A stretch of DNA of 64,000 nt from Patescibacteria group bacterium (GTDB lineage Bacteria; Patescibacteriota; Minisyncoccia; Phycocordibacterales; EsbW-18): contig JBBTUJ010000005.1 of NCBI GenBank assembly GCA_038063815.1, forward strand, positions 4,875 to 68,874. Reading direction: 5' to 3'. The notes below the pieces were generated by a model, which ran no database searches, had not been told where the DNA came from, and saw only the letters and a list, made by a program, of their open reading frames with translations. The position numbers and the translations under genes were made by a program. Below are positions 1-64,000 of this stretch, one piece after another. How positions within the stretch are numbered: position 1 is the stretch's first letter; every line of letters starts with the position of its first letter.

Positions 1-520
1 AGAACTGAACCATTGACGAGATAGGGGGTTATAAAATCAAGAACGTCGCGTGTCGGCTCATACAAATCGCAATCAACATAGACGATTGCCGCTTTGGTAG
101 AACCGATCTTGTGTATCGTCTCATCTCGCTTAGCCCCGACAAGAGTTTCTTCAAAAAAGCCGGGAATAGTTGTCACACCGTTATCTTTTGCACCAACGGC
201 ACGCATCCCCCTCATGAAATCTTCTTCACTGCATGCTCGACCACCCTCGACGAGAATCCCCGTCGTATCATCTTTGCCTGTGGGACGACCAAATCCTTTG
301 AATGAATCAAATGCATAGATATGAAAAGGAGACATACGACGAAGTCGTGCGGCACGAAATATATATTGCGTAACCGCTCCTTGAAAAACACCGAACTCAA
401 AATAGTCCCCTTTGACATGGGTATGTTTCCAAAAATCCAATGCGCGATTGATGATCATGCCTCGCGCCATATTACCTCGGTATTGATACCGAAGGACGAG
501 TTGTTTGAGAAGTCCAATCA
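1..520 (-). CDS. TylF/MycF-like macrocin O-methyltransferase family protein (C-terminal part runs off window start)
   Basis: Minus-strand translation from ATG at 520-518 reads MIGLLKQLVLRYQYRGNMARG...FDSFKGFGRPT...VYVDCDLYEPT, the TylF-type class I SAM methyltransferase signature. The ORF is not in the ORF track because it has no stop inside the window. Confidence 0.55.
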
Positions 521-551
521 TACGGGGGCGATTATAGCACGCACCACAAAA

Positions 552-1577
552 CTACGATCGGGGTCGCTTATGAAGTCCAAGATACTGATACCCACGAACA
601 AGAACGGAACGGCAGTACGCTTGTATGTTTGAGATAAGGTGGAAAACCCGATAGACAAAAGCGTTTTCACTAAAGTCGCCACGCATATACATTGGTATGA
701 CAATACCCATATCGCGGATAGAATTGATTGTTGGGTCAACCGCCGTAACAAGCCTCAACGCGTCTTGAGCGGTATGTAGATAGAGTTGATACATTTCCCA
801 CGAATCCTGTTTCGTGCGACGGCGGTTGAAATCAGAACCCTTGAGTAAGATGTCATGCCAGATACTCTTGTAATGGATAACATGCATTTCGTCAGTAATT
901 GGTTTTGAATTTGTCTCATTGAGAAGCGAGCATGGGAACGCGTGGACTCTAATCGGATGTCCTTTCGTCGAAATTGTGTAATCGGCCTTCGAGGGGTCGT
1001 ACGCAATCATCTCCCAATACGCCATTTGCTCTGGAGCGCCATAGGGGTAGGCACGTGTTGTCGATTGTTCTCGAAGCTCGGGGATGTTGGTGATATGAAT
1101 CGTTCGTTCGTTCAACTCCTCGAGAAACGCGGCAGCGGCTTCTGATGCACGCATGAGGTAGACACCACCATTGAGTGGGTATACTTCACCGGGCTTATGG
1201 GTGAACGCAACGTCGAATGGTATCTCAAAGAAGTGCCTAAGATCTTTTCTGACAAGCATGTCCACATCAAGAAAAACAAAGTTTTCTCCGATATGCTGAC
1301 GAATCGCCTCGGTCCAAAACTTGGGGCGGTTTGCGATACGTTCGATGAAATCGCCCTTGATCGAAGTCCCCGTGTCGACGAACTCGAATTGCGGAAATGC
1401 TTTTTCCAAAAGGCGCGTCCTCGGTGTCACATCATCCCAGAAGATAGTTGCCCGCGCCATCGGATTTGACTTTGAGATTGAGTACAATAAAACCAAAAGC
1501 ATTCCCCCGTACTTCTTCCCATAGACAGATGTCACGAAATGGATTGGTTCCTGTTCATTTTTTTGCATGAAAACCAC
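552..1577 (-). CDS. GT-A fold glycosyltransferase with DXD motif (nucleotide-diphospho-sugar transferase, family uncertain)
   Basis: 341 aa ORF with FVFLDVDMLV (DXD) and a GT8/GT-A-like sequence pattern. Confidence 0.5.
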   Translation of the reverse strand: MVFMQKNEQEPIHFVTSVYGKKYGGMLLVLLYSISKSNPMARATIFWDDVTPRTRLLEKAFPQFEFVDTGTSIKGDFIERIANRPKFWTEAIRQHIGENFVFLDVDMLVRKDLRHFFEIPFDVAFTHKPGEVYPLNGGVYLMRASEAAAAFLEELNERTIHITNIPELREQSTTRAYPYGAPEQMAYWEMIAYDPSKADYTISTKGHPIRVHAFPCSLLNETNSKPITDEMHVIHYKSIWHDILLKGSDFNRRRTKQDSWEMYQLYLHTAQDALRLVTAVDPTINSIRDMGIVIPMYMRGDFSENAFVYRVFHLISNIQAYCRSVLVRGYQYLGLHKRPRS

Positions 1578-1765
1578 TATAGCACGGGATATACAAGCAT
1601 CGTGTACACGCCCGTATTAACAAAAACAAAGAGGTTTGTGGCCACCCGGATCAAAAAGAAAGACCGTAGTACGCCAAAATATGACATGCTATACTCCGCG
1701 CGGACGCCCTTTGGCAGAACTGTCCTAACCAATACCACGAGCCATTTACCCCCAAGGAGACCCCC

Positions 1766-3277
1766 GTGAACAGCGTGTGCCTTATCATTCCACCGTCGGT
1801 GTTCCTCACCGATGAGCGAGTGTTCATGACACTCGGCATCCTCAAGGTCGCCGCGGTGCTTGAGGCCCGCGGTGTTCCAGTTGAGGTCCTCGACCTGTCC
1901 GGCATAAACAACTTCGAAGAGGCCGCCAGAGACCATGCAGCCGCAACAACTGCGACTGTCTTTGGTCTAACGGCAACGACGCCACAACTGCCGGCAACGA
2001 TGGTCATAACCAAAGCCATCCGGTCTGTGCGTAAAGACGCGCGAATCATGCTCGGCGGGCCACACATCACACTGACGAACGCCGCCTACAAACGTGAACA
2101 GACGCACGGAATTCTCGGAGGACGGGCCGTGCCGGCAATGCGACAACTCGTCGAGTCATTCGACGTGCTTGTTGCAGGTGACGGAGAAGATGCCGTCTTC
2201 CTCGCACTGGCAGAAGATGCGCCGCAACTCATCGACGCCGATGATCCTGCGTCACCGCTTTTCCTCACCAATGAGCGCCTCACATCACTTCCGTTCCCCG
2301 CACGTCACCTCGTTGACGTCGGGAGTTACCACTACGCGATCGAGGGCGTTCCAGCCCTTTCCATGATCGCGCAGTTGGGATGTCCATTCGCGTGCGGTTT
2401 CTGTGGCGGAAGGGAATCCGCCATGCTTCGCCGCATTCGAATGCGGACTTCAGAGAACATCGTCGAAGAGATGGTGCACCTCTACACAACGTACGGGTGC
2501 AATGCGTTCATGATGTACGACGATGAACTCAACGTGAACAGAGGGATGCTTGACCTCATGCACCAGATCAGTGAGGCACAGGAGCGCCTCGGTGCGTCCT
2601 GGAAGCTGCGTGGGTTCATCAAGTCCCAACTCTTCACCGACGAGCAGGCATCGGCAATGCACCGAGCCGGATTCCGGTGGATTTTGACCGGGTTCGAGTC
2701 GGGCTCTCCGCGAATCCTGGAGAACATCAACAAGCGGTCAACGCGCGACGAAAACACTCGTTGCGTTGAGATTGCGCGCCGACACAATCTCAAGGTGAAG
2801 GCGCTGATGTCAATCGGACATCCCGGCGAAACGCCGGAAACGGTCGCGGACACAGAGCAATGGCTTGTCGAAGTGGCACCAGACGATTTCGATGTCAGCA
2901 TCATCACGTGTTATCCCGGGACACCCTACTACGATCACGCAGTACGTCATGCGACGCTTCCCGGAGTTTGGACCTACACGTACGAGAAGAATGGTGATCA
3001 ACTTCACCAAATCGAGGTCGACTACGCCACGGTCGCTGACTACTACAAAGGCGACCCCGACGGAGGATACACCGCGTACGTCTTCACTGACGCCCTGTCG
3101 GCAAACGAGCTCGTCGCCGCACGCAATGCCATCGAGCGAAATGTTCGCGCTCGTTTTGGCATCCCGTTCAGTCCGAGCGCTCCCGCGATCAGGTACGAGC
3201 ACTCGATGGGGCAGTTTCCCCCATTCGTTCTGCAGCATCCGCTTCCTGGCGGAACACGGAAGGACAGTTCATCCTGA
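1766..3277 (+). CDS. B12-binding domain radical SAM protein (class B radical SAM, putative C-methyltransferase)
   Basis: 503 aa with an N-terminal Rossmann-like B12-binding region and a CPFACGFC (CX3CX2C) radical SAM cluster motif. GTG start preceded by AAGGAGA 6 nt upstream. The gene is about 60% GC versus roughly 47% in its neighbours. Confidence 0.8.
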   Translation: MNSVCLIIPPSVFLTDERVFMTLGILKVAAVLEARGVPVEVLDLSGINNFEEAARDHAAATTATVFGLTATTPQLPATMVITKAIRSVRKDARIMLGGPHITLTNAAYKREQTHGILGGRAVPAMRQLVESFDVLVAGDGEDAVFLALAEDAPQLIDADDPASPLFLTNERLTSLPFPARHLVDVGSYHYAIEGVPALSMIAQLGCPFACGFCGGRESAMLRRIRMRTSENIVEEMVHLYTTYGCNAFMMYDDELNVNRGMLDLMHQISEAQERLGASWKLRGFIKSQLFTDEQASAMHRAGFRWILTGFESGSPRILENINKRSTRDENTRCVEIARRHNLKVKALMSIGHPGETPETVADTEQWLVEVAPDDFDVSIITCYPGTPYYDHAVRHATLPGVWTYTYEKNGDQLHQIEVDYATVADYYKGDPDGGYTAYVFTDALSANELVAARNAIERNVRARFGIPFSPSAPAIRYEHSMGQFPPFVLQHPLPGGTRKDSSS

Positions 3278-3362
3278 AAACTCGTCGCCACTTCGCGCGA
3301 CGGAGGGCCGCCCAGCGTTGCTGGTCGGCCTTCTCTTTTTATGTACCAAGGACATCATCTTT

Positions 3363-4697
3363 TCAGAGAATGTCGTGTACGCTAAATCCTCCTTGCGCCC
3401 TGATACGCGACACGTAGCCAGTGATTGCGAGAATGAGGAGGAGTGGAGTGATGGGTACCAAAAAACCATTCGCAAGCGATATCGAATCGAAACTTGAGAG
3501 TGTTGCTGTTGAGATGATCGCAACGAAGATGTATACCGTCAGAAGGAATACAAGGAGAGAGAACCCGCGAATCCGTAGCCGGATACATGTCACAAGCGCT
3601 CCAACCAAAACCGCAAGGTGTAGTATGGTGAGCAGAATCTTAACAATAAAAATATTTCGTTCTTTTGGTGAGAAATCTGCAATCCCCTGCTGTCCTCTTA
3701 GAATCTCAACACCACGTTCTTTGTACGAGAATGTCGCGCCACTATCGAGCGTGTGAAGCCCGACAGGAAATGAGAACACCCTCACAAAACCTTCCCGGAA
3801 CATCGGCTCACCGATAGCAAAAAGCGAGCGCGTTGTCTTCCGTATGCTCTCGGGCCTAAGATAGTTCTGCTCACCTTTTGCGATAACAGGCGCAACTGAA
3901 AAATCTTCGTACAGGAATATATTCCTGTATGTCCACGGCAGGATAACGAGAGCGACAGCGGAGCACATGATCGCAACAATCACCACACGTTTTCCTATTC
4001 TCTCCCGCTTTTCTTTTTCACGAACACCATCGACGAGAGCCCACAGGGCGAACACAATAGGCAAGAAAAGGGCGATAACATCAGTAAGCGCGCCGAGACC
4101 GAGAAGGATGCCGCAGACGAGTGCTCGCCAGACACTTTCTTCTTTGAGTGCCCGGATAAAAAAGAAGACCGCGGCCGTAAATACAACGGCATACAAGAGA
4201 GCCGAACTTCCGTGCCGTATCTGAAAGAGGAACGATGGCCACACCGCTGCAAGAAGCGCCACAATCCAAGGGATCCTACCACTTGCCACTTCTTTTGCGA
4301 TCGCATAGATAAGAAGTACGAACACGATGTGGAGCAGTATCTGCGAGATTGCGAGCGCTGTTCCGCTTGACCCGATCGTTAGGTAGATGAACGCGAGGTA
4401 CAAGGGCCAACCCGGAGCGTTCCGACCGAACTCGTGCAGAACAAAATCTCCATCAAGGATATGGTGTGCTGCGGCATCGTAGAGCGGAAAATCTTGATTC
4501 AATCGCAGATCATCTACCCGAGGAACCATGACGCACGTCGCAACAACGCACGCGAGAAGAAGAGCGAGGAGAAGCGCCCGATGATCTCTATACCAATGAT
4601 TCGTACGGTCCATACAAATATGAGCGTGACAGATGTATATGATACACTCGACCGATATATGCAGCCAGACATATCTCGCATCGTCGATGCCCATCAC
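3363..4697 (-). CDS. polytopic membrane glycosyltransferase, GT-C fold (PMT/ArnT-like, GT39/GT83-type), putative
   Basis: 444 aa, multiple hydrophobic helices, N-terminal DDARY motif resembling the loop-1 DE motif of PMT/ArnT enzymes. Start uncertain: the GTG/ATG at 4697 would overlap the divergent gene, and MDRTNHW at 4613 is an alternative. Confidence 0.4.
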   Translation of the reverse strand: MMGIDDARYVWLHISVECIIYICHAHICMDRTNHWYRDHRALLLALLLACVVATCVMVPRVDDLRLNQDFPLYDAAAHHILDGDFVLHEFGRNAPGWPLYLAFIYLTIGSSGTALAISQILLHIVFVLLIYAIAKEVASGRIPWIVALLAAVWPSFLFQIRHGSSALLYAVVFTAAVFFFIRALKEESVWRALVCGILLGLGALTDVIALFLPIVFALWALVDGVREKEKRERIGKRVVIVAIMCSAVALVILPWTYRNIFLYEDFSVAPVIAKGEQNYLRPESIRKTTRSLFAIGEPMFREGFVRVFSFPVGLHTLDSGATFSYKERGVEILRGQQGIADFSPKERNIFIVKILLTILHLAVLVGALVTCIRLRIRGFSLLVFLLTVYIFVAIISTATLSSFDSISLANGFLVPITPLLLILAITGYVSRIRAQGGFSVHDIL

Positions 4698-5246
4698 GGA
4701 TCGTCCTCAGGATTCAGTCGTCACTATCTGACGCTCTATTCGATTATCCTTGGTATAGAAGCGAAGAGTGTGCTTGAGGTTGGTGCCGGATTCTCGACGC
4801 AGACGATACTTGCCGCGCTCAAAGAGACCGGAGGGAAGCTCATGACATTCGATATGCGTGACCTCAAGGGCACCGGCAATCCGGAGAGTCTTCGAACAGA
4901 GTTCGCAAATGCATGGACATACGTGCAGGGAGATACTCGGAATACATTGCACACGATCGAAAAGATGACATTTGACGTGATCCTCCATGACGGATCGCAT
5001 GAGTGGCGTGTCGTTCTGAAAGACCTTCGAAAAATACTCCCGCACATAAAACAGAATGGGCTTCTTCTCGTCCACGACACCGAACACCCGGCATTCCGTC
5101 TCAAATTCGCAACACGGCTCGCGCTCATCGGGTATCGACACGAAATAGTCACGCTCCCCTATGGCTACGGCCTCACGATTGTCCGTATCCTCGGCAACAA
5201 ACGAAACGGCTCAGTGAGAACGACCTGGGAAAAGAACAGAAAATAG
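4581..5246 (+). CDS. class I SAM-dependent methyltransferase (O-methyltransferase-like)
   Basis: VLEVGAGFSTQ motif I and DVILHDGSH. The ORF track starts at 4434, but that extension overlaps the divergent membrane glycosyltransferase gene, so an internal start (4581 or 4620) is more likely. Confidence 0.55.
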   Translation: MISIPMIRTVHTNMSVTDVYDTLDRYMQPDISRIVDAHHGSSSGFSRHYLTLYSIILGIEAKSVLEVGAGFSTQTILAALKETGGKLMTFDMRDLKGTGNPESLRTEFANAWTYVQGDTRNTLHTIEKMTFDVILHDGSHEWRVVLKDLRKILPHIKQNGLLLVHDTEHPAFRLKFATRLALIGYRHEIVTLPYGYGLTIVRILGNKRNGSVRTTWEKNRK

Positions 5247-6089
5247 AAGCGCTGCATACGAGCGAGGTGAAAGCGGCGCGTGCTTCCACACTTCGCACGC
5301 ATACATGCGTGCTTTTGCTTTCATGCCAGCACACGCACACGCGATCGATGTTCCATACACAATCTGTACGTAGCGTGCCTTACATTCTTTTTTGAGAATG
5401 TGACCAAAATCGACAAGAAACGCATCGAGGTGTGGGGCACGATTCGCCGAGCGTGCATAATCGAATTTTTTCCGTCCCTGCGTGAGTGAGCCCGGCGTAT
5501 CAAGAAACACATCCCCCAGCGGTTCCTGAGAATGGAACCACTGACCCTGCGCAGCAAGACGTGCAGCAACGATGAAATCGACATTGCGTGATACATACGG
5601 CGCTTTTAGATACGCATCCTTTCGCGCAAGACGAACCTTCTCGTTATTCCCGAGATATTTGCAGAGAGTTTGTTGAAGTGAGACGTACCCGCTCGTGCGT
5701 ACAGGAAACGGGACCTCCTTGTCCCCGCGCATCATCCGCGCGGGCACTGAAACAACAATGGCATCGGGGTGCGCTTCCACGAGCAAGCGAAGAAAAGCGA
5801 GCGCGTTGGGGTAGAGAGTGTCATCACTGTCCCACACAAGGACGTACTCCCCTTTTGCTTCTTTGATTCCTTGATTGCGCGCAAATGATGCGCCCTTATT
5901 CTCCGGCAATTGAACAGTCCGCAGACGTGAGTCCGTGAATCCGGCAAGGATATCCTTCGTCCCATCCGTCGAACCATCATCAACGACAATGATTTCAAAA
6001 CCCATATCTGTTTGTGAAAGAACGCTCGCAAGACATGCCTGAAGCGTGTGAGATCTATTGTATGTTGCTATGACAATGCTGAGCATCAT
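5211..6089 (-). CDS. glycosyltransferase family 2
   Basis: MLSIVIATYNRSHTLQ...IIVVDDGSTDGT...VWDSDD are typical GT2 motifs. Confidence 0.8.
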   Translation of the reverse strand: MMLSIVIATYNRSHTLQACLASVLSQTDMGFEIIVVDDGSTDGTKDILAGFTDSRLRTVQLPENKGASFARNQGIKEAKGEYVLVWDSDDTLYPNALAFLRLLVEAHPDAIVVSVPARMMRGDKEVPFPVRTSGYVSLQQTLCKYLGNNEKVRLARKDAYLKAPYVSRNVDFIVAARLAAQGQWFHSQEPLGDVFLDTPGSLTQGRKKFDYARSANRAPHLDAFLVDFGHILKKECKARYVQIVYGTSIACACAGMKAKARMYACEVWKHAPLSPRSYAALLFSVLFPGRSH

Positions 6090-7222
6090 ATGTTTTCCGC
6101 AGCTTCTTCTAATACGTTCATGTATTTCTCCGCCACCTTTTCAATACTGAACCCCTTTGCTGTCTTTTGTGCTTCTTGTGCAACGCTATTTCTTTTCTCT
6201 ACAGACAAGTGAGCAACATGCGCGAGCGTGGTAGCAACACTTTCTGGAGTATGTTCAATGAAGAAACCGTTGATCCCCTCGCGTATATACTCGTTAACAC
6301 CGGCAATCCTCGTCGAGAGAACAGGGAGACCGAATGCGATTGCTTCAAGCACAGCATTAGGTCCACCTTCATGCCGCGACGAGAGCACAAAGATGTCCGC
6401 CGCAGCATAAAAAGCATACGCATCGTCACGGTGTCCTAATAACTTTACAAAAGGAAGACCGCCCCGAAGAGAGAGTAGCCGCTCGAGATTCGATCGCTCT
6501 ATCCCATCTCCCAAGATAACCAAAACGTACTCCGGATTTTCTTTGTGGAATGTAAGAAAACCTTCAATGAGAAGCGCCTGATTTTTTTGAGGTTTAAGCC
6601 GACCCACGTTAAGAACTATTTTTTTCTCTTTCGTTAAACCAAGCTCTGCTCGAAGACGCGCCACCACCTCTTCAGACCCCACCCTAAAGTGCTCAATCTC
6701 ATCGACATCAACCCCGTTCAAAATCACAAGAAATTTTGACAAAGGGATACAAGCTTGTTTACTTGCAAATTCTGCAACCACTGCAGATATGGCAATAATT
6801 CGGTATGACATGTAGGAAAGTACATGATCAATCACTTTTTGAAAAAAATTCTTCTCAATATATGTGTTATGTTCCCGAGTGATGCTCGTGTAGCCAAAAA
6901 ATGGCTTTAAAAGGCGGAATATTGTATTCGCCCAAAAGGCACTCGACACCACGACGTGAGGTTTCGCCCTACGTAGAGACGCGAACAATTTCCTCCACAT
7001 GGCAAAGTCCAGATTGGAGGTAAAGGTCAATCGCACTACTTTCACTTCGGGTGGGAGCTGATGATAAAGGGTTTTTTTGTCAGGGTATTCAAAAAAGGTG
7101 AAGAGGGAGACATCGAACATCTCATAGTCATACACCCTCATCTGCTTCAGCAATTGTCGTTCTGTTCCGCCCACAACAAAGCTTGGAAGCGCAAATACGA
7201 CCCGAATCTTTTCTTTTCTCAT
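6086..7222 (-). CDS. glycosyltransferase family 4
   Basis: EGGPNAVLEAIAFGLPVLSTRIAGVNEYI (GT4 E-X7-E region). The N-terminal extension in the ORF track (to 7432) is implausible, and MRKEKIRVVF at 7222 is the likely start. It overlaps the downstream GT2 by 4 nt. Confidence 0.8.
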   Translation of the reverse strand: MRKEKIRVVFALPSFVVGGTERQLLKQMRVYDYEMFDVSLFTFFEYPDKKTLYHQLPPEVKVVRLTFTSNLDFAMWRKLFASLRRAKPHVVVSSAFWANTIFRLLKPFFGYTSITREHNTYIEKNFFQKVIDHVLSYMSYRIIAISAVVAEFASKQACIPLSKFLVILNGVDVDEIEHFRVGSEEVVARLRAELGLTKEKKIVLNVGRLKPQKNQALLIEGFLTFHKENPEYVLVILGDGIERSNLERLLSLRGGLPFVKLLGHRDDAYAFYAAADIFVLSSRHEGGPNAVLEAIAFGLPVLSTRIAGVNEYIREGINGFFIEHTPESVATTLAHVAHLSVEKRNSVAQEAQKTAKGFSIEKVAEKYMNVLEEAAENI

Positions 7223-7274
7223 GAAATTGACTATATCCTTCAGAAATGATGAACACAATGGTACTCTTAGAATA

Positions 7275-8207
7275 ATGTCTACCCACAAGAGAGAGAGTAG
7301 AGAAAACACCGTCTCAGTTGGCCTTATTGGAATCGGCCCGTGGGGAATGAAACTTGCCTCACGATTCGATGCACAGGCAAATCTGCGAGGATTCACTGCG
7401 AAAGGAAATGCGGAGAGAGTCGAGATCTTCAAAAAAGAATTCCCCTCTGTTACCCACTACTCAAGTACCGAGGCTCTTTTAGAGGATACAAGCATCCAAG
7501 CAGTTGTGATCGCGACACCAATCGAAACACACTTCGAGATGGCCCGCTTGGCGCTCAACCACGGAAAACATGTTTTTGTAGAAAAACCCGCCGCACTCGA
7601 CCAGACGAGCGTACGCGAGCTCATCGGACTCGCCCAGAAGCATAACCGGGTACTCTTTACTGGCTACACATTCCTCTATCATCCCGTGTACAAGCACCTG
7701 CGAGAGTTGATAAAAGATACACCCCCGCAACGCATCATCTTCTCATGGCAGAAGCTCGGGAGCTTCCGAGAATCCGGCATCCTCAATCTCATCTGCCACG
7801 ATGTGGCGCTTTTCGCTGATCTCGTGGGCGAGCTTCGGGGAAGCCACATCTTCTTTCGGGCCGATATCATCGGTAAGGACGATATTGCCCAGATAGGGTC
7901 TTCATTCGGAACTGCCGGATCAGCACTCTTCACAATCAACCGTGTGTTCCCCGGAATACCGACGAAATCCGTCGTCGTGATGACCGATTCTGAAACCTAT
8001 GTATGGGAAAATGATGCCTTGTACAAAGCATCCGATGGATCGCTTCATGACATCACGGAGAAGGTCATCGCATCGCAACCGCTCGAGCAAGAATGCTCGC
8101 ACTTCCTCGAACGTGTCGCCGAGGACACATACTGGTCTCGCTCTGACGGAGTTCACGATATGGAAGTTGCTCGTTTCTTTGAGGAAGTCATGCCGCCATC
8201 GGCTTAA
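7275..8207 (+). CDS. Gfo/Idh/MocA family NAD(P)-dependent oxidoreductase
   Basis: VGLIGIGPWG Rossmann motif, EKP motif and the overall pattern. Likely start MSTHKRE at 7275, divergent from the GT4 gene. Confidence 0.75.
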   Translation: MSTHKRESRENTVSVGLIGIGPWGMKLASRFDAQANLRGFTAKGNAERVEIFKKEFPSVTHYSSTEALLEDTSIQAVVIATPIETHFEMARLALNHGKHVFVEKPAALDQTSVRELIGLAQKHNRVLFTGYTFLYHPVYKHLRELIKDTPPQRIIFSWQKLGSFRESGILNLICHDVALFADLVGELRGSHIFFRADIIGKDDIAQIGSSFGTAGSALFTINRVFPGIPTKSVVVMTDSETYVWENDALYKASDGSLHDITEKVIASQPLEQECSHFLERVAEDTYWSRSDGVHDMEVARFFEEVMPPSA

Positions 8208-9316
8208 CCCGTGCTCGAGCCACCATCTCGAACAATCCGAACAATCTCCTCTGCGACGTCAATGCAGGTTCCGATCTTTCCCGAGAAAACCGTAACGATA
8301 CGGTCGTTGATCTTTTGGACGATTGTCGGACGTTCATCAGTATGATCCTTGAATGGAAGAACTGAACGAATGGTGTAAAAAGATCCGATATGTTCAACGT
8401 CTCCAAGGGACGGGATGAACTCACGGATAAGACCGAGGAAGGCTTCTATGTTGCTATGAGACGGCACTGAAATAAGCCCACGGTGCAAAAAATCAGCAAG
8501 ATGCGTCGGGGTGTGCATACCTTTACTGGTCTCACGGTGATGAATTGCATGTTCAACGCTACCGAGCAAATGGAGCCCCGTCGTGCCGTACGGATCAAGG
8601 CAAAAAAACGGACCGTCAATGATAACAAGGCTGATATCTTTAAATTCCTCGGGAAGCCGAACAAGAGGTTTTTCGCAGAGCTCATATTGATATACCTTCT
8701 GATGCTCGGAATTCTCACCGAAGAACTCGTTGAGGTGCCCATATGCAGCAACAATCACCGTGTCGTATGCTTGTGTGGTCTGTTCAGTTGCGGTGGTGTT
8801 GAATATCATTCTCACTCTGCTCGCATCTAAACGCTGTTTGAACTCTCTTTTCAGAGCATGAATATCAATCGCATGTTCCTTAACCTCGATTACAAGAGAT
8901 ATTTTTGACGGATCGAGTAGGACACATTCTGAGACTGTGTATGGAAGCTGGTGTTCGTCGAGAATCCGCAAATACTCTTCGGGACGCACCCGTGATCCTT
9001 CCGTTGGAATCGCATAGAAACGTTTTGCGTCTTTGACTATGGCCGAGGAGAAGGCTTCTTCAAAACGCGGCGTTGATTGGTTACACGATATAATCGTCTC
9101 AGAACTCCGGGGATAGTGATAGCCACGGTGAGATCGCAGTTGATTCGCCCCAGAAGCTCCGAGGAGAATATCCTCTCGAGACTCGTAGACATCGACTGCG
9201 AATCCAGCCGCATCAAGCCAGAGCGCCGCCGTAAGACCAAATATGCCGCCGCCGACGACAGCAATCCTCTTATTTGAGTTGTTTTTAGGAATGGGGCTCA
9301 TAAACAACAATCGCAT
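8204..9316 (-). CDS. FAD-dependent oxidoreductase (DAO-like family)
   Basis: RIAVVGGGIFGLTAALWL dinucleotide-binding motif and GASGANQLRSHRGYHY. Confidence 0.65.
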   Translation of the reverse strand: MRLLFMSPIPKNNSNKRIAVVGGGIFGLTAALWLDAAGFAVDVYESREDILLGASGANQLRSHRGYHYPRSSETIISCNQSTPRFEEAFSSAIVKDAKRFYAIPTEGSRVRPEEYLRILDEHQLPYTVSECVLLDPSKISLVIEVKEHAIDIHALKREFKQRLDASRVRMIFNTTATEQTTQAYDTVIVAAYGHLNEFFGENSEHQKVYQYELCEKPLVRLPEEFKDISLVIIDGPFFCLDPYGTTGLHLLGSVEHAIHHRETSKGMHTPTHLADFLHRGLISVPSHSNIEAFLGLIREFIPSLGDVEHIGSFYTIRSVLPFKDHTDERPTIVQKINDRIVTVFSGKIGTCIDVAEEIVRIVRDGGSSTG

Positions 9317-10091
9317 ACCCCATCGGACACAACGGCGCGAATCGATCTGCTTGCATGCACCACGCGACCACGCGCGGGTACCATGGACGATTGCGGAAGA
9401 TAATTTTTCCCGTTGTCCGCTCGGGGATAGTTATCAAAAAGAAATGTGCGAGAAATGACGCGATGCCTCCCAGAGGATACACGGCATAGTGTGATCCGGC
9501 AAAGAGTCTCTTGATCCGCCGTGGGGTGTACTGCCGGTACCCGTGCCACACATACAAAAAAAGACACCAAAATGACGGCACGACGTGCACCTCGATTCCC
9601 TCTGGAGCCCGGGATGCATGCGCAATACGAACTGCGTTTGCATCATCGGGTATATGCTCAAGAGAGGTATTCGAGATGACGAAATCAAATGTTTGTTCTG
9701 GAGAAAACCTCTCGATTCCCTTTTCTATGAACGTAGTGATAAAAAGAGGCGTGTCAAATCGTGCAAATCGTTCTTCATGAACAACATCTATGCCGGTATA
9801 TTCCCCCGAGTACCCCCTTGATGTAAGAAGTGTTCGAACGTATCCACTTCCACATCCAATATCAAGAATACGAACCACTCGTTTCGGAAAAATCTTTGGC
9901 ACTTCATACAGAAAAAAAGTGTCGATATATATTCGAAAGAAGGAAGATTCTCCCCTCTCTTGAGGTGGGGGATGAAAGCGTTTTTTAGGAACGCGGGCAA
10001 AAAGACCCGTCATACCACGAGCAAGGTTGTGAAAAAGGTAGCGAACCTGTTGAGGACGGGAAAGAGGTATATCACCGGAGATTTCACGCAT
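9285..10091 (-). CDS. class I SAM-dependent methyltransferase
   Basis: RILDIGCGSGYV motif I and the SNTSLEHI region. Confidence 0.7.
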   Translation of the reverse strand: MREISGDIPLSRPQQVRYLFHNLARGMTGLFARVPKKRFHPPPQERGESSFFRIYIDTFFLYEVPKIFPKRVVRILDIGCGSGYVRTLLTSRGYSGEYTGIDVVHEERFARFDTPLFITTFIEKGIERFSPEQTFDFVISNTSLEHIPDDANAVRIAHASRAPEGIEVHVVPSFWCLFLYVWHGYRQYTPRRIKRLFAGSHYAVYPLGGIASFLAHFFLITIPERTTGKIIFRNRPWYPRVVAWCMQADRFAPLCPMGYAIVVYEPHS

Positions 10092-10112
10092 ACAAGATAG
10101 TATAGTTGTTTT

Positions 10113-10835
10113 CTAGGATTGCTTTTTCGGACGGGACAGAAGAACAAAAAACCTTGGCTCAAACACACGACTGTCATAGGGCACGACTTCCGACCCTGTG
10201 GGAGTGTCATAGATACCGAACCGACGACGCATCACGATCTCGCAAAGACGCACTGCACGTCGCACGAAATAATTCGTAAGCCAGCGAGAAACGAGTCGCT
10301 GGCCAAACATTTTCTCAACGATAAGATACGGAGAGAGTTCAGCGATAAGTTCGTCGTATCGATACTCGAGAACATGGAATTGATTGAGTGGGTGGATACT
10401 GAATGGGGATGTCACTTTTTTGTTCGGTGTCGAAATGATGACGAGCCCGTCCGGCGCGAGCCAGCGAGAGAGGTTCGCAAGATATGCGCGCCGCACCTCC
10501 TCTTCGAGATGTTCTATCGTTTCGAATGAGCAGATGATATCAAAGGATGCGTCGGGAAAAAGAGTATCACCCGCAGATGCTTCGATAAATTCGACACCGG
10601 CCTGCGCAAAATGTGTTTGCGCGTAGAGAATGGATTCGTGCGAAACGTCGACACCGGTATACGAAGTAGCCCCTGCGACAATGCACGTCGGGGCTCCGTA
10701 CCCTGTACCACATGCAATATCAAGGACCCGCTTTCCTTTGACAAACGCGGTCGCGAAAGCGTACCGTGCTTGGTGCTCTGCTTCCGTCCGTTCGGATGAT
10801 TCTCCGATAATAACTTGTTCCCCTGTCGCTTTCAT
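10113..10835 (-). CDS. class I SAM-dependent methyltransferase (Methyltransf_11/23-like)
   Basis: VLDIACGTGYG motif I, DIICSFETIEHL and LAPDGLVIIS. Confidence 0.75.
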   Translation of the reverse strand: MKATGEQVIIGESSERTEAEHQARYAFATAFVKGKRVLDIACGTGYGAPTCIVAGATSYTGVDVSHESILYAQTHFAQAGVEFIEASAGDTLFPDASFDIICSFETIEHLEEEVRRAYLANLSRWLAPDGLVIISTPNKKVTSPFSIHPLNQFHVLEYRYDELIAELSPYLIVEKMFGQRLVSRWLTNYFVRRAVRLCEIVMRRRFGIYDTPTGSEVVPYDSRVFEPRFFVLLSRPKKQS

Positions 10836-10842
10836 GTGTCCT

Positions 10843-11880
10843 CTACGATATCACACGCTCGATAACGCGCTTCAGGTCTTCCGCGATCTTCTCGGGAGTC
10901 CCGCGTGACATAAAAAGTTCGTATCCACCACCACCAATCCGCTTTGCAAGACCTGAGTCGTCGCGGAGAGAAAGTACCGCACGCGCAAGGTCATTCGAAT
11001 CTCCTGGAATACAGAGAAGAACGTTCTGCCCATCCTGTGCAATCTCTTCTATCGCCTCAGTACGTGCGGTAACAACAGGCTTCCGACATGCCCACGCCTC
11101 ATACACTTTGTTGGGAATAACGAGATGTATTTTGTGAGTCGTCCCGGCAATACCGATCGATACATCCGCTCGATTGATATATTCACGAAGATCTTCGTAC
11201 AGAACATCATCATGAAAAGATACCTCTGGATATTCCTTCTCATACATCCGCTTTATGCTTGTGCCAACAACTGAGATCTGTATCCCCTGTGCTGAAAGCA
11301 TCTTCCCCGCAGCAAGTACGGTAGGAACACCATGAAGCGGAATGTTCGTTCCGTGAAAGTGGACCGTGAAAGGGTGTGGCGACGAGGAATCATTTGCATC
11401 CGGATAAAAAACCGACGGATCGGATCCGACAAGAATGCGATGACTCCGTTCTGGGTCACACCCGAATTTGTTCACAAAAAAGTCGCGGTGGGCGAATGTG
11501 TCAAAAAGATATGCGTGCGCAAGGTGACATGAGAGAAGATCGAGGAGATAGTAGTATGCCGCGTGCAGACCTACACGTGAGTATTTCTGTCGGTCATCAA
11601 CAAGCGTCATGTGTAAAGAGAAAAACGGATCAAAAATAATCTTCTTTGACGATATAAGTCGCGCTAGTATGAGTGCCTGCTGTCCCGGAAACGCAACGAA
11701 CATGATGTCGTACCTGCCACGAATCTGAGCGTGCTTCCGAATGAGGTCTCTGTATTTTCCTACTCCCTTTTTGTTTGTTCTGCATTCGACAACTGTGTGC
11801 CCGCTTAACTCAAATGCACGCTTGAGGATGCGGTTCCTGGGGTAGGTGGGATCATAAATCCCAAAAAAACATATCTTCAT
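10843..11880 (-). CDS. GT-B fold glycosyltransferase (GT1/GT4-like)
   Basis: 345 aa with a GT-B pattern. It overlaps the upstream GT4 gene by 4 nt. Confidence 0.6.
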   Translation of the reverse strand: MKICFFGIYDPTYPRNRILKRAFELSGHTVVECRTNKKGVGKYRDLIRKHAQIRGRYDIMFVAFPGQQALILARLISSKKIIFDPFFSLHMTLVDDRQKYSRVGLHAAYYYLLDLLSCHLAHAYLFDTFAHRDFFVNKFGCDPERSHRILVGSDPSVFYPDANDSSSPHPFTVHFHGTNIPLHGVPTVLAAGKMLSAQGIQISVVGTSIKRMYEKEYPEVSFHDDVLYEDLREYINRADVSIGIAGTTHKIHLVIPNKVYEAWACRKPVVTARTEAIEEIAQDGQNVLLCIPGDSNDLARAVLSLRDDSGLAKRIGGGGYELFMSRGTPEKIAEDLKRVIERVIS

Positions 11881-12935
11881 ATATGCGCGTCGTTCAAAAT
11901 ACCAACCATCCGCTCTATGAGAGATTGGAGACGATGTTCCGATGCAATCTTTTGGACCAACACACGCAAGGATTGGAACTCTCCATCGCTACGTTGTGCC
12001 ATTTGTAGAAGTGCATTTGCAAGTGTTTGGGCGTCACCTTGAGGAAATGCGACGACACCGGGCCGACCGACGCTCACTGAAAGCGTTCCCTCATTACACG
12101 TCACGACAGGAAGACCTGCCGCCATCGCTTCAAGAGGAGCCTTATCAAGCGCGCCCGTCGTGCTAGCGCTCACAAACACGTGTGCCTTATGAAGATACGG
12201 GAGAATATCCTTTTGGGGGACAGGCCCAACAAATGTTATTTTCTCTGACAAACCGAGTTCTTTCACTCGATCGTGAAGTTTCTTTTCATATGCTACCTGG
12301 TCCGGCGTTCCGGGTCCGCCGATGATAGAAAGAATGATTGAAGTTCCACGCTCCGTAACAATACGGATTGCGTCGATGAGTGTCTCATATCCTTTTACCC
12401 GAGAGATCCTACCGAATGTTACTACGCGGAGAACATCGCGCGGGAGGATTTCGGTAGAAGGAATGAATCGTTCCAGATCGATGCCGTGGCCGACAATGTG
12501 CGTTTTGTTCGATTGAATACGAAAGCTCTCTGTGGTCGATGTAAAAATATCGTGAGCAAGAATGGTGGCGAGGCGAAGTGAGGCGCTGACCGATCCGTGG
12601 GTATACCAAAGACCGATACGTTTCTTGAGTGCGCGCCACACAACACCACCTAAAACCACATAGATTGGGTTCATGTGTACAAAAACCGCGTCATAGTTTT
12701 TTCTTTCCCGCCATATATATGCATAGAACCGACGCAGGTATTTGAAGTGCGAGGGGCCCTTTTCTTTTCCGAGAGAAAGGACATGAACATTCTTTGGAAG
12801 CGCGTGCACGCCTTCATACAAACAGATGACGACTACCGACTCGCACTTTTGTGCAAACTCTTCAATCCATCGGTGAAAAAATCCGAGATTGTCATCTGCG
12901 CTATCAACTTTTTGTGTAAGGATAAGAAGTTTCAT
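11877..12935 (-). CDS. glycosyltransferase family 4
   Basis: RISRVKGYETLIDA...LEAMAAGLPVV, with 4 nt overlaps to both neighbours. Confidence 0.8.
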   Translation of the reverse strand: MKLLILTQKVDSADDNLGFFHRWIEEFAQKCESVVVICLYEGVHALPKNVHVLSLGKEKGPSHFKYLRRFYAYIWRERKNYDAVFVHMNPIYVVLGGVVWRALKKRIGLWYTHGSVSASLRLATILAHDIFTSTTESFRIQSNKTHIVGHGIDLERFIPSTEILPRDVLRVVTFGRISRVKGYETLIDAIRIVTERGTSIILSIIGGPGTPDQVAYEKKLHDRVKELGLSEKITFVGPVPQKDILPYLHKAHVFVSASTTGALDKAPLEAMAAGLPVVTCNEGTLSVSVGRPGVVAFPQGDAQTLANALLQMAQRSDGEFQSLRVLVQKIASEHRLQSLIERMVGILNDAHI

Positions 12936-14071
12936 CTTCGGGAACTGACGAATTCAACCAGCGGACGCTGATAATCAAGAACGGTCTTTCCTCCATACTC
13001 TTTTTGGAACGCCTCTTTGATATTCCGTGAAAACCCTTCAAGAACATCCCTGTGTGAAGAGAGGTGTGTGATTTTTTCTGCATACGCTTCAGATTTTGCT
13101 TCCTGAGAAAGCACGTACCCTGTTTTTTCATCCATAACGAGGCCCTTGATTCCACCAACCTCTGCAGCAATAACAGGCATACCAGCAACAGCCGCTTCCA
13201 TGAATACGCGGGGGAATCCTTCATAGCGGGATGGCAAGAGAAGTACATGATGCGAAGAAAAGAGTCCTACAATATCGTGACGCGACACAACACCGCGCAT
13301 ATCGCACACACCATCAAGACCGCGTCGGTGTACCTGTTGTTCAAACCACGCACGCTCTCTACCCTTGCCGACAATAGTAAACCGCACACCGTTCCCCGTC
13401 GCACGTTTTGTTGTATCAATGATTTCGAGCAGAAGAGGAATATTCTTCTGCAAAACGAACCTTCCCATAAACAAAATCCTGAACGGAGATTCCGAGAGAT
13501 TCCTGGACAACGTCTGCAAAGCATCGAGATCCGTTGGCATCATCGGTTTGAAAAAAACTTTCTTACCATATTCTTCTTTAAGACGCTCCACGGTTTCAGG
13601 ACCATCTGTCTGGATCGCATCCGCCCTCTTGAGAACATGCGGTGCAAGAAGCGTATAGAATCTATGTTTGAGTGATTCCGTTCGAATAAAGACGTTGTGT
13701 ATGTCTGTACCAAAAACACCAGCAACCATGGGTATGTGAAAATGTTTTCCCACCAAGAGTCCTACCAGACCAAAAAGAAATGGGTCTTGTGTGATGATGC
13801 TCCCGGGGCGGATTTTCCTTACAACACGCCCAAGTGTTGTGGATACCCTTAAAAGACCGAGAAGTTTTGATCGGTACGGGACAGGATGCACAAAAACCCG
13901 CGGGAGAACTTCTCGCACTTCACGAAGCGGTGTCGGCGCTGAGAGTATCACGTGCACCGACGCGTAGAGTTCTGTGTACACCTGCATACGACGTGCCGTG
14001 TCACTTGTTGCGTCACCGACAGAGGCGTCGGTCGAGAGCATTACTACGGGTTGTTTTTCTAATGAGGGCAT
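12932..14071 (-). CDS. glycosyltransferase family 4
   Basis: EGFPRVFMEAAVAGMPVIAAEVGGI. The alternative start MLSTDAS at 14041 would avoid overlap with the upstream gene. Confidence 0.8.
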   Translation of the reverse strand: MPSLEKQPVVMLSTDASVGDATSDTARRMQVYTELYASVHVILSAPTPLREVREVLPRVFVHPVPYRSKLLGLLRVSTTLGRVVRKIRPGSIITQDPFLFGLVGLLVGKHFHIPMVAGVFGTDIHNVFIRTESLKHRFYTLLAPHVLKRADAIQTDGPETVERLKEEYGKKVFFKPMMPTDLDALQTLSRNLSESPFRILFMGRFVLQKNIPLLLEIIDTTKRATGNGVRFTIVGKGRERAWFEQQVHRRGLDGVCDMRGVVSRHDIVGLFSSHHVLLLPSRYEGFPRVFMEAAVAGMPVIAAEVGGIKGLVMDEKTGYVLSQEAKSEAYAEKITHLSSHRDVLEGFSRNIKEAFQKEYGGKTVLDYQRPLVEFVSSRR

Positions 14072-15078
14072 AGGGCAAGAAATTCGTGTGCGATATCTTT
14101 GTACGAGTGGATGAATGAAAGTGCGCGGACACGGAGGGCATACTCACGATAGTGGGTTTCGTCAGCAAGCGTCAGAAATGCGTTCGCTATTTCGTCTTCA
14201 TTAAGAGGGTCTACCAAAAATGCCGCGTTCCCAATACGATTTGTTATACCATTTTCACGAGTTAAAATGACTGGTTTTCCAAATGAGAGAGCTTCAAGAA
14301 TAAAGTTCGGTCCTATATCTCCGAGAGACACGAGAACCGCAGCATAACAATTTTTGAGTGCTTCGATAACTTCATCGTGTGGACGATTAAACCGAAGCGT
14401 GAGCGATATGCGCGGGAATTTCTCTTGTGCTTTTTTGAATGCGCGCTCTAATGTGTCCGTATTTTTCCACTTAAGATCTCGGACTATGCATACAAAATTT
14501 TTCTCTGCATCGGGAGATGGTGTTTCTACGACAGACACCGGCTCATAATTGTTCTCAATGACTGAAACCTTTGTTGAATCGACGATATATACAGGAACCC
14601 AGATATCACGCTGATATGTCGTATTAAATACGATTTTGTCCATTTGTTTCAATGCCCATCGCGTCAGTGTAAAAACCATTTTTTCTTTTTGTGTAAAATT
14701 TCGTTCTGCGCTATAAAATTCTGAAAAGAGTATTTTTTCTCCTGTCCGCTCCACATACTGCTCCCATAAAAAATCACCTCCCGTTCGAAGGATGACGTGC
14801 CCACCAAATATCTTTCTAAGAAGCGCCACCGGAAGACCGACGCTAAACGTGTCAAGTGTAATCGTTATATCCGCACGTATGAATCCCAAGATAGATTTTA
14901 AAAAATAGACAGCGTGGCGGATTCCCGTCGGAAGATGGTGCTCAATCGTGTATGTCCGCACAAAAACAGTATGCCCAAGAGATTCAAGGGCTGCTTTAAG
15001 TTGTGATGCGTAATGTCCCGTTCCCCCGGTCTTTGGGGGATAGATTCCTGTCGCAATAAGGATACGCATGCTTTTCAT
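14059..15078 (-). CDS. glycosyltransferase family 4
   Basis: MKSMRILIATGIYPPKTGGTGHY. The ORF track begins at 15135, but MKSM at 15078 is the likely start. Confidence 0.75.
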   Translation of the reverse strand: MKSMRILIATGIYPPKTGGTGHYASQLKAALESLGHTVFVRTYTIEHHLPTGIRHAVYFLKSILGFIRADITITLDTFSVGLPVALLRKIFGGHVILRTGGDFLWEQYVERTGEKILFSEFYSAERNFTQKEKMVFTLTRWALKQMDKIVFNTTYQRDIWVPVYIVDSTKVSVIENNYEPVSVVETPSPDAEKNFVCIVRDLKWKNTDTLERAFKKAQEKFPRISLTLRFNRPHDEVIEALKNCYAAVLVSLGDIGPNFILEALSFGKPVILTRENGITNRIGNAAFLVDPLNEDEIANAFLTLADETHYREYALRVRALSFIHSYKDIAHEFLALCPH

Positions 15079-15178
15079 GGTTGCATAAGTGAGTGAAAAA
15101 GGGAAAGCCGGACGCCAACTGCGCGCCCGGCTCAATTCTCCCCAAAGATCTGCTGACCCGAGCTCACTTAGGCCGTGG

Positions 15179-15667
15179 TTAGGCGATGCACATCCGGAGG
15201 AGAGGTGCGAACTTCTGGTTGCCGCTCAACGCAGCGATCTCACGGGCCTCGTCGAGCGTCATGAGACCAGCATTGACTGCCGCGACAAGAACAACCGCTT
15301 CATCGGCGTCCTCGGGGAGACCCGAGAATGCCATCACGAGGTTCTTAGCCGCACGAATCCCCCCGCCCCACTCGTTGCGTTCCGGATTGCGGCTCTCCGC
15401 GCTTGACCGAAGATTGTCCTGGATGATGCGCAAAACCTTCTCCACACAGTAGTCGACCGAGGGAGAGGTTGGTGGAACGTATCCTAGGCGCATCTTGAAG
15501 GGCATCCAGAGTTCCCCCCTCTTGTCTTTGCACCAGTTGAGAAAGAACCACCCCGCAATCTTCCTTCCCCTCTCGGAATCCTCGGTGAGACCATTCGCAA
15601 TGGCCACATCCAGGATCCGAGGGAGTGATCCGAGGATCTGACCCACGTGATCGAGCGTTGCGCGCAC
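15179..15667 (-). CDS. hypothetical protein (GC-rich islet inside the glycosyltransferase cluster)
   Basis: 162 aa ORF with a GTG start. The region is about 58-60% GC against roughly 45% neighbours. A GC hairpin plus U-tract lies downstream at about 15092-15131. No family recognised. Confidence 0.35.
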   Translation of the reverse strand: MRATLDHVGQILGSLPRILDVAIANGLTEDSERGRKIAGWFFLNWCKDKRGELWMPFKMRLGYVPPTSPSVDYCVEKVLRIIQDNLRSSAESRNPERNEWGGGIRAAKNLVMAFSGLPEDADEAVVLVAAVNAGLMTLDEAREIAALSGNQKFAPLLRMCIA

Positions 15668-15743
15668 CGTTGCACCAAACCTTTCCCCCCGATCAATGTC
15701 GGGGCTTGTCTAGACAAGATAATACGTAATGGGGAAGGTTATG

Positions 15744-16964
15744 TCAAATAACTTTCACAAAAACTTTTTCACGCATATCGCGCGCGACAGTGTCCCATCC
15801 GTATTTTACTCGAACCATCTCGCGCGCATTTTTTACAATCTTCTTGCGGAGTACATCATTCTCCATGAGCCGCACGACGGCACTTGCAATCGATTCGGGG
15901 TTTTTTACTTCACAAAACAATCCCGTCGGCGCTACCTTCCCCAGCGGGCTTTCGGGGTCTATCAAAAAATCGGGAATGCCACCGACGCGCGTTGCGACAA
16001 TTGGAATTCCGGCTGCCATTGCCTCAAGAAAACTCGAACCCATTCCTTCGGAGAGTGCTGGACGGACGAAGATGTCTGATACTTGGAGGTATGCGGGAAC
16101 GAGGTCTGTGTCTACTTGGCCGCAGAACCGCACGCGTTTTTGAAGTCCTTTGGACACGACTTCCTTCCACAATCGCTCCCCAAGAGGACCCGCGCCTAAA
16201 ACTAAAAATTTCACGCGCTCCGGCAATTTTGAAAGTGCTGCAATAACATCTCCAAGTGCATTCTTCTCAACAAGGCGTGATGTTGTCACGAGATATACTT
16301 CGTTCGGTTTCTTATTGAGGGCATAGATAAGTTTGTTTGTTTCTTTTGTATGCTTTGTACTTGCAAATCTTTCAAACTCAACTCCATTCGGAATAACAAC
16401 CGGCTCTCCGGGGTATCCCATGTCTTTTGCAAACTGTGCGAGATATTTTGAAATTGCCTGTACGACCGTTGCTTCAGTAAAAATGCGTTTCAAGAGTCCG
16501 GAAAAAAGACGGATGCGGCGGCGTTTCGTGATGTATTCCGTCGTGTCACCATCTTGGAGTGTCAAAATATACGGAGTCATATCCCGAAAAAATTTCCGCA
16601 ACAAAACCACGGGAAATCCCATATTTGTCATAAGAGACCAGTATGCATTGTAGGGTTTCCCCCGCGAAAGGGAGCACGCCTTCAAAACGGCGAGTGGCAC
16701 ATACAGAACCTTCACGAGATACCACGGGAAGCGGGAAAGATCTTCGAATGTAATCCCTTTTTTTGACGGGCCGATACGGTGAATCGTCACATTCCCAACC
16801 CTCTCAATACGTGGAAGGTTCGCGTCCGCGCGAAGAGCGATGAGGTCAAATTCTATCTCCTCCTTTGAGATCTGGTCCGTGATGAATCGCACGGCCATCT
16901 CCGCCCCACTCTCGTAGGGATGGTACATGAGAGAAAAGATGAGGATGCGCTTGGTTGCCATCAA
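15744..16964 (-). CDS. glycosyltransferase family 4
   Basis: EGMGSSFLEAMAAGIPIVATRVGGIPDFL. Confidence 0.8.
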   Translation of the reverse strand: MMATKRILIFSLMYHPYESGAEMAVRFITDQISKEEIEFDLIALRADANLPRIERVGNVTIHRIGPSKKGITFEDLSRFPWYLVKVLYVPLAVLKACSLSRGKPYNAYWSLMTNMGFPVVLLRKFFRDMTPYILTLQDGDTTEYITKRRRIRLFSGLLKRIFTEATVVQAISKYLAQFAKDMGYPGEPVVIPNGVEFERFASTKHTKETNKLIYALNKKPNEVYLVTTSRLVEKNALGDVIAALSKLPERVKFLVLGAGPLGERLWKEVVSKGLQKRVRFCGQVDTDLVPAYLQVSDIFVRPALSEGMGSSFLEAMAAGIPIVATRVGGIPDFLIDPESPLGKVAPTGLFCEVKNPESIASAVVRLMENDVLRKKIVKNAREMVRVKYGWDTVARDMREKVFVKVI

Positions 16965-16991
16965 GGCATCATACCATGCAGTTGTTTTGCT

Positions 16992-18341
16992 TCATGAAGA
17001 CGCTTCTGTCACCTCAATAATCGTGAACGCGTGTGCTGGCGGAAGGCCTGTACCTGAACCGACATCTTTTCTTGTTCTCTGCGTTGTCAAAAAACCAAGA
17101 AGAGCAAGGGTACTTACAATAAGCGTTCCGGCAAGAATATACGGCAACACGCTTTCTGTATGAGACGCTGTCGGAACAACTTCTTCAACATACCCAAGCA
17201 CCTTATTTTCTACTACGGCGTTTGGTTCGTATGTGGCGGCTTTTTTGCCACCGGGATAGAGAAGTTCTACGCGGTCCTCTTTTTGTGGCAAAAGTTCGGT
17301 TACTTCTTCAGGAAACTTCACTGCACTTCGAGGTGCGATCAGAGTATCATCAGGAAACGTGAATGTGTCTCGTGATTTGCTTCCTTTCTCGTACTCAATG
17401 TGTATCTGCCAGCGTGAAAGGTCGAGTTCCGTTTCCGCGCCGTTCGCGACCTCGATGTATCCGCCGTTTCCCCAATCAATGTCGCTTAAGCGGACTTCTG
17501 CTGGAACCGCCGTCACCATGAGCTTATCCTTCGCCCTTTGATTGTCTCCAGAGACATTGAGAACAACCGTATACGTGCCAGGTTTTCGATACGTGTGCGC
17601 TTCTTCTTTTCCTTTTCCCTTTCCACCATCTCCAAATGACCATGCGTAGTTCGCCGCGGAGATTCGTATGTTTTTATCGCTCACGCCATACCCCTCAAAC
17701 AACGCCTGTGCCCCAACCGTCACAAGACGGTCTTCACCTGCATAGGCAAAAACGACCTGCTTATATCCACCCGTTATTGTTTTCTTGGCAGTTGTGCTCG
17801 AGGAGCTCGAGGAAGAAGTAGATGTTCCCGCAACTTCTCCCCCGGTATCCTCCGTGCTGTTAATCGCCTTTGGTGTCGGAACGCCTGTTATCCACGTCCC
17901 ATCGGCCTGACGTTGAGCTGTGTGTTTTGTTGTGTTGTTTCCGCCGAGATTCTCCCAGTTCGCGCCGCCTGAGGCCGTATCGACGACAACACCATCTTTA
18001 TCGAGAATCTTCAATGTCTCGCCCGTATTTCCCAAATCGCCCGTATATATCTTGTCTGCAGGAATTCCAGAAACACTTTCATCGTCTGTCCGTTCAAGTA
18101 AATAATAGCCACTAGCGGATATCGAACCAGAAAGCGCTATTGACGGACTTCCATCCTCTGCGATAAGTTTCCACCCAGTGAGTGAAACGAGATCTGCGCC
18201 ATCGTTCACGATCTCAATCCATTCATCTGTTGCTGACGTTACAGTTCCCATCCAAGCAACTTCGTTTATAAAAAGGGCTGCAAATGTTTGCGTTGGTGCG
18301 AGCGCCACAAACAAAACAAAAAGAAAAAGCTTCCGTTTCAT
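16992..18341 (-). CDS. secreted/anchored surface protein with two lamin-tail domains flanking a PKD domain
   Basis: N-terminal signal peptide MKRKLFLFVLFVALAPTQTFA. LTD-like LFINEV...WIEIVN and RLSDIDW...YIEVANG segments. PKD-like WSFGDGG...HTYRKPGTYTVVLNVSGDN segment. Poly-Ser/Thr stretch TSTSSSSSSSTT. C-terminal TM helix. Confidence 0.7.
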   Translation of the reverse strand: MKRKLFLFVLFVALAPTQTFAALFINEVAWMGTVTSATDEWIEIVNDGADLVSLTGWKLIAEDGSPSIALSGSISASGYYLLERTDDESVSGIPADKIYTGDLGNTGETLKILDKDGVVVDTASGGANWENLGGNNTTKHTAQRQADGTWITGVPTPKAINSTEDTGGEVAGTSTSSSSSSSTTAKKTITGGYKQVVFAYAGEDRLVTVGAQALFEGYGVSDKNIRISAANYAWSFGDGGKGKGKEEAHTYRKPGTYTVVLNVSGDNQRAKDKLMVTAVPAEVRLSDIDWGNGGYIEVANGAETELDLSRWQIHIEYEKGSKSRDTFTFPDDTLIAPRSAVKFPEEVTELLPQKEDRVELLYPGGKKAATYEPNAVVENKVLGYVEEVVPTASHTESVLPYILAGTLIVSTLALLGFLTTQRTRKDVGSGTGLPPAHAFTIIEVTEASS

Positions 18342-18386
18342 GCGAAAACTCTATCTCATGCAAGATAAAGAGGCGTTAAAGAATAC

Positions 18387-20372
18387 TTACTTCTTTTCCC
18401 GGTCAAACAACTTTTTCAAAACGTGTTCAGGAACTTCAGGAAGTGCTTGTTTCTGTTGAGAAAGATTTGGCGCAGGGGGCACGGGGGCACTCTGGGCAGG
18501 TTTCGGTGAAGGATTCTGGACTGGCGGAGGTGGCGGTGTTTGTTTTACTTCCTGCTTCGGTGGCTGGGATTGTTGTGGTTGTTGTTGTGGTTGGACTTGA
18601 GGAGCTGGTCGTGATGAAGGAGTTTGTTGCACGGGTTCTCGCGGAACAGGGGTTATACCCTCATCCGGGGCAACAGGTTGCTGAAGGACTGCCGCCAACG
18701 CGTCGCGTAAATCTTTCAACCGCTCTTCTGACGGTCCTTTTTCTTTCTTTTGGCGCGCACGCTCTTCTTCTTTAAGGCGCGAAAGAGAAACAGCTTGCCG
18801 AACCCGATCTTCACGATTAGAGAAACCTTTTTGTTTTCCTTCTTCTTGACGGGGTTCTCTTCCCTCCGGAGGTTTTACAGGGCTTCTTTGCTCACTGCGG
18901 GGAATTCCGGACTCCTCTTTTCTCTCCGGTGGCCTGCCGCCACGTTGTTCTCCTCGAAAACTACCTCCACCTCGTTGACCACCACGATCTCCCGAAGAAC
19001 TACCCTCCCGGCGAGGCGGCGGAGCAGAACGCGTCTCAGAGCGTCCGCCGCCTCCTTCTCTTTCCTCTCTACCAAACACCTTTTCGTGCCACGTAATGAT
19101 ATCTTCTTCAACGGGACGTCGTGCTCGGGCAAATTGCTCACGTGAACGAGCGATGGCGACATCGCGGTACGAAACAGCTGGTGACGCGATAGGTCCCAGT
19201 GTTCGCGCGGAAAAAGGAGCAGACGACATACCATCAATCATAAGTTTGAGGTATACCTGCGCAAACCCGAGATTCACGAGATCTTCTGCGGTGAAGAGCG
19301 GTGCGAATTCTTTTTCGAGATACTCGGCGTCCGTCGCACCAACACGGAATGTAATCATCGTTCCGACGTTGCCGAAGACGGCGGCACGCACTTCGTCAGA
19401 CATCTGCTCGATGTACTGATGCGCCATCGTGAGATTCAATTTATATTTTCGCGCCTCCGAGAGGATGTCCGCAAAGGACTCGTTCGCAAATGATTGGAAT
19501 TCATCGACGTAGAGATAAAAGTTCGGCAGTTTATTGAGTTCATCCTCACGCAAGTCGGCGCGTGACATCGCGGCAAGGTAAATCTTTGTGATGAGCATCG
19601 AGCCCAAGAGATTCGCGCTATCTTCACCCACCTGCCCTTTCGAAAGGTTAATGATGAGGATCTTGCGCTGATCCATGATCTCGCGAATGTTAAAAGACGA
19701 TTTCGACTGGCCGACGATATTCCGAATGACAGGATTCGCAGTGAATTGTCCAACTTTGTTCTGGATTGCAGGAGTCGCTTCGGCTGCGAATTTATCGGTA
19801 TATCGTGCAAACTCATCTTCCCAAAATGACTTCACACCAGGGTCAGTCACCGACGCGACCACAGCGGCGCGAAATTCCCTGTCAACGAGCATCCGGTTGA
19901 TTCCCAAAAGCGTTGCGCCTGGGTACTCGAGAAGCGCCAGAATCGTATTGTTCAAAATATATTCCATGCGGGCTGACCACGCATCAACCCAGATTTTCTT
20001 AAATGCAGACATGAGACCCGCCGCAACAAGGTGACGTTTGTCCGGACCAATATCTTCCATCACGTTGAATGAAACCGGATTTGCAAGATCAAACGGTGCA
20101 AAATACACGACATCATTGATACGATGCTCGGGAATGTAGTCAAGAAGAAGGTCAGCGGTCTTGCCGTGCGGATCAATGAAGGCGAATCCTTCGCCGTTCT
20201 GGATATCCTGCACCGCCATGTTCTCAAGCAGAGTTGACTTACCGGTTCCGGTCTTTCCGATGACGTAGACGTGACGCGTCCGGTCCTTGGCTTTAATGCC
20301 AAATTTGACGAGTTTATTCCGGTGGTCGGTCTCGCCGATATATGTGATTCTGTTTGGATCAAAAGAACTCAT
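18387..20372 (-). CDS. soluble VirD4/TraD/TrwB-like (type IV coupling protein-like) P-loop ATPase with RGG/PQ-rich C-terminal tail
   Basis: Walker A VIGKTGTGKSTLL, FIDPHGK, Walker B YLYVDEFQ and ARKYKLNLTMAHQYIEQ. No N-terminal TM helices. About 250 aa low-complexity tail. Paralog of 46202-48943. Confidence 0.6.
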   Translation of the reverse strand: MSSFDPNRITYIGETDHRNKLVKFGIKAKDRTRHVYVIGKTGTGKSTLLENMAVQDIQNGEGFAFIDPHGKTADLLLDYIPEHRINDVVYFAPFDLANPVSFNVMEDIGPDKRHLVAAGLMSAFKKIWVDAWSARMEYILNNTILALLEYPGATLLGINRMLVDREFRAAVVASVTDPGVKSFWEDEFARYTDKFAAEATPAIQNKVGQFTANPVIRNIVGQSKSSFNIREIMDQRKILIINLSKGQVGEDSANLLGSMLITKIYLAAMSRADLREDELNKLPNFYLYVDEFQSFANESFADILSEARKYKLNLTMAHQYIEQMSDEVRAAVFGNVGTMITFRVGATDAEYLEKEFAPLFTAEDLVNLGFAQVYLKLMIDGMSSAPFSARTLGPIASPAVSYRDVAIARSREQFARARRPVEEDIITWHEKVFGREEREGGGGRSETRSAPPPRREGSSSGDRGGQRGGGSFRGEQRGGRPPERKEESGIPRSEQRSPVKPPEGREPRQEEGKQKGFSNREDRVRQAVSLSRLKEEERARQKKEKGPSEERLKDLRDALAAVLQQPVAPDEGITPVPREPVQQTPSSRPAPQVQPQQQPQQSQPPKQEVKQTPPPPPVQNPSPKPAQSAPVPPAPNLSQQKQALPEVPEHVLKKLFDREKK

Positions 20373-20420
20373 GCAAAAAGAGATGTACCTTGTGAATGCT
20401 TTCTACAGTATAAAACAGCG

Positions 20421-20461
20421 GAGCAAAAACGAAAGGCCGCCGTTCTCGCGAACGGCGACCA
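20421..20461 (-). terminator. rho-independent terminator after the 94 aa ORF
   Basis: Minus RNA reads GGUCGCCGUUC-GCGAG-GAACGGCGGCC followed by UUUCGUUUUUG. Confidence 0.5.
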
Positions 20462-20484
20462 CCGAGAGAAACGCGAACGACCGT

Positions 20485-20769
20485 TCAGTCGTCCGCACGG
20501 GATGTAACCGTCGCGCTAGGATTCCACACCCTGACGCTCGTCCATCCTCCCTCTTGGACAACGACAGCGGCCGACCATCCGGCCGTCCGGACGAACCCGG
20601 TGATCTCGTAGACCTGACCGACCGTTAGGTACGGACCGAGTTCGACTCGGGCAAATCCGTTGGTCTGAAGCTGGACGCTGATCGCGCCCAGCACCCGCGA
20701 CTTCGCCTCTTCATTCCAGGGAAACCACTTGCCTCCCTGGGTCTTCTCAACTTGTCCTAAGGTGACCAT
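20485..20769 (-). CDS. hypothetical small protein (GC-rich cassette)
   Basis: 94 aa, about 60% GC. SD GGGAGGAA lies 8 nt upstream of the ATG. An intrinsic terminator hairpin plus U-tract sits at 20421-20461. Confidence 0.45.
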   Translation of the reverse strand: MVTLGQVEKTQGGKWFPWNEEAKSRVLGAISVQLQTNGFARVELGPYLTVGQVYEITGFVRTAGWSAAVVVQEGGWTSVRVWNPSATVTSRADD

Positions 20770-20848
20770 CGTTTCTGTTCCTCCCGTAGGTTTGTACTGC
20801 TCGCTGAAAGGGATGGTACTCTTCGAGAAACACTCTGTCTAGAAAATA

Positions 20849-22096
20849 TTATTCATTCAAAAGCGCCCCTCTTGTATAGGTATTCCCCGCATCCCACAGA
20901 GCCCAACTCGTGAGCCCAACATCGTATGTCGCCTGTATCTCCGCACGGACCATCTCCGGCGTGTATGTCGCTCCGAGATCGAAGTCCTGAATCCATGGGC
21001 GAAGTTGTGATTCTTTGATATCCCCGTGTCCTTTCTCTGCCTGCGCTTTCAAAAAGATAATGTCAGTCGTCGTCGCGGGAGACACAACGCTTGCCGCAAC
21101 AACACGCGCGCGCCGCGCGGCCTCCCTCATTGAATATTCGATAACCTCGTACGGATGCGCTGCCGGATCCGCAATACCGATAAAACCATCATTGTAGTGC
21201 GAGGGATACACCATCGGCATCACGTAATGGAAATACGGGAGCGCGCGTTCAAGCACTTGCCCGATACCAAGATCGTCCGTGTTCGTTGTTGTATACCCGA
21301 AGAGGTCAACGGAGAGTTTGGGCGCCGTATCGAATCCACGGGTTGGTTTCGAGAGGTGGTCATACAGGTATGCAAAGAAATCCTCGAGCCGCTCTTCTTT
21401 GTTTTTTCCTTCGCTCCACGTGAACGCGATATCTTTCATCGGACCATCTGATGGGTAGCGGACGTAGTCAAAGTTGAGCTCATCAAATCCGAGCACATAC
21501 GATTCTTCAGAAAGTTCGATGATATAGTCCCAGAACGGTTCCGCACCGACGTCGATGAACGAGAGTCCTTTATTATCTTTCCACGTGCTCCCGTCACTTG
21601 CTTTTTTCACCGCGAGTTCGGGGTGAAGTTTGCTGTAATGAGGGTCCTGAAACACGGTGATACGTCCGATGACGTAAATATTTTTTTCATGGAGCGTTTT
21701 GATGAACTCTTTCATGTCATAGGCGCCGCACGTATCTGAAACAGCATTTGCAAGAATTTCGTTGTCAGTTGTAAATGCAATCCTTCCCGAGAAATCCTTG
21801 ATATCAATAATGACAGCGTTGAGTTCCGTCTCATCAATAAGTTTGACGAGTTTTTCACGGAACGACGGCGTTCCGACAACACACTGCGTCATATAAATCG
21901 CCTTCAAGGGTTCGGGTGTCTCAAGATGGATGACATCGGGCTTCGGTGGTGGTGTTTTGAGTGTCTCGCCTCGGCCCACCAAATCACCATTCATGTACGT
22001 TGACGAAAAGAGTCGTGGTGCGGCAAAAAGAAGTACCCCGACGAGAATAAGGAGGACTATAAAAACAATGCGTCGCGGGGACAAAACTTTTTGCAT
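20849..22096 (-). CDS. membrane-anchored putative glycoside-hydrolase-like TIM-barrel protein (GHL10/DUF4015-like)
   Basis: N-terminal TM MQKVLSPRRIVFIVLLILVGVLLF. The start is taken at 22096 rather than the track's 22213, which would run through a large palindrome. The domain assignment is pattern-level only. Confidence 0.45.
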   Translation of the reverse strand: MQKVLSPRRIVFIVLLILVGVLLFAAPRLFSSTYMNGDLVGRGETLKTPPPKPDVIHLETPEPLKAIYMTQCVVGTPSFREKLVKLIDETELNAVIIDIKDFSGRIAFTTDNEILANAVSDTCGAYDMKEFIKTLHEKNIYVIGRITVFQDPHYSKLHPELAVKKASDGSTWKDNKGLSFIDVGAEPFWDYIIELSEESYVLGFDELNFDYVRYPSDGPMKDIAFTWSEGKNKEERLEDFFAYLYDHLSKPTRGFDTAPKLSVDLFGYTTTNTDDLGIGQVLERALPYFHYVMPMVYPSHYNDGFIGIADPAAHPYEVIEYSMREAARRARVVAASVVSPATTTDIIFLKAQAEKGHGDIKESQLRPWIQDFDLGATYTPEMVRAEIQATYDVGLTSWALWDAGNTYTRGALLNE

Positions 22097-22110
22097 AGAT
22101 GTATGGGCAA

Positions 22111-22157
22111 GTATACCCCAGCTGCTCACTTTTTTAAAAAATAGTGCTGGGGTATAC
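22111..22157. promoter_or_regulatory. 47 bp near-perfect palindrome in divergent intergenic region (operator-like)
   Basis: GTATACCCCAGCTGCTCACTTTTTT|AAAAAATAGTGCTGGGGTATAC, with 12 bp perfect outer arms. Confidence 0.4.
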
Positions 22158-22177
22158 CCCGCCGGACAAGGTTTTGA

Positions 22178-22525
22178 ATGAACGTTTTGGTGCAAGAACA
22201 CACTCTGATACACTCACTTCCAGACAGCACACTATGGGAAGGGGGCGTGGTGGAAAGAAATCCAAAAAAGCGAGTGCTCGATGCGGAGCAAGAAAGAGCG
22301 GCGATTCCGCCCCTGTGCGATTTCATCGACCACTACCTCGACCTCATGAACGAGAGGGAGTTGGTTGAATTTCTTGGCCGTTTCTATGGGAACGAAGCGG
22401 TGGAAGAAGAGATCGCGGCAATGGAGGTTGGGGACAAGGTCTACAAAGAGTACGTGCCGCATCTGAGGCGCGGTCCTCGGCCGCAAAACGGACACGACAC
22501 CGGGCTGAAAGTGAAAGGAGAGTAG
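22178..22525 (+). CDS. hypothetical small protein (GC-rich islet)
   Basis: 115 aa acidic ORF, about 58% GC. GGAAGGGGG lies upstream of the in-frame GTG codons. A second 66 aa ORF (22526-22726) follows, preceded by AAAGGAGAG. Both are weakly supported. Confidence 0.25.
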   Translation: MNVLVQEHTLIHSLPDSTLWEGGVVERNPKKRVLDAEQERAAIPPLCDFIDHYLDLMNERELVEFLGRFYGNEAVEEEIAAMEVGDKVYKEYVPHLRRGPRPQNGHDTGLKVKGE

Positions 22526-22784
22526 GTGCGGACAGAAATAGAAGTGAAGGTCACTCTCCGCTCGGTCGTAACCGAGCAGATGCGCCTGCGACACGGACTC
22601 GACAGGTCCACGTCTTCAGATGCATTGCGGGAAGCGTGGCGACTCGCCACGCTTCCGCCGGAGCAGTGGCCGGATGCGCTCCCATTTCCAACAACAAACC
22701 GTCACCAGCCGAACCCCAACCCGTAGCGAAAAACTCCCACAAAGGGATTACGACCTACCTGTGTCCATTCCAGGAGGTCGTTTT

Positions 22785-23471
22785 CTATTGATGTGCAACG
22801 ATAATCACAAATTCCCCGCGCTGTTTATCTTTTTGTGTTTCAAAATATTCCTGTACTTCTTTTGCGCTTCCCCGTACCACCTCTTCAAAGATTTTTGTGA
22901 GTTCGCGCGCAATGACAACCATACGTTCATCCGGCAATACTCCAACAAGAGAGGCAAGTGTTTTCAAAATGCGGTGTGGTGATTCGTAGAATACGACCGC
23001 GCGTTCTGTTTCTGCGATTTCTTTAAAAAGTGTTTGACGTCCCTTTTTGTGTGGTAAAAATCCGAGAAAAACAAATTCGTGTGTGGAGACCCCGGCAATC
23101 GAGAGCGCGGCAGCAAGAGCGGACGGTCCGGGAATCGCCTCAATTAAAACATCGGGAAGTTTTTCGCGTACGTGTCCAATAACAAGTGAGCCCGGATCAG
23201 ATATTCCCGGTGTTCCTGCATCCGTCACCAAAGCAACCTTCTTCCCTTCTGAAAGCGCTCCGATGATCGAACCCAATTTCACTCGCTCGGTTCGCGCATT
23301 GAGAGGTGTCATCCGCGTTGTTATCTCATAGCGATCAAGGAGCCGCCCCGTCACGCGCATGTCCTCACAGAAAATAACATCCGCCTCCTTGAGAATGCGG
23401 AGTGCCCGAAGCGTTACGTCTTCGAGATTTCCAATAGGTGTCGCAACGACAGATAATTTCGCTTCCTGCAT
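22785..23471 (-). CDS. rsmI: 16S rRNA (cytidine1402-2'-O)-methyltransferase
   Basis: KLSVVATPIGNLEDVTLRAL...EDMRVTGRLL...VALVTDAGTPGISDPG is the RsmI/tetrapyrrole-methylase-fold signature. Confidence 0.85.
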   Translation of the reverse strand: MQEAKLSVVATPIGNLEDVTLRALRILKEADVIFCEDMRVTGRLLDRYEITTRMTPLNARTERVKLGSIIGALSEGKKVALVTDAGTPGISDPGSLVIGHVREKLPDVLIEAIPGPSALAAALSIAGVSTHEFVFLGFLPHKKGRQTLFKEIAETERAVVFYESPHRILKTLASLVGVLPDERMVVIARELTKIFEEVVRGSAKEVQEYFETQKDKQRGEFVIIVAHQ

Positions 23472-23580
23472 GAGAGTAGTGTACGAGTGTGTTCGTTAAA
23501 AACAAGTATGCCCGTCAAACCGAAACGCTTTACTCGAACCATAAAGAAGCGTAGAGTGACCGCGGAAAGGGGGTGCTTCC

Positions 23581-24084
23581 ATGACGGAGCACGTAAAGGT
23601 CAACGGGGCCAATGTCGTCATCGAAGGCCCCGACGAGACGTTCTTGCTTGAATTGGGTTCATACGGTCGTTGGATGCTTCCCGGCGGAGGCGTCGAACGG
23701 GCTGAGTTACCTGTACACGCGGGGATGGACGAGACCCTCGAGGAAACAGGACTCATCGTCGCCCAGGAAGACCTGCAACTGATTGCGCTCCTCGTGCAAA
23801 AAGTCGTCCGAGGTGGGCAAACCATACCAATTTCCGGCATCGTCGCTCTTTACCGTTGCGATAAGTACGATGGGAAACTCCCCACCGAACCCAATGACGA
23901 GGTGGTGGAGTGGAAGTTCGTAACCTTCGAGAGAGCGCTCGAGTTGTACCAGCAAGGAAAGCTGCTTCGAGGATACATGCGGATGTTAGTCATCTATGAC
24001 AACATTCGTCGAGGTCTTCTGAAGCCGGTCTACGAAGCTATCCTCGCCGACCAGGTACCCGTCCGCCCACAACTGTTCATCTGA
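23581..24084 (+). CDS. NUDIX hydrolase
   Basis: Nudix box GGGVERAELPVHAGMDETLEETG. SD GGAAAGGGGG. About 57% GC. Intrinsic terminator at 24111-24150. Confidence 0.8.
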   Translation: MTEHVKVNGANVVIEGPDETFLLELGSYGRWMLPGGGVERAELPVHAGMDETLEETGLIVAQEDLQLIALLVQKVVRGGQTIPISGIVALYRCDKYDGKLPTEPNDEVVEWKFVTFERALELYQQGKLLRGYMRMLVIYDNIRRGLLKPVYEAILADQVPVRPQLFI

Positions 24085-24110
24085 CATCGGTCCGCCGGCC
24101 GACACAACAG

Positions 24111-24150
24111 CGCGCATCCCTCGAGGAAGGGTGCGCGTCTTTCGTTTTTA
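24111..24150 (+). terminator. rho-independent terminator after the NUDIX gene
   Basis: CGCGCATCCCT-cgaggaa-GGGTGCGCG followed by TCTTTCGTTTTTA. Confidence 0.5.
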
Positions 24151-24168
24151 CGATACTGTATACAAACT

Positions 24169-24849
24169 ATGCACGCTGTTATTCTCGCCGCAGGAAAAGG
24201 AACACGACTTGCTTCACTCACGGATGAAACCCCGAAGTCACTTATCTCAATACTTGGAAAACCGGTGCTTGAGAGGATTTTTGAGTCACTTCCTGCAACA
24301 ATCACCGAGATAATTGTCGTCACAAAATATAAAGAAGAACAAATACACGCGTACTGTAAAAATCATCCTCGTGCATCAGACATTGTGTGCATCTCGCAAG
24401 GCGAAATGTCAGGAACGCTCGGTGCCTTGGTCAGTGCCGCCACGCTTGTTTCATCTCCATTCCTTGTGATAAACGGGGACGATATACACTCACAAAAAGA
24501 TCTCTCGCGTCTCCTCGAACATCCACGCGCTTTTGGTGTCACACATCGAAAAAGTCACGGCTATCACGCAATTGAAAAAAACACGGATGGTTATCTTGAA
24601 AACATGCGCCCCCAAACCACTACCGAAGAAACGGCAGGCGTATTCATTGCAACAGGAGCATACATTCTTGACGTCGACTTTTTTGCACTTCCCCCAAAAC
24701 AACTCAAGAATGGTGAGTATGGCATTCCTCACACACTTCTTGGTTCAAAAGAAACATATCCTGTTCGTATTATTGATATGCCTGATTGGATGCCCGTGAA
24801 CACGCCCGAAGATTTGAAAGACGCGGAACGAACAATCACTTCTCAGTAA
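24169..24849 (+). CDS. sugar-phosphate nucleotidyltransferase (NTP_transferase family)
   Basis: MHAVILAAGKGTRL...LVINGDD. Confidence 0.75.
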   Translation: MHAVILAAGKGTRLASLTDETPKSLISILGKPVLERIFESLPATITEIIVVTKYKEEQIHAYCKNHPRASDIVCISQGEMSGTLGALVSAATLVSSPFLVINGDDIHSQKDLSRLLEHPRAFGVTHRKSHGYHAIEKNTDGYLENMRPQTTTEETAGVFIATGAYILDVDFFALPPKQLKNGEYGIPHTLLGSKETYPVRIIDMPDWMPVNTPEDLKDAERTITSQ

Positions 24850-25975
24850 CTCGTTTTAGGTGTGCTGGTATATGTACAAGGATTTCGTACGGAATTGTTC
24901 CGGACGCAACTGCTATCTTTGAGGCGCTATTCCCCGCCTTTGGATCGGCACTTATGACTTCCGCAGAATCTCCCTCTTTCACGTTGGGAATATCCGTCAC
25001 ATCAACCGTCGTCATGTTCATCGAAACGCGGCCGACAATTGGGCACTCGCGATCATTAACGCGTATAACACCCTTGTTTGAGAGTTGACGGCTGATTCCT
25101 TCAAAGTATCCGGCGGGGATTGTTGCTACCTTTGTTTCGCGAGTTGCGGTCCACGTGTTGTTATACCCGACCGATTCTCCGGCAGAAATTGTCCGGAGGG
25201 CAGTAATAGATGTACGAAGAGAAAGCGCGGGCTTGAGATCCTGCACTTCATTTGCAGGATCAATACCGTAAAGTCCCATACCGAGACGAAGGAGATTTGC
25301 ATCGATTTCCTGAATGTATTTAGTTGCCGCCGTCAGAGCGAGATGGTACCAGCGTGTGTCAGGAATCTTTTCTTTCCATATTTTGACGATTCCATTCCAT
25401 GTCTCGATTTGCTTTCGAGTGAATGTTGGATCAGTACCGTCGGCGTCGGAAAGGTGCGAACAAACGCCCTCAATACGGATTTGTGGATTTGCTGTCAAAA
25501 GATGTATTGTTTCAGAAATCTCATCGGGCATAATTCCCTGCCGATGCATTCCTGTATCGATTTTTATATGAAGCGGCGGCGTTTTTTTCTTTTGCTGTGT
25601 AAGTTCTTTAAGTTGTGAAAGTGTTGCAACGGCAAACGCAACATCTTTAAAAGAATTCTCAAGGATCGTTTTTGTCAGCGTGTGTCCGAGCACCAGAAGA
25701 GGCATTGTGATGCCCTCCGTTCTCAAAACACGCGCTTCGAAGTATGAATCAATAGCGAAAAAAGGGATGTCCTTGTTGTCCTGAAGAATCCGAGCCACAG
25801 TGAGAAGCCCGTGCCCGTAGGCGTTTGATTTGAGAACGGGCGCGACCCTCCACGACCCAGCTTTCTTTTTGAAAAGAGAGAGGTTGTGGAGAATATTGCT
25901 TCGCGAGACACAAACAGTAATGAGCGTCTGCGGCGTCGACTTTCTATCGCGAAGTTTTTGAAAAAACGATTTCAT
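24836..25975 (-). CDS. alr: alanine racemase
   Basis: PLP-site APVLKSNAYGHG, 379 aa with an Alr-like pattern throughout. Confidence 0.85.
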   Translation of the reverse strand: MKSFFQKLRDRKSTPQTLITVCVSRSNILHNLSLFKKKAGSWRVAPVLKSNAYGHGLLTVARILQDNKDIPFFAIDSYFEARVLRTEGITMPLLVLGHTLTKTILENSFKDVAFAVATLSQLKELTQQKKKTPPLHIKIDTGMHRQGIMPDEISETIHLLTANPQIRIEGVCSHLSDADGTDPTFTRKQIETWNGIVKIWKEKIPDTRWYHLALTAATKYIQEIDANLLRLGMGLYGIDPANEVQDLKPALSLRTSITALRTISAGESVGYNNTWTATRETKVATIPAGYFEGISRQLSNKGVIRVNDRECPIVGRVSMNMTTVDVTDIPNVKEGDSAEVISADPKAGNSASKIAVASGTIPYEILVHIPAHLKRVTEK

Positions 25976-25983
25976 GCTGTTGT

Positions 25984-26046
25984 GGGCGCGGAGGGACTCG
26001 GACCCTCAAGGATTGCTCCATACGCTCCTGAAGCTAGCGCGCCCAG
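25984..26046 (-). other. tRNA-like fragment (acceptor stem + T-arm only, no D-arm and no proper anticodon arm)
   Basis: Minus RNA reads GGGCGCG...GAGGG-TCCGAGT-CCCTC-CGCGCCC-A. A 7 bp acceptor and 5 bp T-stem pair perfectly, but only 30 nt lie between them and the T-loop has C at position 54. Confidence 0.3.
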
Positions 26047-26058
26047 CACTAAACTCTG

Positions 26059-26142
26059 TGCCGCGGGGGAGACTCGAACTCCCATTCCCTTACGAGAACT
26101 ACGACCTGAACGTAGCGCGTCTACCAATTTCGCCACCGCGGC
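26059..26142 (-). tRNA. tRNA-Leu (anticodon CAG), type II with long variable arm
   Basis: GCCGCGG-TG-GCG-AAATTGGTAGA-CGC-G-CTACG-TTCAGGT-CGTAG-(long var)-GGGAG-TTCGAGT-CTCCC-CGCGGC-A. CCA is not encoded. Confidence 0.85.
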
Positions 26143-26175
26143 AGTTTAGTGCTGGGTAAATCTACCAATTTTTAT

Positions 26176-26234
26176 CCCGTCACTAACGTTGGCATTCTAC
26201 GCGTGCTTTCGCACAATGCCAATGTTAGTGCGGG
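26176..26234. repeat. GC-rich palindromic hairpin element, homologous to the stem of the 16S V2 insertion
   Basis: CCCGTCACTAACGTTGGCATT...AATGCCAATGTTAGTGCGGG is a 20 bp stem with one bulge and one G.U pair. Compare 28512-28533 and 28625-28646. Confidence 0.6.
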
Positions 26235-26269
26235 ACCGCCACGCGCCCAAAACTGACCGAGATATAACT

Positions 26270-26345
26270 GGTGCGCGTGGTAGGACTCGAACCTACGGCC
26301 TCGTCATTATCAGTGACGTGCTCTAACCAGCTGAGCTACACGCGC
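26270..26345 (-). tRNA. tRNA-Ile (anticodon GAT), CCA encoded
   Basis: GCGCGTG-TA-GCTC-AGCTGGTTA-GAGC-A-CGTCA-CTGATAA-TGACG-AGGCC-GTAGG-TTCGAGT-CCTAC-CACGCGC-ACCA. Confidence 0.9.
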
Positions 26346-26398
26346 AAGTGAGGATGACACATGATGTCTTTCGTGCGAGAGCGGAGTCATCGAGGTAA

Positions 26399-26432
26399 GA
26401 GCAAAAAGGAAAGCTCGCTTTCATTTTTGCTC
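26399..26432. terminator. A/T-flanked palindromic hairpin (bidirectional terminator-like) between the small ORF and tRNA-Ile
   Basis: GAGCAAAAAGGAAAGCTCGCTTTCATTTTTGCTC, with 9 bp outer arms plus an inner GAAAG/CTTTC stem. Confidence 0.4.
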
Positions 26433-26593
26433 GACACCGAGATGATGTGAGCTCGAGCCCTCTACACCATGTGGTCCGAATGCCGCGCTTGTATGTATTC
26501 ATACACGCGAAAACGTATATATGCATACCCACGCAAGCAAGAGGCACTATACCAAAAAACCTATGTGTACTCAATGAAATGTGAAACCGCCAC

Positions 26594-26818
26594 CTACAAC
26601 TGGTGTAGGCGGCGGTGCTGCTCGTTCCCCCAGCGCAGAATCGCGCTGAGGAGAACGACGGCCAGGATGTAGATGAGCGCCGTGGCGCACATCACGAGCG
26701 CCTGACCAGCGCTCATCGTCGGCGTCGCCCCATGGAGCGGCGCCGACAAGTTTCCCAGAGCGTGGATGAACACCGACACTCCGGGGACTGAAAATCTGAT
26801 GACAAAACTGCTGATCAT
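26594..26818 (-). CDS. small hydrophobic protein (75 aa) with its own promoter, SD and terminators
   Basis: MISSFVIRFSVPGVSVFIHALGNLSAPLHGATPTMSAGQALVMCATALIYILAVVLLSAILRWGNEQHRRLHQL. Preceded by TTGACT-N16-TATAAT, then AGGAGGTG 6 nt before the ATG. About 62% GC. The ORF track's 115 aa version extends upstream through the promoter. Confidence 0.5.
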   Translation of the reverse strand: MISSFVIRFSVPGVSVFIHALGNLSAPLHGATPTMSAGQALVMCATALIYILAVVLLSAILRWGNEQHRRLHQL

Positions 26819-26837
26819 TGGCCACCTCCTGAGAAGC

Positions 26838-26865
26838 ATTATACCAGCACGTTTGTAAAAGTCAA
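26838..26865 (-). promoter_or_regulatory. sigma70-like promoter TTGACT-N16-TATAAT driving the small ORF
   Basis: Minus-strand sense reads TTGACTTTTACAAACGTGCTGGTATAATGC, followed by SD AGGAGGTG (26823-26830) and the ATG at 26818. Confidence 0.55.
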
Positions 26866-26881
26866 TACCCTGTGGGTAAGC

Positions 26882-26910
26882 AAAAACGGCCTTAGTTAGG
26901 GCCGTTTTTG
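26882..26910. terminator. bidirectional intrinsic terminator (A5-ACGGCC-loop-GGCCGT-T5)
   Basis: AAAAACGGCCTTAGTTAGGGCCGTTTTTG. It lies between the 16S 3' flank and the small-ORF promoter. Confidence 0.55.
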
Positions 26911-27257
26911 CGCTTTGCCATCCTCGCGGATGACCATACATGTGTCTTTTCTTTTGTTCCGTTCATACCGGTCTTTCCCGGCTTGTCCGATTGCTTTAAG
27001 GATATTCAATCATAATCCATCACGTACTCAATTGAGGTACATGATATCGACCGCCTTGATCAAGTATTCAAAAACTGAACACTCGACGATTTGTCATTGG
27101 ACAAAATCCACGAGCAGCTTCCGCTACCCGTGCCTTGTTACGCCTTAACCCTAGTCACCGAACTTGCCTTAGAACATGAGAACCATGTGCTTCGGGCATT
27201 CCCGGCTCCTTTGACTTGGCGGGCGGTGAGTACAAGGCTCGAGAACGTATTCACCGT

Positions 27258-27289
<32 letters not shown>

Positions 27290-27452
27290 ACTTCATGAGG
27301 TCGAGTTGCAGACCTCAATCCGAACTGAGGATGGCTTTCTAAGGATTGGCTCGGGATTACTCCGTCGCGACCTGTTGTACCACCCATTGTATCACGTGTG
27401 TAGCCCGAGGCATCAGAGGGACATGCTGACTTGGCGTCATCCCCGCCTTCCT

Positions 27453-27594
27453 CCCAGCACGAAGCGTACGATGTACGCTTCAAGTTAAAAGTTTGTAAAG
27501 TTATAAAGTTTATAAAGTATTTTTTGTATTCACTTTACGAACTTGATGAACTTTTTACTTTCTACTTGAAGCGCTTCACGCGCTTTGTGCTGGG
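27453..27594. repeat. 16S V7 (h40-loop) insertion containing a copy of the AT-rich dispersed repeat, flanked by GC palindromes
   Basis: CCCAGCAC...GTGCTGGG closes the stem. Inside lie GAAGCGTACGATGTACGCTTC and GAAGCGCTTC hairpins plus the AAGTTATAAAGTTTATAAAGT...GATGAACTTTTTACTTT repeat. Confidence 0.6.
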
Positions 27595-28511
27595 CGGTCT
27601 CGTCTGACACTTATAACAGACGATAGGGGTTGCGTTCGTTACCCCACTTAAGGGAACAGCTCAAGCCACGAACTGACGACAGCCATGCATCACCTGTCCA
27701 GCCGCCCGAAGGCTCGTAAAGTTTCCTCTACGATTCGTCTGGATGTCTAGCCTCGGTGAGGTTCTTCGTTTAGCATCGAATTAAACCACATGATCCACCG
27801 CTTGTGCGAGCCCCCGTCTATTCCTTTGAGTTTTAACCTTGCGGTCGTACTACCCAGGCGGATCACTTAACGCGTTAGCTTCGCCTCTCAGAGGGTCGAT
27901 ACTCCGAAAAGCTAGTGATCATCGTTTAGGGCCAGGACTACTGGGGTATCTAATCCCATTCGCTCCCCTGGCTTTCGTGTTTCAGCGTCAGATATATGCT
28001 AGTGTACTGCCTTCGCTTTTGGCGTTCCCCACGATATCAACGGATTTCACCCCTACACCGTGAGTTCCGTACACCCCTCATACTCTCGTAGTTGTACCGT
28101 TTCCCATGCGGATTTCTGGTTAGGCCAGAAGATTTGACACAGGACTAATACAACCGCCTACACACCCTTTACGCCCAATAATTCCGGATAACGCTCGGGG
28201 CTCTCGTATTACCGCTGCTGCTGGCACGAGATTAGCAGCCCCTTATTCATCGGGTACCGTCAAAATTTCTTCCCCGATAAAAGATCTTTACGTCCCGAAG
28301 GACTTCATCAATCACGCGGCGTCGCTCCGTCACACTTTCGTGCATTGCGGAAGGTTCTTGACTGCAGCCACCCGTAGGTGTCTGGACAGTGTCTCAGTTC
28401 CAGTGGTGGGGGTCAGGCTCTCACCTCCCCTACGCGTCATAGCCTTGGTAAGCCATTACCTTACCAACTAGCTGATACGAGGCAGGCCGTTCTAGAAGCG
28501 ATAAATCTTTA

Positions 28512-28646
28512 CCCGCACACTAACTTTGGCATTGTCTTCAGTACGCCGAGATCATTGTCACATTATCTGTGATAACTATTCGGGAATAACGATAATAAAC
28601 CTTCCACACAACTGCCTTCGGCGTAATGCCAAAGTTAGTGTGCGGG
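28512..28646. repeat. 16S V2 insertion forming a 22 bp perfect stem (CCCGCACACTAACTTTGGCATT / AATGCCAAAGTTAGTGTGCGGG), with a partial third copy at 28664-28690
   Basis: A perfect 22 bp inverted repeat encloses 91 nt, with an inner ACGCCGA/TCGGCGT extension. It is absent from E. coli-type V2. Confidence 0.65.
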
Positions 28647-29042
28647 TTTACTCCGATTTGAAGACCATTACAAAGTTAGTGAGCGGGACCATCAGGTATT
28701 AGCCCATCTTTCGATGAGTTATTCCTGACTTCTAGGTACGTTCCCACCCGTTACTACCCCGTTTGCCGGTTGCCCTTGCGGGCCCCCTTGACTTGCATGC
28801 CTTAACCACGCCGCCAGCGTTCATCCTGAGCTAGGATCAAACTCTACATAAGAATCACAAATTGCTTTGTGATTTTTCTGAACGGAACAAAAGAAACAAC
28901 ACATGTATATCGTTCTTTGTTCTTTTTTTCCAGCACGTAGCTCATGCGTGCCGGACTTAGATACTTTACTTGTTTAGGAATAGACGAGTACTCCCAACAC
29001 TTATTCGAGTGCTGGAAAATCTTGTACTCTCTACTTATTTTA

Positions 29043-29343
29043 TCCAGCACTTAACTTTGCTCTGTCATGGTGAGAAACAATGGTGTATCTCTACCTTATA
29101 CAGAATAAAAGCGGCGCACTCTACTTTGGTGCAACAACTAATTTGCGACAAAGAATTTTTGACCACAATGCAGGTCGTTCTCTTGCCACACAGGGCTCAG
29201 AGTGGCAACTCGTATATTACGAGGCGTTTCGCGCAGAGAAAGATGCTCGTGACCGTGAACATCAAATAAAGTTTCACGGTCAAGCGAAACGACGACTTAA
29301 ACAACGGCTCAAAAATTCTTTAGAGCAAAGTTAAGTGCTGGAT
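29043..29343 (+). mobile_element. putative mini mobile cassette: GIY-YIG gene bounded by perfect 21 bp terminal inverted repeats
   Basis: Left inverted repeat ATCCAGCACTTAACTTTGCTC at 29043-29063. Right inverted repeat GAGCAAAGTTAAGTGCTGGAT at 29323-29343, which contains the gene's stop codon. Confidence 0.4.
29080..29334 (+). CDS. GIY-YIG nuclease family protein (UPF0213/YhbQ-like)
   Basis: VYLYLIQNKSGALYFGATTNLRQRIFDHN...WQLVYYEAF...REHQIK is the GIY-YIG signature. Confidence 0.75.
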   Translation: MVYLYLIQNKSGALYFGATTNLRQRIFDHNAGRSLATQGSEWQLVYYEAFRAEKDARDREHQIKFHGQAKRRLKQRLKNSLEQS

Positions 29344-29493
29344 GAATTGTCAAAGTCCATCAAAAACCCCACCTCAGCCAGTCACGGCCGAAATGGGGTG
29401 ACTAGTTGAATGGACCTCCATTATATTCATAGAAAGGATTGTGTCAAGTTTCAGTGAATCCCTTGCAAACGCCTTTATCTCGCCCTTTTCACT

Positions 29494-31776
29494 ATGCGCT
29501 ACAATACCCCCATGCAGCTCAACGACCCGCTTATAAAAATACTTCGCCTTACCGAGGCACAGAAGAAGGCGCTCAAAAAACTGCATCTCACGAGTGTGTC
29601 AGATGTGCTCTATCACTTCCCCGCTCGATACGTCTCATCAACGGGCGATGGTGTTATTCAAACAACTGCTCCGGGTGACATGGCTTCTGTTGTGGGAGTT
29701 ATTTCAAAAACAAAAGCACGCAAGGCATGGAAAAGCCGTATTCCTATGACCGAAGCAACACTCAAAGATGCGTCAGGAAGCTTGCATCTTTTGTGGCTCC
29801 ACCAGCCATACATCTCAAAAATGTTTCCCGAAGGATCAGCCGTTGTTGTCACAGGAAAAATAAAAGAGAAGGACGGTAAGCGCTCGATGATTAATCCAGA
29901 AATTACACGCGTAAAAACAGGGGGGTTTGGAGGTCCGACCTCCAGGAATTTGGAGGTCGGACCTCCAAATAGAAATAATCTTTTTAATACAACCCCGAAC
30001 TCGGATATACCACTTCTTCCTGTGTACCCCGAGAGTCGCGGTGTCACGTCACGATGGTTCTTCTACACCATTCAAAAGATACTTGCAGACGATGTTGTGA
30101 ACACCGCACACGATCCAATTCCAAAAGACATCTTAAAAAAATATAATCTTCCGGCGCTCGGTACGGCGCTTGTGTGGATGCATGCCCCAAAAAACGAGAC
30201 CGACGCACGTGCCGCACGCAAACGGTTTGCGTTTCAAGAAATCTTTTTTATTCAACTCAAAAAGCAACAAGAGCGACACTTCACCGACTCGCTCCCCACA
30301 TGGGATATCCGACCGTCGCAAGAAAGCATCAACGAGTTTCTTGCAAAGTTTCCCTTTACACCGACAAGTGCCCAATCAAAAGCGCTCACCGATATCTTTA
30401 ATGATTTTGCCGGTACTCGCGCAATGTCACGACTTCTTGAGGGTGATGTTGGTTCGGGTAAAACATTCGTTGCCGCTGCTACCAGTTTCGCTGTGGTTAC
30501 GACGCGTCCGCCAAAGATGGTATCGACAGGTCCTGCGCTTCCCAAAAAATCCGACTTACAAAAACAAGCTGGTCGTGTCGAGGGTAAGCAAGATTTCGGC
30601 AACCTTCAGGTGGCGCTCATGGCCCCTACTGAAATATTGGCAACGCAGCATTTTGAATCGTTTATCGAGCTCTATCGCGGATTGCCGATCAATGTGGCAC
30701 TCATCACTTCATCGGGATGCAAAAAGTTCCCGTCCAAAGTCAATCCCAATTCATGGACCGACATCTCACGCGCACAACTTTTGAAATGGGTGGCAAATGG
30801 TGAGATACCTATCCTCATTGGCACACACGCACTCATTCAAAAAACGGTGGAGTTTAAACATCTGGCGTATGTGATCATTGATGAACAGCACAGGTTTGGA
30901 ACAAAACAGCGCATGACCTTGGCGCGCAAAGACGAAAAGATTCCTCACTTGCTTTCGATGACTGCAACACCGATCCCTCGCACACTCGCGCTCACTATAT
31001 ATGGCGACCTCGATCTCACCCTGCTCGATGTGATGCCTCCCGGGCGCAAACCGATTGTTACAAAAATCGCCACACCACGCGAGCGAAAGGCGGTGTATGA
31101 ACACATCCGTACCGAAGTACAGAGTGGCAGACAAGCGTACATTATTTGCCCACGTATTGACGCGCCCGATGAAAACGACGAAATGGCACTTCAGGCAAAA
31201 TCGGTTGAGGAAGAAACTAAGCACCTTTCGCGCGACGTGTTCCCGGAATTCCGTATTGCATCGCTCCATGGCAAGATGCTTTCGAGCAAAAAAGAAAGCG
31301 TGATGGCCGACTTTGTGTCGGGGGCAATCAACATTCTCGTAGCAACGTCTGTGGTTGAGGTGGGTGTCAATGTTCCCAATGCAACTATCATTATTATCGA
31401 GGGTGCCGAGCGCTTTGGCCTTTCGCAACTTCACCAAATCCGCGGGCGCGTCTTGCGAAGCACGCACCAAGCGCACTGCTATCTCTTTACTGAATCGAAA
31501 TCGCAATCAACGCTCGACCGTCTCAAAGTGCTTGCCGAGGCCGCCAACGGGTTCGAGCTCGCCGAGCACGACCTCGCACTCCGCGGCGCGGGTGGTCTTG
31601 TCGGCCACAAACAGTGGGGTGTTTCCGATGTCGGCATGGAAGCGCTTCAAAATATCAAAATGGTTGAAGCAGCGCGAAACGAGGCGAAGGCGCTCGTTTC
31701 GCGCGACCCGGAACTCTCAGGATTTCCTCTTTTACAATCCGCCCTCACCGAGCGTGGCGAGGTGCATTTTGAGTAA
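29494..31776 (+). CDS. recG: ATP-dependent DNA helicase RecG
   Basis: Walker A LLEGDVGSGKT, DEQH box VIIDEQHRFG, MTATPIPRTL and QLHQIRGRVLR. 760 aa. Confidence 0.9.
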   Translation: MRYNTPMQLNDPLIKILRLTEAQKKALKKLHLTSVSDVLYHFPARYVSSTGDGVIQTTAPGDMASVVGVISKTKARKAWKSRIPMTEATLKDASGSLHLLWLHQPYISKMFPEGSAVVVTGKIKEKDGKRSMINPEITRVKTGGFGGPTSRNLEVGPPNRNNLFNTTPNSDIPLLPVYPESRGVTSRWFFYTIQKILADDVVNTAHDPIPKDILKKYNLPALGTALVWMHAPKNETDARAARKRFAFQEIFFIQLKKQQERHFTDSLPTWDIRPSQESINEFLAKFPFTPTSAQSKALTDIFNDFAGTRAMSRLLEGDVGSGKTFVAAATSFAVVTTRPPKMVSTGPALPKKSDLQKQAGRVEGKQDFGNLQVALMAPTEILATQHFESFIELYRGLPINVALITSSGCKKFPSKVNPNSWTDISRAQLLKWVANGEIPILIGTHALIQKTVEFKHLAYVIIDEQHRFGTKQRMTLARKDEKIPHLLSMTATPIPRTLALTIYGDLDLTLLDVMPPGRKPIVTKIATPRERKAVYEHIRTEVQSGRQAYIICPRIDAPDENDEMALQAKSVEEETKHLSRDVFPEFRIASLHGKMLSSKKESVMADFVSGAINILVATSVVEVGVNVPNATIIIIEGAERFGLSQLHQIRGRVLRSTHQAHCYLFTESKSQSTLDRLKVLAEAANGFELAEHDLALRGAGGLVGHKQWGVSDVGMEALQNIKMVEAARNEAKALVSRDPELSGFPLLQSALTERGEVHFE
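29926..29970. repeat. 45 bp structured palindrome in-frame inside recG
   Basis: TTTGGAGGTCCGACCTCC-aggaattt-GGAGGTCGGACCTCCAAA. Two 18 bp arms, each itself a near-palindrome, encode GGFGGPTSRNLEVGPPN. Confidence 0.6.
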
Positions 31777-31778
31777 AA

Positions 31779-32123
31779 CTAGTTGATTGTTTCCGACGGC
31801 GTTTTCGATGACGGAAGAGTTGGTACCCCTTCTGTCTCTTCTCGATGCTTTCTTTCCAACTCATCTAATTTGCTTTGTTTTTCTTGCTCCTCCTGCCATT
31901 TTGCAGCAGCTTCTGGAGTATCAAAAACGAGTTGCTTTATAGAAACCCCTTTTCCAAATAATACTTCTTTTTTTGTTCCTACAAGACTTCCTGTTTCTCT
32001 ATTAAAGCTATGTGTAGTTTTTATTTTATCTCCGTTTTCTTCTCCCTCTGTTATCACTTCCATAGTTTTCCCTTCCTTTGCATCCTTTGACGGCACGTAT
32101 GCCTTGGGTCCTTCCATTCCCAT
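31779..32123 (-). CDS. hypothetical small acidic protein
   Basis: 114 aa ORF convergent with recG. No family recognised. Confidence 0.35.
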   Translation of the reverse strand: MGMEGPKAYVPSKDAKEGKTMEVITEGEENGDKIKTTHSFNRETGSLVGTKKEVLFGKGVSIKQLVFDTPEAAAKWQEEQEKQSKLDELERKHREETEGVPTLPSSKTPSETIN

Positions 32124-32224
32124 AGTATTGGTAGATCAATTTTAATACCCCCATGCTATCCCCCCCCCGAAAATAAGACAAGCTAGCTGAAAAGGAAGAC
32201 TTTGAGAGTGAGGCGACCACCTCT

Positions 32225-34003
32225 CTACTCCTCCTCCTTCAAGAACCCTCCCGCCTGAATAGACCACAGCTTTTTGTAGAGCTCGTCTTTGGCGAGAAGT
32301 TCGTTGTGCGTTCCCATCGCGCGAATGTTGCCGTCTTCGATGACAATGATACGGTCCATCTTGATGATTGTTGAGAGTCGGTGCGCAATGACAATGACTG
32401 TCTTTCCTTCCATGAGTGTGCGAAGCGCGTCTTGAATAAGATGCTCCGATTCGGAGTCCAAACTCGATGTGGCTTCGTCGAGCACGAGGATCGGCGCGTC
32501 CTTGAGGATCGCGCGAGCGATGGCGACACGTTGGCGCTCACCGCCCGAGAGCTTGATGCCACGCTCGCCGACCATGGTGTCGTAGCCATCGGGAAGCGCT
32601 GCAATGAATTCGTGACAGCGTGCTTTCTTCGCCGCCTCGATTACCTCCTCGTCGGTCGCATCAAGTCGTCCGTAGCGGATGTTGTCTTTGAGCGAGCGAT
32701 GGAAGAGGATCGGCTCTTGCGGCACCAACGCGATCGCGTTACGCAGACTATCCTGCGTGACTTTCGAAATATCCTGCCCATCAATGAAGATCGTGCCCTC
32801 GGTCACGTCATGGAACCGGAAGAGAAGCTTCGTGACGGTCGTCTTCCCTGCTCCTGAAGGACCAATGAACGCGACCTTCTCACCCGGGTTGATAGAAAGC
32901 GAGAAACCATCGAGCACTTTGCGCGTTTCGTTAAAATTGAATGAGACGTCAGTAAACTCGATCTTACCTTTCGTCACCCTGAGCATTCCTGCCCCCGGAA
33001 CATCCTGCACACCGAAGGGCTTGTCGAGTATCTCGACCATCTCTTTTGCATCGGCGAATGCCTGATACAGAGCTTTAAGTACCCATCCAAAACCCCAAAG
33101 GGAGTTCGCGAGCGTGAGAATGTACGCTTGAAACAAGACGAAATCACCGAGAGTGAGAAGGCCTTTTTGATACAGCTGATATGAACCGAACATTACCACG
33201 ACCTCAATCACGAGCGTCAGAAATCCTTGTACGGCCCGCATAGCCTCGTTGATATTCCAGGTGAACAGACGGATTCTGCGGAGAGATTCGATGGCTTGGC
33301 CAAAGAGACTCTTCTCGTGGTGGACTGCCGAAAACAACTTGATTGTCGTGTTGTTGGTAAACGCATCAGAAGCGGTTGCTCCGACTTTTGTATCAGCTGC
33401 TGCACGCTCTTCCTCATATTTCTGTTTCCATTGGATCACCAGATAATTAAGATAAATCAAAATCCCGCACCAGATGAGCAACGCAAAGCCGATCTCTTTT
33501 GAGCGCGAGAAAATGACCACAAGCATGGTAGTCGTCGTCACAAGAAGCGGTATGAGTGAATATGCGAATTGATCAAATATCGTTTCGTACGCCGCAGCGA
33601 ACCTGCTGACCTTGCGGGTCAGTGATCCGACAAATGAGTTCGTGAAGAATTCGTATGAATGTTGGAGGATGTTCGCAAAAGCAGCATTGGACAGATCGGC
33701 CTCAACCCGTGCCTGGATCCAGTTGGAGATGAGGGTGATCGGACGCCATAAAGCCCACCCCACACCTTTAAGAACGAGTCCCAAAACAAGCGCGGTGAAA
33801 GCGGTGCGAGCAACAACTTCCCCAGCCAATGCGTCAAAAAAGTCCTTGTAGTAGAGCGGCGCGAGCGCGCTCACGACGCTTGTACCGATAAGACAGACAA
33901 AAATGACGAAAAGGCGCCACGGGTACTTTTTGGACTCATCGAAAAAGACCTTGAAGATGCGGCTCGTTTTTACCGTTGATTTCTTTCTTTCAGTTGCATT
34001 CAT
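32225..34003 (-). CDS. ABC transporter permease/ATP-binding protein (MsbA-like exporter)
   Basis: N-terminal 6-TM domain, then Walker A GPSGAGKTT, signature LSGGERQRVAIARAIL and Walker B LVLDEATSSLD. Confidence 0.85.
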   Translation of the reverse strand: MNATERKKSTVKTSRIFKVFFDESKKYPWRLFVIFVCLIGTSVVSALAPLYYKDFFDALAGEVVARTAFTALVLGLVLKGVGWALWRPITLISNWIQARVEADLSNAAFANILQHSYEFFTNSFVGSLTRKVSRFAAAYETIFDQFAYSLIPLLVTTTTMLVVIFSRSKEIGFALLIWCGILIYLNYLVIQWKQKYEEERAAADTKVGATASDAFTNNTTIKLFSAVHHEKSLFGQAIESLRRIRLFTWNINEAMRAVQGFLTLVIEVVVMFGSYQLYQKGLLTLGDFVLFQAYILTLANSLWGFGWVLKALYQAFADAKEMVEILDKPFGVQDVPGAGMLRVTKGKIEFTDVSFNFNETRKVLDGFSLSINPGEKVAFIGPSGAGKTTVTKLLFRFHDVTEGTIFIDGQDISKVTQDSLRNAIALVPQEPILFHRSLKDNIRYGRLDATDEEVIEAAKKARCHEFIAALPDGYDTMVGERGIKLSGGERQRVAIARAILKDAPILVLDEATSSLDSESEHLIQDALRTLMEGKTVIVIAHRLSTIIKMDRIIVIEDGNIRAMGTHNELLAKDELYKKLWSIQAGGFLKEEE

Positions 34004-34127
34004 CCCGCAAGAATATCACAATGGCTTAACCCGTGACATTCCGTCCCTTTTACATACTTGACAAACGTCAACAGGATTTGCTATCATCTACTCATCACCA
34101 CGAAAAAGCTCCTGCGAGGTTCCGTCC

Positions 34128-34646
34128 TCACGGGGCCTTTTTCTTTATATGGGTGTATTCGATTTTGTTTTTTGCTTCTTCAAGAAAAACAAGGTATTTC
34201 TCATTCTCGTCATTTATTTTTTTCAAAAGGGCTGAATACTTCCTTTGGTCGGGCACAAGAACCGCTTCAAGTTTTTTATTTCCTTTCAGATATTCTGCTA
34301 AACAATAGAAATCACCGTCGCCTGAAACAATCACGGCTTTTTCATAATTCGGATACTCAATCATTGCATGGAGAACAAGCTCGGCGTCACAATTACCCTT
34401 GGTTGAACCATCTCTATAGACAAGGGTTGGCTTGAAAATCACAATATACCCATTTTCTTGAAGTTCTTTGTACATCTGCTGCTTTCCTTCAACGTATCCC
34501 ACAAAGAGATACGCTTTTGTCACTTTATACTTTTCTCTTAAGTATTTTCTAAATTTTGCAAAATCGAGCTTCCATCCCTGATTTTTAATGCCTAGATACA
34601 CGTTTTGGCTGTCTATAAAAGCACAGTTGAATGACTTATTATCCAT
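34128..34646 (-). CDS. NYN domain (LabA-like PIN-fold) protein
   Basis: GNCDAELVLHAM...AVIVSGDGDF is the NYN/LabA signature. Confidence 0.7.
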   Translation of the reverse strand: MDNKSFNCAFIDSQNVYLGIKNQGWKLDFAKFRKYLREKYKVTKAYLFVGYVEGKQQMYKELQENGYIVIFKPTLVYRDGSTKGNCDAELVLHAMIEYPNYEKAVIVSGDGDFYCLAEYLKGNKKLEAVLVPDQRKYSALLKKINDENEKYLVFLEEAKNKIEYTHIKKKAP

Positions 34647-34742
34647 ACTTGTAATTGTATCAAACCGCTATTCTTTATCTGTATCCACTTTATTTTTTTA
34701 TTAGGAGCGATGTACAAATGGGGCTAAAGCGTGTAAAAGATA

Positions 34743-34814
34743 TATACGGCGGCCCGTAGCTCAATGGTAGAGCGGTCGACTTATATTCGATTGGTTGCAG
34801 GTTCGAGTCCTGCC
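34743..34814 (+). tRNA. tRNA with anticodon TAT (tRNA-Ile(UAU)-like)
   Basis: CGGCCCG-TA-GCTC-AATGGTA-GAGC-G-GTCGA-CTTATAT-TCGAT-TGGTT-GCAGG-TTCGAGT-CCTGC-CGGGCCG-A. CCA is not encoded. Confidence 0.65.
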
Positions 34815-34822
34815 GGGCCGAC

Positions 34823-35983
34823 ATGAAAAACAAATATATCCCATATACATTGCTCGGCGTCGGTATCCTTATACTCGCCATTGTTTTTGTATGGGGCAGA
34901 ACAGACGATTCAACGTATCTCAAAGCGGCGCGCGCCGGGGGTGACTACCTCGTGCGGCAGATGCATGAAGACGGCTCATTCGTATATGAGTATGACCCTA
35001 TCTCGAACAAGGAAGATGATTCATATAACCTCCTCCGACACGCCGGCACGACATATTCTCTTCTTGAACTCTATGAAGTAACACGGGACACAAAATATCT
35101 CACTGCAGCCGAAAGGGCGCTCACGTATCTTCGCGAATCAGCTATTCCCTGCCCTGTGTATAAAGATGCGCTCTGTATCCTTGAAGAAAACGAGATAAAA
35201 CTCGGCGGAAACGGACTCGCAATCCTTGCGCTTGCAAAATATATGGAAGTCACCTCTTCACGAGATGATTTGGAACTCGCGGAAGGTCTTGCGCGATTTG
35301 CTCAAGCGATCCAAGCAAAAAACGGAAAGTTTCTTTTCTACAAAATGGACAAGGACGGTGTACCCGATTCAGAATTTGTCTCCGAGTACTACCCCGGAGA
35401 AGCGATGTTTGGACTTGCGCGTCTCTCAGGGCTCTCCGACAACAAAGAGTGGCTCAATGTCGCACACAAAGGAGCGGAGTGGATTATCTTGGTACGTGAT
35501 GCAAAAGTTCCAACAGACGACCTGCCCCATGATCACTGGCTGCTCTATGCCTTAAACGAACTCTACGCGGACACGCCAAACCAAATCTATGCTGATCACA
35601 CAAAACGGCTCGTGGAAGCAATTGTCTCCTTACAACACCGCGACAAAGTAGGCGAAGAGGCCGTATGGAACGGCGGCTATTACAACCCTCCCCGCTCAAC
35701 CCCAACCGCAACGCGAAGCGAAGGATTAGGGGCCGCGTATTATCTTTTAAACCGCGCAGGTGACCCTATCTACGCAGGAGTCGCAAAAAACGCAATGGAG
35801 AAGGGAGTCGAGTTTCAACTCCGTACCCAGATGACATCCCAAAAAATTCATGCGTTAAACGCAAGCGGACGCGCTCTCGGTGGATTCCACGAAACGCTTG
35901 ATGACTACACAATCCGTATCGACTACGTCCAGCACAATATCTCTGCGCTCCTCGCGCTTGAAGAGATCGTGAATATTGAATAG
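34823..35983 (+). CDS. membrane-anchored hypothetical protein, alpha/alpha-toroid-like (six-hairpin glycosidase / prenyltransferase-repeat-like)
   Basis: N-terminal TM helix, then repeated aromatic/Gly-rich helical hairpin pattern. The family is not securely recognised. Confidence 0.45.
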   Translation: MKNKYIPYTLLGVGILILAIVFVWGRTDDSTYLKAARAGGDYLVRQMHEDGSFVYEYDPISNKEDDSYNLLRHAGTTYSLLELYEVTRDTKYLTAAERALTYLRESAIPCPVYKDALCILEENEIKLGGNGLAILALAKYMEVTSSRDDLELAEGLARFAQAIQAKNGKFLFYKMDKDGVPDSEFVSEYYPGEAMFGLARLSGLSDNKEWLNVAHKGAEWIILVRDAKVPTDDLPHDHWLLYALNELYADTPNQIYADHTKRLVEAIVSLQHRDKVGEEAVWNGGYYNPPRSTPTATRSEGLGAAYYLLNRAGDPIYAGVAKNAMEKGVEFQLRTQMTSQKIHALNASGRALGGFHETLDDYTIRIDYVQHNISALLALEEIVNIE

Positions 35984-35986
35984 TCC

Positions 35987-37264
35987 TTATTCGACAAATG
36001 TAATTGCGGCTCCTCCCTTTCCTGCGCGGCCGGTGCGGCCGATGCGGTGCACATAATCATCGTGTGTCTGCGGAATGGTGTAATTGATGACGTGTGAGAT
36101 GTCTTTGATATCAAGACCACGCGCAGCAACATCCGTCGCAACGAGAATCTTCACCTTTCCGTCGCGGAAAAGCGTCAAAGAGTGTGTGCGTTCACGCTGA
36201 CGTTTGTCACCGTGAATCGATTCGGCGGTAAACCCTTTGCGTACCAATTCTTTTGCAAGCCGTTCAACATCACGCTTCGTTTCGCTGAAGATGAGAACTT
36301 TTTCGAGTTCCTTGCGCCCTAAAAGCCGTTCGAGCTCTTCAAATTTCTTTGTGTGGTCAGAGACACGAACGATGTCCTGTTTAATATTTACTGTTCGGTG
36401 TGGCGCCGCGATCTCAACAGCGATCGGGTCAGTAAGAAAGCTCTTTGTAAGTTCGCGAATCTTCGGTGGCATCGTTGCGGAGAAAAAGAGCGTCTGACGC
36501 TTCGGCGGAACGGCAGCCATGATTCTTTTGATGTCATCAACGAATCCCATGTCGAGCATCTGATCCACTTCGTCAAGCACGACGTATGAGAATGCGGAGA
36601 GCGGAAGTGAACCGCGCTCGGTCAAGTCCTTGATACGTCCGACAGTTCCGATAACAAATGCCGGTGCGCGGCGAAGGTCAGCGAGCTGTCGTCCAATCGG
36701 CATACCACCAACACATACCGCGGCATACATGTGACGTCCCGCGGAGAATTTCTTGAATTCGCTTTCGATTTGCATCGCAAGTTCGCGAGTCGGAGCAAGA
36801 ATAAGAGCATGTTCACGCGGTTCTTTGGTGATCTTTTCAATAAGTGGAATCAGAAACGCTGCGGTTTTTCCTGTTCCCGTGTTCGCTTTACCAATAAGAT
36901 CACGGCCGTCAAGAATATACGGAATCGCTTCAAACTGTATTGGCATCGCATTCTCGTATCCTTCTTTTGCGAGAAGATCGAGCATGGGACGCGAAAGGTC
37001 GAGTTGTGAGAATGGCCGTGCTGTCTCTTTTGTTTCTGTGTGGATTGTCTCAAGGGGCGTGTGGATAAAGCGGGAGATATCGATGTGTTCTCCTCGTTGT
37101 CGGCGTGCGCCCCCTCGGGGTGCGCCAAAGCGGCGTCCTCCGTGGGAAGGGTGTGCTGTGTGTCTCTGGGGCCGTCCACCACGGAAGGTGGAAGCGCCTC
37201 GAGAGCGAGAACCGGCTCTGGGGCCGGTATGAGTGCGTGTGTACATAAATCTCTGTCCGGTCAA
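35987..37264 (-). CDS. DEAD-box ATP-dependent RNA helicase with Arg/Gly-rich N-terminal extension
   Basis: Q-motif, GKANTGTGKT, PTRELA, DEVD, SAT and HRIGRTGRAG. The first roughly 85 aa are RG-rich. Confidence 0.85.
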   Translation of the reverse strand: MTGQRFMYTRTHTGPRAGSRSRGASTFRGGRPQRHTAHPSHGGRRFGAPRGGARRQRGEHIDISRFIHTPLETIHTETKETARPFSQLDLSRPMLDLLAKEGYENAMPIQFEAIPYILDGRDLIGKANTGTGKTAAFLIPLIEKITKEPREHALILAPTRELAMQIESEFKKFSAGRHMYAAVCVGGMPIGRQLADLRRAPAFVIGTVGRIKDLTERGSLPLSAFSYVVLDEVDQMLDMGFVDDIKRIMAAVPPKRQTLFFSATMPPKIRELTKSFLTDPIAVEIAAPHRTVNIKQDIVRVSDHTKKFEELERLLGRKELEKVLIFSETKRDVERLAKELVRKGFTAESIHGDKRQRERTHSLTLFRDGKVKILVATDVAARGLDIKDISHVINYTIPQTHDDYVHRIGRTGRAGKGGAAITFVE

Positions 37265-37347
37265 AAGGACCGGTACCGATACGTAATAATCTCAATTGCT
37301 GTATAGAACATTGAGAGATCCGTATCTATCAGAAATCTATAGAACAA

Positions 37348-37388
37348 TTAGTATTTGAATACTAACATACTCCTGCCCAAAAAGCAAG
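37348..37388 (-). promoter_or_regulatory. promoter TTGCTT-N17-TAGTAT with an overlapping 18 bp palindrome (TTAGTATTTGAATACTAA), upstream of the DEAD-box helicase
   Basis: The palindrome at 37348-37365 overlaps the -10. Direct repeats CTATAGAACA lie at 37336 and 37305. Confidence 0.35.
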
Positions 37389-37398
37389 TTTTAGAAAA

Positions 37399-37635
37399 CT
37401 ATACGGTTTCTTCGCCCCACTTTAAACGCGGGCTCTTTTGAGTAGTCGCAGAGGGGCGTGCGTTTGGTTTTGCTGGTTCAAATCCTGGCGGTACCGCCTT
37501 ATGCTCAACGCGCTCATTTGTTCCAAACCCTCTTTGCTCAAGTCGTCTGACTTCTTCCATTGCGAGCCGCTTAATTTCTTCTCCTTTTTCGTCACGAGGA
37601 AGTTGTCCGCCAAACACTTCTGAAAAGAATCCCAT
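37399..37635 (-). CDS. hypothetical small protein
   Basis: 78 aa ORF immediately downstream of ftsH. The sequence is protein-like but no family is recognised. Confidence 0.3.
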   Translation of the reverse strand: MGFFSEVFGGQLPRDEKGEEIKRLAMEEVRRLEQRGFGTNERVEHKAVPPGFEPAKPNARPSATTQKSPRLKWGEETV

Positions 37636-37661
37636 GGTTTTTGTTGTATATGATTAAAACA

Positions 37662-39578
37662 CTACACTTTTTTCGCATCTCTTTTCACAATAATACCATG
37701 CGCGCGGAGGATGGCGGCAAATTCTGTTTCTTCTATCGTTTCTTTTTCAAGAAGGACTGTGACGATAACATCAAGAACGGGACGGTGTTTCTTCAAAACC
37801 TCCTCGGCTCGTTCTCGCGCTTTTGAAACAAGCTCTGACACCTCATCGTCTATGAGTGCGGCACTTTTTTCTGAATATTCTTTTCCTTCTCCAAGAAATA
37901 CACCGTGCGGCAAGTGATCATTATCCCCTGTCAGCGCCCACGGTCCGACTTTCTCCGACATTCCGTAGCGCGCGACCATGTCGCGCGCAAGAGCCGCGGC
38001 GACTTGGAGATCATTTGATGGTCCTGTCGTGATGTCTTTGAATATAAGCATCTCCGCCGCGTATCCACCGAGCGTCATCGCAAGGCGATCAAGAAATGCT
38101 TTTCGTGAAAAGAGACGGCGCTCCTCAAGAGGAAGTGCGAGTGTGTACCCGCCAGCATGCCCGCGAGCGATTATGGAAACCTTGTGCACCGGATCGGCGT
38201 GTGTCAGAACAGACGCAACAAGTGCATGCCCCGCTTCGTGATATGCGGTTATCTTCTTTTCTTCATCAGTCAAAATGTGACTCTTCCGCTCCGGTCCGAG
38301 AAGTACTTTTTCAATCGAGCGGACGAGATCGAATTGTGAGACCTGCGTGCGATTTTCTCGTGCCGCAAGGATTGCTGCCTCGTTCATGAGCGACTGGAGA
38401 TCAGCACCCGAGAACCCCGGTGTGCGTTCTGCAATCGTCTTCAAAACAACATCTTCTGCCAAGGGCTTTCCTCGTCCGTGGATTTTCAAAATTTCTTCAC
38501 GACCTGCACGGTCAGGAAGGTCTATGCGAACACGTCTGTCGAATCGTCCCGGACGAAGGAGTGCGGGGTCAAGAACGTCGGGGCGGTTCGTCGCTGCCAT
38601 GACAATCACAGCTTCGTTCTGCTCGAACCCATCCATTTCAACCAATATCTGATTAAGTGTCTGCTCGCGCTCATCGTTTCCACCACCAACACCTGTACCG
38701 CGCACGCGCCCAACAGCGTCAATTTCGTCAATGAAGATAATCGCAGGCGCGGCGCGCTTCACGGTCTGAAACAAATCGCGCACGCGTGACGCTCCGACGC
38801 CGACAAACATCTCGACAAATTCAGAACCGGAGATTGAGAAGAACGGCACGCCTGCTTCTCCCGCAACGGCACGCGCAAGCAATGTCTTCCCCGTTCCTGG
38901 CGCACCCATGAGAAGAACGCCTTTCGGAATCTGTGCGCCCATCTGGATAAATTTTTTCGGATTTTTGAGGAAATCAACAATTTCGAGGAGTTCCTCTTTC
39001 GCTTCCTTCACTCCCGCAACGTCAGCAAATGTCACCTTTTTCTTATCTTTGGGATCAAAGAATCGCGCCTTTGACTGTCCAAACGAGAATGCCTGCATAC
39101 CCGCGCCTTTCACCTGTCGTGTGAGAAGCCAGACGAAAACACCGATGAAGAGAAGTGGAAGAAGCAGTGGTGCCAAGTTCAAAACCCAGAACCAAAACCC
39201 GGATGCGCCCTGAACCGTGATTGCAACACCAGAAAGTGCTTCTGGAGAAACGCCGTATGATGAAAATGTTTCGACAAGAGAAACGCCTGTTTCTTTGTGA
39301 GATGTCTGCGTTGTTCCGTCCTTCTTTGTGATGGTAAGCGTATCGCCTTCAACAACAATCGCGGAGATGGTTCCTGTTGCAACCTCTGCTGCAAGGTCAG
39401 AGATCGCAATCATGTTCTCTGTATCCTCACGATTCGCAAAAAAACTGTAGACAGACGAGAGGAGGAGAAAAATGAGTATCGCAAAAAGCCCGTTCGTAAA
39501 AAGAGACCGTCTTTGTGGCGGTTGTTCTTTTTTCTTCCCGCGTGGAACGGGTGGTTTTTTACCCTGTGCGGATGGCAT
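37662..39578 (-). CDS. ftsH: ATP-dependent zinc metalloprotease FtsH
   Basis: AAA motif [26 protein letters not shown], and zinc site HEAGHAL. Confidence 0.9.
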
Positions 39579-39686
39579 ATAGTTCGCTTCGCGAAAAAAT
39601 CCAATATCCAGTTATCAAATTCCAAACATTGGGATTTCGATCGTTGGGTAGTGTTTGGATTTTGGAGTTTGGAACTTGGTTATTTT

Positions 39687-40034
39687 TTACTTGCTGACTT
39701 CTTTGACGAGACGGTCAAAAACAGCCGGGTGTTCTTCTGCCAAGAGGGCAATCATTTTGCGGTTAAGCAGGATTCCCTTCTTTTTCATCATTCCCATGAA
39801 CTTGCTGTACGAGAGATCGTGCTTCTTGAGCCCCGCTGTCATGCGAACCGTCCAGAGGTGGCGGAAATCGTTCTTCTTATCCTTGCGGTGTGCAAATGCG
39901 TGCGAGCCCGCCTTTACGAGTGCCTCACGTGCCTCGCGCTCTTTTGAACCGCGCTTGTTGCGGAAACCTTTTGTCTGCCGGAGAACATTCCGGCGGCGCT
40001 TCATTGATGTTGTTCCTCGTTTTACTCTCGTCAT
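39687..40034 (-). CDS. rplT: 50S ribosomal protein L20
   Basis: MTRVKRGTTSMKRRRNVLRQTKGFRNKRG... Confidence 0.9.
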   Translation of the reverse strand: MTRVKRGTTSMKRRRNVLRQTKGFRNKRGSKEREAREALVKAGSHAFAHRKDKKNDFRHLWTVRMTAGLKKHDLSYSKFMGMMKKKGILLNRKMIALLAEEHPAVFDRLVKEVSK

Positions 40035-40115
40035 AGGAGTTGGCGGTTAGAAATTAGGTGTTAGTGATTAGTATTGGTTTGGTCTCGTTGTCGGTTGTTG
40101 GTCGTAGGTTGTCGG

Positions 40116-40301
40116 TTACTTCCCTGGAAGGAAACGTGCTCGATTTTTCTTCGTCATCGTGTAAATCTGATTTCGTTTGCGTGCAAGTTGTGTTCCACGC
40201 GATTCTTTCGCGTTATAGTGGTTACCCCCCGGTTTTCGTGAGAGGATTTTACCGTTTTTCGTTACTCGCAATCGTTTTGTGTATGATTTATTCGTTTTCA
40301 T
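40116..40301 (-). CDS. rpmI: 50S ribosomal protein L35
   Basis: MKTNKSYTKRLRVTKNGKILSRKPGGNHY... Confidence 0.85.
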   Translation of the reverse strand: MKTNKSYTKRLRVTKNGKILSRKPGGNHYNAKESRGTQLARKRNQIYTMTKKNRARFLPGK

Positions 40302-40393
40302 AGGAATAGGAGTTGGGGATTGGCCGTGAGATGTTGGTGATTGGTTTTAGTTTTGCTTGGTTTTGTTGTTGGTCGTAGGTTGTTGGTCGTTGG

Positions 40394-40927
40394 TCATTTT
40401 CCCTTTTCTATAACAAGCGCCATTCCCTTCGCACTTTTTGTCGGTGGCTCAGCAACTTTGTAATCAACAGTGAGAAGTTTTAAAAATCTCTGCATGCGCT
40501 CTTCAAGAAACTTCTTGTCGAGATACTTTGCGCGTCCTTGAAGAAAAAGTTCGAATTTGACCCGATGTCCTTCGGAAAGCCACTCGGATGCTTGTTTCGC
40601 TTTGATACCCAAGCTGTGTTCGCTCGTACCGATACGCATCTGCAAACTCTTTGTCTCCGTTGAATGCGATTTTACTTTCTGCTCGCGTTGCTTCTTCTTT
40701 TCAGCGTAGAGATACTTCCCGTACTCCATTATCTTCGCGACGGGCGGACGGGCGGTGGGTGAGATCTCAATCAAATCGAGCCCCACATCCTTCGCGGCAG
40801 TGAGGGCCGCTTCCCGAGAGAGAACACCCAGATTCTCTCCTTCCGCACCAATAACCCGCAATTCGGGAGCGGTGATGCGTTCATTTATCCGAACGCGTAC
40901 GGTGGTTTCTTTGCTGTATTTACCCAA
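40394..40927 (-). CDS. infC: translation initiation factor IF-3
   Basis: VRINERITAPELRVIGAEGENLGVLSREAALTAAKDVGLDLIEISPTARPPVAKIMEYGKY... Confidence 0.85.
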   Translation of the reverse strand: MGKYSKETTVRVRINERITAPELRVIGAEGENLGVLSREAALTAAKDVGLDLIEISPTARPPVAKIMEYGKYLYAEKKKQREQKVKSHSTETKSLQMRIGTSEHSLGIKAKQASEWLSEGHRVKFELFLQGRAKYLDKKFLEERMQRFLKLLTVDYKVAEPPTKSAKGMALVIEKGK

Positions 40928-41002
40928 AGTGACAAAAAATTAGCCGGGTACGAAAACGAGTGTAGCAAATAAAGGGTAAAAAGACAACACGGAAACTCTC
41001 AA

Positions 41003-41035
41003 AAGCAAAACCCGCCTTGGGGGCAGGTTTTGCTT
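41003..41035 (-). terminator. terminator-like hairpin (AAGCAAAACC / GGTTTTGCTT, 13 nt loop) downstream of the zinc-ribbon ORF and tmRNA
   Basis: 10 bp perfect stem, followed on the minus RNA by UUGAGAGUUU. Confidence 0.35.
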
Positions 41036-41060
41036 AATACAGACTTGGGAAGTTCCTCAA

Positions 41061-41282
41061 TTAATATCTAATAGAAACTGTTCCAGATACTGAAGAAACC
41101 GTCGAAGAAACTGTATCTGTCAATTCAAAACTTCTCATTTCAGTATGCAAGTGAGGGTGACTATTGTGTTCTGCACAATCTTCACACAATTCAGAGGGTA
41201 CAAAATTTGCACCATAAACAACTGTAAGGAGACCTGTAGCGAATATCGCACTACATTTTCTACAAACTGATTCTGGGTTCAT
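41061..41282 (-). CDS. hypothetical zinc-ribbon small protein (two CxxC pairs)
   Basis: 73 aa with CRKC...CEDC. It lies directly downstream of the tmRNA. Confidence 0.3.
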   Translation of the reverse strand: MNPESVCRKCSAIFATGLLTVVYGANFVPSELCEDCAEHNSHPHLHTEMRSFELTDTVSSTVSSVSGTVSIRY

Positions 41283-41328
41283 AATCTGCTAAAAGCTAGA
41301 CCTAATAAACTTGGCGGGGTTTTTGTTG

Positions 41329-41706
41329 TGGAGATGGGCGGAATCGAACCGCCGTGCAAAAAGGAAATGAAAGCGCATCTACGATACGTAGGACGTTTTG
41401 GTGTTTAAGCGAGTGAACTCAAAAGCGAGCAAAATATTCATACGCCGATCTTCGGTTGATGTAAGACATCCGTCGAAGCGTCCGGATATCCGAAGTCCCA
41501 TAAGGTTACACCCGAGCATGCGTATGAGACATGGGCATGCCGGATGCCGTTAGGCTACTTTGTACGCAAACTGAAAGTCTGCGGCAGTGTAGAACGGACT
41601 AACAACAGAAGTGTTGCCAGTTGTGTGTTCCGAGATTTTAAAGAAGGTCTCGGGCTTCTGTATCGCGCACAGCCACTTATTCTCTTTGTCGAGGCCAGTC
41701 ATCCCC
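41329..41706 (-). ncRNA. ssrA: tmRNA (SsrA)
   Basis: 5' GGGGATGACTGGCCTCGAC (compare GGGGCTGATTCTGGATTCGAC in E. coli). 3' GGCGGTTCGATTCCGCCCATCTCCA, a tRNA-like T-arm and acceptor. A candidate tag ORF reads ...GCAGACTTTCAGTTTGCGTACAAAGTAGCCTAA (ADFQFAYKVA*). smpB is adjacent. Confidence 0.8.
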
Positions 41707-41720
41707 CCTAAAACAGCAAC

Positions 41721-41801
41721 AGTTTATCAAGTCATAATGTTCATCAAGTTTGTAAAGTAAATTCAAATACTTTATAACTTTACGAACCTTATGAACTTTT
41801 G
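41721..41801. repeat. AT-rich dispersed palindromic repeat copy, upstream of the tmRNA 5' end
   Basis: AGTTTATCAAGTCATAATGTTCATCAAGTTTGTAAAGTAAAT...ACTTTATAACTTTACGAACCTTATGAACTTTTG. Confidence 0.6.
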
Positions 41802-41830
41802 TTTGCTACCTTAGGGCAAACGACTGGTCC

Positions 41831-42277
41831 TTATTCTCTTTTCAATGAACGCTCGATGTCGCGGTCGCTCTCTCGCTTCTTGAGGTCCTCGCGCTTATCG
41901 TACTTTTTCTTTCCGCGCATGATTCCCAAAGAAACCTTCACGAACCGTCCTTTATTATACACCGATAATGGCACAATTGTCAATCCCTTCTGCCCTTCCG
42001 TTTCGGCGATATGGAGCATCTCTTTTTTGTTGAGGAGGAGTTTCCGCGCGCGATCCGGTTCGTAGTCAATTGGGGTGTTTTTCGGCTGATACGGCGCGAT
42101 TGACATCCCAACGAGAAATACCTCGCCGCCACGTGCTACCGCATGCGCGCCCTCGAGTGACCCTTTGCCGGTCCGGAGCGCCTTCACCTCATATCCCGCA
42201 AGAACGATACCCGCCTCAAGCGTTTCAAGGATGGTATAGTCGCGTCGTGCTTTTCTGTTTTCGATGTATGAGGCCAT
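41831..42277 (-). CDS. smpB: SsrA-binding protein SmpB
   Basis: RKARRDYTILETLEAGIVLAGYEVKALR...GKGLTIVPLSVYNKGRFVKVSLG. Confidence 0.9.
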   Translation of the reverse strand: MASYIENRKARRDYTILETLEAGIVLAGYEVKALRTGKGSLEGAHAVARGGEVFLVGMSIAPYQPKNTPIDYEPDRARKLLLNKKEMLHIAETEGQKGLTIVPLSVYNKGRFVKVSLGIMRGKKKYDKREDLKKRESDRDIERSLKRE

Positions 42278-42305
42278 GGGCCAATCATACCACTCGATAT
42301 ATTCT

Positions 42306-42938
42306 TTATCCTCGTACGTCCGCTGCTGGCAAGTCGCTTTCGTCTAAGCGATAGCTGTACGTCATTTTGTTCTCAAGTTTGTCTTTTTTCGCGAGTTCGA
42401 TAACGCGCGCAACAAGATTCTTCGGGTTGGTATCAAAAATTACTTTATTGTGCGAGCGGTTGCTTCGGTCAAGAATCGTGCGAATCGTTTCGTCCATAAC
42501 CCACTCGCCCTCAAGAACACCGATTGGCTTGTTGTCTTCAAATGCGATTGTAAATTCATGAATAGTACCAATGCGTCCACATCCGAAGATGACCGCGTCT
42601 CCCGAGCGCGTCAAAATCAAATCGCGTCCTGAGTATCCGAATCCGGTATAGACAATCAGGTCCATGTAATCAACCGGGAGACGATACGCTTCGATGTGTT
42701 CGCGTTCAGATGCCGCTGGAGAGATACCGATCGATTGTCCACCCGCCTCAACAGCACCGATTGCCGCCCACAGAGGAAATCCTGTTGTCGCACCCGTCAC
42801 GATTGTGGCACCTTGTCGTGCGATTTCACGCCCCGTTTCTTTCGCGACCTCAAATGCGCGCGGACCACACTTCGATGTTTCGGCAGCGCCTGAAACACAG
42901 ATCTTTATCTGGCGATGTTTATGCGGATCGTATGTCAT
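42306..42938 (-). CDS. Rossmann-fold SLOG/LOG-like (TIGR00725-type) protein
   Basis: ICVSGAAETS...GATIVTGATTGFPLWAAIGAVEAGGQSIGISPA pattern. Confidence 0.45.
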   Translation of the reverse strand: MTYDPHKHRQIKICVSGAAETSKCGPRAFEVAKETGREIARQGATIVTGATTGFPLWAAIGAVEAGGQSIGISPAASEREHIEAYRLPVDYMDLIVYTGFGYSGRDLILTRSGDAVIFGCGRIGTIHEFTIAFEDNKPIGVLEGEWVMDETIRTILDRSNRSHNKVIFDTNPKNLVARVIELAKKDKLENKMTYSYRLDESDLPAADVRG

Positions 42939-42963
42939 TTACAGCAAGTATGACGCGATTACG

Positions 42964-43038
42964 CAAGTTTATCAAGTTGAAAGTTATAACGTTACAAGTA
43001 ACTTGATGAACTTTATAACACGGCGAACCTGATGAACT
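42964..43038. repeat. AT-rich dispersed palindromic repeat copy between the LOG-like and MBL-fold genes
   Basis: CAAGTTTATCAAGTTGAAAGTTATAACGTTACAAGTAACTTGATGAACTTTATAACACGGCGAACCTGATGAACT. Confidence 0.6.
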
Positions 43039-44401
43039 ATTCGAGGTCGAACGTCTGCCCGAGTTCGGGATATACGGCATCTACTCCGAGATAATCACGC
43101 AAACGTTGCACAAAAAATTGTGACGCGCGCGGCTCTCCCATTGTGACAAATACCTTTTTGAGCGTGTGGCCTGTCGCCGTAACGAACGCCAAGAGCCCGT
43201 CAACATCGCGATGTCCAGAGAATCCGTGTATCTTTTCTATCTGTGCTCGAACTTGAATTTTTTCTCTTCCAATCGTGACGCTCTTTGCCCCATCCTCCAG
43301 CTGTCGTCCCAAGGACCCCGGTGACTGGTACCCGACAATCAGAAGCGCATTTTTCGGATCACTCAAATAGTGTTTCTCATGACTCACCACCCGTCCTCCG
43401 TGAGACATTCCTGATCCCGCGATGATGATCTTCGGCCCGGGAACCTTTGCAAGCACGTCCGACTTTTCTTTTTCCGAGATAAGGGTCAATTCTGGGAACG
43501 AGAACAGTTTTTCTCCCCGTGCGATTGTTTCTTGTGCTGTCTTATTGAAAATGTCAGATGAGTGTTCATAGATGTGCGTTGCTTTGATCGCCAAGGGCGA
43601 GTCGAGATATACAGGTATCCGCGGGATACGTCCCGCCTTGAGAAGCGCGTGGAGTTCATACAGCACAAGCTGTGAACGTTCAACAGAAAATGCCGGAATG
43701 AGAAGCGTTCCTTTACGCGCCGCGACTTCATTGATAACACTCTCGAGACGCGCGGTCCGATCTTCTCCCGTTTCGTGCCGCCTATCACCATAGACGCTCT
43801 CAATAACGAGGTATGACGCGCTATCGACGATGTCCGTATCGCGAAGAAGGAGTGATGGCGAATTCCCCAAATCACCACTGAAAACGATTGTCCCTGCGGT
43901 GGGATGCGTCGCGAGAACAAGGGCCGACCCAAGGACGTGTCCTGCGTCTTTGAGCGTTATCGAGAAATCACCTATTGAGAACGGCTCATAGTACGGCACC
44001 CCTTTCCAGAGAGGGAACGCCGCTGCAACGTCGGCCGGCTCGTATGGTGGCGTGGTTCCGCATGCAGCCGCCTCGCCAGCGAGAAGATGTGCGGCGTCAA
44101 CGAGAAGAATCTCTGCGAGTTCTTTTGTCTGAGGCGTCGAATAGATCACTCCCTTGAAACCATCCCTCACGAGCTTTGGAATACGGCCGATGTGGTCGAT
44201 ATGTGTGTGCGTGACAATAAGCGCGTCGATATCTTTAGGTTCGTACGGAAAATCCTCGTAGTTTTTCTCATCACACACACGTCTTCCCTGGAAAAGTCCG
44301 CAGTCAACGAGAATCTTCTTCCCGCCGCCCTCCAAAAGAAAGTTTGCGCCCGTCACCGAGCCAACGCCGCCGTAAAATGTAAGTTTGGGAGAAGTGCTCA
44401 T
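43037..44401 (-). CDS. MBL-fold metallo-hydrolase with beta-CASP domain (RNase J / CPSF-like ribonuclease)
   Basis: HTHIDHIG motif and the overall beta-lactamase plus beta-CASP pattern. Likely start MSTSPKLTFYGG at 44401. Confidence 0.7.
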   Translation of the reverse strand: MSTSPKLTFYGGVGSVTGANFLLEGGGKKILVDCGLFQGRRVCDEKNYEDFPYEPKDIDALIVTHTHIDHIGRIPKLVRDGFKGVIYSTPQTKELAEILLVDAAHLLAGEAAACGTTPPYEPADVAAAFPLWKGVPYYEPFSIGDFSITLKDAGHVLGSALVLATHPTAGTIVFSGDLGNSPSLLLRDTDIVDSASYLVIESVYGDRRHETGEDRTARLESVINEVAARKGTLLIPAFSVERSQLVLYELHALLKAGRIPRIPVYLDSPLAIKATHIYEHSSDIFNKTAQETIARGEKLFSFPELTLISEKEKSDVLAKVPGPKIIIAGSGMSHGGRVVSHEKHYLSDPKNALLIVGYQSPGSLGRQLEDGAKSVTIGREKIQVRAQIEKIHGFSGHRDVDGLLAFVTATGHTLKKVFVTMGEPRASQFFVQRLRDYLGVDAVYPELGQTFDLE

Positions 44402-44820
44402 ACAAGAGGTGAAGTTTTTCTGTGTGTAAAGATACCTCTCATCAGATACGCCGCGCACCATGCCCCTGTCATGTCCATTGCCAGATCAACCACTGTATCT
44501 GCGACAATATTTTTCTGCCCCGCAAACATCCCTGTTGCATACTCGAATATCTCCCACCCGATACCGGTTATCAATACCGCAAGTACAATTTGAAAAAAGT
44601 ATGGAAACTTTCCAAAAAATGTCTCGAACCGAAAATATCCCCACGCGGCACATCCGCCAAGCGCAAAACCACTAAGAAAATGCAACGGGGCGAAACACCA
44701 GGGACAGGTCAGGTCTAAAGAATACTTGAGCATTACTTCCTGCACTATAAAAACAAGCCCGACAACAAGAAAAAGGGCAAGGAGCGTGGTTCCAAATCGC
44801 ATCGGCATGATGGTAGACAT
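44398..44820 (-). CDS. VanZ-like family membrane protein
   Basis: Four TM helices with a VanZ-like pattern. The start is uncertain and was taken at MSTIMPMRFG. Confidence 0.45.
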   Translation of the reverse strand: MSTIMPMRFGTTLLALFLVVGLVFIVQEVMLKYSLDLTCPWCFAPLHFLSGFALGGCAAWGYFRFETFFGKFPYFFQIVLAVLITGIGWEIFEYATGMFAGQKNIVADTVVDLAMDMTGAWCAAYLMRGIFTHRKTSPLV

Positions 44821-44830
44821 TTTATCAGAA

Positions 44831-44858
44831 ACAAAAAATCCCCGCTTGAGCGGAGATT
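44831..44858 (-). terminator. rho-independent terminator (AUCUCCGC-UCAA-GCGGGGAU followed by U6)
   Basis: Minus RNA reads AUCUCCGCUCAAGCGGGGAUUUUUUG. Confidence 0.5.
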
Positions 44859-45117
44859 CTTTGTTGGGGGTTATTTCAGACGTGACCCTAGCGTAAACTA
44901 GGTGGGTGTCCTCAGTACGTGAGCCGAAGCGCACGGTTTAAAACAATTCGGACTCCCTTAAAAATTTATTTGATCTAGATTATATCCAAAATAACCCCTA
45001 CGAACATGGTACGCCTCTCCGTGAAAAGGACGCAAGGGGGATATCGCGACGGAATACGGATTTGACTCTCTGTAAAAGAGATTTTGCTACCAAAAAAACT
45101 CTCCCGCCAAAGTATTC

Positions 45118-46173
45118 TTAAATACCAAGCGCTTTTGGAAGTTGCTTCAGGAGTGTCACAACCGCGGGTGGTGCCAGTAAGCTGTGCACCTCATCTCCTT
45201 CATCGTCAAGAATGGTCCAAGGGGACTCTTTGGTGACCGCCTTCAATCCGTCCCATTCGTATGTGTACATAGGAGTAATCTCGTAGTCGTCAAAATATTT
45301 TTTCACGTCTCCGACAGGGACCGCGTTGCGTACCAACACCTTCGGAATACCGTGAAGCGAGAGAAGCTTGTCGATAAGTTCTCCATCACGCACCAAACGA
45401 TCTTTAATGGGTGCAATTCCTTCCGCATCTCCTTCTTTTGGACCCATACGCACCCCATGATCGTCACAGAGAAGGTGAAATGTCTCTGTTACTGCATCAC
45501 GTTCGACATTCTTCGTCGGAAAGAGCTTCGTATTACGCGGCGTTTGGCAGACAGGACAGATAACGCGGAACTTCATGCGCTCATCGATGACTGCTGTCGG
45601 CACGTCAATCGCAATAAAGATGTCTGGGTCTTGTCGGTAGTCCACGAGGTCTCTGAAAAAGAGCGCGTATGAGATTTGATCGAGATCGCGCGGAAAACCA
45701 TCGAGAAAAAGTGTCTTCTTTGGCAGTGCGCTGATTTTTTGTTTCACCAACGCGAGGATGAATTCTGTCGGAAGAAGTTTTGTTTGGCTTTTGCCAATAA
45801 GTGCATCAACCGCATCTTCTAGAGAAATGTATCCGCGATAGAGAGATCGAAGTGATTCTGTAAACGCTTCTTTATCTTTTGTTGCCGCTTCGTGCGCAGC
45901 ACGTACGGTATCCCCAACAGAGATGTGTTCGATGAGATCGTTTCCGAAGATCTCGGCCATCATTTTTGTGTACGTTCCCTTCCCCGCACTCTTTTTTGCA
46001 AGAAGGTATGCAATGAATGTGTTGTCTTTGAAAAAGTCCTTGAGCGCACGGATTTCCGCGCCCGCTTTCGCTTCAAAATATTCTTTACGACCTTCCGGCG
46101 TTGAAAGATCAAACACTTTGGTCACGCCTTCTACCCTTGTTCCCTGCATGGGAAATTCTTTTGTATATTTCAT
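45118..46173 (-). CDS. adenylate kinase-family (NMP kinase) paralog with N- and C-terminal extensions
   Basis: P-loop LLAKKSAGKGTYT, LDGFPR motif and a LID with CPVC...CDDHG. It is about 100 aa longer than the canonical adk at 52993-53631. Start taken at MKYTKEF. Confidence 0.55.
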   Translation of the reverse strand: MKYTKEFPMQGTRVEGVTKVFDLSTPEGRKEYFEAKAGAEIRALKDFFKDNTFIAYLLAKKSAGKGTYTKMMAEIFGNDLIEHISVGDTVRAAHEAATKDKEAFTESLRSLYRGYISLEDAVDALIGKSQTKLLPTEFILALVKQKISALPKKTLFLDGFPRDLDQISYALFFRDLVDYRQDPDIFIAIDVPTAVIDERMKFRVICPVCQTPRNTKLFPTKNVERDAVTETFHLLCDDHGVRMGPKEGDAEGIAPIKDRLVRDGELIDKLLSLHGIPKVLVRNAVPVGDVKKYFDDYEITPMYTYEWDGLKAVTKESPWTILDDEGDEVHSLLAPPAVVTLLKQLPKALGI

Positions 46174-46201
46174 AGAAAAAACACTATAGCACACCTTCCG
46201 T

Positions 46202-48943
46202 TTAGAGATGGTATTTTTCCCCAATTTCTCGCTCCACCTCAGCCCGAGGACGTCCATGGCGCTCAAATGATTCCCGGGCGAGTATTTCCGCGCGAGCACG
46301 ATCGAACTTCGGCGGTGATACCGTCTCAACATTAAAGGGACGTTCCGGGCGACCGTTTGAAAGAAGGCGCAAAAAGGCATTCCTGTTGTCGACGTTCATG
46401 AGATCAGATGCCGTGAACACCGGTGTGAATTGTTTCTCAAGGTACTCCGCGTCATCACTTCCGACACGGAACGCTGCAATTGAGCCCACGTTCCCAAAGA
46501 CCGCATCACGTATTTTTTCATCAAGTTGTTTGATGAACTGGTGAGCGACCGTCAGAGACAGGCGGTATTTCCGTGCCTCAGAGAGAATCGTTGCGATTGA
46601 ATCCGTCGTGACATTCTGAAACTCGTCGATGTAGAGGAAGAAGTCAGGCCGTTCTCCAGCTTCCGCATCAACACGCGAGAGTGATGCCATCAAAATCTTC
46701 CCGACAATGATGAGACCCAAAAGATTCGCATTGATGTCACCCAAGCGGCCCTTCGAGAGATTCACCAGAAGAATCTTCCGTTCGTCCATGATACGACGGA
46801 AGTCGAATGCGGACGTTTTTTGAACAACGATCGGACGCATGATGTCATTCGCGAGGAAGACATCGAATTTCGATGTTATGTAGGGCACAATGTTCGCGAG
46901 AGATGCTTCTCCTCCCGCTTTTTCCGCGACATCACGCCAGAATTGGACAATAATCGGGTTCTTGCAGCGAGAGAGCTTGAGCTCGCGATATGTTTTGTCA
47001 GACATCACACGCGACACGTCAAACAATGTGTTTCCTGTTTCTGGGTCCTCGATGACAAGCATCGTCGCATTCCGGAAATACTGCTCAAACATTGGGCCCA
47101 TCGATTCGGGAACTTTTCCGTAGAGTTTTTGGAAGATAGAAAAGAGCTCGTTCACCACGAACGTCTTCTGCTCCGGATGTGCTGGGTCATACTCGAGCAT
47201 ATTGAGCCCCATCGGACGGTCAACCTGCGAAGGGTCAAAATAAATGACATCATTTCGCCTCTCATCCGGCACGGCCGAGAGGATATCAAAAACGTCGTTC
47301 CCGTGCGGATCAATCATGCAAACCCCGTCGCCATTCGCGATATCTTGGACAATCATGTTCTTGAGTAACGTCGTCTTTCCTGTTCCCGTCTGACCAATCA
47401 CGTACAAGTGCCGCATGCGATCCTCCGGCGTAAAGAATATCTGTGTCTCTGCATTCCTGTATCGATTGATACCAAGCAAAACCCCCTCATGCGGAAGATC
47501 CACAGGGGCGGGCGCGCTTCCGGCCTTTGAACGCTTAAGCTCTCGGGACGATTCGACTCCCGTTGCAGGAAAGTGAAATACCGTTGCAAGTTCCCTGATG
47601 TTGAGAGGGAGTACGAGATCACTCTTGAAGTATCGATAGGTGAAGTCGCGAATGAACTCCTTAAGACCTCGCGAGGAGACACGTACAAATTTGAATTTAT
47701 TTCCCTTTCCCTCTTCAAACTGATTAAATGTTGCCTCCAGATCAGAAAGGATTACTTCACTTCGTGATTCACCACCCGAGGAAGCAAGGAGGCGGATATT
47801 CGTTTCAAGAACGGGGTGTGAAATTTTTTGTTTAATCGATTCAAGTGCAACGTCGTCAATGACTTTCTGCTCTTTTTCTTTTTCTTTCTCGTCCTTCTTT
47901 TTCGACACAAAAAACTCTTTGAACCCTTTGGCGATGTCTTTCACGACCGACTCGTCCGCAAGCGCCTTTTTGAGTTTCTCGCCTTTTTGGAGACGTGTGA
48001 TGACGCGTTTGTATTTCTCCGTATATGAATCGCCTGCGGGTTTGACGACGATTTGAAGCGCCGCCCCTTCTCCTACCCGTGAGAGTTTTGCAAAAGCGGA
48101 GAGTGTGATATTCAAAGGATCATAATCGAGTGTCTCAAATGTCTTCAGGGGAAAAGCGGCGGGGCGAAGAAGCGTTGCGAAGGAAGCCGCAACAGAACCG
48201 TCAGGAACAAAGACGTTGTAGTCGTTCTTTGTTTCAACAAGACGTGCCTGAGGAAAAATCGAGAGAAGTTGTTTTTCAAAGAGTTCTCGTTTTTCGACCG
48301 GTACCGCACAAAAAAGCGTTGCGTGCTCGTGACTCGCTTCTACGGCAAGTTCAAGCGTAAAGTATGCAGACCTCGAGGCCTGTGCCGCAACAGAAGAGAG
48401 TCCGGCGTAGAGTTGTTCCATTGACGAGAGAAGTTCTTTAAGCGGCCTTCGGTCTTCTTTCTCGCGCGCTCCAATAGGAAGAGAGACCTCGAAAAGCGTC
48501 ATGTGAAGCGCTTTCCACATCTCGGACTTTTGCGAAACACCATCTGCCGCGTAGCCCTCTTTCAGATATTCAGCAAGAAATCGGTGAAAATCGTCCGCAA
48601 GGTGTGGGTTGTCGAGTTTTGAGAGAACAGAGAGCGCGTTCCTGACACCTCTCTCGCGCATAATCGAGAGAAGTTCGCTTATCTGTTCATCGTGTTCCTC
48701 GGGCTGAAGATCAAGTACAATCGCGTCAATTTCGGGTTTAAGCATCGCATGACCTTTTTCAAGGACATGTTCCGGGTGGTGTTTTGTATATGCTGCAACA
48801 AGATTCTCGGCTGCCGCTTCGGGCCCGCTCGCTTCCGCAGATGTCATTCCTTTCTCAAGTTCCCGTAGACGCTCTCGCAAAAAAGTTGCCTCCTCGTCAG
48901 GTGTTTTGAATTTTGCTTCAGGCGTAACGCTGAATCGTTCCAT
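46202..48943 (-). CDS. VirD4/TraD/TrwB-like P-loop ATPase with about 480 aa unique N-terminal domain (paralog of 18387-20372)
   Basis: Walker A YVIGQTGTGKTTLL, MIDPHGN, Walker B FLYIDEFQ and ARKYRLSLTVAHQFIKQ. No TM segments. Confidence 0.6.
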   Translation of the reverse strand: MERFSVTPEAKFKTPDEEATFLRERLRELEKGMTSAEASGPEAAAENLVAAYTKHHPEHVLEKGHAMLKPEIDAIVLDLQPEEHDEQISELLSIMRERGVRNALSVLSKLDNPHLADDFHRFLAEYLKEGYAADGVSQKSEMWKALHMTLFEVSLPIGAREKEDRRPLKELLSSMEQLYAGLSSVAAQASRSAYFTLELAVEASHEHATLFCAVPVEKRELFEKQLLSIFPQARLVETKNDYNVFVPDGSVAASFATLLRPAAFPLKTFETLDYDPLNITLSAFAKLSRVGEGAALQIVVKPAGDSYTEKYKRVITRLQKGEKLKKALADESVVKDIAKGFKEFFVSKKKDEKEKEKEQKVIDDVALESIKQKISHPVLETNIRLLASSGGESRSEVILSDLEATFNQFEEGKGNKFKFVRVSSRGLKEFIRDFTYRYFKSDLVLPLNIRELATVFHFPATGVESSRELKRSKAGSAPAPVDLPHEGVLLGINRYRNAETQIFFTPEDRMRHLYVIGQTGTGKTTLLKNMIVQDIANGDGVCMIDPHGNDVFDILSAVPDERRNDVIYFDPSQVDRPMGLNMLEYDPAHPEQKTFVVNELFSIFQKLYGKVPESMGPMFEQYFRNATMLVIEDPETGNTLFDVSRVMSDKTYRELKLSRCKNPIIVQFWRDVAEKAGGEASLANIVPYITSKFDVFLANDIMRPIVVQKTSAFDFRRIMDERKILLVNLSKGRLGDINANLLGLIIVGKILMASLSRVDAEAGERPDFFLYIDEFQNVTTDSIATILSEARKYRLSLTVAHQFIKQLDEKIRDAVFGNVGSIAAFRVGSDDAEYLEKQFTPVFTASDLMNVDNRNAFLRLLSNGRPERPFNVETVSPPKFDRARAEILARESFERHGRPRAEVEREIGEKYHL

Positions 48944-49007
48944 GTGCCCTTATTCTATCATTCCTTCGAATGATAGCTGCCTCTTTTTTAAATGAAGCGC
49001 GTGAGAC

Positions 49008-49226
49008 CTACTCTTCTGCGAGCGCCTTTTTGAACGCGAGGAGGTCCTTTTGGGCTTCCAACTTGTTCTCCATTCCTTCCGCAAAAGCGGCCATTACTAT
49101 TTTTTTCTGCATATCCTCAGGAAAAGAGGAGAAGTGTTCTCGTAGAAACATCTTCGCTTTTTCTTCGTCTCCTTCGCGGAGGATCTTTCTAAAATCCTCA
49201 AATAACTTTGTTGTATCAGGGTTCAT
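49008..49226 (-). CDS. hypothetical small helical protein
   Basis: 72 aa ORF between the 990 aa protein and the ATPase, with a tight spacing of 19 nt. Confidence 0.35.
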   Translation of the reverse strand: MNPDTTKLFEDFRKILREGDEEKAKMFLREHFSSFPEDMQKKIVMAAFAEGMENKLEAQKDLLAFKKALAEE

Positions 49227-49245
49227 GATTGTTGGAGAAATTATC

Positions 49246-52218
49246 CTACTTTAAGTTTTTTGGACCAAAAAAGTCTTTGCACAAGAGGCCGATGATAGAA
49301 GCCCAGAATCCTCCTGTTTGAGGAAAATTGTGCTTTTTCTTGTAGTCCGCCTCAAACGCAGACCGTGCCGTATTTCGTTGCTTACCAGCAGGCATTTTGT
49401 CCCATTTGACTGATTTTTTGTATGTCTCCCATTCCTCCTGAACACCCTCTTCGTCGGGAACAGCGTCGGAGAGCTCCGCGAGAGATACTCTTTTTACTTT
49501 CTCACCGCCAACAACCTTCTCTTTATAGAGCGCTGTCGTGAGCGCTTCGCGCATACGTGGGTCATCAGAGACAAGCGTCGCGATGAATGATCCATTCTCT
49601 TGCATGATACGCGCTCGCTCAGTTCGCAGTCCTTCAAACGTGTCGGCGTGTGCGGATGTCGCTTCCGCCGCACTACGTCTTCCAAAAAGCGTTACGGTTT
49701 TTTTAAACCATCCCATTTCCGAAGAAAATGCTGTACGAAGGGCTTTCTCTCGCTCAGCAGGATCGGTATTGCCCATTGCTTCTACAACGGCGGCAGGTGA
49801 CGAGAGGCCATATTTCGCACACATTTTTTGTATGGACTCATTTACGGGCGCAGCACTTTCCTCAATCTGGACAAGCTCATCATGCCTGCTCGCAAGCTCC
49901 TGAAACTCGTCCGGAGATGCAATCGCCTTATCAATGACTCCTGCTCGTATAATCTTTCGAAGCGCGGGGAGGCCAACAACAGATCGCAAATCTTCAAGCT
50001 CTTCGGAGTATAGTGCGAGTTCAGTAATCTCATCGTCGCTCAGTGCTTCGTTCAGTTTTTCTCCGCTTTCTTTTCGCTGAAGATACTCCTCTCGGTGTTG
50101 TGCGAGCTGTGTCATGTCATCTGGTTCGAGAGTGCGTGAAAGCATCCTTTCACCAAGTGCCGCCACCTCAGGATCTCCAAATGAGTCGAGCATCTGACCA
50201 AATTGTTCCGCCTCTTTTGCAAGGATATCGGCAAGGGTCGGCCTTGCGTCAACCTCTTCACGACGTGCGCTTCCTGCATCTTTCTGTTCTGCATACATTC
50301 TAAATGGATTTTCTGGACTCATGGGGTGTGTATTTTTAATAGTATATGAATTCGTATCTAGTGTACCTCGATGCCTAGGCGTGTCAATTCTGCCGGCAGC
50401 ACTAAGAGGTGTGCCCACCGATGGATTTCGTTTCCGTGTTGTTCGTTCTGTTTTTTTGGGCACTTCCGGTGGTTCTTCTGGAACAGTTTCGCTCGTCATC
50501 ACAACTGGTGGCGTGGTTGGTGCTGTTTCTGTCGAAACGATAGGCGGAGGAACCTCTCGTGTTGGCAGAACCGAATTATTTTCAGGTAACCCTGTGGTTG
50601 GTTGGTGTGGAGGTGTTTCCGATAAAGGGGTGACTTTTTTTGCTTCACCTCTTTGTGGCGCCTGTGATGGTGTTTTTGTTGATTCCGTATCAATAACGGG
50701 TACCTCCACAATGACAGTCCTTGATTTCTTTTCTCCCTTGAAAGAAATCTCGAGATTCCCGTTTTTAATTGTCACGTCATCAATTTGTTCTGGGTATTTT
50801 CCTTGAAGATGCTGTCGGATTTTTGGAATTAAAGATGGAAGGGCTGACTCAAGGGCCGGCTTAATAACAGCTCTTTTAAGAAAAGATGCGTCAATATCAT
50901 AACCCGCTACCGACAGCCCACGCCCACCACCCTGAATCCTCGCGGAAAGACCGAATGCGCCCGCAAGATTGTGTCGTAGCTTTGCCGTCAGGTCTATCGT
51001 ATTACTGTGTCCATTCACCAAAAGGGTGTCCACCGTGGCAAGTCCGCTTAGTAATGACTTAATTTCTAATTGTATCTCACTCGGCGTGAGTACAGCGTTT
51101 TCCCTTTTTACCATTTCCTCAACGACCCTCTCGACTTTTTGCGTCAGTGGCGTGGTTGGTGCTGTTTCTTTTTTACGAACCCGCGGTTGTTTTTGTGGAG
51201 CTTCCAGACCAATGACGGGCTTCGGGGTCTCAGTGCTTGGCGGTTGAACATTTTTGTTCTGAAATCGTTTAGCCCGCGACTCAACAGTCGCCGCGTCAGT
51301 AACCAATGACTCCATCCCAGAACGAACCCGTATGCTTTGCGCATCAAGAGATTCCTTACCTCCCGATTGCACCATAGCAACAGGCGAGACGGGCATCATT
51401 TCAACAATCCTTCGTAACTTTGCGGCGGACTCTCTTCTTTGCTCCACGGTGCTTTGGTCATCTGCAAAAACACGTGCAAGTTCTGGAATACTCCGTATGT
51501 ACCCGCGTATTTCAGCTCGTGCCTTTTTGGTACGCGTTGTATCCATCTCAAGTTTTTCGAGCATGTTGAGAGCATACCTCTCCGCAACAGATGGGTCAGC
51601 GATAATCGCATCGGTCTCGTATTTAAAATGGTGGGCAAGGTCTATTAACCTCTGCTTCTCCCTCCTTTCGGCGTTATCACGAACAGGGTGTTTCTGCGAA
51701 GAATTCGCCTTCTTGCTTTCTCCTCGTGTTTCTTGTTCAGATTTTTCTTTTTTACGAGGTTTTTCTGCAGGCCTTTCGGGAAGTGTGGGTGGTGGAAGTG
51801 CCACATCTTCCCTTCCGCCCGGTCTTCGGCGCTGGCTTTCTCTTCGTTCACTATCACGCGTACTCCTCTTGCGCGATGTTCTTTGACGATCAATCGACGC
51901 AGGCGCATCGCTTCCATACACTTCAAGTTCACTTTCGACGAGGGGTTCAGTGGGTTTTTCTTGCCTACTCTTTTCAACATGACGCACTGCCTCCAAGAGT
52001 GCTTCGGTAAACGTTGTCTGTTCGGACGTGAGCGTTGGCTGTTCTACCTCGACCGCTTGGGCAGCATCGATCGCATCTCTGAGATCTTGTTGTTGTTCGA
52101 GCGAAAGCGGCTTCACGTCAGCGTCAACTCCTTCCAAAGGTGTTTCTGCGCGATGCTCACTATCGTCCCCTCCCGGAACGTTTGGTGGTGGAAATTGATT
52201 AACATCTTCAGGACTCAT
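49246..52218 (-). CDS. large hypothetical protein (990 aa), largely charged/low-complexity with Pro/Thr-rich linkers
   Basis: A long uninterrupted ORF that starts 8 nt after the map stop. No TM helices and no recognisable domain. Confidence 0.55.
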   Translation of the reverse strand: MSPEDVNQFPPPNVPGGDDSEHRAETPLEGVDADVKPLSLEQQQDLRDAIDAAQAVEVEQPTLTSEQTTFTEALLEAVRHVEKSRQEKPTEPLVESELEVYGSDAPASIDRQRTSRKRSTRDSERRESQRRRPGGREDVALPPPTLPERPAEKPRKKEKSEQETRGESKKANSSQKHPVRDNAERREKQRLIDLAHHFKYETDAIIADPSVAERYALNMLEKLEMDTTRTKKARAEIRGYIRSIPELARVFADDQSTVEQRRESAAKLRRIVEMMPVSPVAMVQSGGKESLDAQSIRVRSGMESLVTDAATVESRAKRFQNKNVQPPSTETPKPVIGLEAPQKQPRVRKKETAPTTPLTQKVERVVEEMVKRENAVLTPSEIQLEIKSLLSGLATVDTLLVNGHSNTIDLTAKLRHNLAGAFGLSARIQGGGRGLSVAGYDIDASFLKRAVIKPALESALPSLIPKIRQHLQGKYPEQIDDVTIKNGNLEISFKGEKKSRTVIVEVPVIDTESTKTPSQAPQRGEAKKVTPLSETPPHQPTTGLPENNSVLPTREVPPPIVSTETAPTTPPVVMTSETVPEEPPEVPKKTERTTRKRNPSVGTPLSAAGRIDTPRHRGTLDTNSYTIKNTHPMSPENPFRMYAEQKDAGSARREEVDARPTLADILAKEAEQFGQMLDSFGDPEVAALGERMLSRTLEPDDMTQLAQHREEYLQRKESGEKLNEALSDDEITELALYSEELEDLRSVVGLPALRKIIRAGVIDKAIASPDEFQELASRHDELVQIEESAAPVNESIQKMCAKYGLSSPAAVVEAMGNTDPAEREKALRTAFSSEMGWFKKTVTLFGRRSAAEATSAHADTFEGLRTERARIMQENGSFIATLVSDDPRMREALTTALYKEKVVGGEKVKRVSLAELSDAVPDEEGVQEEWETYKKSVKWDKMPAGKQRNTARSAFEADYKKKHNFPQTGGFWASIIGLLCKDFFGPKNLK

Positions 52219-52226
52219 ACAAAAAA

Positions 52227-53027
52227 TTATACACCCTCTGTCAAAATCTCGGGGGCACCGCTCGTGATAAGAATCGTGTGCTCGAACTGGGCTGTGCGAG
52301 AGCCGTCTTTCGTACGATACGTGTATCCGTCGTCCGCAAGAACTATTTCTGTTCCGCCTTCGGAAACAGTTGGTTCGATTGTAATGACCATTCCAGGAAT
52401 GAGTTCAGCTCCTGTTCCCTTTCTCCCGAAGTGAAAAATATGCGGTGCCTCGTGTACGCTATGTCCAACACCATGTCCTCCCAAATCAGGCACAACGGAG
52501 AATTCCGTACCCTTGAGGGATGATTCAATCGCTTCCCCGATATCTCCGAGGTGTGCACCGCCACGCGCCGCGGCAATACCTGCATCACGCGCTTTTTCCG
52601 CCTCTGCAATAAGCCGAGTCCCCCGTTCATCAAGAGCGCCAACGGAAATGGTCACGCACATGTCTGTTATAAGACCCTTGTGTGTCAAACCGGTATCAAG
52701 CGAAACAATATCTCCTTCCTTGATGACCTCGGTATGTTCTTCGGGAACCCCGTGAACCGCTTCGTCGTTTACTGACACGCAGAGAGTTGCGGGATACGGA
52801 TGTTTTGCGCCCGCCGGTTTGTAATTCAAAAATGCTGGGACGTCGCCACCTTCGGTGATAAGACGATGCGCGAGAACATCTAATTCACGCGGATGAACTC
52901 CGGGCGCGACTGCATCCTCGATTTTTCGCACAACAGCCGCCAAACGTCGCCCCCCTTCACGGAGAATCTCAATCTCTTCTGGTGTTTTTATCTTACTCAT
53001 GGAGAGTCGAAGGAAACAATTCTTCAA
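52227..53027 (-). CDS. map: type I methionyl aminopeptidase
   Basis: HGVGHSVHEAPHIFHFG...GMVITIEP, the metal-ligand pattern. Confidence 0.9.
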   Translation of the reverse strand: MKNCFLRLSMSKIKTPEEIEILREGGRRLAAVVRKIEDAVAPGVHPRELDVLAHRLITEGGDVPAFLNYKPAGAKHPYPATLCVSVNDEAVHGVPEEHTEVIKEGDIVSLDTGLTHKGLITDMCVTISVGALDERGTRLIAEAEKARDAGIAAARGGAHLGDIGEAIESSLKGTEFSVVPDLGGHGVGHSVHEAPHIFHFGRKGTGAELIPGMVITIEPTVSEGGTEIVLADDGYTYRTKDGSRTAQFEHTILITSGAPEILTEGV

Positions 53028-53631
53028 ATTTCTTCATGATTTCTTCGTGGATCTTCTCGATCGAACCTTCACCATTAATCTGTACGAGATGTCCCTTGTC
53101 GTTGAAAAACTCAAGTGACTTCTCCGTATGTTTTTTGTATTCTTCCATCCGTTCCAAAAGCGTCTCGTCCGTATCATCTGTCCTATTCTCCTTGCCCGCT
53201 CTCTTTTCGATACGATCTTTCATCTCTCCATCGCTTACCTCCAGTGAAAACACCTTATACGGACGCTCAATCCACTCAAGAACGCCGTGGAATAATTCGG
53301 CTTCTTTTAACTGGCGCACAGCACCATCGATGATGAGACCTTGCGACAGAGGGTGAGAGAATATCTCGTCGAGCCACAAATGCATGATGAGCCATGCCGG
53401 AAGCAGGTGGCCGTGATCCATTATCTTCAAAATCTTTTCGCCGACGTGTTTATTCTCCGCAGCAAAAGACCGAAGTCCGCCGCTTGTTTTAAAAAGAGAA
53501 AAACCCGTTTTTTTAGAAAACATCTCTGCCTGAGTTCCCTTTCCTGACCCGGGTTTCCCCAAAAAGACGATTATAGGTGCGTTCATAACAAAGAGTATAC
53601 CCGAGCACGCTTTAAAAAGCATGAGATGCAA
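52993..53631 (-). CDS. adk: adenylate kinase
   Basis: IVFLGKPGSGKGTQAEMF and the LID region. Confidence 0.9.
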   Translation of the reverse strand: MHLMLFKACSGILFVMNAPIIVFLGKPGSGKGTQAEMFSKKTGFSLFKTSGGLRSFAAENKHVGEKILKIMDHGHLLPAWLIMHLWLDEIFSHPLSQGLIIDGAVRQLKEAELFHGVLEWIERPYKVFSLEVSDGEMKDRIEKRAGKENRTDDTDETLLERMEEYKKHTEKSLEFFNDKGHLVQINGEGSIEKIHEEIMKKFEELFPSTLHE

Positions 53632-53685
53632 GGCGCGAGTGAGGACCGGAACGAGTAACGCAGCAGATCGGCTTTTTAAGGCGCG

Positions 53686-54957
53686 CTAATACTCGCGAAG
53701 AGAGAGTTGTGCATCCACTTTCTTGATGAGATCAATCACAACCGAGACAACGATGAGGAGTCCCGTACCACCAATCGCAAGGGACGTGATACCGGTCACC
53801 GACTGCATGATGAGAGGAAGGACGGCAATGATACCGAGGAAGAGGGCACCGAACATCGTAAGACGGGTCAGGATTGAAGCGATATATGCGGATGTTGATT
53901 GCCCCGGACGAACACCTGGAATGAAGGCACCGCCGCGCTGAAGGTTCTTTGAGATCGCATCCGGGTCAAACGTGACCGCGGTGTAGAAGTATGTGAAAAG
54001 AAAGACGAGAGCAAAATATGCGATCCCGTATACCCACCCATTCGTCACCAATGACAAGAGAAATACAGATGCCTTCTGTGCGATGGGGTTGCTTGCCGCC
54101 GCAAGAAAATTACCGATCATCTGCGGGAAGAGAAGGATCGAGAGCGCGAAAATGATTGGCATCACGCCCGCCTGGTTCAAACGAAGCGGAAGGTATGTCG
54201 AAACGCCACCGTACACCTTGTTGCCGCGGATTTGTCGTGCATACGTGATCGGAATTGGACGCTCGGATTCGGTAATGATGACAACACCCAAGACAACAAG
54301 AAGCGAGATGACGAGAAAAATAATATAGAGAGGGATCTGCTCAGGTGTGAATGTGAATTTGAGCTGTTGAAGTGTCGACGGCAAGCCAGCAACGATACCT
54401 GCAAAGATGATGACTGAAACGCCGTTCCCGAATCCGAATTCCGAAATAAGTTCTCCGATCCATGTCAAAAGGAATGACCCCGCGACGATAACCGTAATGT
54501 TTGTGATGAGATCAAATGAGGAGAGTTCAGGAATGATGCCGTTTTTCTGGAAGAGAACGATGAATCCAAATGCCTGAAGCGCTGCCAAAGGAAGCGTCAA
54601 AAGACGTGAGTACTGCGAGATCTTTTTGCGTCCCGCCTCTCCTTCTTCGTGGTACATCGCCTTCAGTTTCGGCGAAAGAATCGTCAAAAGTTGCATGATG
54701 ATCGATGCGGTGATGTACGGTCCAACACCGAGCATGATGATCGAGAGTCCCGAGAGTCCACCTCCAGAAAAGAGGTTAAGCAACCCGAAGAATTGGTTCG
54801 AGCCAAAGAATTGGTCAAGTGCAAGCGTGTTAATGCCAGGAACAGGAATCGCGGAGAGAACACGCATGATGAAAAGTGCTCCGAGAATAAAAAGAACACG
54901 CCGACGCAATTGCGGATCCGCGAAGAGCATCTTTAGTTTTTGTGTGAACTCGTTCAT
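53686..54957 (-). CDS. secY: preprotein translocase subunit SecY
   Basis: 423 aa, 10 TM helices, with a SecY pattern throughout. Confidence 0.9.
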   Translation of the reverse strand: MNEFTQKLKMLFADPQLRRRVLFILGALFIMRVLSAIPVPGINTLALDQFFGSNQFFGLLNLFSGGGLSGLSIIMLGVGPYITASIIMQLLTILSPKLKAMYHEEGEAGRKKISQYSRLLTLPLAALQAFGFIVLFQKNGIIPELSSFDLITNITVIVAGSFLLTWIGELISEFGFGNGVSVIIFAGIVAGLPSTLQQLKFTFTPEQIPLYIIFLVISLLVVLGVVIITESERPIPITYARQIRGNKVYGGVSTYLPLRLNQAGVMPIIFALSILLFPQMIGNFLAAASNPIAQKASVFLLSLVTNGWVYGIAYFALVFLFTYFYTAVTFDPDAISKNLQRGGAFIPGVRPGQSTSAYIASILTRLTMFGALFLGIIAVLPLIMQSVTGITSLAIGGTGLLIVVSVVIDLIKKVDAQLSLREY

Positions 54958-54961
54958 AGGT

Positions 54962-55390
54962 TTACTCTACCACTTTCTTCACGCTTGCAGACATCGTCAC
55001 GTTCTCAAACGAGAGTTTCTTCGAAAGCGTTCCCCCTCCCAATATCTTGACCTGGGGCGGGATACCCCGTCGCATCTTGATGATGCCCTTTTCTGCGAGT
55101 GTTTTTGGAGAAACGGTCTCTCCTGCGGCAAATGCCTTTTCGATTGCGCCTATTGAAACAACGACTGGGCGAATAGTGCCATCATTGATGCTGTCTGCAC
55201 GATGCTTACCATATCCACGGCGTTTCGGGAGCTTCTTGATGATGTCACGCGATTCCGGTCGCATGCGGTGTCCCGCGCGCGCTTTTTGTCCCTTGTGACC
55301 TTTGCCGGATGTTTTACCACGCTTTCCTCCGCGTCCGACACGCTTTTTGAATGTGCGAGGTGTTGTTGGTTTTAATGTGTGAAGTTGCAT
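54962..55390 (-). CDS. rplO: 50S ribosomal protein L15
   Basis: RVGRGGKRGKTSGKGHKGQKARAG... Confidence 0.9.
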   Translation of the reverse strand: MQLHTLKPTTPRTFKKRVGRGGKRGKTSGKGHKGQKARAGHRMRPESRDIIKKLPKRRGYGKHRADSINDGTIRPVVVSIGAIEKAFAAGETVSPKTLAEKGIIKMRRGIPPQVKILGGGTLSKKLSFENVTMSASVKKVVE

Positions 55391-55408
55391 ATGGAAAGTT
55401 ACAATTCG

Positions 55409-56065
55409 TTATACGCTATTTTTTGTTCGAGAAACACGTCGAGAGTGTTGCAAAAGTTGCTGGAGTGCCTTCAGAGCCGCTTGTGCGTTGTTGAGTTTAT
55501 TCTTCGACGGTGAAAGGATTTTTGCACCAATGTCACGCAACCCTCCCAACTCAAGAACGTCACGCACTGCTCCTCCTGCAACAATACCTCGTCCTGGTGC
55601 TGGGTAAATAAGAACCGAACCACTTGAGTATTTCGCACGAACTTCGTGTGGAATCGAGTTTGTCTTCGTAAGAGGAATCTGGATCTTGTGTTTGACCGCG
55701 TTTCGGTATGCTTTATCAACCGCAAGGGCCGTGTCGCCCGCCTTGCCTGTACCAACACCAACCACTCCACGGCGGTTTCCCGCGACGAGAGTGACACTGA
55801 AACTGAAGCGGCGTCCTCCGGCAACAACACGCGTCACACGGCGGATACCAAGGATACGCTGATCAAATTCCGCTTTGACGCGCTCCGGTCGGCCGCGTCC
55901 ACGAGAACGGCGCGGGTTTTTTGAAAATTCTTTTCCTCCGCGTCCGCCCCCATCGCGTGAGTGGTCTCCACCGACCGCAGTCGTTGGTCTTGCTTCTTGC
56001 GGCGCTGAAACAGGAGCAGGTGTTGGTGCTGGAGTTACAGGGTCTGTGTGTGGTGTGTCATTCAT
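55409..56065 (-). CDS. rpsE: 30S ribosomal protein S5 with low-complexity N-terminal extension
   Basis: RVTRVVAGGRRFSFSVTLVAGNRRGVVGVGTGKAGD... The start is taken at MNDTPH (56065), which avoids overlap with L18. Confidence 0.85.
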   Translation of the reverse strand: MNDTPHTDPVTPAPTPAPVSAPQEARPTTAVGGDHSRDGGGRGGKEFSKNPRRSRGRGRPERVKAEFDQRILGIRRVTRVVAGGRRFSFSVTLVAGNRRGVVGVGTGKAGDTALAVDKAYRNAVKHKIQIPLTKTNSIPHEVRAKYSSGSVLIYPAPGRGIVAGGAVRDVLELGGLRDIGAKILSPSKNKLNNAQAALKALQQLLQHSRRVSRTKNSV

Positions 56066-56069
56066 ATAA

Positions 56070-56417
56070 TTAAAATACAAGTCCTTCTGCACGAGCTGAA
56101 TCAGCAAGACGTTTCACAAGTCCTCCGTATGAAAATCCTCCACGATCGAACACGACCGTTGTGATCTTCTTCTCTTTTCCCGCAAGAGCAATCGCTTTCC
56201 CAACCTTCTCCGCCTTCTCGGTCATCTTTCCTTTCATGCCTTTTGATGATGCCGCGGCAACAGTGATACCTTTCGTATCGTCGATCATCTGTGCGTACAC
56301 CTCTTTGTTGGAACGAAATACCGAGAGACGTGGACGCGCTTCGGTGCCCGAAATCTTCGCGCGGATGCGTGCTTGTCGTCGTACTCTCTTTTCTTTTTTT
56401 GTTTGAACGATCGTCAT
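56070..56417 (-). CDS. rplR: 50S ribosomal protein L18
   Basis: RRQARIRAKISGTEARPRLSVFRSNKEVYAQMIDD... Confidence 0.9.
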   Translation of the reverse strand: MTIVQTKKEKRVRRQARIRAKISGTEARPRLSVFRSNKEVYAQMIDDTKGITVAAASSKGMKGKMTEKAEKVGKAIALAGKEKKITTVVFDRGGFSYGGLVKRLADSARAEGLVF

Positions 56418-56425
56418 ATGGTTCG

Positions 56426-56959
56426 TTATGCTGCGCGCTTACCTTCCTTGCGACGAATAACTTCGGTATCGTAGCGGATTCCTTTTCCCTTGTATGGTTC
56501 CGGTGGCTTCTGATCGCGGATACGTGCTGCAAATTGTCCGACGAGTTCCTTATCAATTCCGGAAAGTGTAATCGTGCCTTTTTCAACGGTGAGTGTGATG
56601 CCGGCGGGAATCTCCATAACGACAGGGTGTGAAAATCCGAGTTGCATCGTGAGTTTATTCGCCGACGCTTCTGCGCGGAATCCAACTCCTTCAACGATGA
56701 GTTTCTTTTGGTACGCCGCGTTTACACCCTTCACCATGTTCGCGATGTGCGAGCCATATGTTCCCCACAACGGCGAGAGGTCGGTTTCCTCGTGTGCGGG
56801 TTTCAAAGTGACTTCACCGTTCTCAACAGCGATCAAGATGTCCGACTTGAAGCTTCGTGAGAGTTCTCCGAGAGGTCCTTTAACAGTTACCAACGGACCG
56901 TTAACGGTGACGGTTGTTTTCTCAGGTATCTTGATGTTTTGTTTTCCAATACGGGACAT
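56426..56959 (-). CDS. rplF: 50S ribosomal protein L6
   Basis: MSRIGKQNIKIPEKTTVTVNGPLVTVKGPLGEL... Start taken at M28 of the track ORF. Confidence 0.85.
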   Translation of the reverse strand: MSRIGKQNIKIPEKTTVTVNGPLVTVKGPLGELSRSFKSDILIAVENGEVTLKPAHEETDLSPLWGTYGSHIANMVKGVNAAYQKKLIVEGVGFRAEASANKLTMQLGFSHPVVMEIPAGITLTVEKGTITLSGIDKELVGQFAARIRDQKPPEPYKGKGIRYDTEVIRRKEGKRAA

Positions 56960-56987
56960 AGAATTACTTGTGGTGAGCGTTATCGGT

Positions 56988-57383
56988 CTACCAGATTTCG
57001 AAAAGGGCTTCGCCACCGACTTTTTCTTTTCGTGCAGCATCTCCCGTCAAAACACCTTTTGGTGTCGAGAGAATGACGCGTCCGTATCCGCGACGAACAG
57101 GAACGATATCTTTTACTGCGTAGTACACGCGCCGTGACGGTTTTGAAACGCGCTTTACGTCATGAACACGTGACCCCATGTCATCCGTTGCAACAGTAAC
57201 TTCGAGAGAGGGGCGCCCTCCTTTCTTTCCCTTTTTTGAAACATCAGAAAGAAATCCTTCTTTTTGTAAAACCTCCGCGATCGACTGTTTAATCTGAGAG
57301 TACGGAGTACGCACGACACCCTTACCTCCCTGTGCGGCATTCTTGATAGCAGTTATGAAATTTGCGATTGGATCGGTTACCAT
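56988..57383 (-). CDS. rpsH: 30S ribosomal protein S8
   Basis: [39 protein letters not shown]... Confidence 0.9.
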
Positions 57384-57646
57384 GATGCTTTTTTAACGCC
57401 AGGAATCATTCCTTTGTTTGCGAGCTCTCGAAAACAGATACGGCAGAGACCGAAGTCCCGCATGAATCCACGAGAGCGACCGCATTTAAAACAACGGTTT
57501 TTTGAACGCACCGGCGATGCGTTCTTCTTGAGCGCTTGAAGTCCCTCATGGTCATGTGCAACCTTGAGCGCCGTGCGCTTTTCGCGGTTCTTTGCTATGA
57601 GCGTGTGCCGTTTTCGGTCTCGCGCTTTGAGGGCTGTGCGTGCCAT
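57377..57646 (-). CDS. rpsN: 30S ribosomal protein S14 (type Z, zinc-binding)
   Basis: 89 aa with [25 protein letters not shown]. Confidence 0.9.
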
Positions 57647-57812
57647 GAATAGTTGGTTGTAGGTCGTTGGTTGTCTGTTTTGCGACGACAGTCACAATAA
57701 AACACCTGCCTTTCTTGATACCCATGGATCACGCTGAGCGGGACCGGCTGGTATCTAAAGGCGGATAAGTCCCCCGCAAAGCGGGGCAAGCTCTCGAAAC
57801 GAAAGCCCAGCT

Positions 57813-57841
57813 ATCCTAGCAAAAAACGACCCCTCTGTCAA
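57813..57841 (-). promoter_or_regulatory. promoter-like TTGACA-N17-TAGGAT inside the rplE-rpsN spacer
   Basis: Minus-strand sense reads TTGACAGAGGGGTCGTTTTTTGCTAGGAT, directly after the L5 terminator. Confidence 0.4.
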
Positions 57842-57844
57842 AAA

Positions 57845-57880
57845 CGAAAGTCCGCTCCCTTGCGGAGCGGACTTTCACGT
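57845..57880 (-). terminator. rho-independent terminator immediately after rplE
   Basis: Minus RNA reads AAAGUCCGCUCC-GCAA-GGGAGCGGACUUU, a 12 bp perfect stem, followed by CGUUUUUG. Confidence 0.6.
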
Positions 57881-57882
57881 TC

Positions 57883-58467
57883 TTATGACTCTTTGTTTTT
57901 CTTTCCTTTCTTTTTCTTCGGTTCGGATTCCTTTTTGAAAGGGATGCCCATGTATTCAAGATATTTTTCTGCCTGTTCGCGATTCTTTGCCGTTGTGACG
58001 ATTGTCACTGCCAAACTGAATACGTCTTTCAGTTCCTCGTCTGCCGTTTCGGGGAAAATGCTGTGCTCCTTGATACCAATTGTGATATTTCCCATCGGAT
58101 CGATCGATTCACGCGCAATGCCACGAAAGTCGCGGCTTCGAGGAAGCGCGATATTGATCAGGCGATCGAGAAAATCGTGCATACGCACACCACGGAGGGT
58201 CACTTGGTATCCGATTACTGTTCCCTCACGAAGCTTGAACGATGCGATCGATTTCTTTGCCGCGCGCGGTGCGGGTTTCTGTCCCGTGATCTTCGCAAGT
58301 CGGTCCTCGATAACTTCGATCTTTTTCTTGTCCTTCACCGATCCAACACCGACAGACACGACCACTTTTGTGACATGTGGAAGTGCCATTGTGTTCTTGA
58401 CGGAAAGTGCTTCAGCGATCGTGCTGAATGCTTTTTTCTGTTTTTCTTTTATTGAAAGGGTGCTCAT
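57883..58467 (-). CDS. rplE: 50S ribosomal protein L5
   Basis: An L5 pattern throughout, with a KK-rich C-terminal tail. Confidence 0.9.
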   Translation of the reverse strand: MSTLSIKEKQKKAFSTIAEALSVKNTMALPHVTKVVVSVGVGSVKDKKKIEVIEDRLAKITGQKPAPRAAKKSIASFKLREGTVIGYQVTLRGVRMHDFLDRLINIALPRSRDFRGIARESIDPMGNITIGIKEHSIFPETADEELKDVFSLAVTIVTTAKNREQAEKYLEYMGIPFKKESEPKKKKGKKNKES

Positions 58468-58492
58468 ACCAGTTCGTTAGTTCATTAGTTGC

Positions 58493-58711
58493 TTAGTTTG
58501 TTTTCTTTACATTTGAAACGTGAATCGGCATCGACTTATCTAAGATCTGCCCCTTCTTTGTTCCCTTTCGCGCTTTCTGATGACGCTTCACAACGTTTAC
58601 ACCCTCGATCAAAACCATGTCTCTCTTGGGAAATGCTTGGAGAATCGTGCCTGTCGCACCTTTATCCTTCCCCGCAATAACTGTTATTTTGTCTCCTTTT
58701 TTGACGTGCAT
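58493..58711 (-). CDS. rplX: 50S ribosomal protein L24
   Basis: [27 protein letters not shown]... Start taken at MHVKKGD. Confidence 0.85.
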
Positions 58712-58815
58712 GTTTTTAAGTTCCAAGTTCCAAAATCCAAATTCCAATCTAGGGTATCATTGTTTGGAGTTTAGTTAGTGTTTGGTATTTGGTAGTTGGA
58801 TTTTGGATTTTATTC

Positions 58816-59187
58816 TTATACAACTTCAGGCGCAAGAGAAATGATCTTCTGATATCCACGCTCACCGAGTTCGCGTGGGATGGGACCGAAGATACGGTTT
58901 GCCTTTGGTTCGGGCTTTACTTTATCAACGAGAACAACCGCGTTCTCATCAAAACGAACGTATGATCCATCCTTGCGACGGAATGCTTTCGTTTGACGAA
59001 CCACAACAGCGTGGACGACCTCCTTTTTCTTGACCGCTTTGCGGGGTTGTGCGAGCTGAATCGAGATCACCACCTTGTCCCCGATTGAAGCGTAGCGTTT
59101 ACGTGATCCGCCCAATACCTTGAACACACGACCCAATGTCGCACCTGAGTTGTCAGCAATATTCACGATGGAACGAGGTTGGATCAT
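58816..59187 (-). CDS. rplN: 50S ribosomal protein L14
   Basis: MIQPRSIVNIADNSGATLGRVFKVLGG... Confidence 0.9.
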   Translation of the reverse strand: MIQPRSIVNIADNSGATLGRVFKVLGGSRKRYASIGDKVVISIQLAQPRKAVKKKEVVHAVVVRQTKAFRRKDGSYVRFDENAVVLVDKVKPEPKANRIFGPIPRELGERGYQKIISLAPEVV

Positions 59188-59189
59188 AA

Positions 59190-59438
59190 CTATGCAACTA
59201 CTTTAAAGTGCTTATCTTTTGAGATCGGGCGCGTTTCGACGATTGTTACCTTGTCTCCGACTGCAAGCGTGTTCCCAGGATTGTGCGCCTTGTATCGCTT
59301 TCGTGTCTGCATGTACTTTCCGTACTTCGGGTGCTTCACGTACCGCTCAACAATGACAACAACCGTGTCTTTCATCTTGTTTGATACGACGACACCTGAG
59401 AGCGTTTTTGTTTTTTTAACTGTGTTTTCCATATGCAT
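59190..59438 (-). CDS. rpsQ: 30S ribosomal protein S17
   Basis: TLSGVVVSNKMKDTVVVIVERYVKHPKYGKY... Confidence 0.9.
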   Translation of the reverse strand: MHMENTVKKTKTLSGVVVSNKMKDTVVVIVERYVKHPKYGKYMQTRKRYKAHNPGNTLAVGDKVTIVETRPISKDKHFKVVA

Positions 59439-59632
59439 TATGCGTTCCGTCGCGCCGACATGGCTGTTAATGCACGGGCGATATCCTTGCGGTTCTCACG
59501 TACTTTCTTCACATCTCTTCCCTTACTCCCTGCAACAACGAATCGTTCACGGCGAATCGCCTCTCGTGTCTCATCAACGAGAGAGAAGAGTTCTTTGTCA
59601 TTTTTCTTTTGTATATCGGTCATGGATGCCAT
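59438..59632 (-). CDS. rpmC: 50S ribosomal protein L29
   Basis: 64 aa, ...ELFSLVDETREAIRRERF... Confidence 0.8.
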   Translation of the reverse strand: MASMTDIQKKNDKELFSLVDETREAIRRERFVVAGSKGRDVKKVRENRKDIARALTAMSARRNA

Positions 59633-59650
59633 GTGGAGTGGAAAGTTGCA

Positions 59651-59737
59651 GGTTATAAGGTTTATAAAGTAAATGCAAGGTTTTTTTCTTTATGAACTTT
59701 ATAACTTGATAAACTTTATGAACTTTTATTTTAGTGT
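59651..59737. repeat. AT-rich dispersed palindromic repeat (one of 6 copies), rpmC-rplP spacer
   Basis: GGTTATAAGGTTTATAAAGT...TTTATGAACTTTATAACTTGATAAACTTTATGAACTTTT. The other copies are at 27481-27566, 41721-41801, 42964-43038, 61281-61386 and 63716-63808. Confidence 0.65.
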
Positions 59738-60153
59738 GTGCGCGAAACAATCTTTGTAATGACGGGCATCTTTGCTCCACCCTTGCGCAACACCTCTCGC
59801 GCAAGCACCTCGTCAACTCCGTCAACTTCAAAAAGCATTCGTCCTGCTTGAATCGGTGCCACAAAACCAACAGGTGCCCCTTTTCCTTTACCCATGCCGA
59901 CTTCCGATCCTTTTGCCGTCACCGGTCGGTCAGGAAAAATCCGCGTCCAGATTGTTCCGTTCTTTCCAAGTGCGCGACGCATCACACGGCGAGATGCTTC
60001 AATCTGGTTACTGGTGATGCGACCAGGGGCCATCGCTTTCAAACCATACGCACCGAAAGAGAGTTTGACGCCACGCCCAGCAAGACCAACACGCAAAGGA
60101 TTGCGCCGTCCTGTCTGCCACTTTCTGTATTTTACTTTTTTAGGAAACAACAT
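59731..60153 (-). CDS. rplP: 50S ribosomal protein L16
   Basis: MLFPKKVKYRKWQTGRRNPLRVGLAGRG... Confidence 0.9.
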   Translation of the reverse strand: MLFPKKVKYRKWQTGRRNPLRVGLAGRGVKLSFGAYGLKAMAPGRITSNQIEASRRVMRRALGKNGTIWTRIFPDRPVTAKGSEVGMGKGKGAPVGFVAPIQAGRMLFEVDGVDEVLAREVLRKGGAKMPVITKIVSRTH

Positions 60154-60176
60154 ATACGTTCAAAGTATGAAAAAAT

Positions 60177-60863
60177 CTATCGTTTTGCGGCTGCCGCTTT
60201 TTCTGCTTCTTGTGCAAAGATCTCTCCGCGGTAGATCCATACACGGATACCGATTTGTCCCTGCGGAATGTGCGCCTCATCATGCGCGTAATCAATGTCT
60301 GCGCGGAATGTCTGAAGCGGAATACGACCTCGTTTGATCTGTTCCCTGCGTGCCATGTCAGCACCGCCCAATCGTCCTGCAAGGTGGATACGCACTCCTT
60401 CAACATCCCTGTTTGCCATCACTTTCTCTGCTGTTTGTTTGAGGACGCGGCGGAATGGGAGACGTTTCTCGATACCTTCACGAACCATGAGCGCAACAAT
60501 CGCCGCATTTGATTCAGGGGACTTGATTTCTTCAACATCAAATTTGACCGTTTCTGCACCAGCAAGTTTATTGTCGAGAATGAATGCTTCAAGCAACTTC
60601 CGGATACGTGAGATACCCTCTCCGCTCTTTCCGATGATAAGACCGGGGCGTGATGTTTTGACGAGAATCTTCAATTGGTTTCCGTGTCGTTCCATCTCGA
60701 TGCCACCAACGTGCATCTCGCGCATGAGTTTGTGGAGAAAGCCGCGCACGAGAACGTCCGTTTTGAGGAATGCCTGATAGTCACCATTACGCGCGAACCA
60801 ACGCGACTGCCAATCGCGCAAAATTCCGAGGCGGTGTGCAAATGGATGAACGTGGTGTGTCAT
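60177..60863 (-). CDS. rpsC: 30S ribosomal protein S3
   Basis: KH domain LIIGKSGEGISRIRKLL plus an S3 C-terminal pattern. Confidence 0.9.
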   Translation of the reverse strand: MTHHVHPFAHRLGILRDWQSRWFARNGDYQAFLKTDVLVRGFLHKLMREMHVGGIEMERHGNQLKILVKTSRPGLIIGKSGEGISRIRKLLEAFILDNKLAGAETVKFDVEEIKSPESNAAIVALMVREGIEKRLPFRRVLKQTAEKVMANRDVEGVRIHLAGRLGGADMARREQIKRGRIPLQTFRADIDYAHDEAHIPQGQIGIRVWIYRGEIFAQEAEKAAAAKR

Positions 60864-60890
60864 AAATAATAGAAGTGAGAGGGTTTGAAG

Positions 60891-61277
60891 TTAGGCGTTA
60901 GCGGCTGGTTTGGTCTTGGATTTTTTTGGTTTTTGAATTTTGGATTTTGGATTTTCTTGTGCGAGAACAAGGATGATATTGCTTGCGTGCTTGTCAATCC
61001 GTGTTGCCCGTCCTTGTGCTCGAGGAATCGAGCGACGCATCGTGAGACCCTTATCAACCCGGATTTCTTTGATGATGAGCGACTCAACACCGATACCATC
61101 TTTGCTTTTTGCATTTGCGATTGCTGACTCCACCAATTTTTTGAGCGCGCCCGTTGCACGCTTCGGTGTTGTATCCAAAAGAAGAAGCGCTCGGGTAACC
61201 GACTTTCCTTTGATGAGATCGGCGACAAGACGCACCTTTCTCGGCGATTGTCTGTAGTTTTTAAGGTACGCGCGCAT
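60891..61277 (-). CDS. rplV: 50S ribosomal protein L22 with Lys/Pro-rich C-terminal tail
   Basis: MRAYLKNYRQSPRKVRLVADLIKGKSVTRALLLL... The tail is encoded by a CA-rich AAATCCAAAATCCAAA repeat. Confidence 0.9.
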   Translation of the reverse strand: MRAYLKNYRQSPRKVRLVADLIKGKSVTRALLLLDTTPKRATGALKKLVESAIANAKSKDGIGVESLIIKEIRVDKGLTMRRSIPRAQGRATRIDKHASNIILVLAQENPKSKIQKPKKSKTKPAANA

Positions 61278-61280
61278 GGT

Positions 61281-61386
61281 AGTTATAAAGTTCGAAAGTT
61301 ATAAAGTTCATCAAGTTCGTATAGGAATTTGAGATTGAAGAGATTTTGACTTTATAACTTTATAAACCTGATAAACTTTTTACTTT
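61281..61386. repeat. AT-rich dispersed palindromic repeat copy, rpsS-rplV spacer
   Basis: AGTTATAAAGTTCGAAAGTTATAAAGTTCATCAAGTT...GACTTTATAACTTTATAAACCTGATAAACTTTTTACTTTTT. Confidence 0.65.
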
Positions 61387-61736
61387 TTGGCTGCCGGTGC
61401 TGCTGCAGTATCCGCTGCGGCCTTCGCCCCCTTCGCTGCTGCGATCTCTGCGTCCTTCTTCGCTTGGTCGAGTGCCTTTTGCATCTGTCCTCCGTGTCGG
61501 CGGAATGTCTTTGTTGGTGAAAATTCACCAAGACGGTGTCCAACCATTTCTTCGGTTACAAACACATCGAGAAAACTCTTCCCGTTGTGTACACCAAATG
61601 TATATCCGACCATTTCAGGCGCAATGATACTCGCGCGAGCCCATGTTTTGATGGTCGCACCACCGGCTTTTCCGGCAGCAACCTTCTTCATGAGTTTCGC
61701 GTTCAAATATGGTCCTTTCTTGAGGGATCGGGTCAT
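61380..61736 (-). CDS. rpsS: 30S ribosomal protein S19 with Ala/Lys-rich C-terminal tail
   Basis: [19 protein letters not shown]...[18 protein letters not shown]. The start is taken at M17 of the track ORF. The stop codon lies inside an AT-rich repeat copy. Confidence 0.85.
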
Positions 61737-61895
61737 GGATGTTGAACAAAAAGAGCCCCAGTGGCTCGCAAAGTATCGTAGCAAAAAATAAGGAAATGTA
61801 AACCCCTACCACAACATCCTGACTAAACACTCGGTGTCCGGTCAAACTGACCGGACACCGAGTGTTGCACGTACCGATGTAATGTCTGTAAAACC

Positions 61896-61924
61896 TTGTG
61901 GAGGTGTGCAAAACGAGGTATAGT
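61896..61924 (+). promoter_or_regulatory. plus-strand promoter-like TTGTGG-N17-TATAGT inside the rplB-rpsS spacer
   Basis: TTGTGGAGGTGTGCAAAACGAGGTATAGT. It would drive the antisense 66 aa minigene. Confidence 0.4.
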
Positions 61925-62006
61925 TTTTGTTGGGCACAGTTCTTTGTTTTTTGTAGTTTGGAATCACCTTTTCCGCATGGAGCGGAAGGGTTCGCAGGAG
62001 AAGCAC

Positions 62007-62207
62007 ATGAAGGATGCGGAGCGGAACGAAACCGACCAGCCATGCCTTTGCGAAAAGAGTCACGCCGTCATGCAGCGGCATGGCAAACCGACCGAGGTTC
62101 GAATTCTGAGCCTCAGCCACCGCAGAGGAACTGCCTGCGTCCGACCGCTCAAGGGAGCGTCGGGGACACTGGTCGTCTCAATCGCTGCCCTCGTCGCTCT
62201 CACGTAA
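62007..62207 (+). CDS. hypothetical small protein (66 aa) encoded antisense within the rplB-rpsS spacer
   Basis: MKDAERNETDQPCLCEKSHAVMQRHGKPTEVRILSLSHRRGTACVRPLKGASGTLVVSIAALVALT. SD AGGAGA lies 5 nt upstream. About 60% GC. A promoter sits upstream and an intrinsic terminator at 62241-62270 downstream. Confidence 0.4.
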   Translation: MKDAERNETDQPCLCEKSHAVMQRHGKPTEVRILSLSHRRGTACVRPLKGASGTLVVSIAALVALT

Positions 62208-62240
62208 CACCCCCCCTCGCACTACCCCCCACCCCCCGAA

Positions 62241-62270
62241 GGCGCCGCAAGTAGTACGCGGCGCCTTTTC
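62241..62270 (+). terminator. plus-strand intrinsic terminator (GGCGCCGC-loop-GCGGCGCC-TTTTCTC)
   Basis: 8 bp GC stem, 9 nt loop and a T-tract, 34 nt after the stop of the 66 aa ORF. Confidence 0.5.
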
Positions 62271-62275
62271 TCATT

Positions 62276-62309
62276 CACAAAACCACCCCCGCCTTTCGGC
62301 GGGGGTGGT
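62276..62309 (-). terminator. minus-strand intrinsic terminator directly after rplB
   Basis: Minus RNA reads ACCACCCCCGCC-GAAA-GGCGGGGGUGGU followed by UUUUGUG, 16 nt after the L2 stop. Confidence 0.55.
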
Positions 62310-62325
62310 CTCTTTCAATTTATTT

Positions 62326-63180
62326 TTACTGGTTCCGTTTCTTTCCAACACGTCGCCTCTCTGAAATGAGGTGGTCTGAGTATTTGTTGTGGCGGCGCGT
62401 CTTGTGTCCCTTTCCTGTGTTCTTTCCGTGTCGTGTTCGTGCGCGTCGGTGTCCACGTCCTTGTCGTCCTTCACCACCACCGTGTGGGTGATCAACTGGG
62501 TTCATCGCAGTACCACGCACCTTCGGACGGATTCCCATCCAACGTGAGCGTCCCGCTTTTCCAAGAACCTGCAAACGAAATTCAGGATTTGAGACCTCAC
62601 CAATTGATGCCCATGCGCCTTCAGGAACTCTTCGGATTTCTGTTGACGGCATTTTGAGAAGTGTGTACCCCCCGTCGTGCGCAACGACTTCCGCATAGTT
62701 TCCTGCCGAGCGGCTCAATTTTGCACCGCCATTTGATTTGAGTTCGATGTTGTAGACGAATGTACCAACAACAATCTTTGCGAGGGGCAATCGGTTGCCC
62801 GGAGTTACGGGAGCACTCTCGGATGTAAGAACTGTTGCGCCAACTTTGAGCGATTGCGGAGCGAGAATGTAGCGGCGCTCGCCATCTTTATACAAAAGAA
62901 GTGCAATGAATCCCGTGCGGTTCGGATCATATTCGATCGCTTCAACGCGCGCAGGAATATCTTTTTTGTTATACATGAAATCAACATCACGGAATCGGCG
63001 CTTGTGCCCTCCACCTGTTGAGCGCGTCGTCAAACGTCCGCGTGAGTTACGACCGACCGCAGGAGAAAATCCTTTGGTGAGTGCCTTGTGCGGCTTTCCA
63101 GACGTCGAGGTCAAAACACCGCGATACGTCACGGTAGACATTCCTCTTCGGCCTGCTGATGTTGGTTTGTGGTGCTTCAT
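62326..63180 (-). CDS. rplB: 50S ribosomal protein L2
   Basis: 284 aa, ...GGGHKRRFRDVDF...HPHGGGEGR... Confidence 0.9.
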   Translation of the reverse strand: MKHHKPTSAGRRGMSTVTYRGVLTSTSGKPHKALTKGFSPAVGRNSRGRLTTRSTGGGHKRRFRDVDFMYNKKDIPARVEAIEYDPNRTGFIALLLYKDGERRYILAPQSLKVGATVLTSESAPVTPGNRLPLAKIVVGTFVYNIELKSNGGAKLSRSAGNYAEVVAHDGGYTLLKMPSTEIRRVPEGAWASIGEVSNPEFRLQVLGKAGRSRWMGIRPKVRGTAMNPVDHPHGGGEGRQGRGHRRARTRHGKNTGKGHKTRRHNKYSDHLISERRRVGKKRNQ

Positions 63181-63243
63181 GACAGTTTGTAAGTTTTTTA
63201 GTTTATTGGTTTTGAACTAAAGCGTAGCGTAACTAATAAACTA

Positions 63244-63708
63244 TTAAACTAATTCTATGGTTTCTCCTTTTTTCAACTGCACGTATGCTTTCTTGCCGCC
63301 CTGTTGTACTCCGGCGATACCACGACGATTCACCCGACGTTTTGCAGGAATCGTCACGACACGAATCGAAACGGGTGTGACATTGTAGACATCCTTAATC
63401 GCATTCGCAATCTGACGTTTTCCCGCAGCCGGCAATACATCAAATGTATACACGTTGTTTCCCGTGTGCATCGTGGCTTTCTCGGTGATACGCGGACGAC
63501 GAAGGATATTCGCGTTTGTTTTTCCTGTTCCGTGTCCTGCGGAAATCGTTTTTGCCTGTGCATTCTCCCCATCACCTGGTGTACGTGCAACATCAGCGGA
63601 TTTTGCATCGTGCGCTGCCTCGCGGTTTTCATCTTGTTTCGCACGACGAACAAACATCGATGTTTTCGCTTTTGCACTGTCTTTTGATTCTTTTCGTTTA
63701 AAAAGCAT
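63244..63708 (-). CDS. rplW: 50S ribosomal protein L23 with about 65 aa charged N-terminal extension
   Basis: The C-terminal roughly 95 aa reads ILRRPRITEKATM...VVTIPAKRRVNRRGIAGVQQGGKKAYVQL. It is unclear whether the N-terminal extension is real. Confidence 0.75.
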   Translation of the reverse strand: MLFKRKESKDSAKAKTSMFVRRAKQDENREAAHDAKSADVARTPGDGENAQAKTISAGHGTGKTNANILRRPRITEKATMHTGNNVYTFDVLPAAGKRQIANAIKDVYNVTPVSIRVVTIPAKRRVNRRGIAGVQQGGKKAYVQLKKGETIELV

Positions 63709-63715
63709 ATCAGTG

Positions 63716-63808
63716 AGTTATAAAGTTGAAGGTTATAAGGTTTATCAAGTTAGAAATAGATTGCGTATGAACTTTATGAACTTGACGGACCTGATGAACT
63801 TTTTACTT
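63716..63808. repeat. AT-rich dispersed palindromic repeat copy, rplD-rplW spacer
   Basis: GAGTTATAAAGTTGAAGGTTATAAGGTTTATCAAGTT...ATGAACTTTATGAACTTGACGGACCTGATGAACTTTTTACTTTTT. Confidence 0.65.
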
Positions 63809-64000
63809 TTTCTTCAAGTGTCTTTACTGCCTCTTCTGGATTTTCGATTATGAGGTAGGTACTTGCGAGCACGTCAACAACGTTCACGTTTCGAACCTCT
63901 TCAACAGAGATGCTTCCGATGTTCTGGAAACTCTTCTTTGCGGCAACATTGTTGCCTGAGAGAAGGATGAGCGCTGCGTTCGTGTTCTTTGTTGTGAGTT
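63774..64000 (-). CDS. rplD: 50S ribosomal protein L4 (C-terminal part; gene continues beyond the window end)
   Basis: Minus frame reads ...AALILLSGNNVAAKKSFQNIGSISVEEVRNVNVVDVLASTYLIIENPEEAVKTLEEK... The stop lies inside an AT-rich repeat copy. Confidence 0.55.
   Translation of the reverse strand, partial: LTTKNTNAALILLSGNNVAAKKSFQNIGSISVEEVRNVNVVDVLASTYLIIENPEEAVKTLEEKVKSSSGPSSS

Follow-up and report, generated by a model that had tools for sequence, protein, structure and literature searches.

The order of genes in the S10-spc ribosomal protein cluster is among the best conserved in bacteria, and its ribosomal proteins, concatenated, are the standard phylogenetic marker set for CPR genomes. 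Several described systems resemble parts of the locus reported here, which interrupts this cluster. Morons are reportedly extra transcription units in lambdoid phages, described by Hendrix, Juhala and colleagues in 2000; like the unit found here, they are autonomous, with a promoter and a terminator around a single small ORF, lie between usually adjacent genes, deviate in composition and are often transcribed against the flanking genes. The type I toxin-antitoxin loci txpA/RatA and bsrG/SR4 resemble it in two ways: a small, C-terminally hydrophobic ORF has a promoter and a terminator of its own, and it is arranged convergently with the neighbouring transcript, the two terminators abutting. A hairpin and U-run conserved among relatives between a ribosomal protein promoter and the first gene are known from the E. 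coli S10 leader with its L4-mediated attenuator, and stem-loops of the ompA/ermC type are 5'-terminal stabilisers. REP/RAYT elements, IS200/IS605-derived PATEs and integron attC sites are comparable in that a long palindrome occupies an intergenic hot spot with varying cargo.

In this study, we report an analysis of the spacer between rplB and rpsS in a 64-kb stretch of DNA, referred to as the window. The source organism belongs to groundwater Parcubacteria (Kaiserbacteria-like CPR bacteria). We consider it rather probable that in one subclade of these bacteria the S10 cluster is cut between rplB and rpsS, and that the plus-strand unit found in the gap is an inherited, fast-evolving orphan small-protein gene with a moron-like layout. 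The unit matches morons in layout and composition; however, it lies in a cellular ribosomal protein cluster with neither phage context nor similarity to phage collections, and whereas morons are sporadic, it is shared vertically with a sister lineage, so that it is moron-like in layout and not a member of that class.

Organisation of the rplB-rpsS spacer

The genes and elements of the region, in window coordinates and ordered from rplB to rpsS, are as follows.

62326..63180, minus strand: rplB (ribosomal protein uL2), 284 aa; ORF and Pfam Ribosomal_L2_N/C on the identical protein
62275..62313, minus strand: T1, predicted intrinsic terminator of rplB; stem GAGACCACCCCCGCC/GGCGGGGGUGGUUUU, loop GAAA, tail UUUUGUG
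62238..62277, plus strand: T2, predicted intrinsic terminator of the minigene; GAAGGCGCCGC-9 nt-GCGGCGCCUUU followed by UCUCAUU
62210..62238, C-rich stretch of the minigene 3'UTR, read from sequence as C7..C6.C6 (plus) and G6-U-G6-N8-G7 (minus)
62007..62207, plus strand: 66-codon GC-rich orphan ORF (MKDAERNETDQPCLCEKSHAVMQRHGKPTEVRILSLSHRRGTACVRPLKGASGTLVVSIAALVALT), ATG to TAA
61966..62009, plus strand: leader block; hairpin CCUUUUCCGC-AUGGA-GCGGAAGG, then AGGAGAAGCAC-AUG; fold -13 kcal/mol
61896..61924, plus strand: putative minigene promoter TTGTGG-N17-TATAGT with a weak -35; read from sequence
61826..61866, both strands: perfect palindrome; 19-nt arms and 3-nt spacer, AACACTCGGTGTCCGGTCA-AAC-TGACCGGACACCGAGTGTT
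61775..61802, minus strand: predicted rpsS promoter TTTACA-N16-TGcTACGAT; promoter scan
61745..61767, minus strand: predicted rpsS leader hairpin GAGCC-ACUGG-GGCUC, then UUUUUGUU, then AUG; fold -8.3 kcal/mol
61380..61736, minus strand: rpsS (uS19), 118 aa; ORF and Pfam Ribosomal_S19

Both ribosomal protein genes are encoded on the minus strand, and the spacer between them measures 589 bp (61737-62325), because rpsS starts at the conserved ATG at 61736 and not at the TTG at 61784, which was rejected. The first-pass annotation had recognised the long gap but placed its boundary too far upstream (540 bp, 61785-62325). The spacer sequence is identical across six contigs from four assemblies and is therefore not an assembly artefact; the window population is clonal, and its variation yielded no dN/dS. 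Over 62000-62300 the GC content lies at 0.60-0.65, whereas the window averages 0.49. ARAGORN detected neither tRNA nor tmRNA in the spacer. At gathering thresholds, an Rfam search of the whole window returned only terminator-like noise within the spacer, and a search of positions 61000-63000 at E up to 10 gave no gathering-score match, the best being generic terminator hairpins. The whole spacer had no blastn match in phage and plasmid collections.

Probable separate transcription of rplB and rpsS

The predicted terminator T1 lies 13 nt past the rplB stop and has perfect GC-rich 12-nt arms (62282-62293/62298-62309; 15 bp counting G-U pairs), with a fold of -32.7 kcal/mol (z -8.0), in agreement with the minus-strand terminator that had been proposed directly after rplB. 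T1 and T2 both have the GC-rich stem-loop and U-run at the 3' end of a gene by which intrinsic terminators are predicted, and T1, since it is roughly symmetric, may also halt plus-strand transcripts. A strict scan identified a terminator after rplB in at least 13 of the 22 clade genomes, with more visible by eye, and T1 is homologous to the terminator at the equivalent position in L007, the sister lineage described below.

The site before rpsS is the sole promoter-like site reported by the scan and agrees with the consensus at 9 of 12 positions; its hexamers, a spacing within 16-18 nt and an orthologous position are those of a predicted sigma-70-type promoter. A TTGAC..TAnnnT promoter was found at the equivalent position in 11 of 16 clade genomes using a strict regular expression, and the promoter and leader block of rpsS are identical to L007 at 48 of 69 positions (z 5.3). 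A hairpin followed by a T-run precedes rpsS in 15 of the 16 genomes, compared with 17 of 188 (9%) control ORFs. Across the clade this hairpin starts 3-9 nt past the -10, and its stem sequences differ (GAGCC, GCTC, CGCC, TGCCG, CCCGC, GCCC) while the structure is kept.

The recurrence across the subclade of a T1-type terminator and a TTGAC-type promoter with a 5' hairpin bears out the earlier proposal that rpsS and the downstream genes are transcribed apart from rplB, which is very probably the case. Transcription of rplB, the presumed last gene of the upstream unit, would end at T1, a strong terminator, and rpsS, as first gene of the downstream unit, would restart together with the genes that follow it from its own sigma-70-type promoter. 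The AUG of rpsS has no Shine-Dalgarno (SD) sequence, and the 5' stem-loop and U-rich leader of its mRNA most likely act as a 5'-terminal stabiliser and an unstructured ribosome loading site. No match to Rfam leader families, including ribosomal protein leaders, was found for the rpsS leader. In contrast to the E. coli S10 leader, the element is about 20 nt long, lies at the extreme 5' end of the RNA and precedes rpsS and not rpsJ, and it is closer to stabiliser stem-loops of the ompA/ermC type than to an L4-type attenuator.

Distribution of the operon break

The first-pass annotation rightly took rplB and rpsS to be adjacent as a rule: most of the non-CPR genomes fetched have 2-66 bp between them (a few about 100-210 bp), and outgroup CPR genomes 8-53 bp. 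In the subclade of the L2 tree that contains the window lineage, the gap is at least 170 bp in 22 of 24 members and reaches more than 4 kb. The spacers of the relatives have no shared similarity beyond their gene-proximal ends, and the cargo is unrelated between genomes, comprising MazE and MazF (L014), DagK (L018), DUF5674 (L009) and orphan ORFs on either strand. The possibility that relatives carry the same spacer as a known ribosomal leader was not borne out, as their long spacers differ in content and have no Rfam family. An integron- or REP-like cassette mechanism was considered and found no support, as no paired imperfect palindromes surround the cargo in 11 relatives and no recombinase is nearby. 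In the favoured reading, the DNA from the rplB terminator up to the rpsS promoter is free space that is filled by unrelated genes in different lineages.

At least two further breaks are present in the window genome, a terminator and promoter between rplE and rpsN, and a terminator with a 419-aa GC-rich opposite-strand orphan between rpsJ and rplC. No description of the rplB|rpsS operon break was found in the literature. A cut that extends through a whole Parcubacteria subclade, with the rpsJ|rplC and rplE|rpsN cuts added in the window genome, and each with a terminator and a fresh promoter, would change how ribosomal protein stoichiometry must be controlled in these reduced cells. It also provides a defined position at which lineage-specific genes accumulate, among them toxin-antitoxin pairs, a lipid kinase and orphan ORFs.

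Features of the plus-strand unit

In the window, the free space appears to hold one self-contained opposite-strand unit of about 340 nt from predicted start site to terminator, with a weak promoter, a 75-nt leader carrying a hairpin, a purine-rich start region, the ORF, and T2 facing T1. The proposed promoter sequence is present but weaker than had been implied, matching the consensus at 8 of 12 positions and falling below the scanner threshold. The leader block has the motif CCGCAUGGAGCGG..GGAGAAGCAYAUG, in which AGGAGA occupies 61996-62001, 5 nt before the ATG. About 30 nt past the ORF stop, and convergent with T1, T2 forms a 10-11-bp hairpin (62239-62248/62258-62267; -21.1 kcal/mol, z -5.0) followed by UUUUCUCAUU, which upholds the terminator previously placed after the ORF. 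The C-rich tract before it, which would have G-quadruplex potential, is absent in L007.

The ORF has a GC content of 0.62 (GC1/2/3 = 0.64/0.49/0.69), and its GC3 contrasts with that of the native genes on either side, 0.46 in rplB and 0.49 in rpsS. A composition unlike that of native genes had been claimed correctly. The unit is antisense to no gene; it lies between two transcription units. The codon score falls between those of real and spurious ORFs, a value as high occurring in 6% of spurious ORFs and one as low in 5% of real-gene segments. AlphaFold2 modelled the product at pLDDT 57.8, with low confidence except for one beta-hairpin. A hydrophobic stretch of about 14 residues is located at the C-terminus, and peptides of the predicted product include NETDQPCLCEK, ILSLSHR and GASGTLVVSIAALVALT. 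Overall, the minigene is an ordinary-looking orphan unit, and its expression from the plus strand is predicted from these signals.

Gene callers preferred a 79-aa minus-strand ORF (62081-61842), which was rejected: it lies past T1, has no promoter, crosses the minigene promoter into the palindrome and is without a counterpart in L007.

Shine-Dalgarno motif and the 16S rRNA

The 16S rRNA in the window ends GUGGAUUUUGUCC (GGAUUUUGUCC) and contains no CCUCC. AGGAGA therefore cannot pair with an anti-SD or serve as a classical ribosome binding site, and as the purine-rich motif is conserved in a host without an anti-SD, it may instead be an element acting at the RNA level. Accordingly, although AGGAGA and the 66-aa ORF are both present as first described, the unit does not qualify as an SD-led gene and the argument for translation drawn from the motif falls away. 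A GGAG-like 4-mer occurs upstream of only 6 of 58 native genes. The complement of the changed 16S tail, which would mark a new anti-SD, is not enriched upstream either (15/58 against 13.9 expected), and a less biased test gave no significant enrichment of SD among genes of high GC3. Loss of the anti-SD in part of the Parcubacteria has been described (PMC9297842).

Comparison with the sister lineage L007

L007, the nearest lineage available, is sister to the window lineage in the L2 tree, with 77% L2 identity. Its spacer has the same order of elements as the window, namely promoter, hairpin with AUGGA loop, GGAGAAGCAyAUG, a 61-codon ORF, T2 and T1. The flanks are conserved: the leader/start block is identical at 35 of 50 positions (z 5.5) and the T2-T1 block at 55 of 73 (z 12.8). 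In the leader stem CCGC/GCGG is replaced by CCCC/GGGG with the AUGGA loop retained, and T2 shows a compensatory G:C to A:T change. Among loci L001-L170, the leader block was present in the window and L007 lineages only. The L007 promoter analogue reads TTGCAT..TATAAT, in a region without significant similarity to the window.

The ORF body is not significantly similar between the lineages (block test z -0.7), and protein, DNA and frame-shift-aware comparisons of the two ORFs found no significant collinear similarity. One stretch of 13 residues that matched in another frame, out of collinear order, was put down to chance (p = 0.003 without correcting for three frames). Both lineages keep the ATG, and their ORFs differ little in length, with 66 codons in the window and 61 in L007. 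In a locus of 52% GC, the L007 ORF has GC1/2/3 = 0.56/0.48/0.89, a periodicity that recurs in weaker form in the window ORF, and single-sequence AlphaFold2 modelled its product as a five-stranded small barrel (pLDDT 78). All 9 SNPs of the L007 population are in rplB and none in the spacer.

Since the unit is shared in synteny, with homologous flanks, it predates the split of the lineages. The break is moreover ancestral in the clade, and the spacer is not a recent private insertion.

Homology of the 66-aa product

The 66-aa ORF had no match in Pfam or PHROGs. No credible homologue was found in a word-indexed search of 5.8 billion proteins, nor a credible relative in tblastn-type scans of viral contigs, so the homology search suggested by the first-pass annotation did not place the protein. 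An exhaustive HMMER search of 1.84 billion representatives returned only repeat-inflated DUF11 proteins, aligned to residues 27-63. A home-made 16-unit DUF11 profile scored 19.3 bits over 37 residues of the ORF, reached by none of 3000 shuffles, and as it was built from its own hits, this score is a lead and not evidence of membership. The Pfam DUF11 model (PF01345, a repeat of about 114 residues) gave no hit even at E up to 10.

Nature of the plus-strand unit

The unit was present in the common ancestor with L007, its signals have been kept and its body has diverged past recognition; the coding unit is therefore most likely a real, fast-evolving and possibly decaying orphan small-protein gene. 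A caveat is that high GC3 in a freely evolving gene is hard to square with long residence in a 49-52% GC genome. The same conserved ends and variable middle are typical of small RNAs, and the unit might instead be an RNA gene of about 340 nt in which the 5' hairpin, together with the purine-rich stretch, and the terminator are functional and the ORF is incidental. The conservation of the leader/start block and terminators but not of the ORF body, the lack of protein homologues and the absence of an anti-SD, by which the 'SD' is not a ribosome-binding site, are consistent with this, as is our own estimate of about 0.14 for 66 codons remaining open by chance at 62% GC. We nevertheless regard an RNA gene as unlikely, although it is the strongest competitor, since the L007 GC3 of 0.89 against GC2 of 0.48, together with the barrel model, is hard to explain without translation, the ATG and the approximate ORF length are retained, structure in the predicted window transcript does not exceed that of shuffled sequence (z -0.97) and Rfam gave no match. 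A still less probable explanation takes the GC-rich segment as recent foreign DNA without host function, either a moron-like cassette whose donor was an unsampled phage, a plasmid or a high-GC organism, or what is left of a gene for a DUF11-type surface protein. The elevated GC (0.62-0.65 against 0.49), the presence of an SD-like motif where the host makes no use of SD, and other GC-rich orphan units in the genome, a 74-aa ORF between 16S and tRNA-Ile and the 419-aa ORF between rpsJ and rplC, each with its own promoter, SD-like motif and terminator, point in this direction, and the profile score of residues 27-63 would fit a DUF11 remnant. A unit that is syntenic and flank-homologous in the sister lineage was, however, in place before the split. 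No integrase, target-site duplication or repeated ends were found for it, nor a second copy in the window, and phage, plasmid and viral similarity is lacking; the DUF11 match amounts to one stretch of 37 residues singled out from 1.8 billion proteins, with a repeat-inflated library E-value and the profile and Pfam reservations given above; the 419-aa sibling is likewise an orphan with no donor-like homologue; and the high-GC3 genes show no significant SD enrichment.

Least probable is that the whole spacer is a cis-regulatory leader for the rpsS sub-operon, an autoregulatory ribosomal protein RNA on the minus strand with the palindrome and the G-rich tract built into its structure. On that strand the spacer does fold very stably (z -8.35) and the hairpin and U-run before rpsS are conserved and attenuator-like, but the stability is due to three local hairpins and is comparable on the plus strand (z -7.0), the promoter lies downstream of the palindrome and leaves a leader of only about 30 nt, T1 lies upstream, and the rest of the spacer is neither conserved in relatives nor matched by an Rfam leader.

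A type I toxin-antitoxin arrangement differs from the unit in that the convergent partner here is the rplB mRNA and not a dedicated antitoxin RNA, and no second RNA promoter is evident. The hydrophobic stretch is moreover short, and the L007 counterpart is modelled as a soluble beta-barrel and is not hydrophobic.

If the unit is an orphan small-protein gene, as we favour, it offers a small test case for the persistence of orphan genes near essential genes and for translation start without an anti-SD. More speculatively, and with little expectation that it will hold, the gap between rplB terminator and rpsS promoter could be a conserved 'expression slot', in which inherited regulatory flanks (the 5' hairpin with purine-rich start region, and the facing terminators) bracket a GC-rich orphan coding body that is exchanged or diversified much faster than its signals. 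The unit would then belong to a genome-wide class of GC-rich orphan units with SD-like start regions, embedded in loci of the highest transcription, namely the 16S-tRNA spacer and, at two places, the S10 cluster, in a bacterium whose ribosomes no longer have an anti-SD. Such a class would point to a distinct and unknown route by which these genes are expressed or used.

The palindrome

The palindrome described initially as a 37-bp hairpin with a 17-bp stem is perfect but larger, with arms at 61826-61844/61848-61866, a total of 41 bp and a fold of -37 kcal/mol on either strand. It does not lie in the rpsS leader, as had been supposed: because the predicted rpsS promoter is at 61802-61775, the palindrome is upstream of it and between divergent promoters, its centre lying midway, about 78 bp from one predicted transcription start and about 85 bp from the other, and upstream of both. 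The suggested search for relatives of the palindrome found no second copy in the 64-kb window or, by exact-pattern scan, in viral contigs. By chance, 0.15 occurrences per window are expected of a 17-mer half-site when up to 3 mismatches are allowed, and 0 of 100 shuffles contained two copies. It is absent from the L007 spacer and is, as judged from the sequences compared, specific to the window lineage.

Compared with REP/RAYT elements, PATEs and attC sites, the palindrome differs in occurring once in the 64 kb, in lacking a GTAG head and paired imperfect ends around cargo, and in having no integrase or transposase in its vicinity. The arms of integron attC sites are imperfect, whereas those of the palindrome are perfect. 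It would most likely serve as a symmetric site for protein binding or cruciform formation, or as a back-up barrier against rplB read-through.

An IS200-like Y1 transposase was observed about 3 kb from rplB in one relative (L015). The window genome also has a separate palindromic repeat family, GGAGGTCsGACCTCC.

Locus and spacer elements

The source of the stretch is a Hainich groundwater population of uncultured Parcubacteria (Kaiserbacteria-like CPR), and the S10 cluster is encoded on the minus strand. Contigs of four assemblies (ENA ERZ1292625, MAG GCA_964355065.1 and two Logan runs) encode identical uL2 and uS19 proteins, and the 1.9 kb surrounding the rplB-rpsS spacer was 100% identical across the contigs of all four; the spacer is therefore no assembly artefact. 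Separately, rpsS of the deposited MAG (locus L002, 2918-3019) contains about 100 additional bases and a 55-bp duplication, the extra bases coinciding exactly with the end of a contig from another assembly (L004). This is probably a scaffolding artefact, which destroys the rpsS gene call in the GCA_964355065.1 record.

All spacer elements listed in the first-pass annotation were found, with the coordinates corrected as follows.

Features of the rplB-rpsS spacer and its flanking genes
61380-61736, minus strand: rpsS, starting from the conserved ATG at 61736 (first ten residues not shown)
61737-62325: rplB-rpsS spacer, 589 bp
61802-61775, minus strand: predicted rpsS promoter TTTACA-N16-TGcTACGAT, directly before rpsS
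61826-61844 and 61848-61866: palindrome with perfect 19-nt arms, -37 kcal/mol
61896-61924, plus strand: minigene promoter-like site TTGTGG-N17-TATAGT
62007-62207, plus strand: minigene ORF of 66 codons (AGGAGA, 5 nt, ATG)
62238-62268, plus strand: predicted minigene terminator T2, 11-bp stem, -21.1 kcal/mol, then UUUUCUCAUU
62282-62309, minus strand: predicted rplB terminator T1, 12-bp perfect stem (15 bp with G-U pairs), -32.7 kcal/mol, tail UUUUGUG
62326-63180, minus strand: rplB

The palindrome is perfect as described, with arms of 19 rather than 17 nt, and shuffling the window never produced two copies of its half-site. The hexamers of the plus-strand promoter are present, though weak (8/12) and missed by the promoter scan. 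The only promoter-like site in that scan was the minus-strand site at 61802-61775; the two divergent promoters therefore flank the palindrome, which is upstream of the rpsS promoter instead of in the rpsS leader, where it had been placed. The deviant composition was confirmed: the window averages 0.49 GC (sd 0.05), and 62000-62300 reaches 0.60-0.65. The observation of the spacer is real, and its earlier interpretation is partly supported.

An old break in the S10 cluster

Relatives of the window uL2 encoded at 80 genome loci and 80 metagenome loci were compared. The rplB-rpsS gap was 2-66 bp in most non-CPR bacteria (about 100-210 bp at a few loci) and 8-53 bp in outgroup CPR lineages. Among members of the window's subclade in an L2 neighbour-joining tree, 22 of 24 had a gap of at least 170 bp; gaps in the subclade reach 2267 bp, or rpsS is absent within 2.5-4 kb. 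Comparison with relatives thus identified the break as an old feature of the clade and not as a private insertion.

Conservation of the spacer in the fetched relatives was limited to its edges. Directly 3' of rplB, an A-tract/stem/T-tract terminator was detected by a strict scan in at least 13 of 22 genomes, more being visible by eye. Directly 5' of rpsS lies a predicted TTGAC...TAnnnT promoter followed by a short GC-rich hairpin and T-run, the hairpin beginning 3-9 nt past the -10 hexamer. This hairpin with T-run preceded rpsS in 15 of 16 clade genomes, versus 17 of 188 other ORFs of the same loci, and its structure is kept while the stem varies by species (GAGCC, GCTC, AGCTC, CGCC, TGCCG, CCCGC, GCCC). 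The interior is unrelated from species to species, and the cargo in individual relatives was as follows.

L014: MazE and MazF
L018: diacylglycerol kinase
L009: DUF5674
L015: a 1007-aa surface protein, then an IS200-like transposase
Several relatives: orphan ORFs, on either strand

In the favoured reading, the S10 cluster is broken clade-wide by a terminator, a free slot and then a fresh promoter followed by a 5'-terminal hairpin. In the window lineage and its sister, the slot would hold an inherited orphan minigene of moron-like layout, accompanied in the window by a lineage-specific palindrome. The proposal that rpsS and the downstream genes are transcribed apart from rplB is supported by the comparison with relatives.

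The plus-strand unit in the sister lineage

The nearest available lineage, L007 (77% L2 identity), is the sister of the window in the L2 tree. Its spacer is 530 bp, and the antisense strand has a layout matching the window unit:

TTGCAT...TATAAT promoter
Leader hairpin with the AUGGA loop of the window and a CCCC/GGGG stem (CCGC/GCGG in the window)
Start region GGAGGAGAAGCAUAUG
61-codon ORF
T2 hairpin with a compensatory G:C to A:T change, then T1

Block-wise alignment scored against shuffled controls revealed similarity in the leader/start block (35/50 identical, z 5.5), the T2-T1 block (55/73, z 12.8) and the rpsS promoter/leader (48/69, z 5.3); similarity was not significant in the minigene promoter region, and the ORF body scored z -0.7. 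Word-match diagonals from the start region to T1 shift by just 4 nt, so the length of the unit has been kept. The leader motif was absent from all other fetched loci and from the rest of the window. Given the shared layout, the block similarity and a leader motif confined to these two lineages, the unit predates their split. The aligned sequences indicate that its signals are under constraint, with a coding body lacking recognisable conservation. Within the L007 population (L007 4001-5800 compared with L167, L168 and L170), all nine SNPs were confined to rplB, leaving the 524-bp spacer and rpsS free of them; an equal rate would predict about 5 for the spacer.

Protein gene or RNA gene

A protein gene is favoured by the kept ATG, the similar ORF lengths and the codon-position composition. 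GC1/2/3 of the L007 ORF is 0.56/0.48/0.89 in a 52% GC locus, a strong frame-specific signal, and the window ORF has the same pattern more weakly (0.64/0.49/0.69). The L007 product was predicted from its single sequence as a five-stranded small barrel (pLDDT 78), with weak matches to Sm/Hfq/SH3-like folds (E about 0.02). Against a protein gene, AlphaFold2 gave the window product a pLDDT of 58, with one beta-hairpin (residues 12-38), and the codon score of the window ORF falls between those of real and spurious ORFs. The two products had no similarity by BLASTP, shuffling tests or three-frame comparison, and the L007 ORF matched only its own population. Pfam and PHROGs gave no match to the 66-codon ORF, gene callers preferred a 79-aa ORF on the opposite strand, and 5.8 billion proteins searched by word index gave no match, so that even the ORF itself was not recovered. 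An exhaustive HMMER search of 1.84 billion proteins returned five matches. Long repeat proteins made up four of these, and three were DUF11 surface proteins aligning repeatedly to ORF residues 27-63. Against a profile of 16 repeat units from these proteins the ORF scored 19.3 bits over 37 residues, equalled by none of 3000 shuffles. This relationship is an unproven lead, because the match was chosen out of 1.84 billion proteins, the library E-value is inflated by repeats and Pfam DUF11 itself does not match the ORF.

The alternative, that the unit is a non-coding RNA gene, retains substantial probability, mainly on account of the Shine-Dalgarno (SD)-like motif. The 3' end of the 16S rRNA (27096-27110, minus strand; gene at 27096-28852) reads ...GCUGCUCGUGGAUUUUGUCC, without the anti-SD CCUCC. 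Native genes are essentially without SD, a GGAG-like 4-mer lying upstream of just 6 of 58, so that AGGAGA cannot serve as ordinary evidence of translation here. Within the window, the complement of the altered tail was not enriched upstream of native genes, and the L007 ribosomal-protein genes likewise have no SD; anti-SD loss in a Parcubacteria subgroup has been published (PMC9297842). GGAGAAGCAyAUG is nevertheless kept in both lineages; its role may be in the RNA itself, or it may aid initiation independently of an anti-SD. Against an RNA gene, the predicted window transcript did not exceed shuffled sequence in stability (z -0.97); that of L007 gave z -4.2. The 16S terminus was also recorded as ...GUGGAUUUUGUCC, and the gene is 1757 nt long versus a 1533-nt model, indicating insertions.

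GC-rich orphan islands

The minigene unit is one of several GC-rich orphan-ORF islands in this genome, which is 49% GC.

26594-26870, minus strand: 74-aa hydrophobic orphan ORF unit between 16S rRNA and tRNA-Ile; GC 0.62, GC3 0.81
2389-3648 of fetched locus L001, just past the window end, opposite strand: 419-aa gene between rpsJ and rplC; GC 0.62, GC3 0.71
15179-15667, minus strand: GC-rich island
20485-20769, minus strand: GC-rich island
22526-22726, plus strand: GC-rich island
1766-3277, plus strand: GC-rich island

The last four have GC 0.58-0.63 and GC3 0.66-0.71; one of them is a B12-binding radical SAM gene, and the other three are orphan ORFs (162, 94 and 66 aa). Most orphan units examined are accompanied by promoter-like or terminator-like signals of their own, an SD-like motif occurs in several, and their GC3 is 0.67-0.81 versus 0.46-0.49 in the flanking native rplB and rpsS. 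The 74-aa unit comprises a terminator, TTGACT-N17-TATAAT, AGGAGG-6 nt-ATG and the ORF, which had no match in Pfam or PHROGs. The 419-aa gene is preceded by AAGGAG-5 nt-ATG and encodes an N-terminal hydrophobic stretch; its protein found only itself among 5.8 billion proteins. Terminator-like hairpins lie 3' of the 162- and 94-aa ORFs, and a promoter-like site 5' of the former. SD enrichment among high-GC3 genes was not significant in a less biased test. Searches of phage, plasmid and viral collections with the spacer and ORFs revealed no similarity; the minigene unit is deviant in composition, yet no donor can be named, and synteny with L007 argues against its recent arrival.

Palindromes and further breaks

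The spacer palindrome is not present in L007 and has no second copy within the window. The divergent transcription starts predicted on either side are about 78 bp and about 85 bp away. The palindrome could bind a symmetric protein, form a cruciform that answers negative supercoiling between the divergent promoters, or act as a back-up block to rplB read-through, although UUUAGU, the tail on the minus strand, makes a poor U-tract. A more distant relative (L087), likewise with an opposite-strand cargo gene in the rplB-rpsS slot, has an unrelated 32-bp perfect palindrome (TTATCCAACGATTCCATGGAATCGTTGGATAA; 4076-4107) in a comparable position, some 30 bp ahead of the rpsS promoter.

A separate perfect palindrome with 19-nt arms at 29926-29969 consists of two copies of GGAGGTCsGACCTCC, in frame within a 760-aa helicase ORF (29494-31776, plus strand; probably RecG-like), where it encodes ...GGFGGPTSRNLEVGPPN.... 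A similar repeat lies beside an N-gap in the rplC-rplD spacer (L001, about 4640-4720). The two sites look like members of a family of palindromic repeats able to insert in frame, comparable to the Rickettsia palindromic elements.

The cluster is also broken between rpsJ and rplC, where a terminator after rpsJ accompanies the 419-aa opposite-strand gene, and at the following position:

57640-57880, minus strand: rplE-rpsN break, with a 13-bp terminator after rplE, a promoter (TTGACA-N17-TAGGAT) and a leader of about 170 nt

This leader contains a CCCCGC/GCGGGG hairpin ahead of rpsN, and Rfam gave no family at gathering score for the region. The rpsS/rplV (61278-61379), rplW/rplB (63181-63243) and rplD/rplW (63709-63800) spacers contain long AT-rich imperfect hairpins with repeats such as GTTATAAAGTT, which may be processing or stabilising structures.
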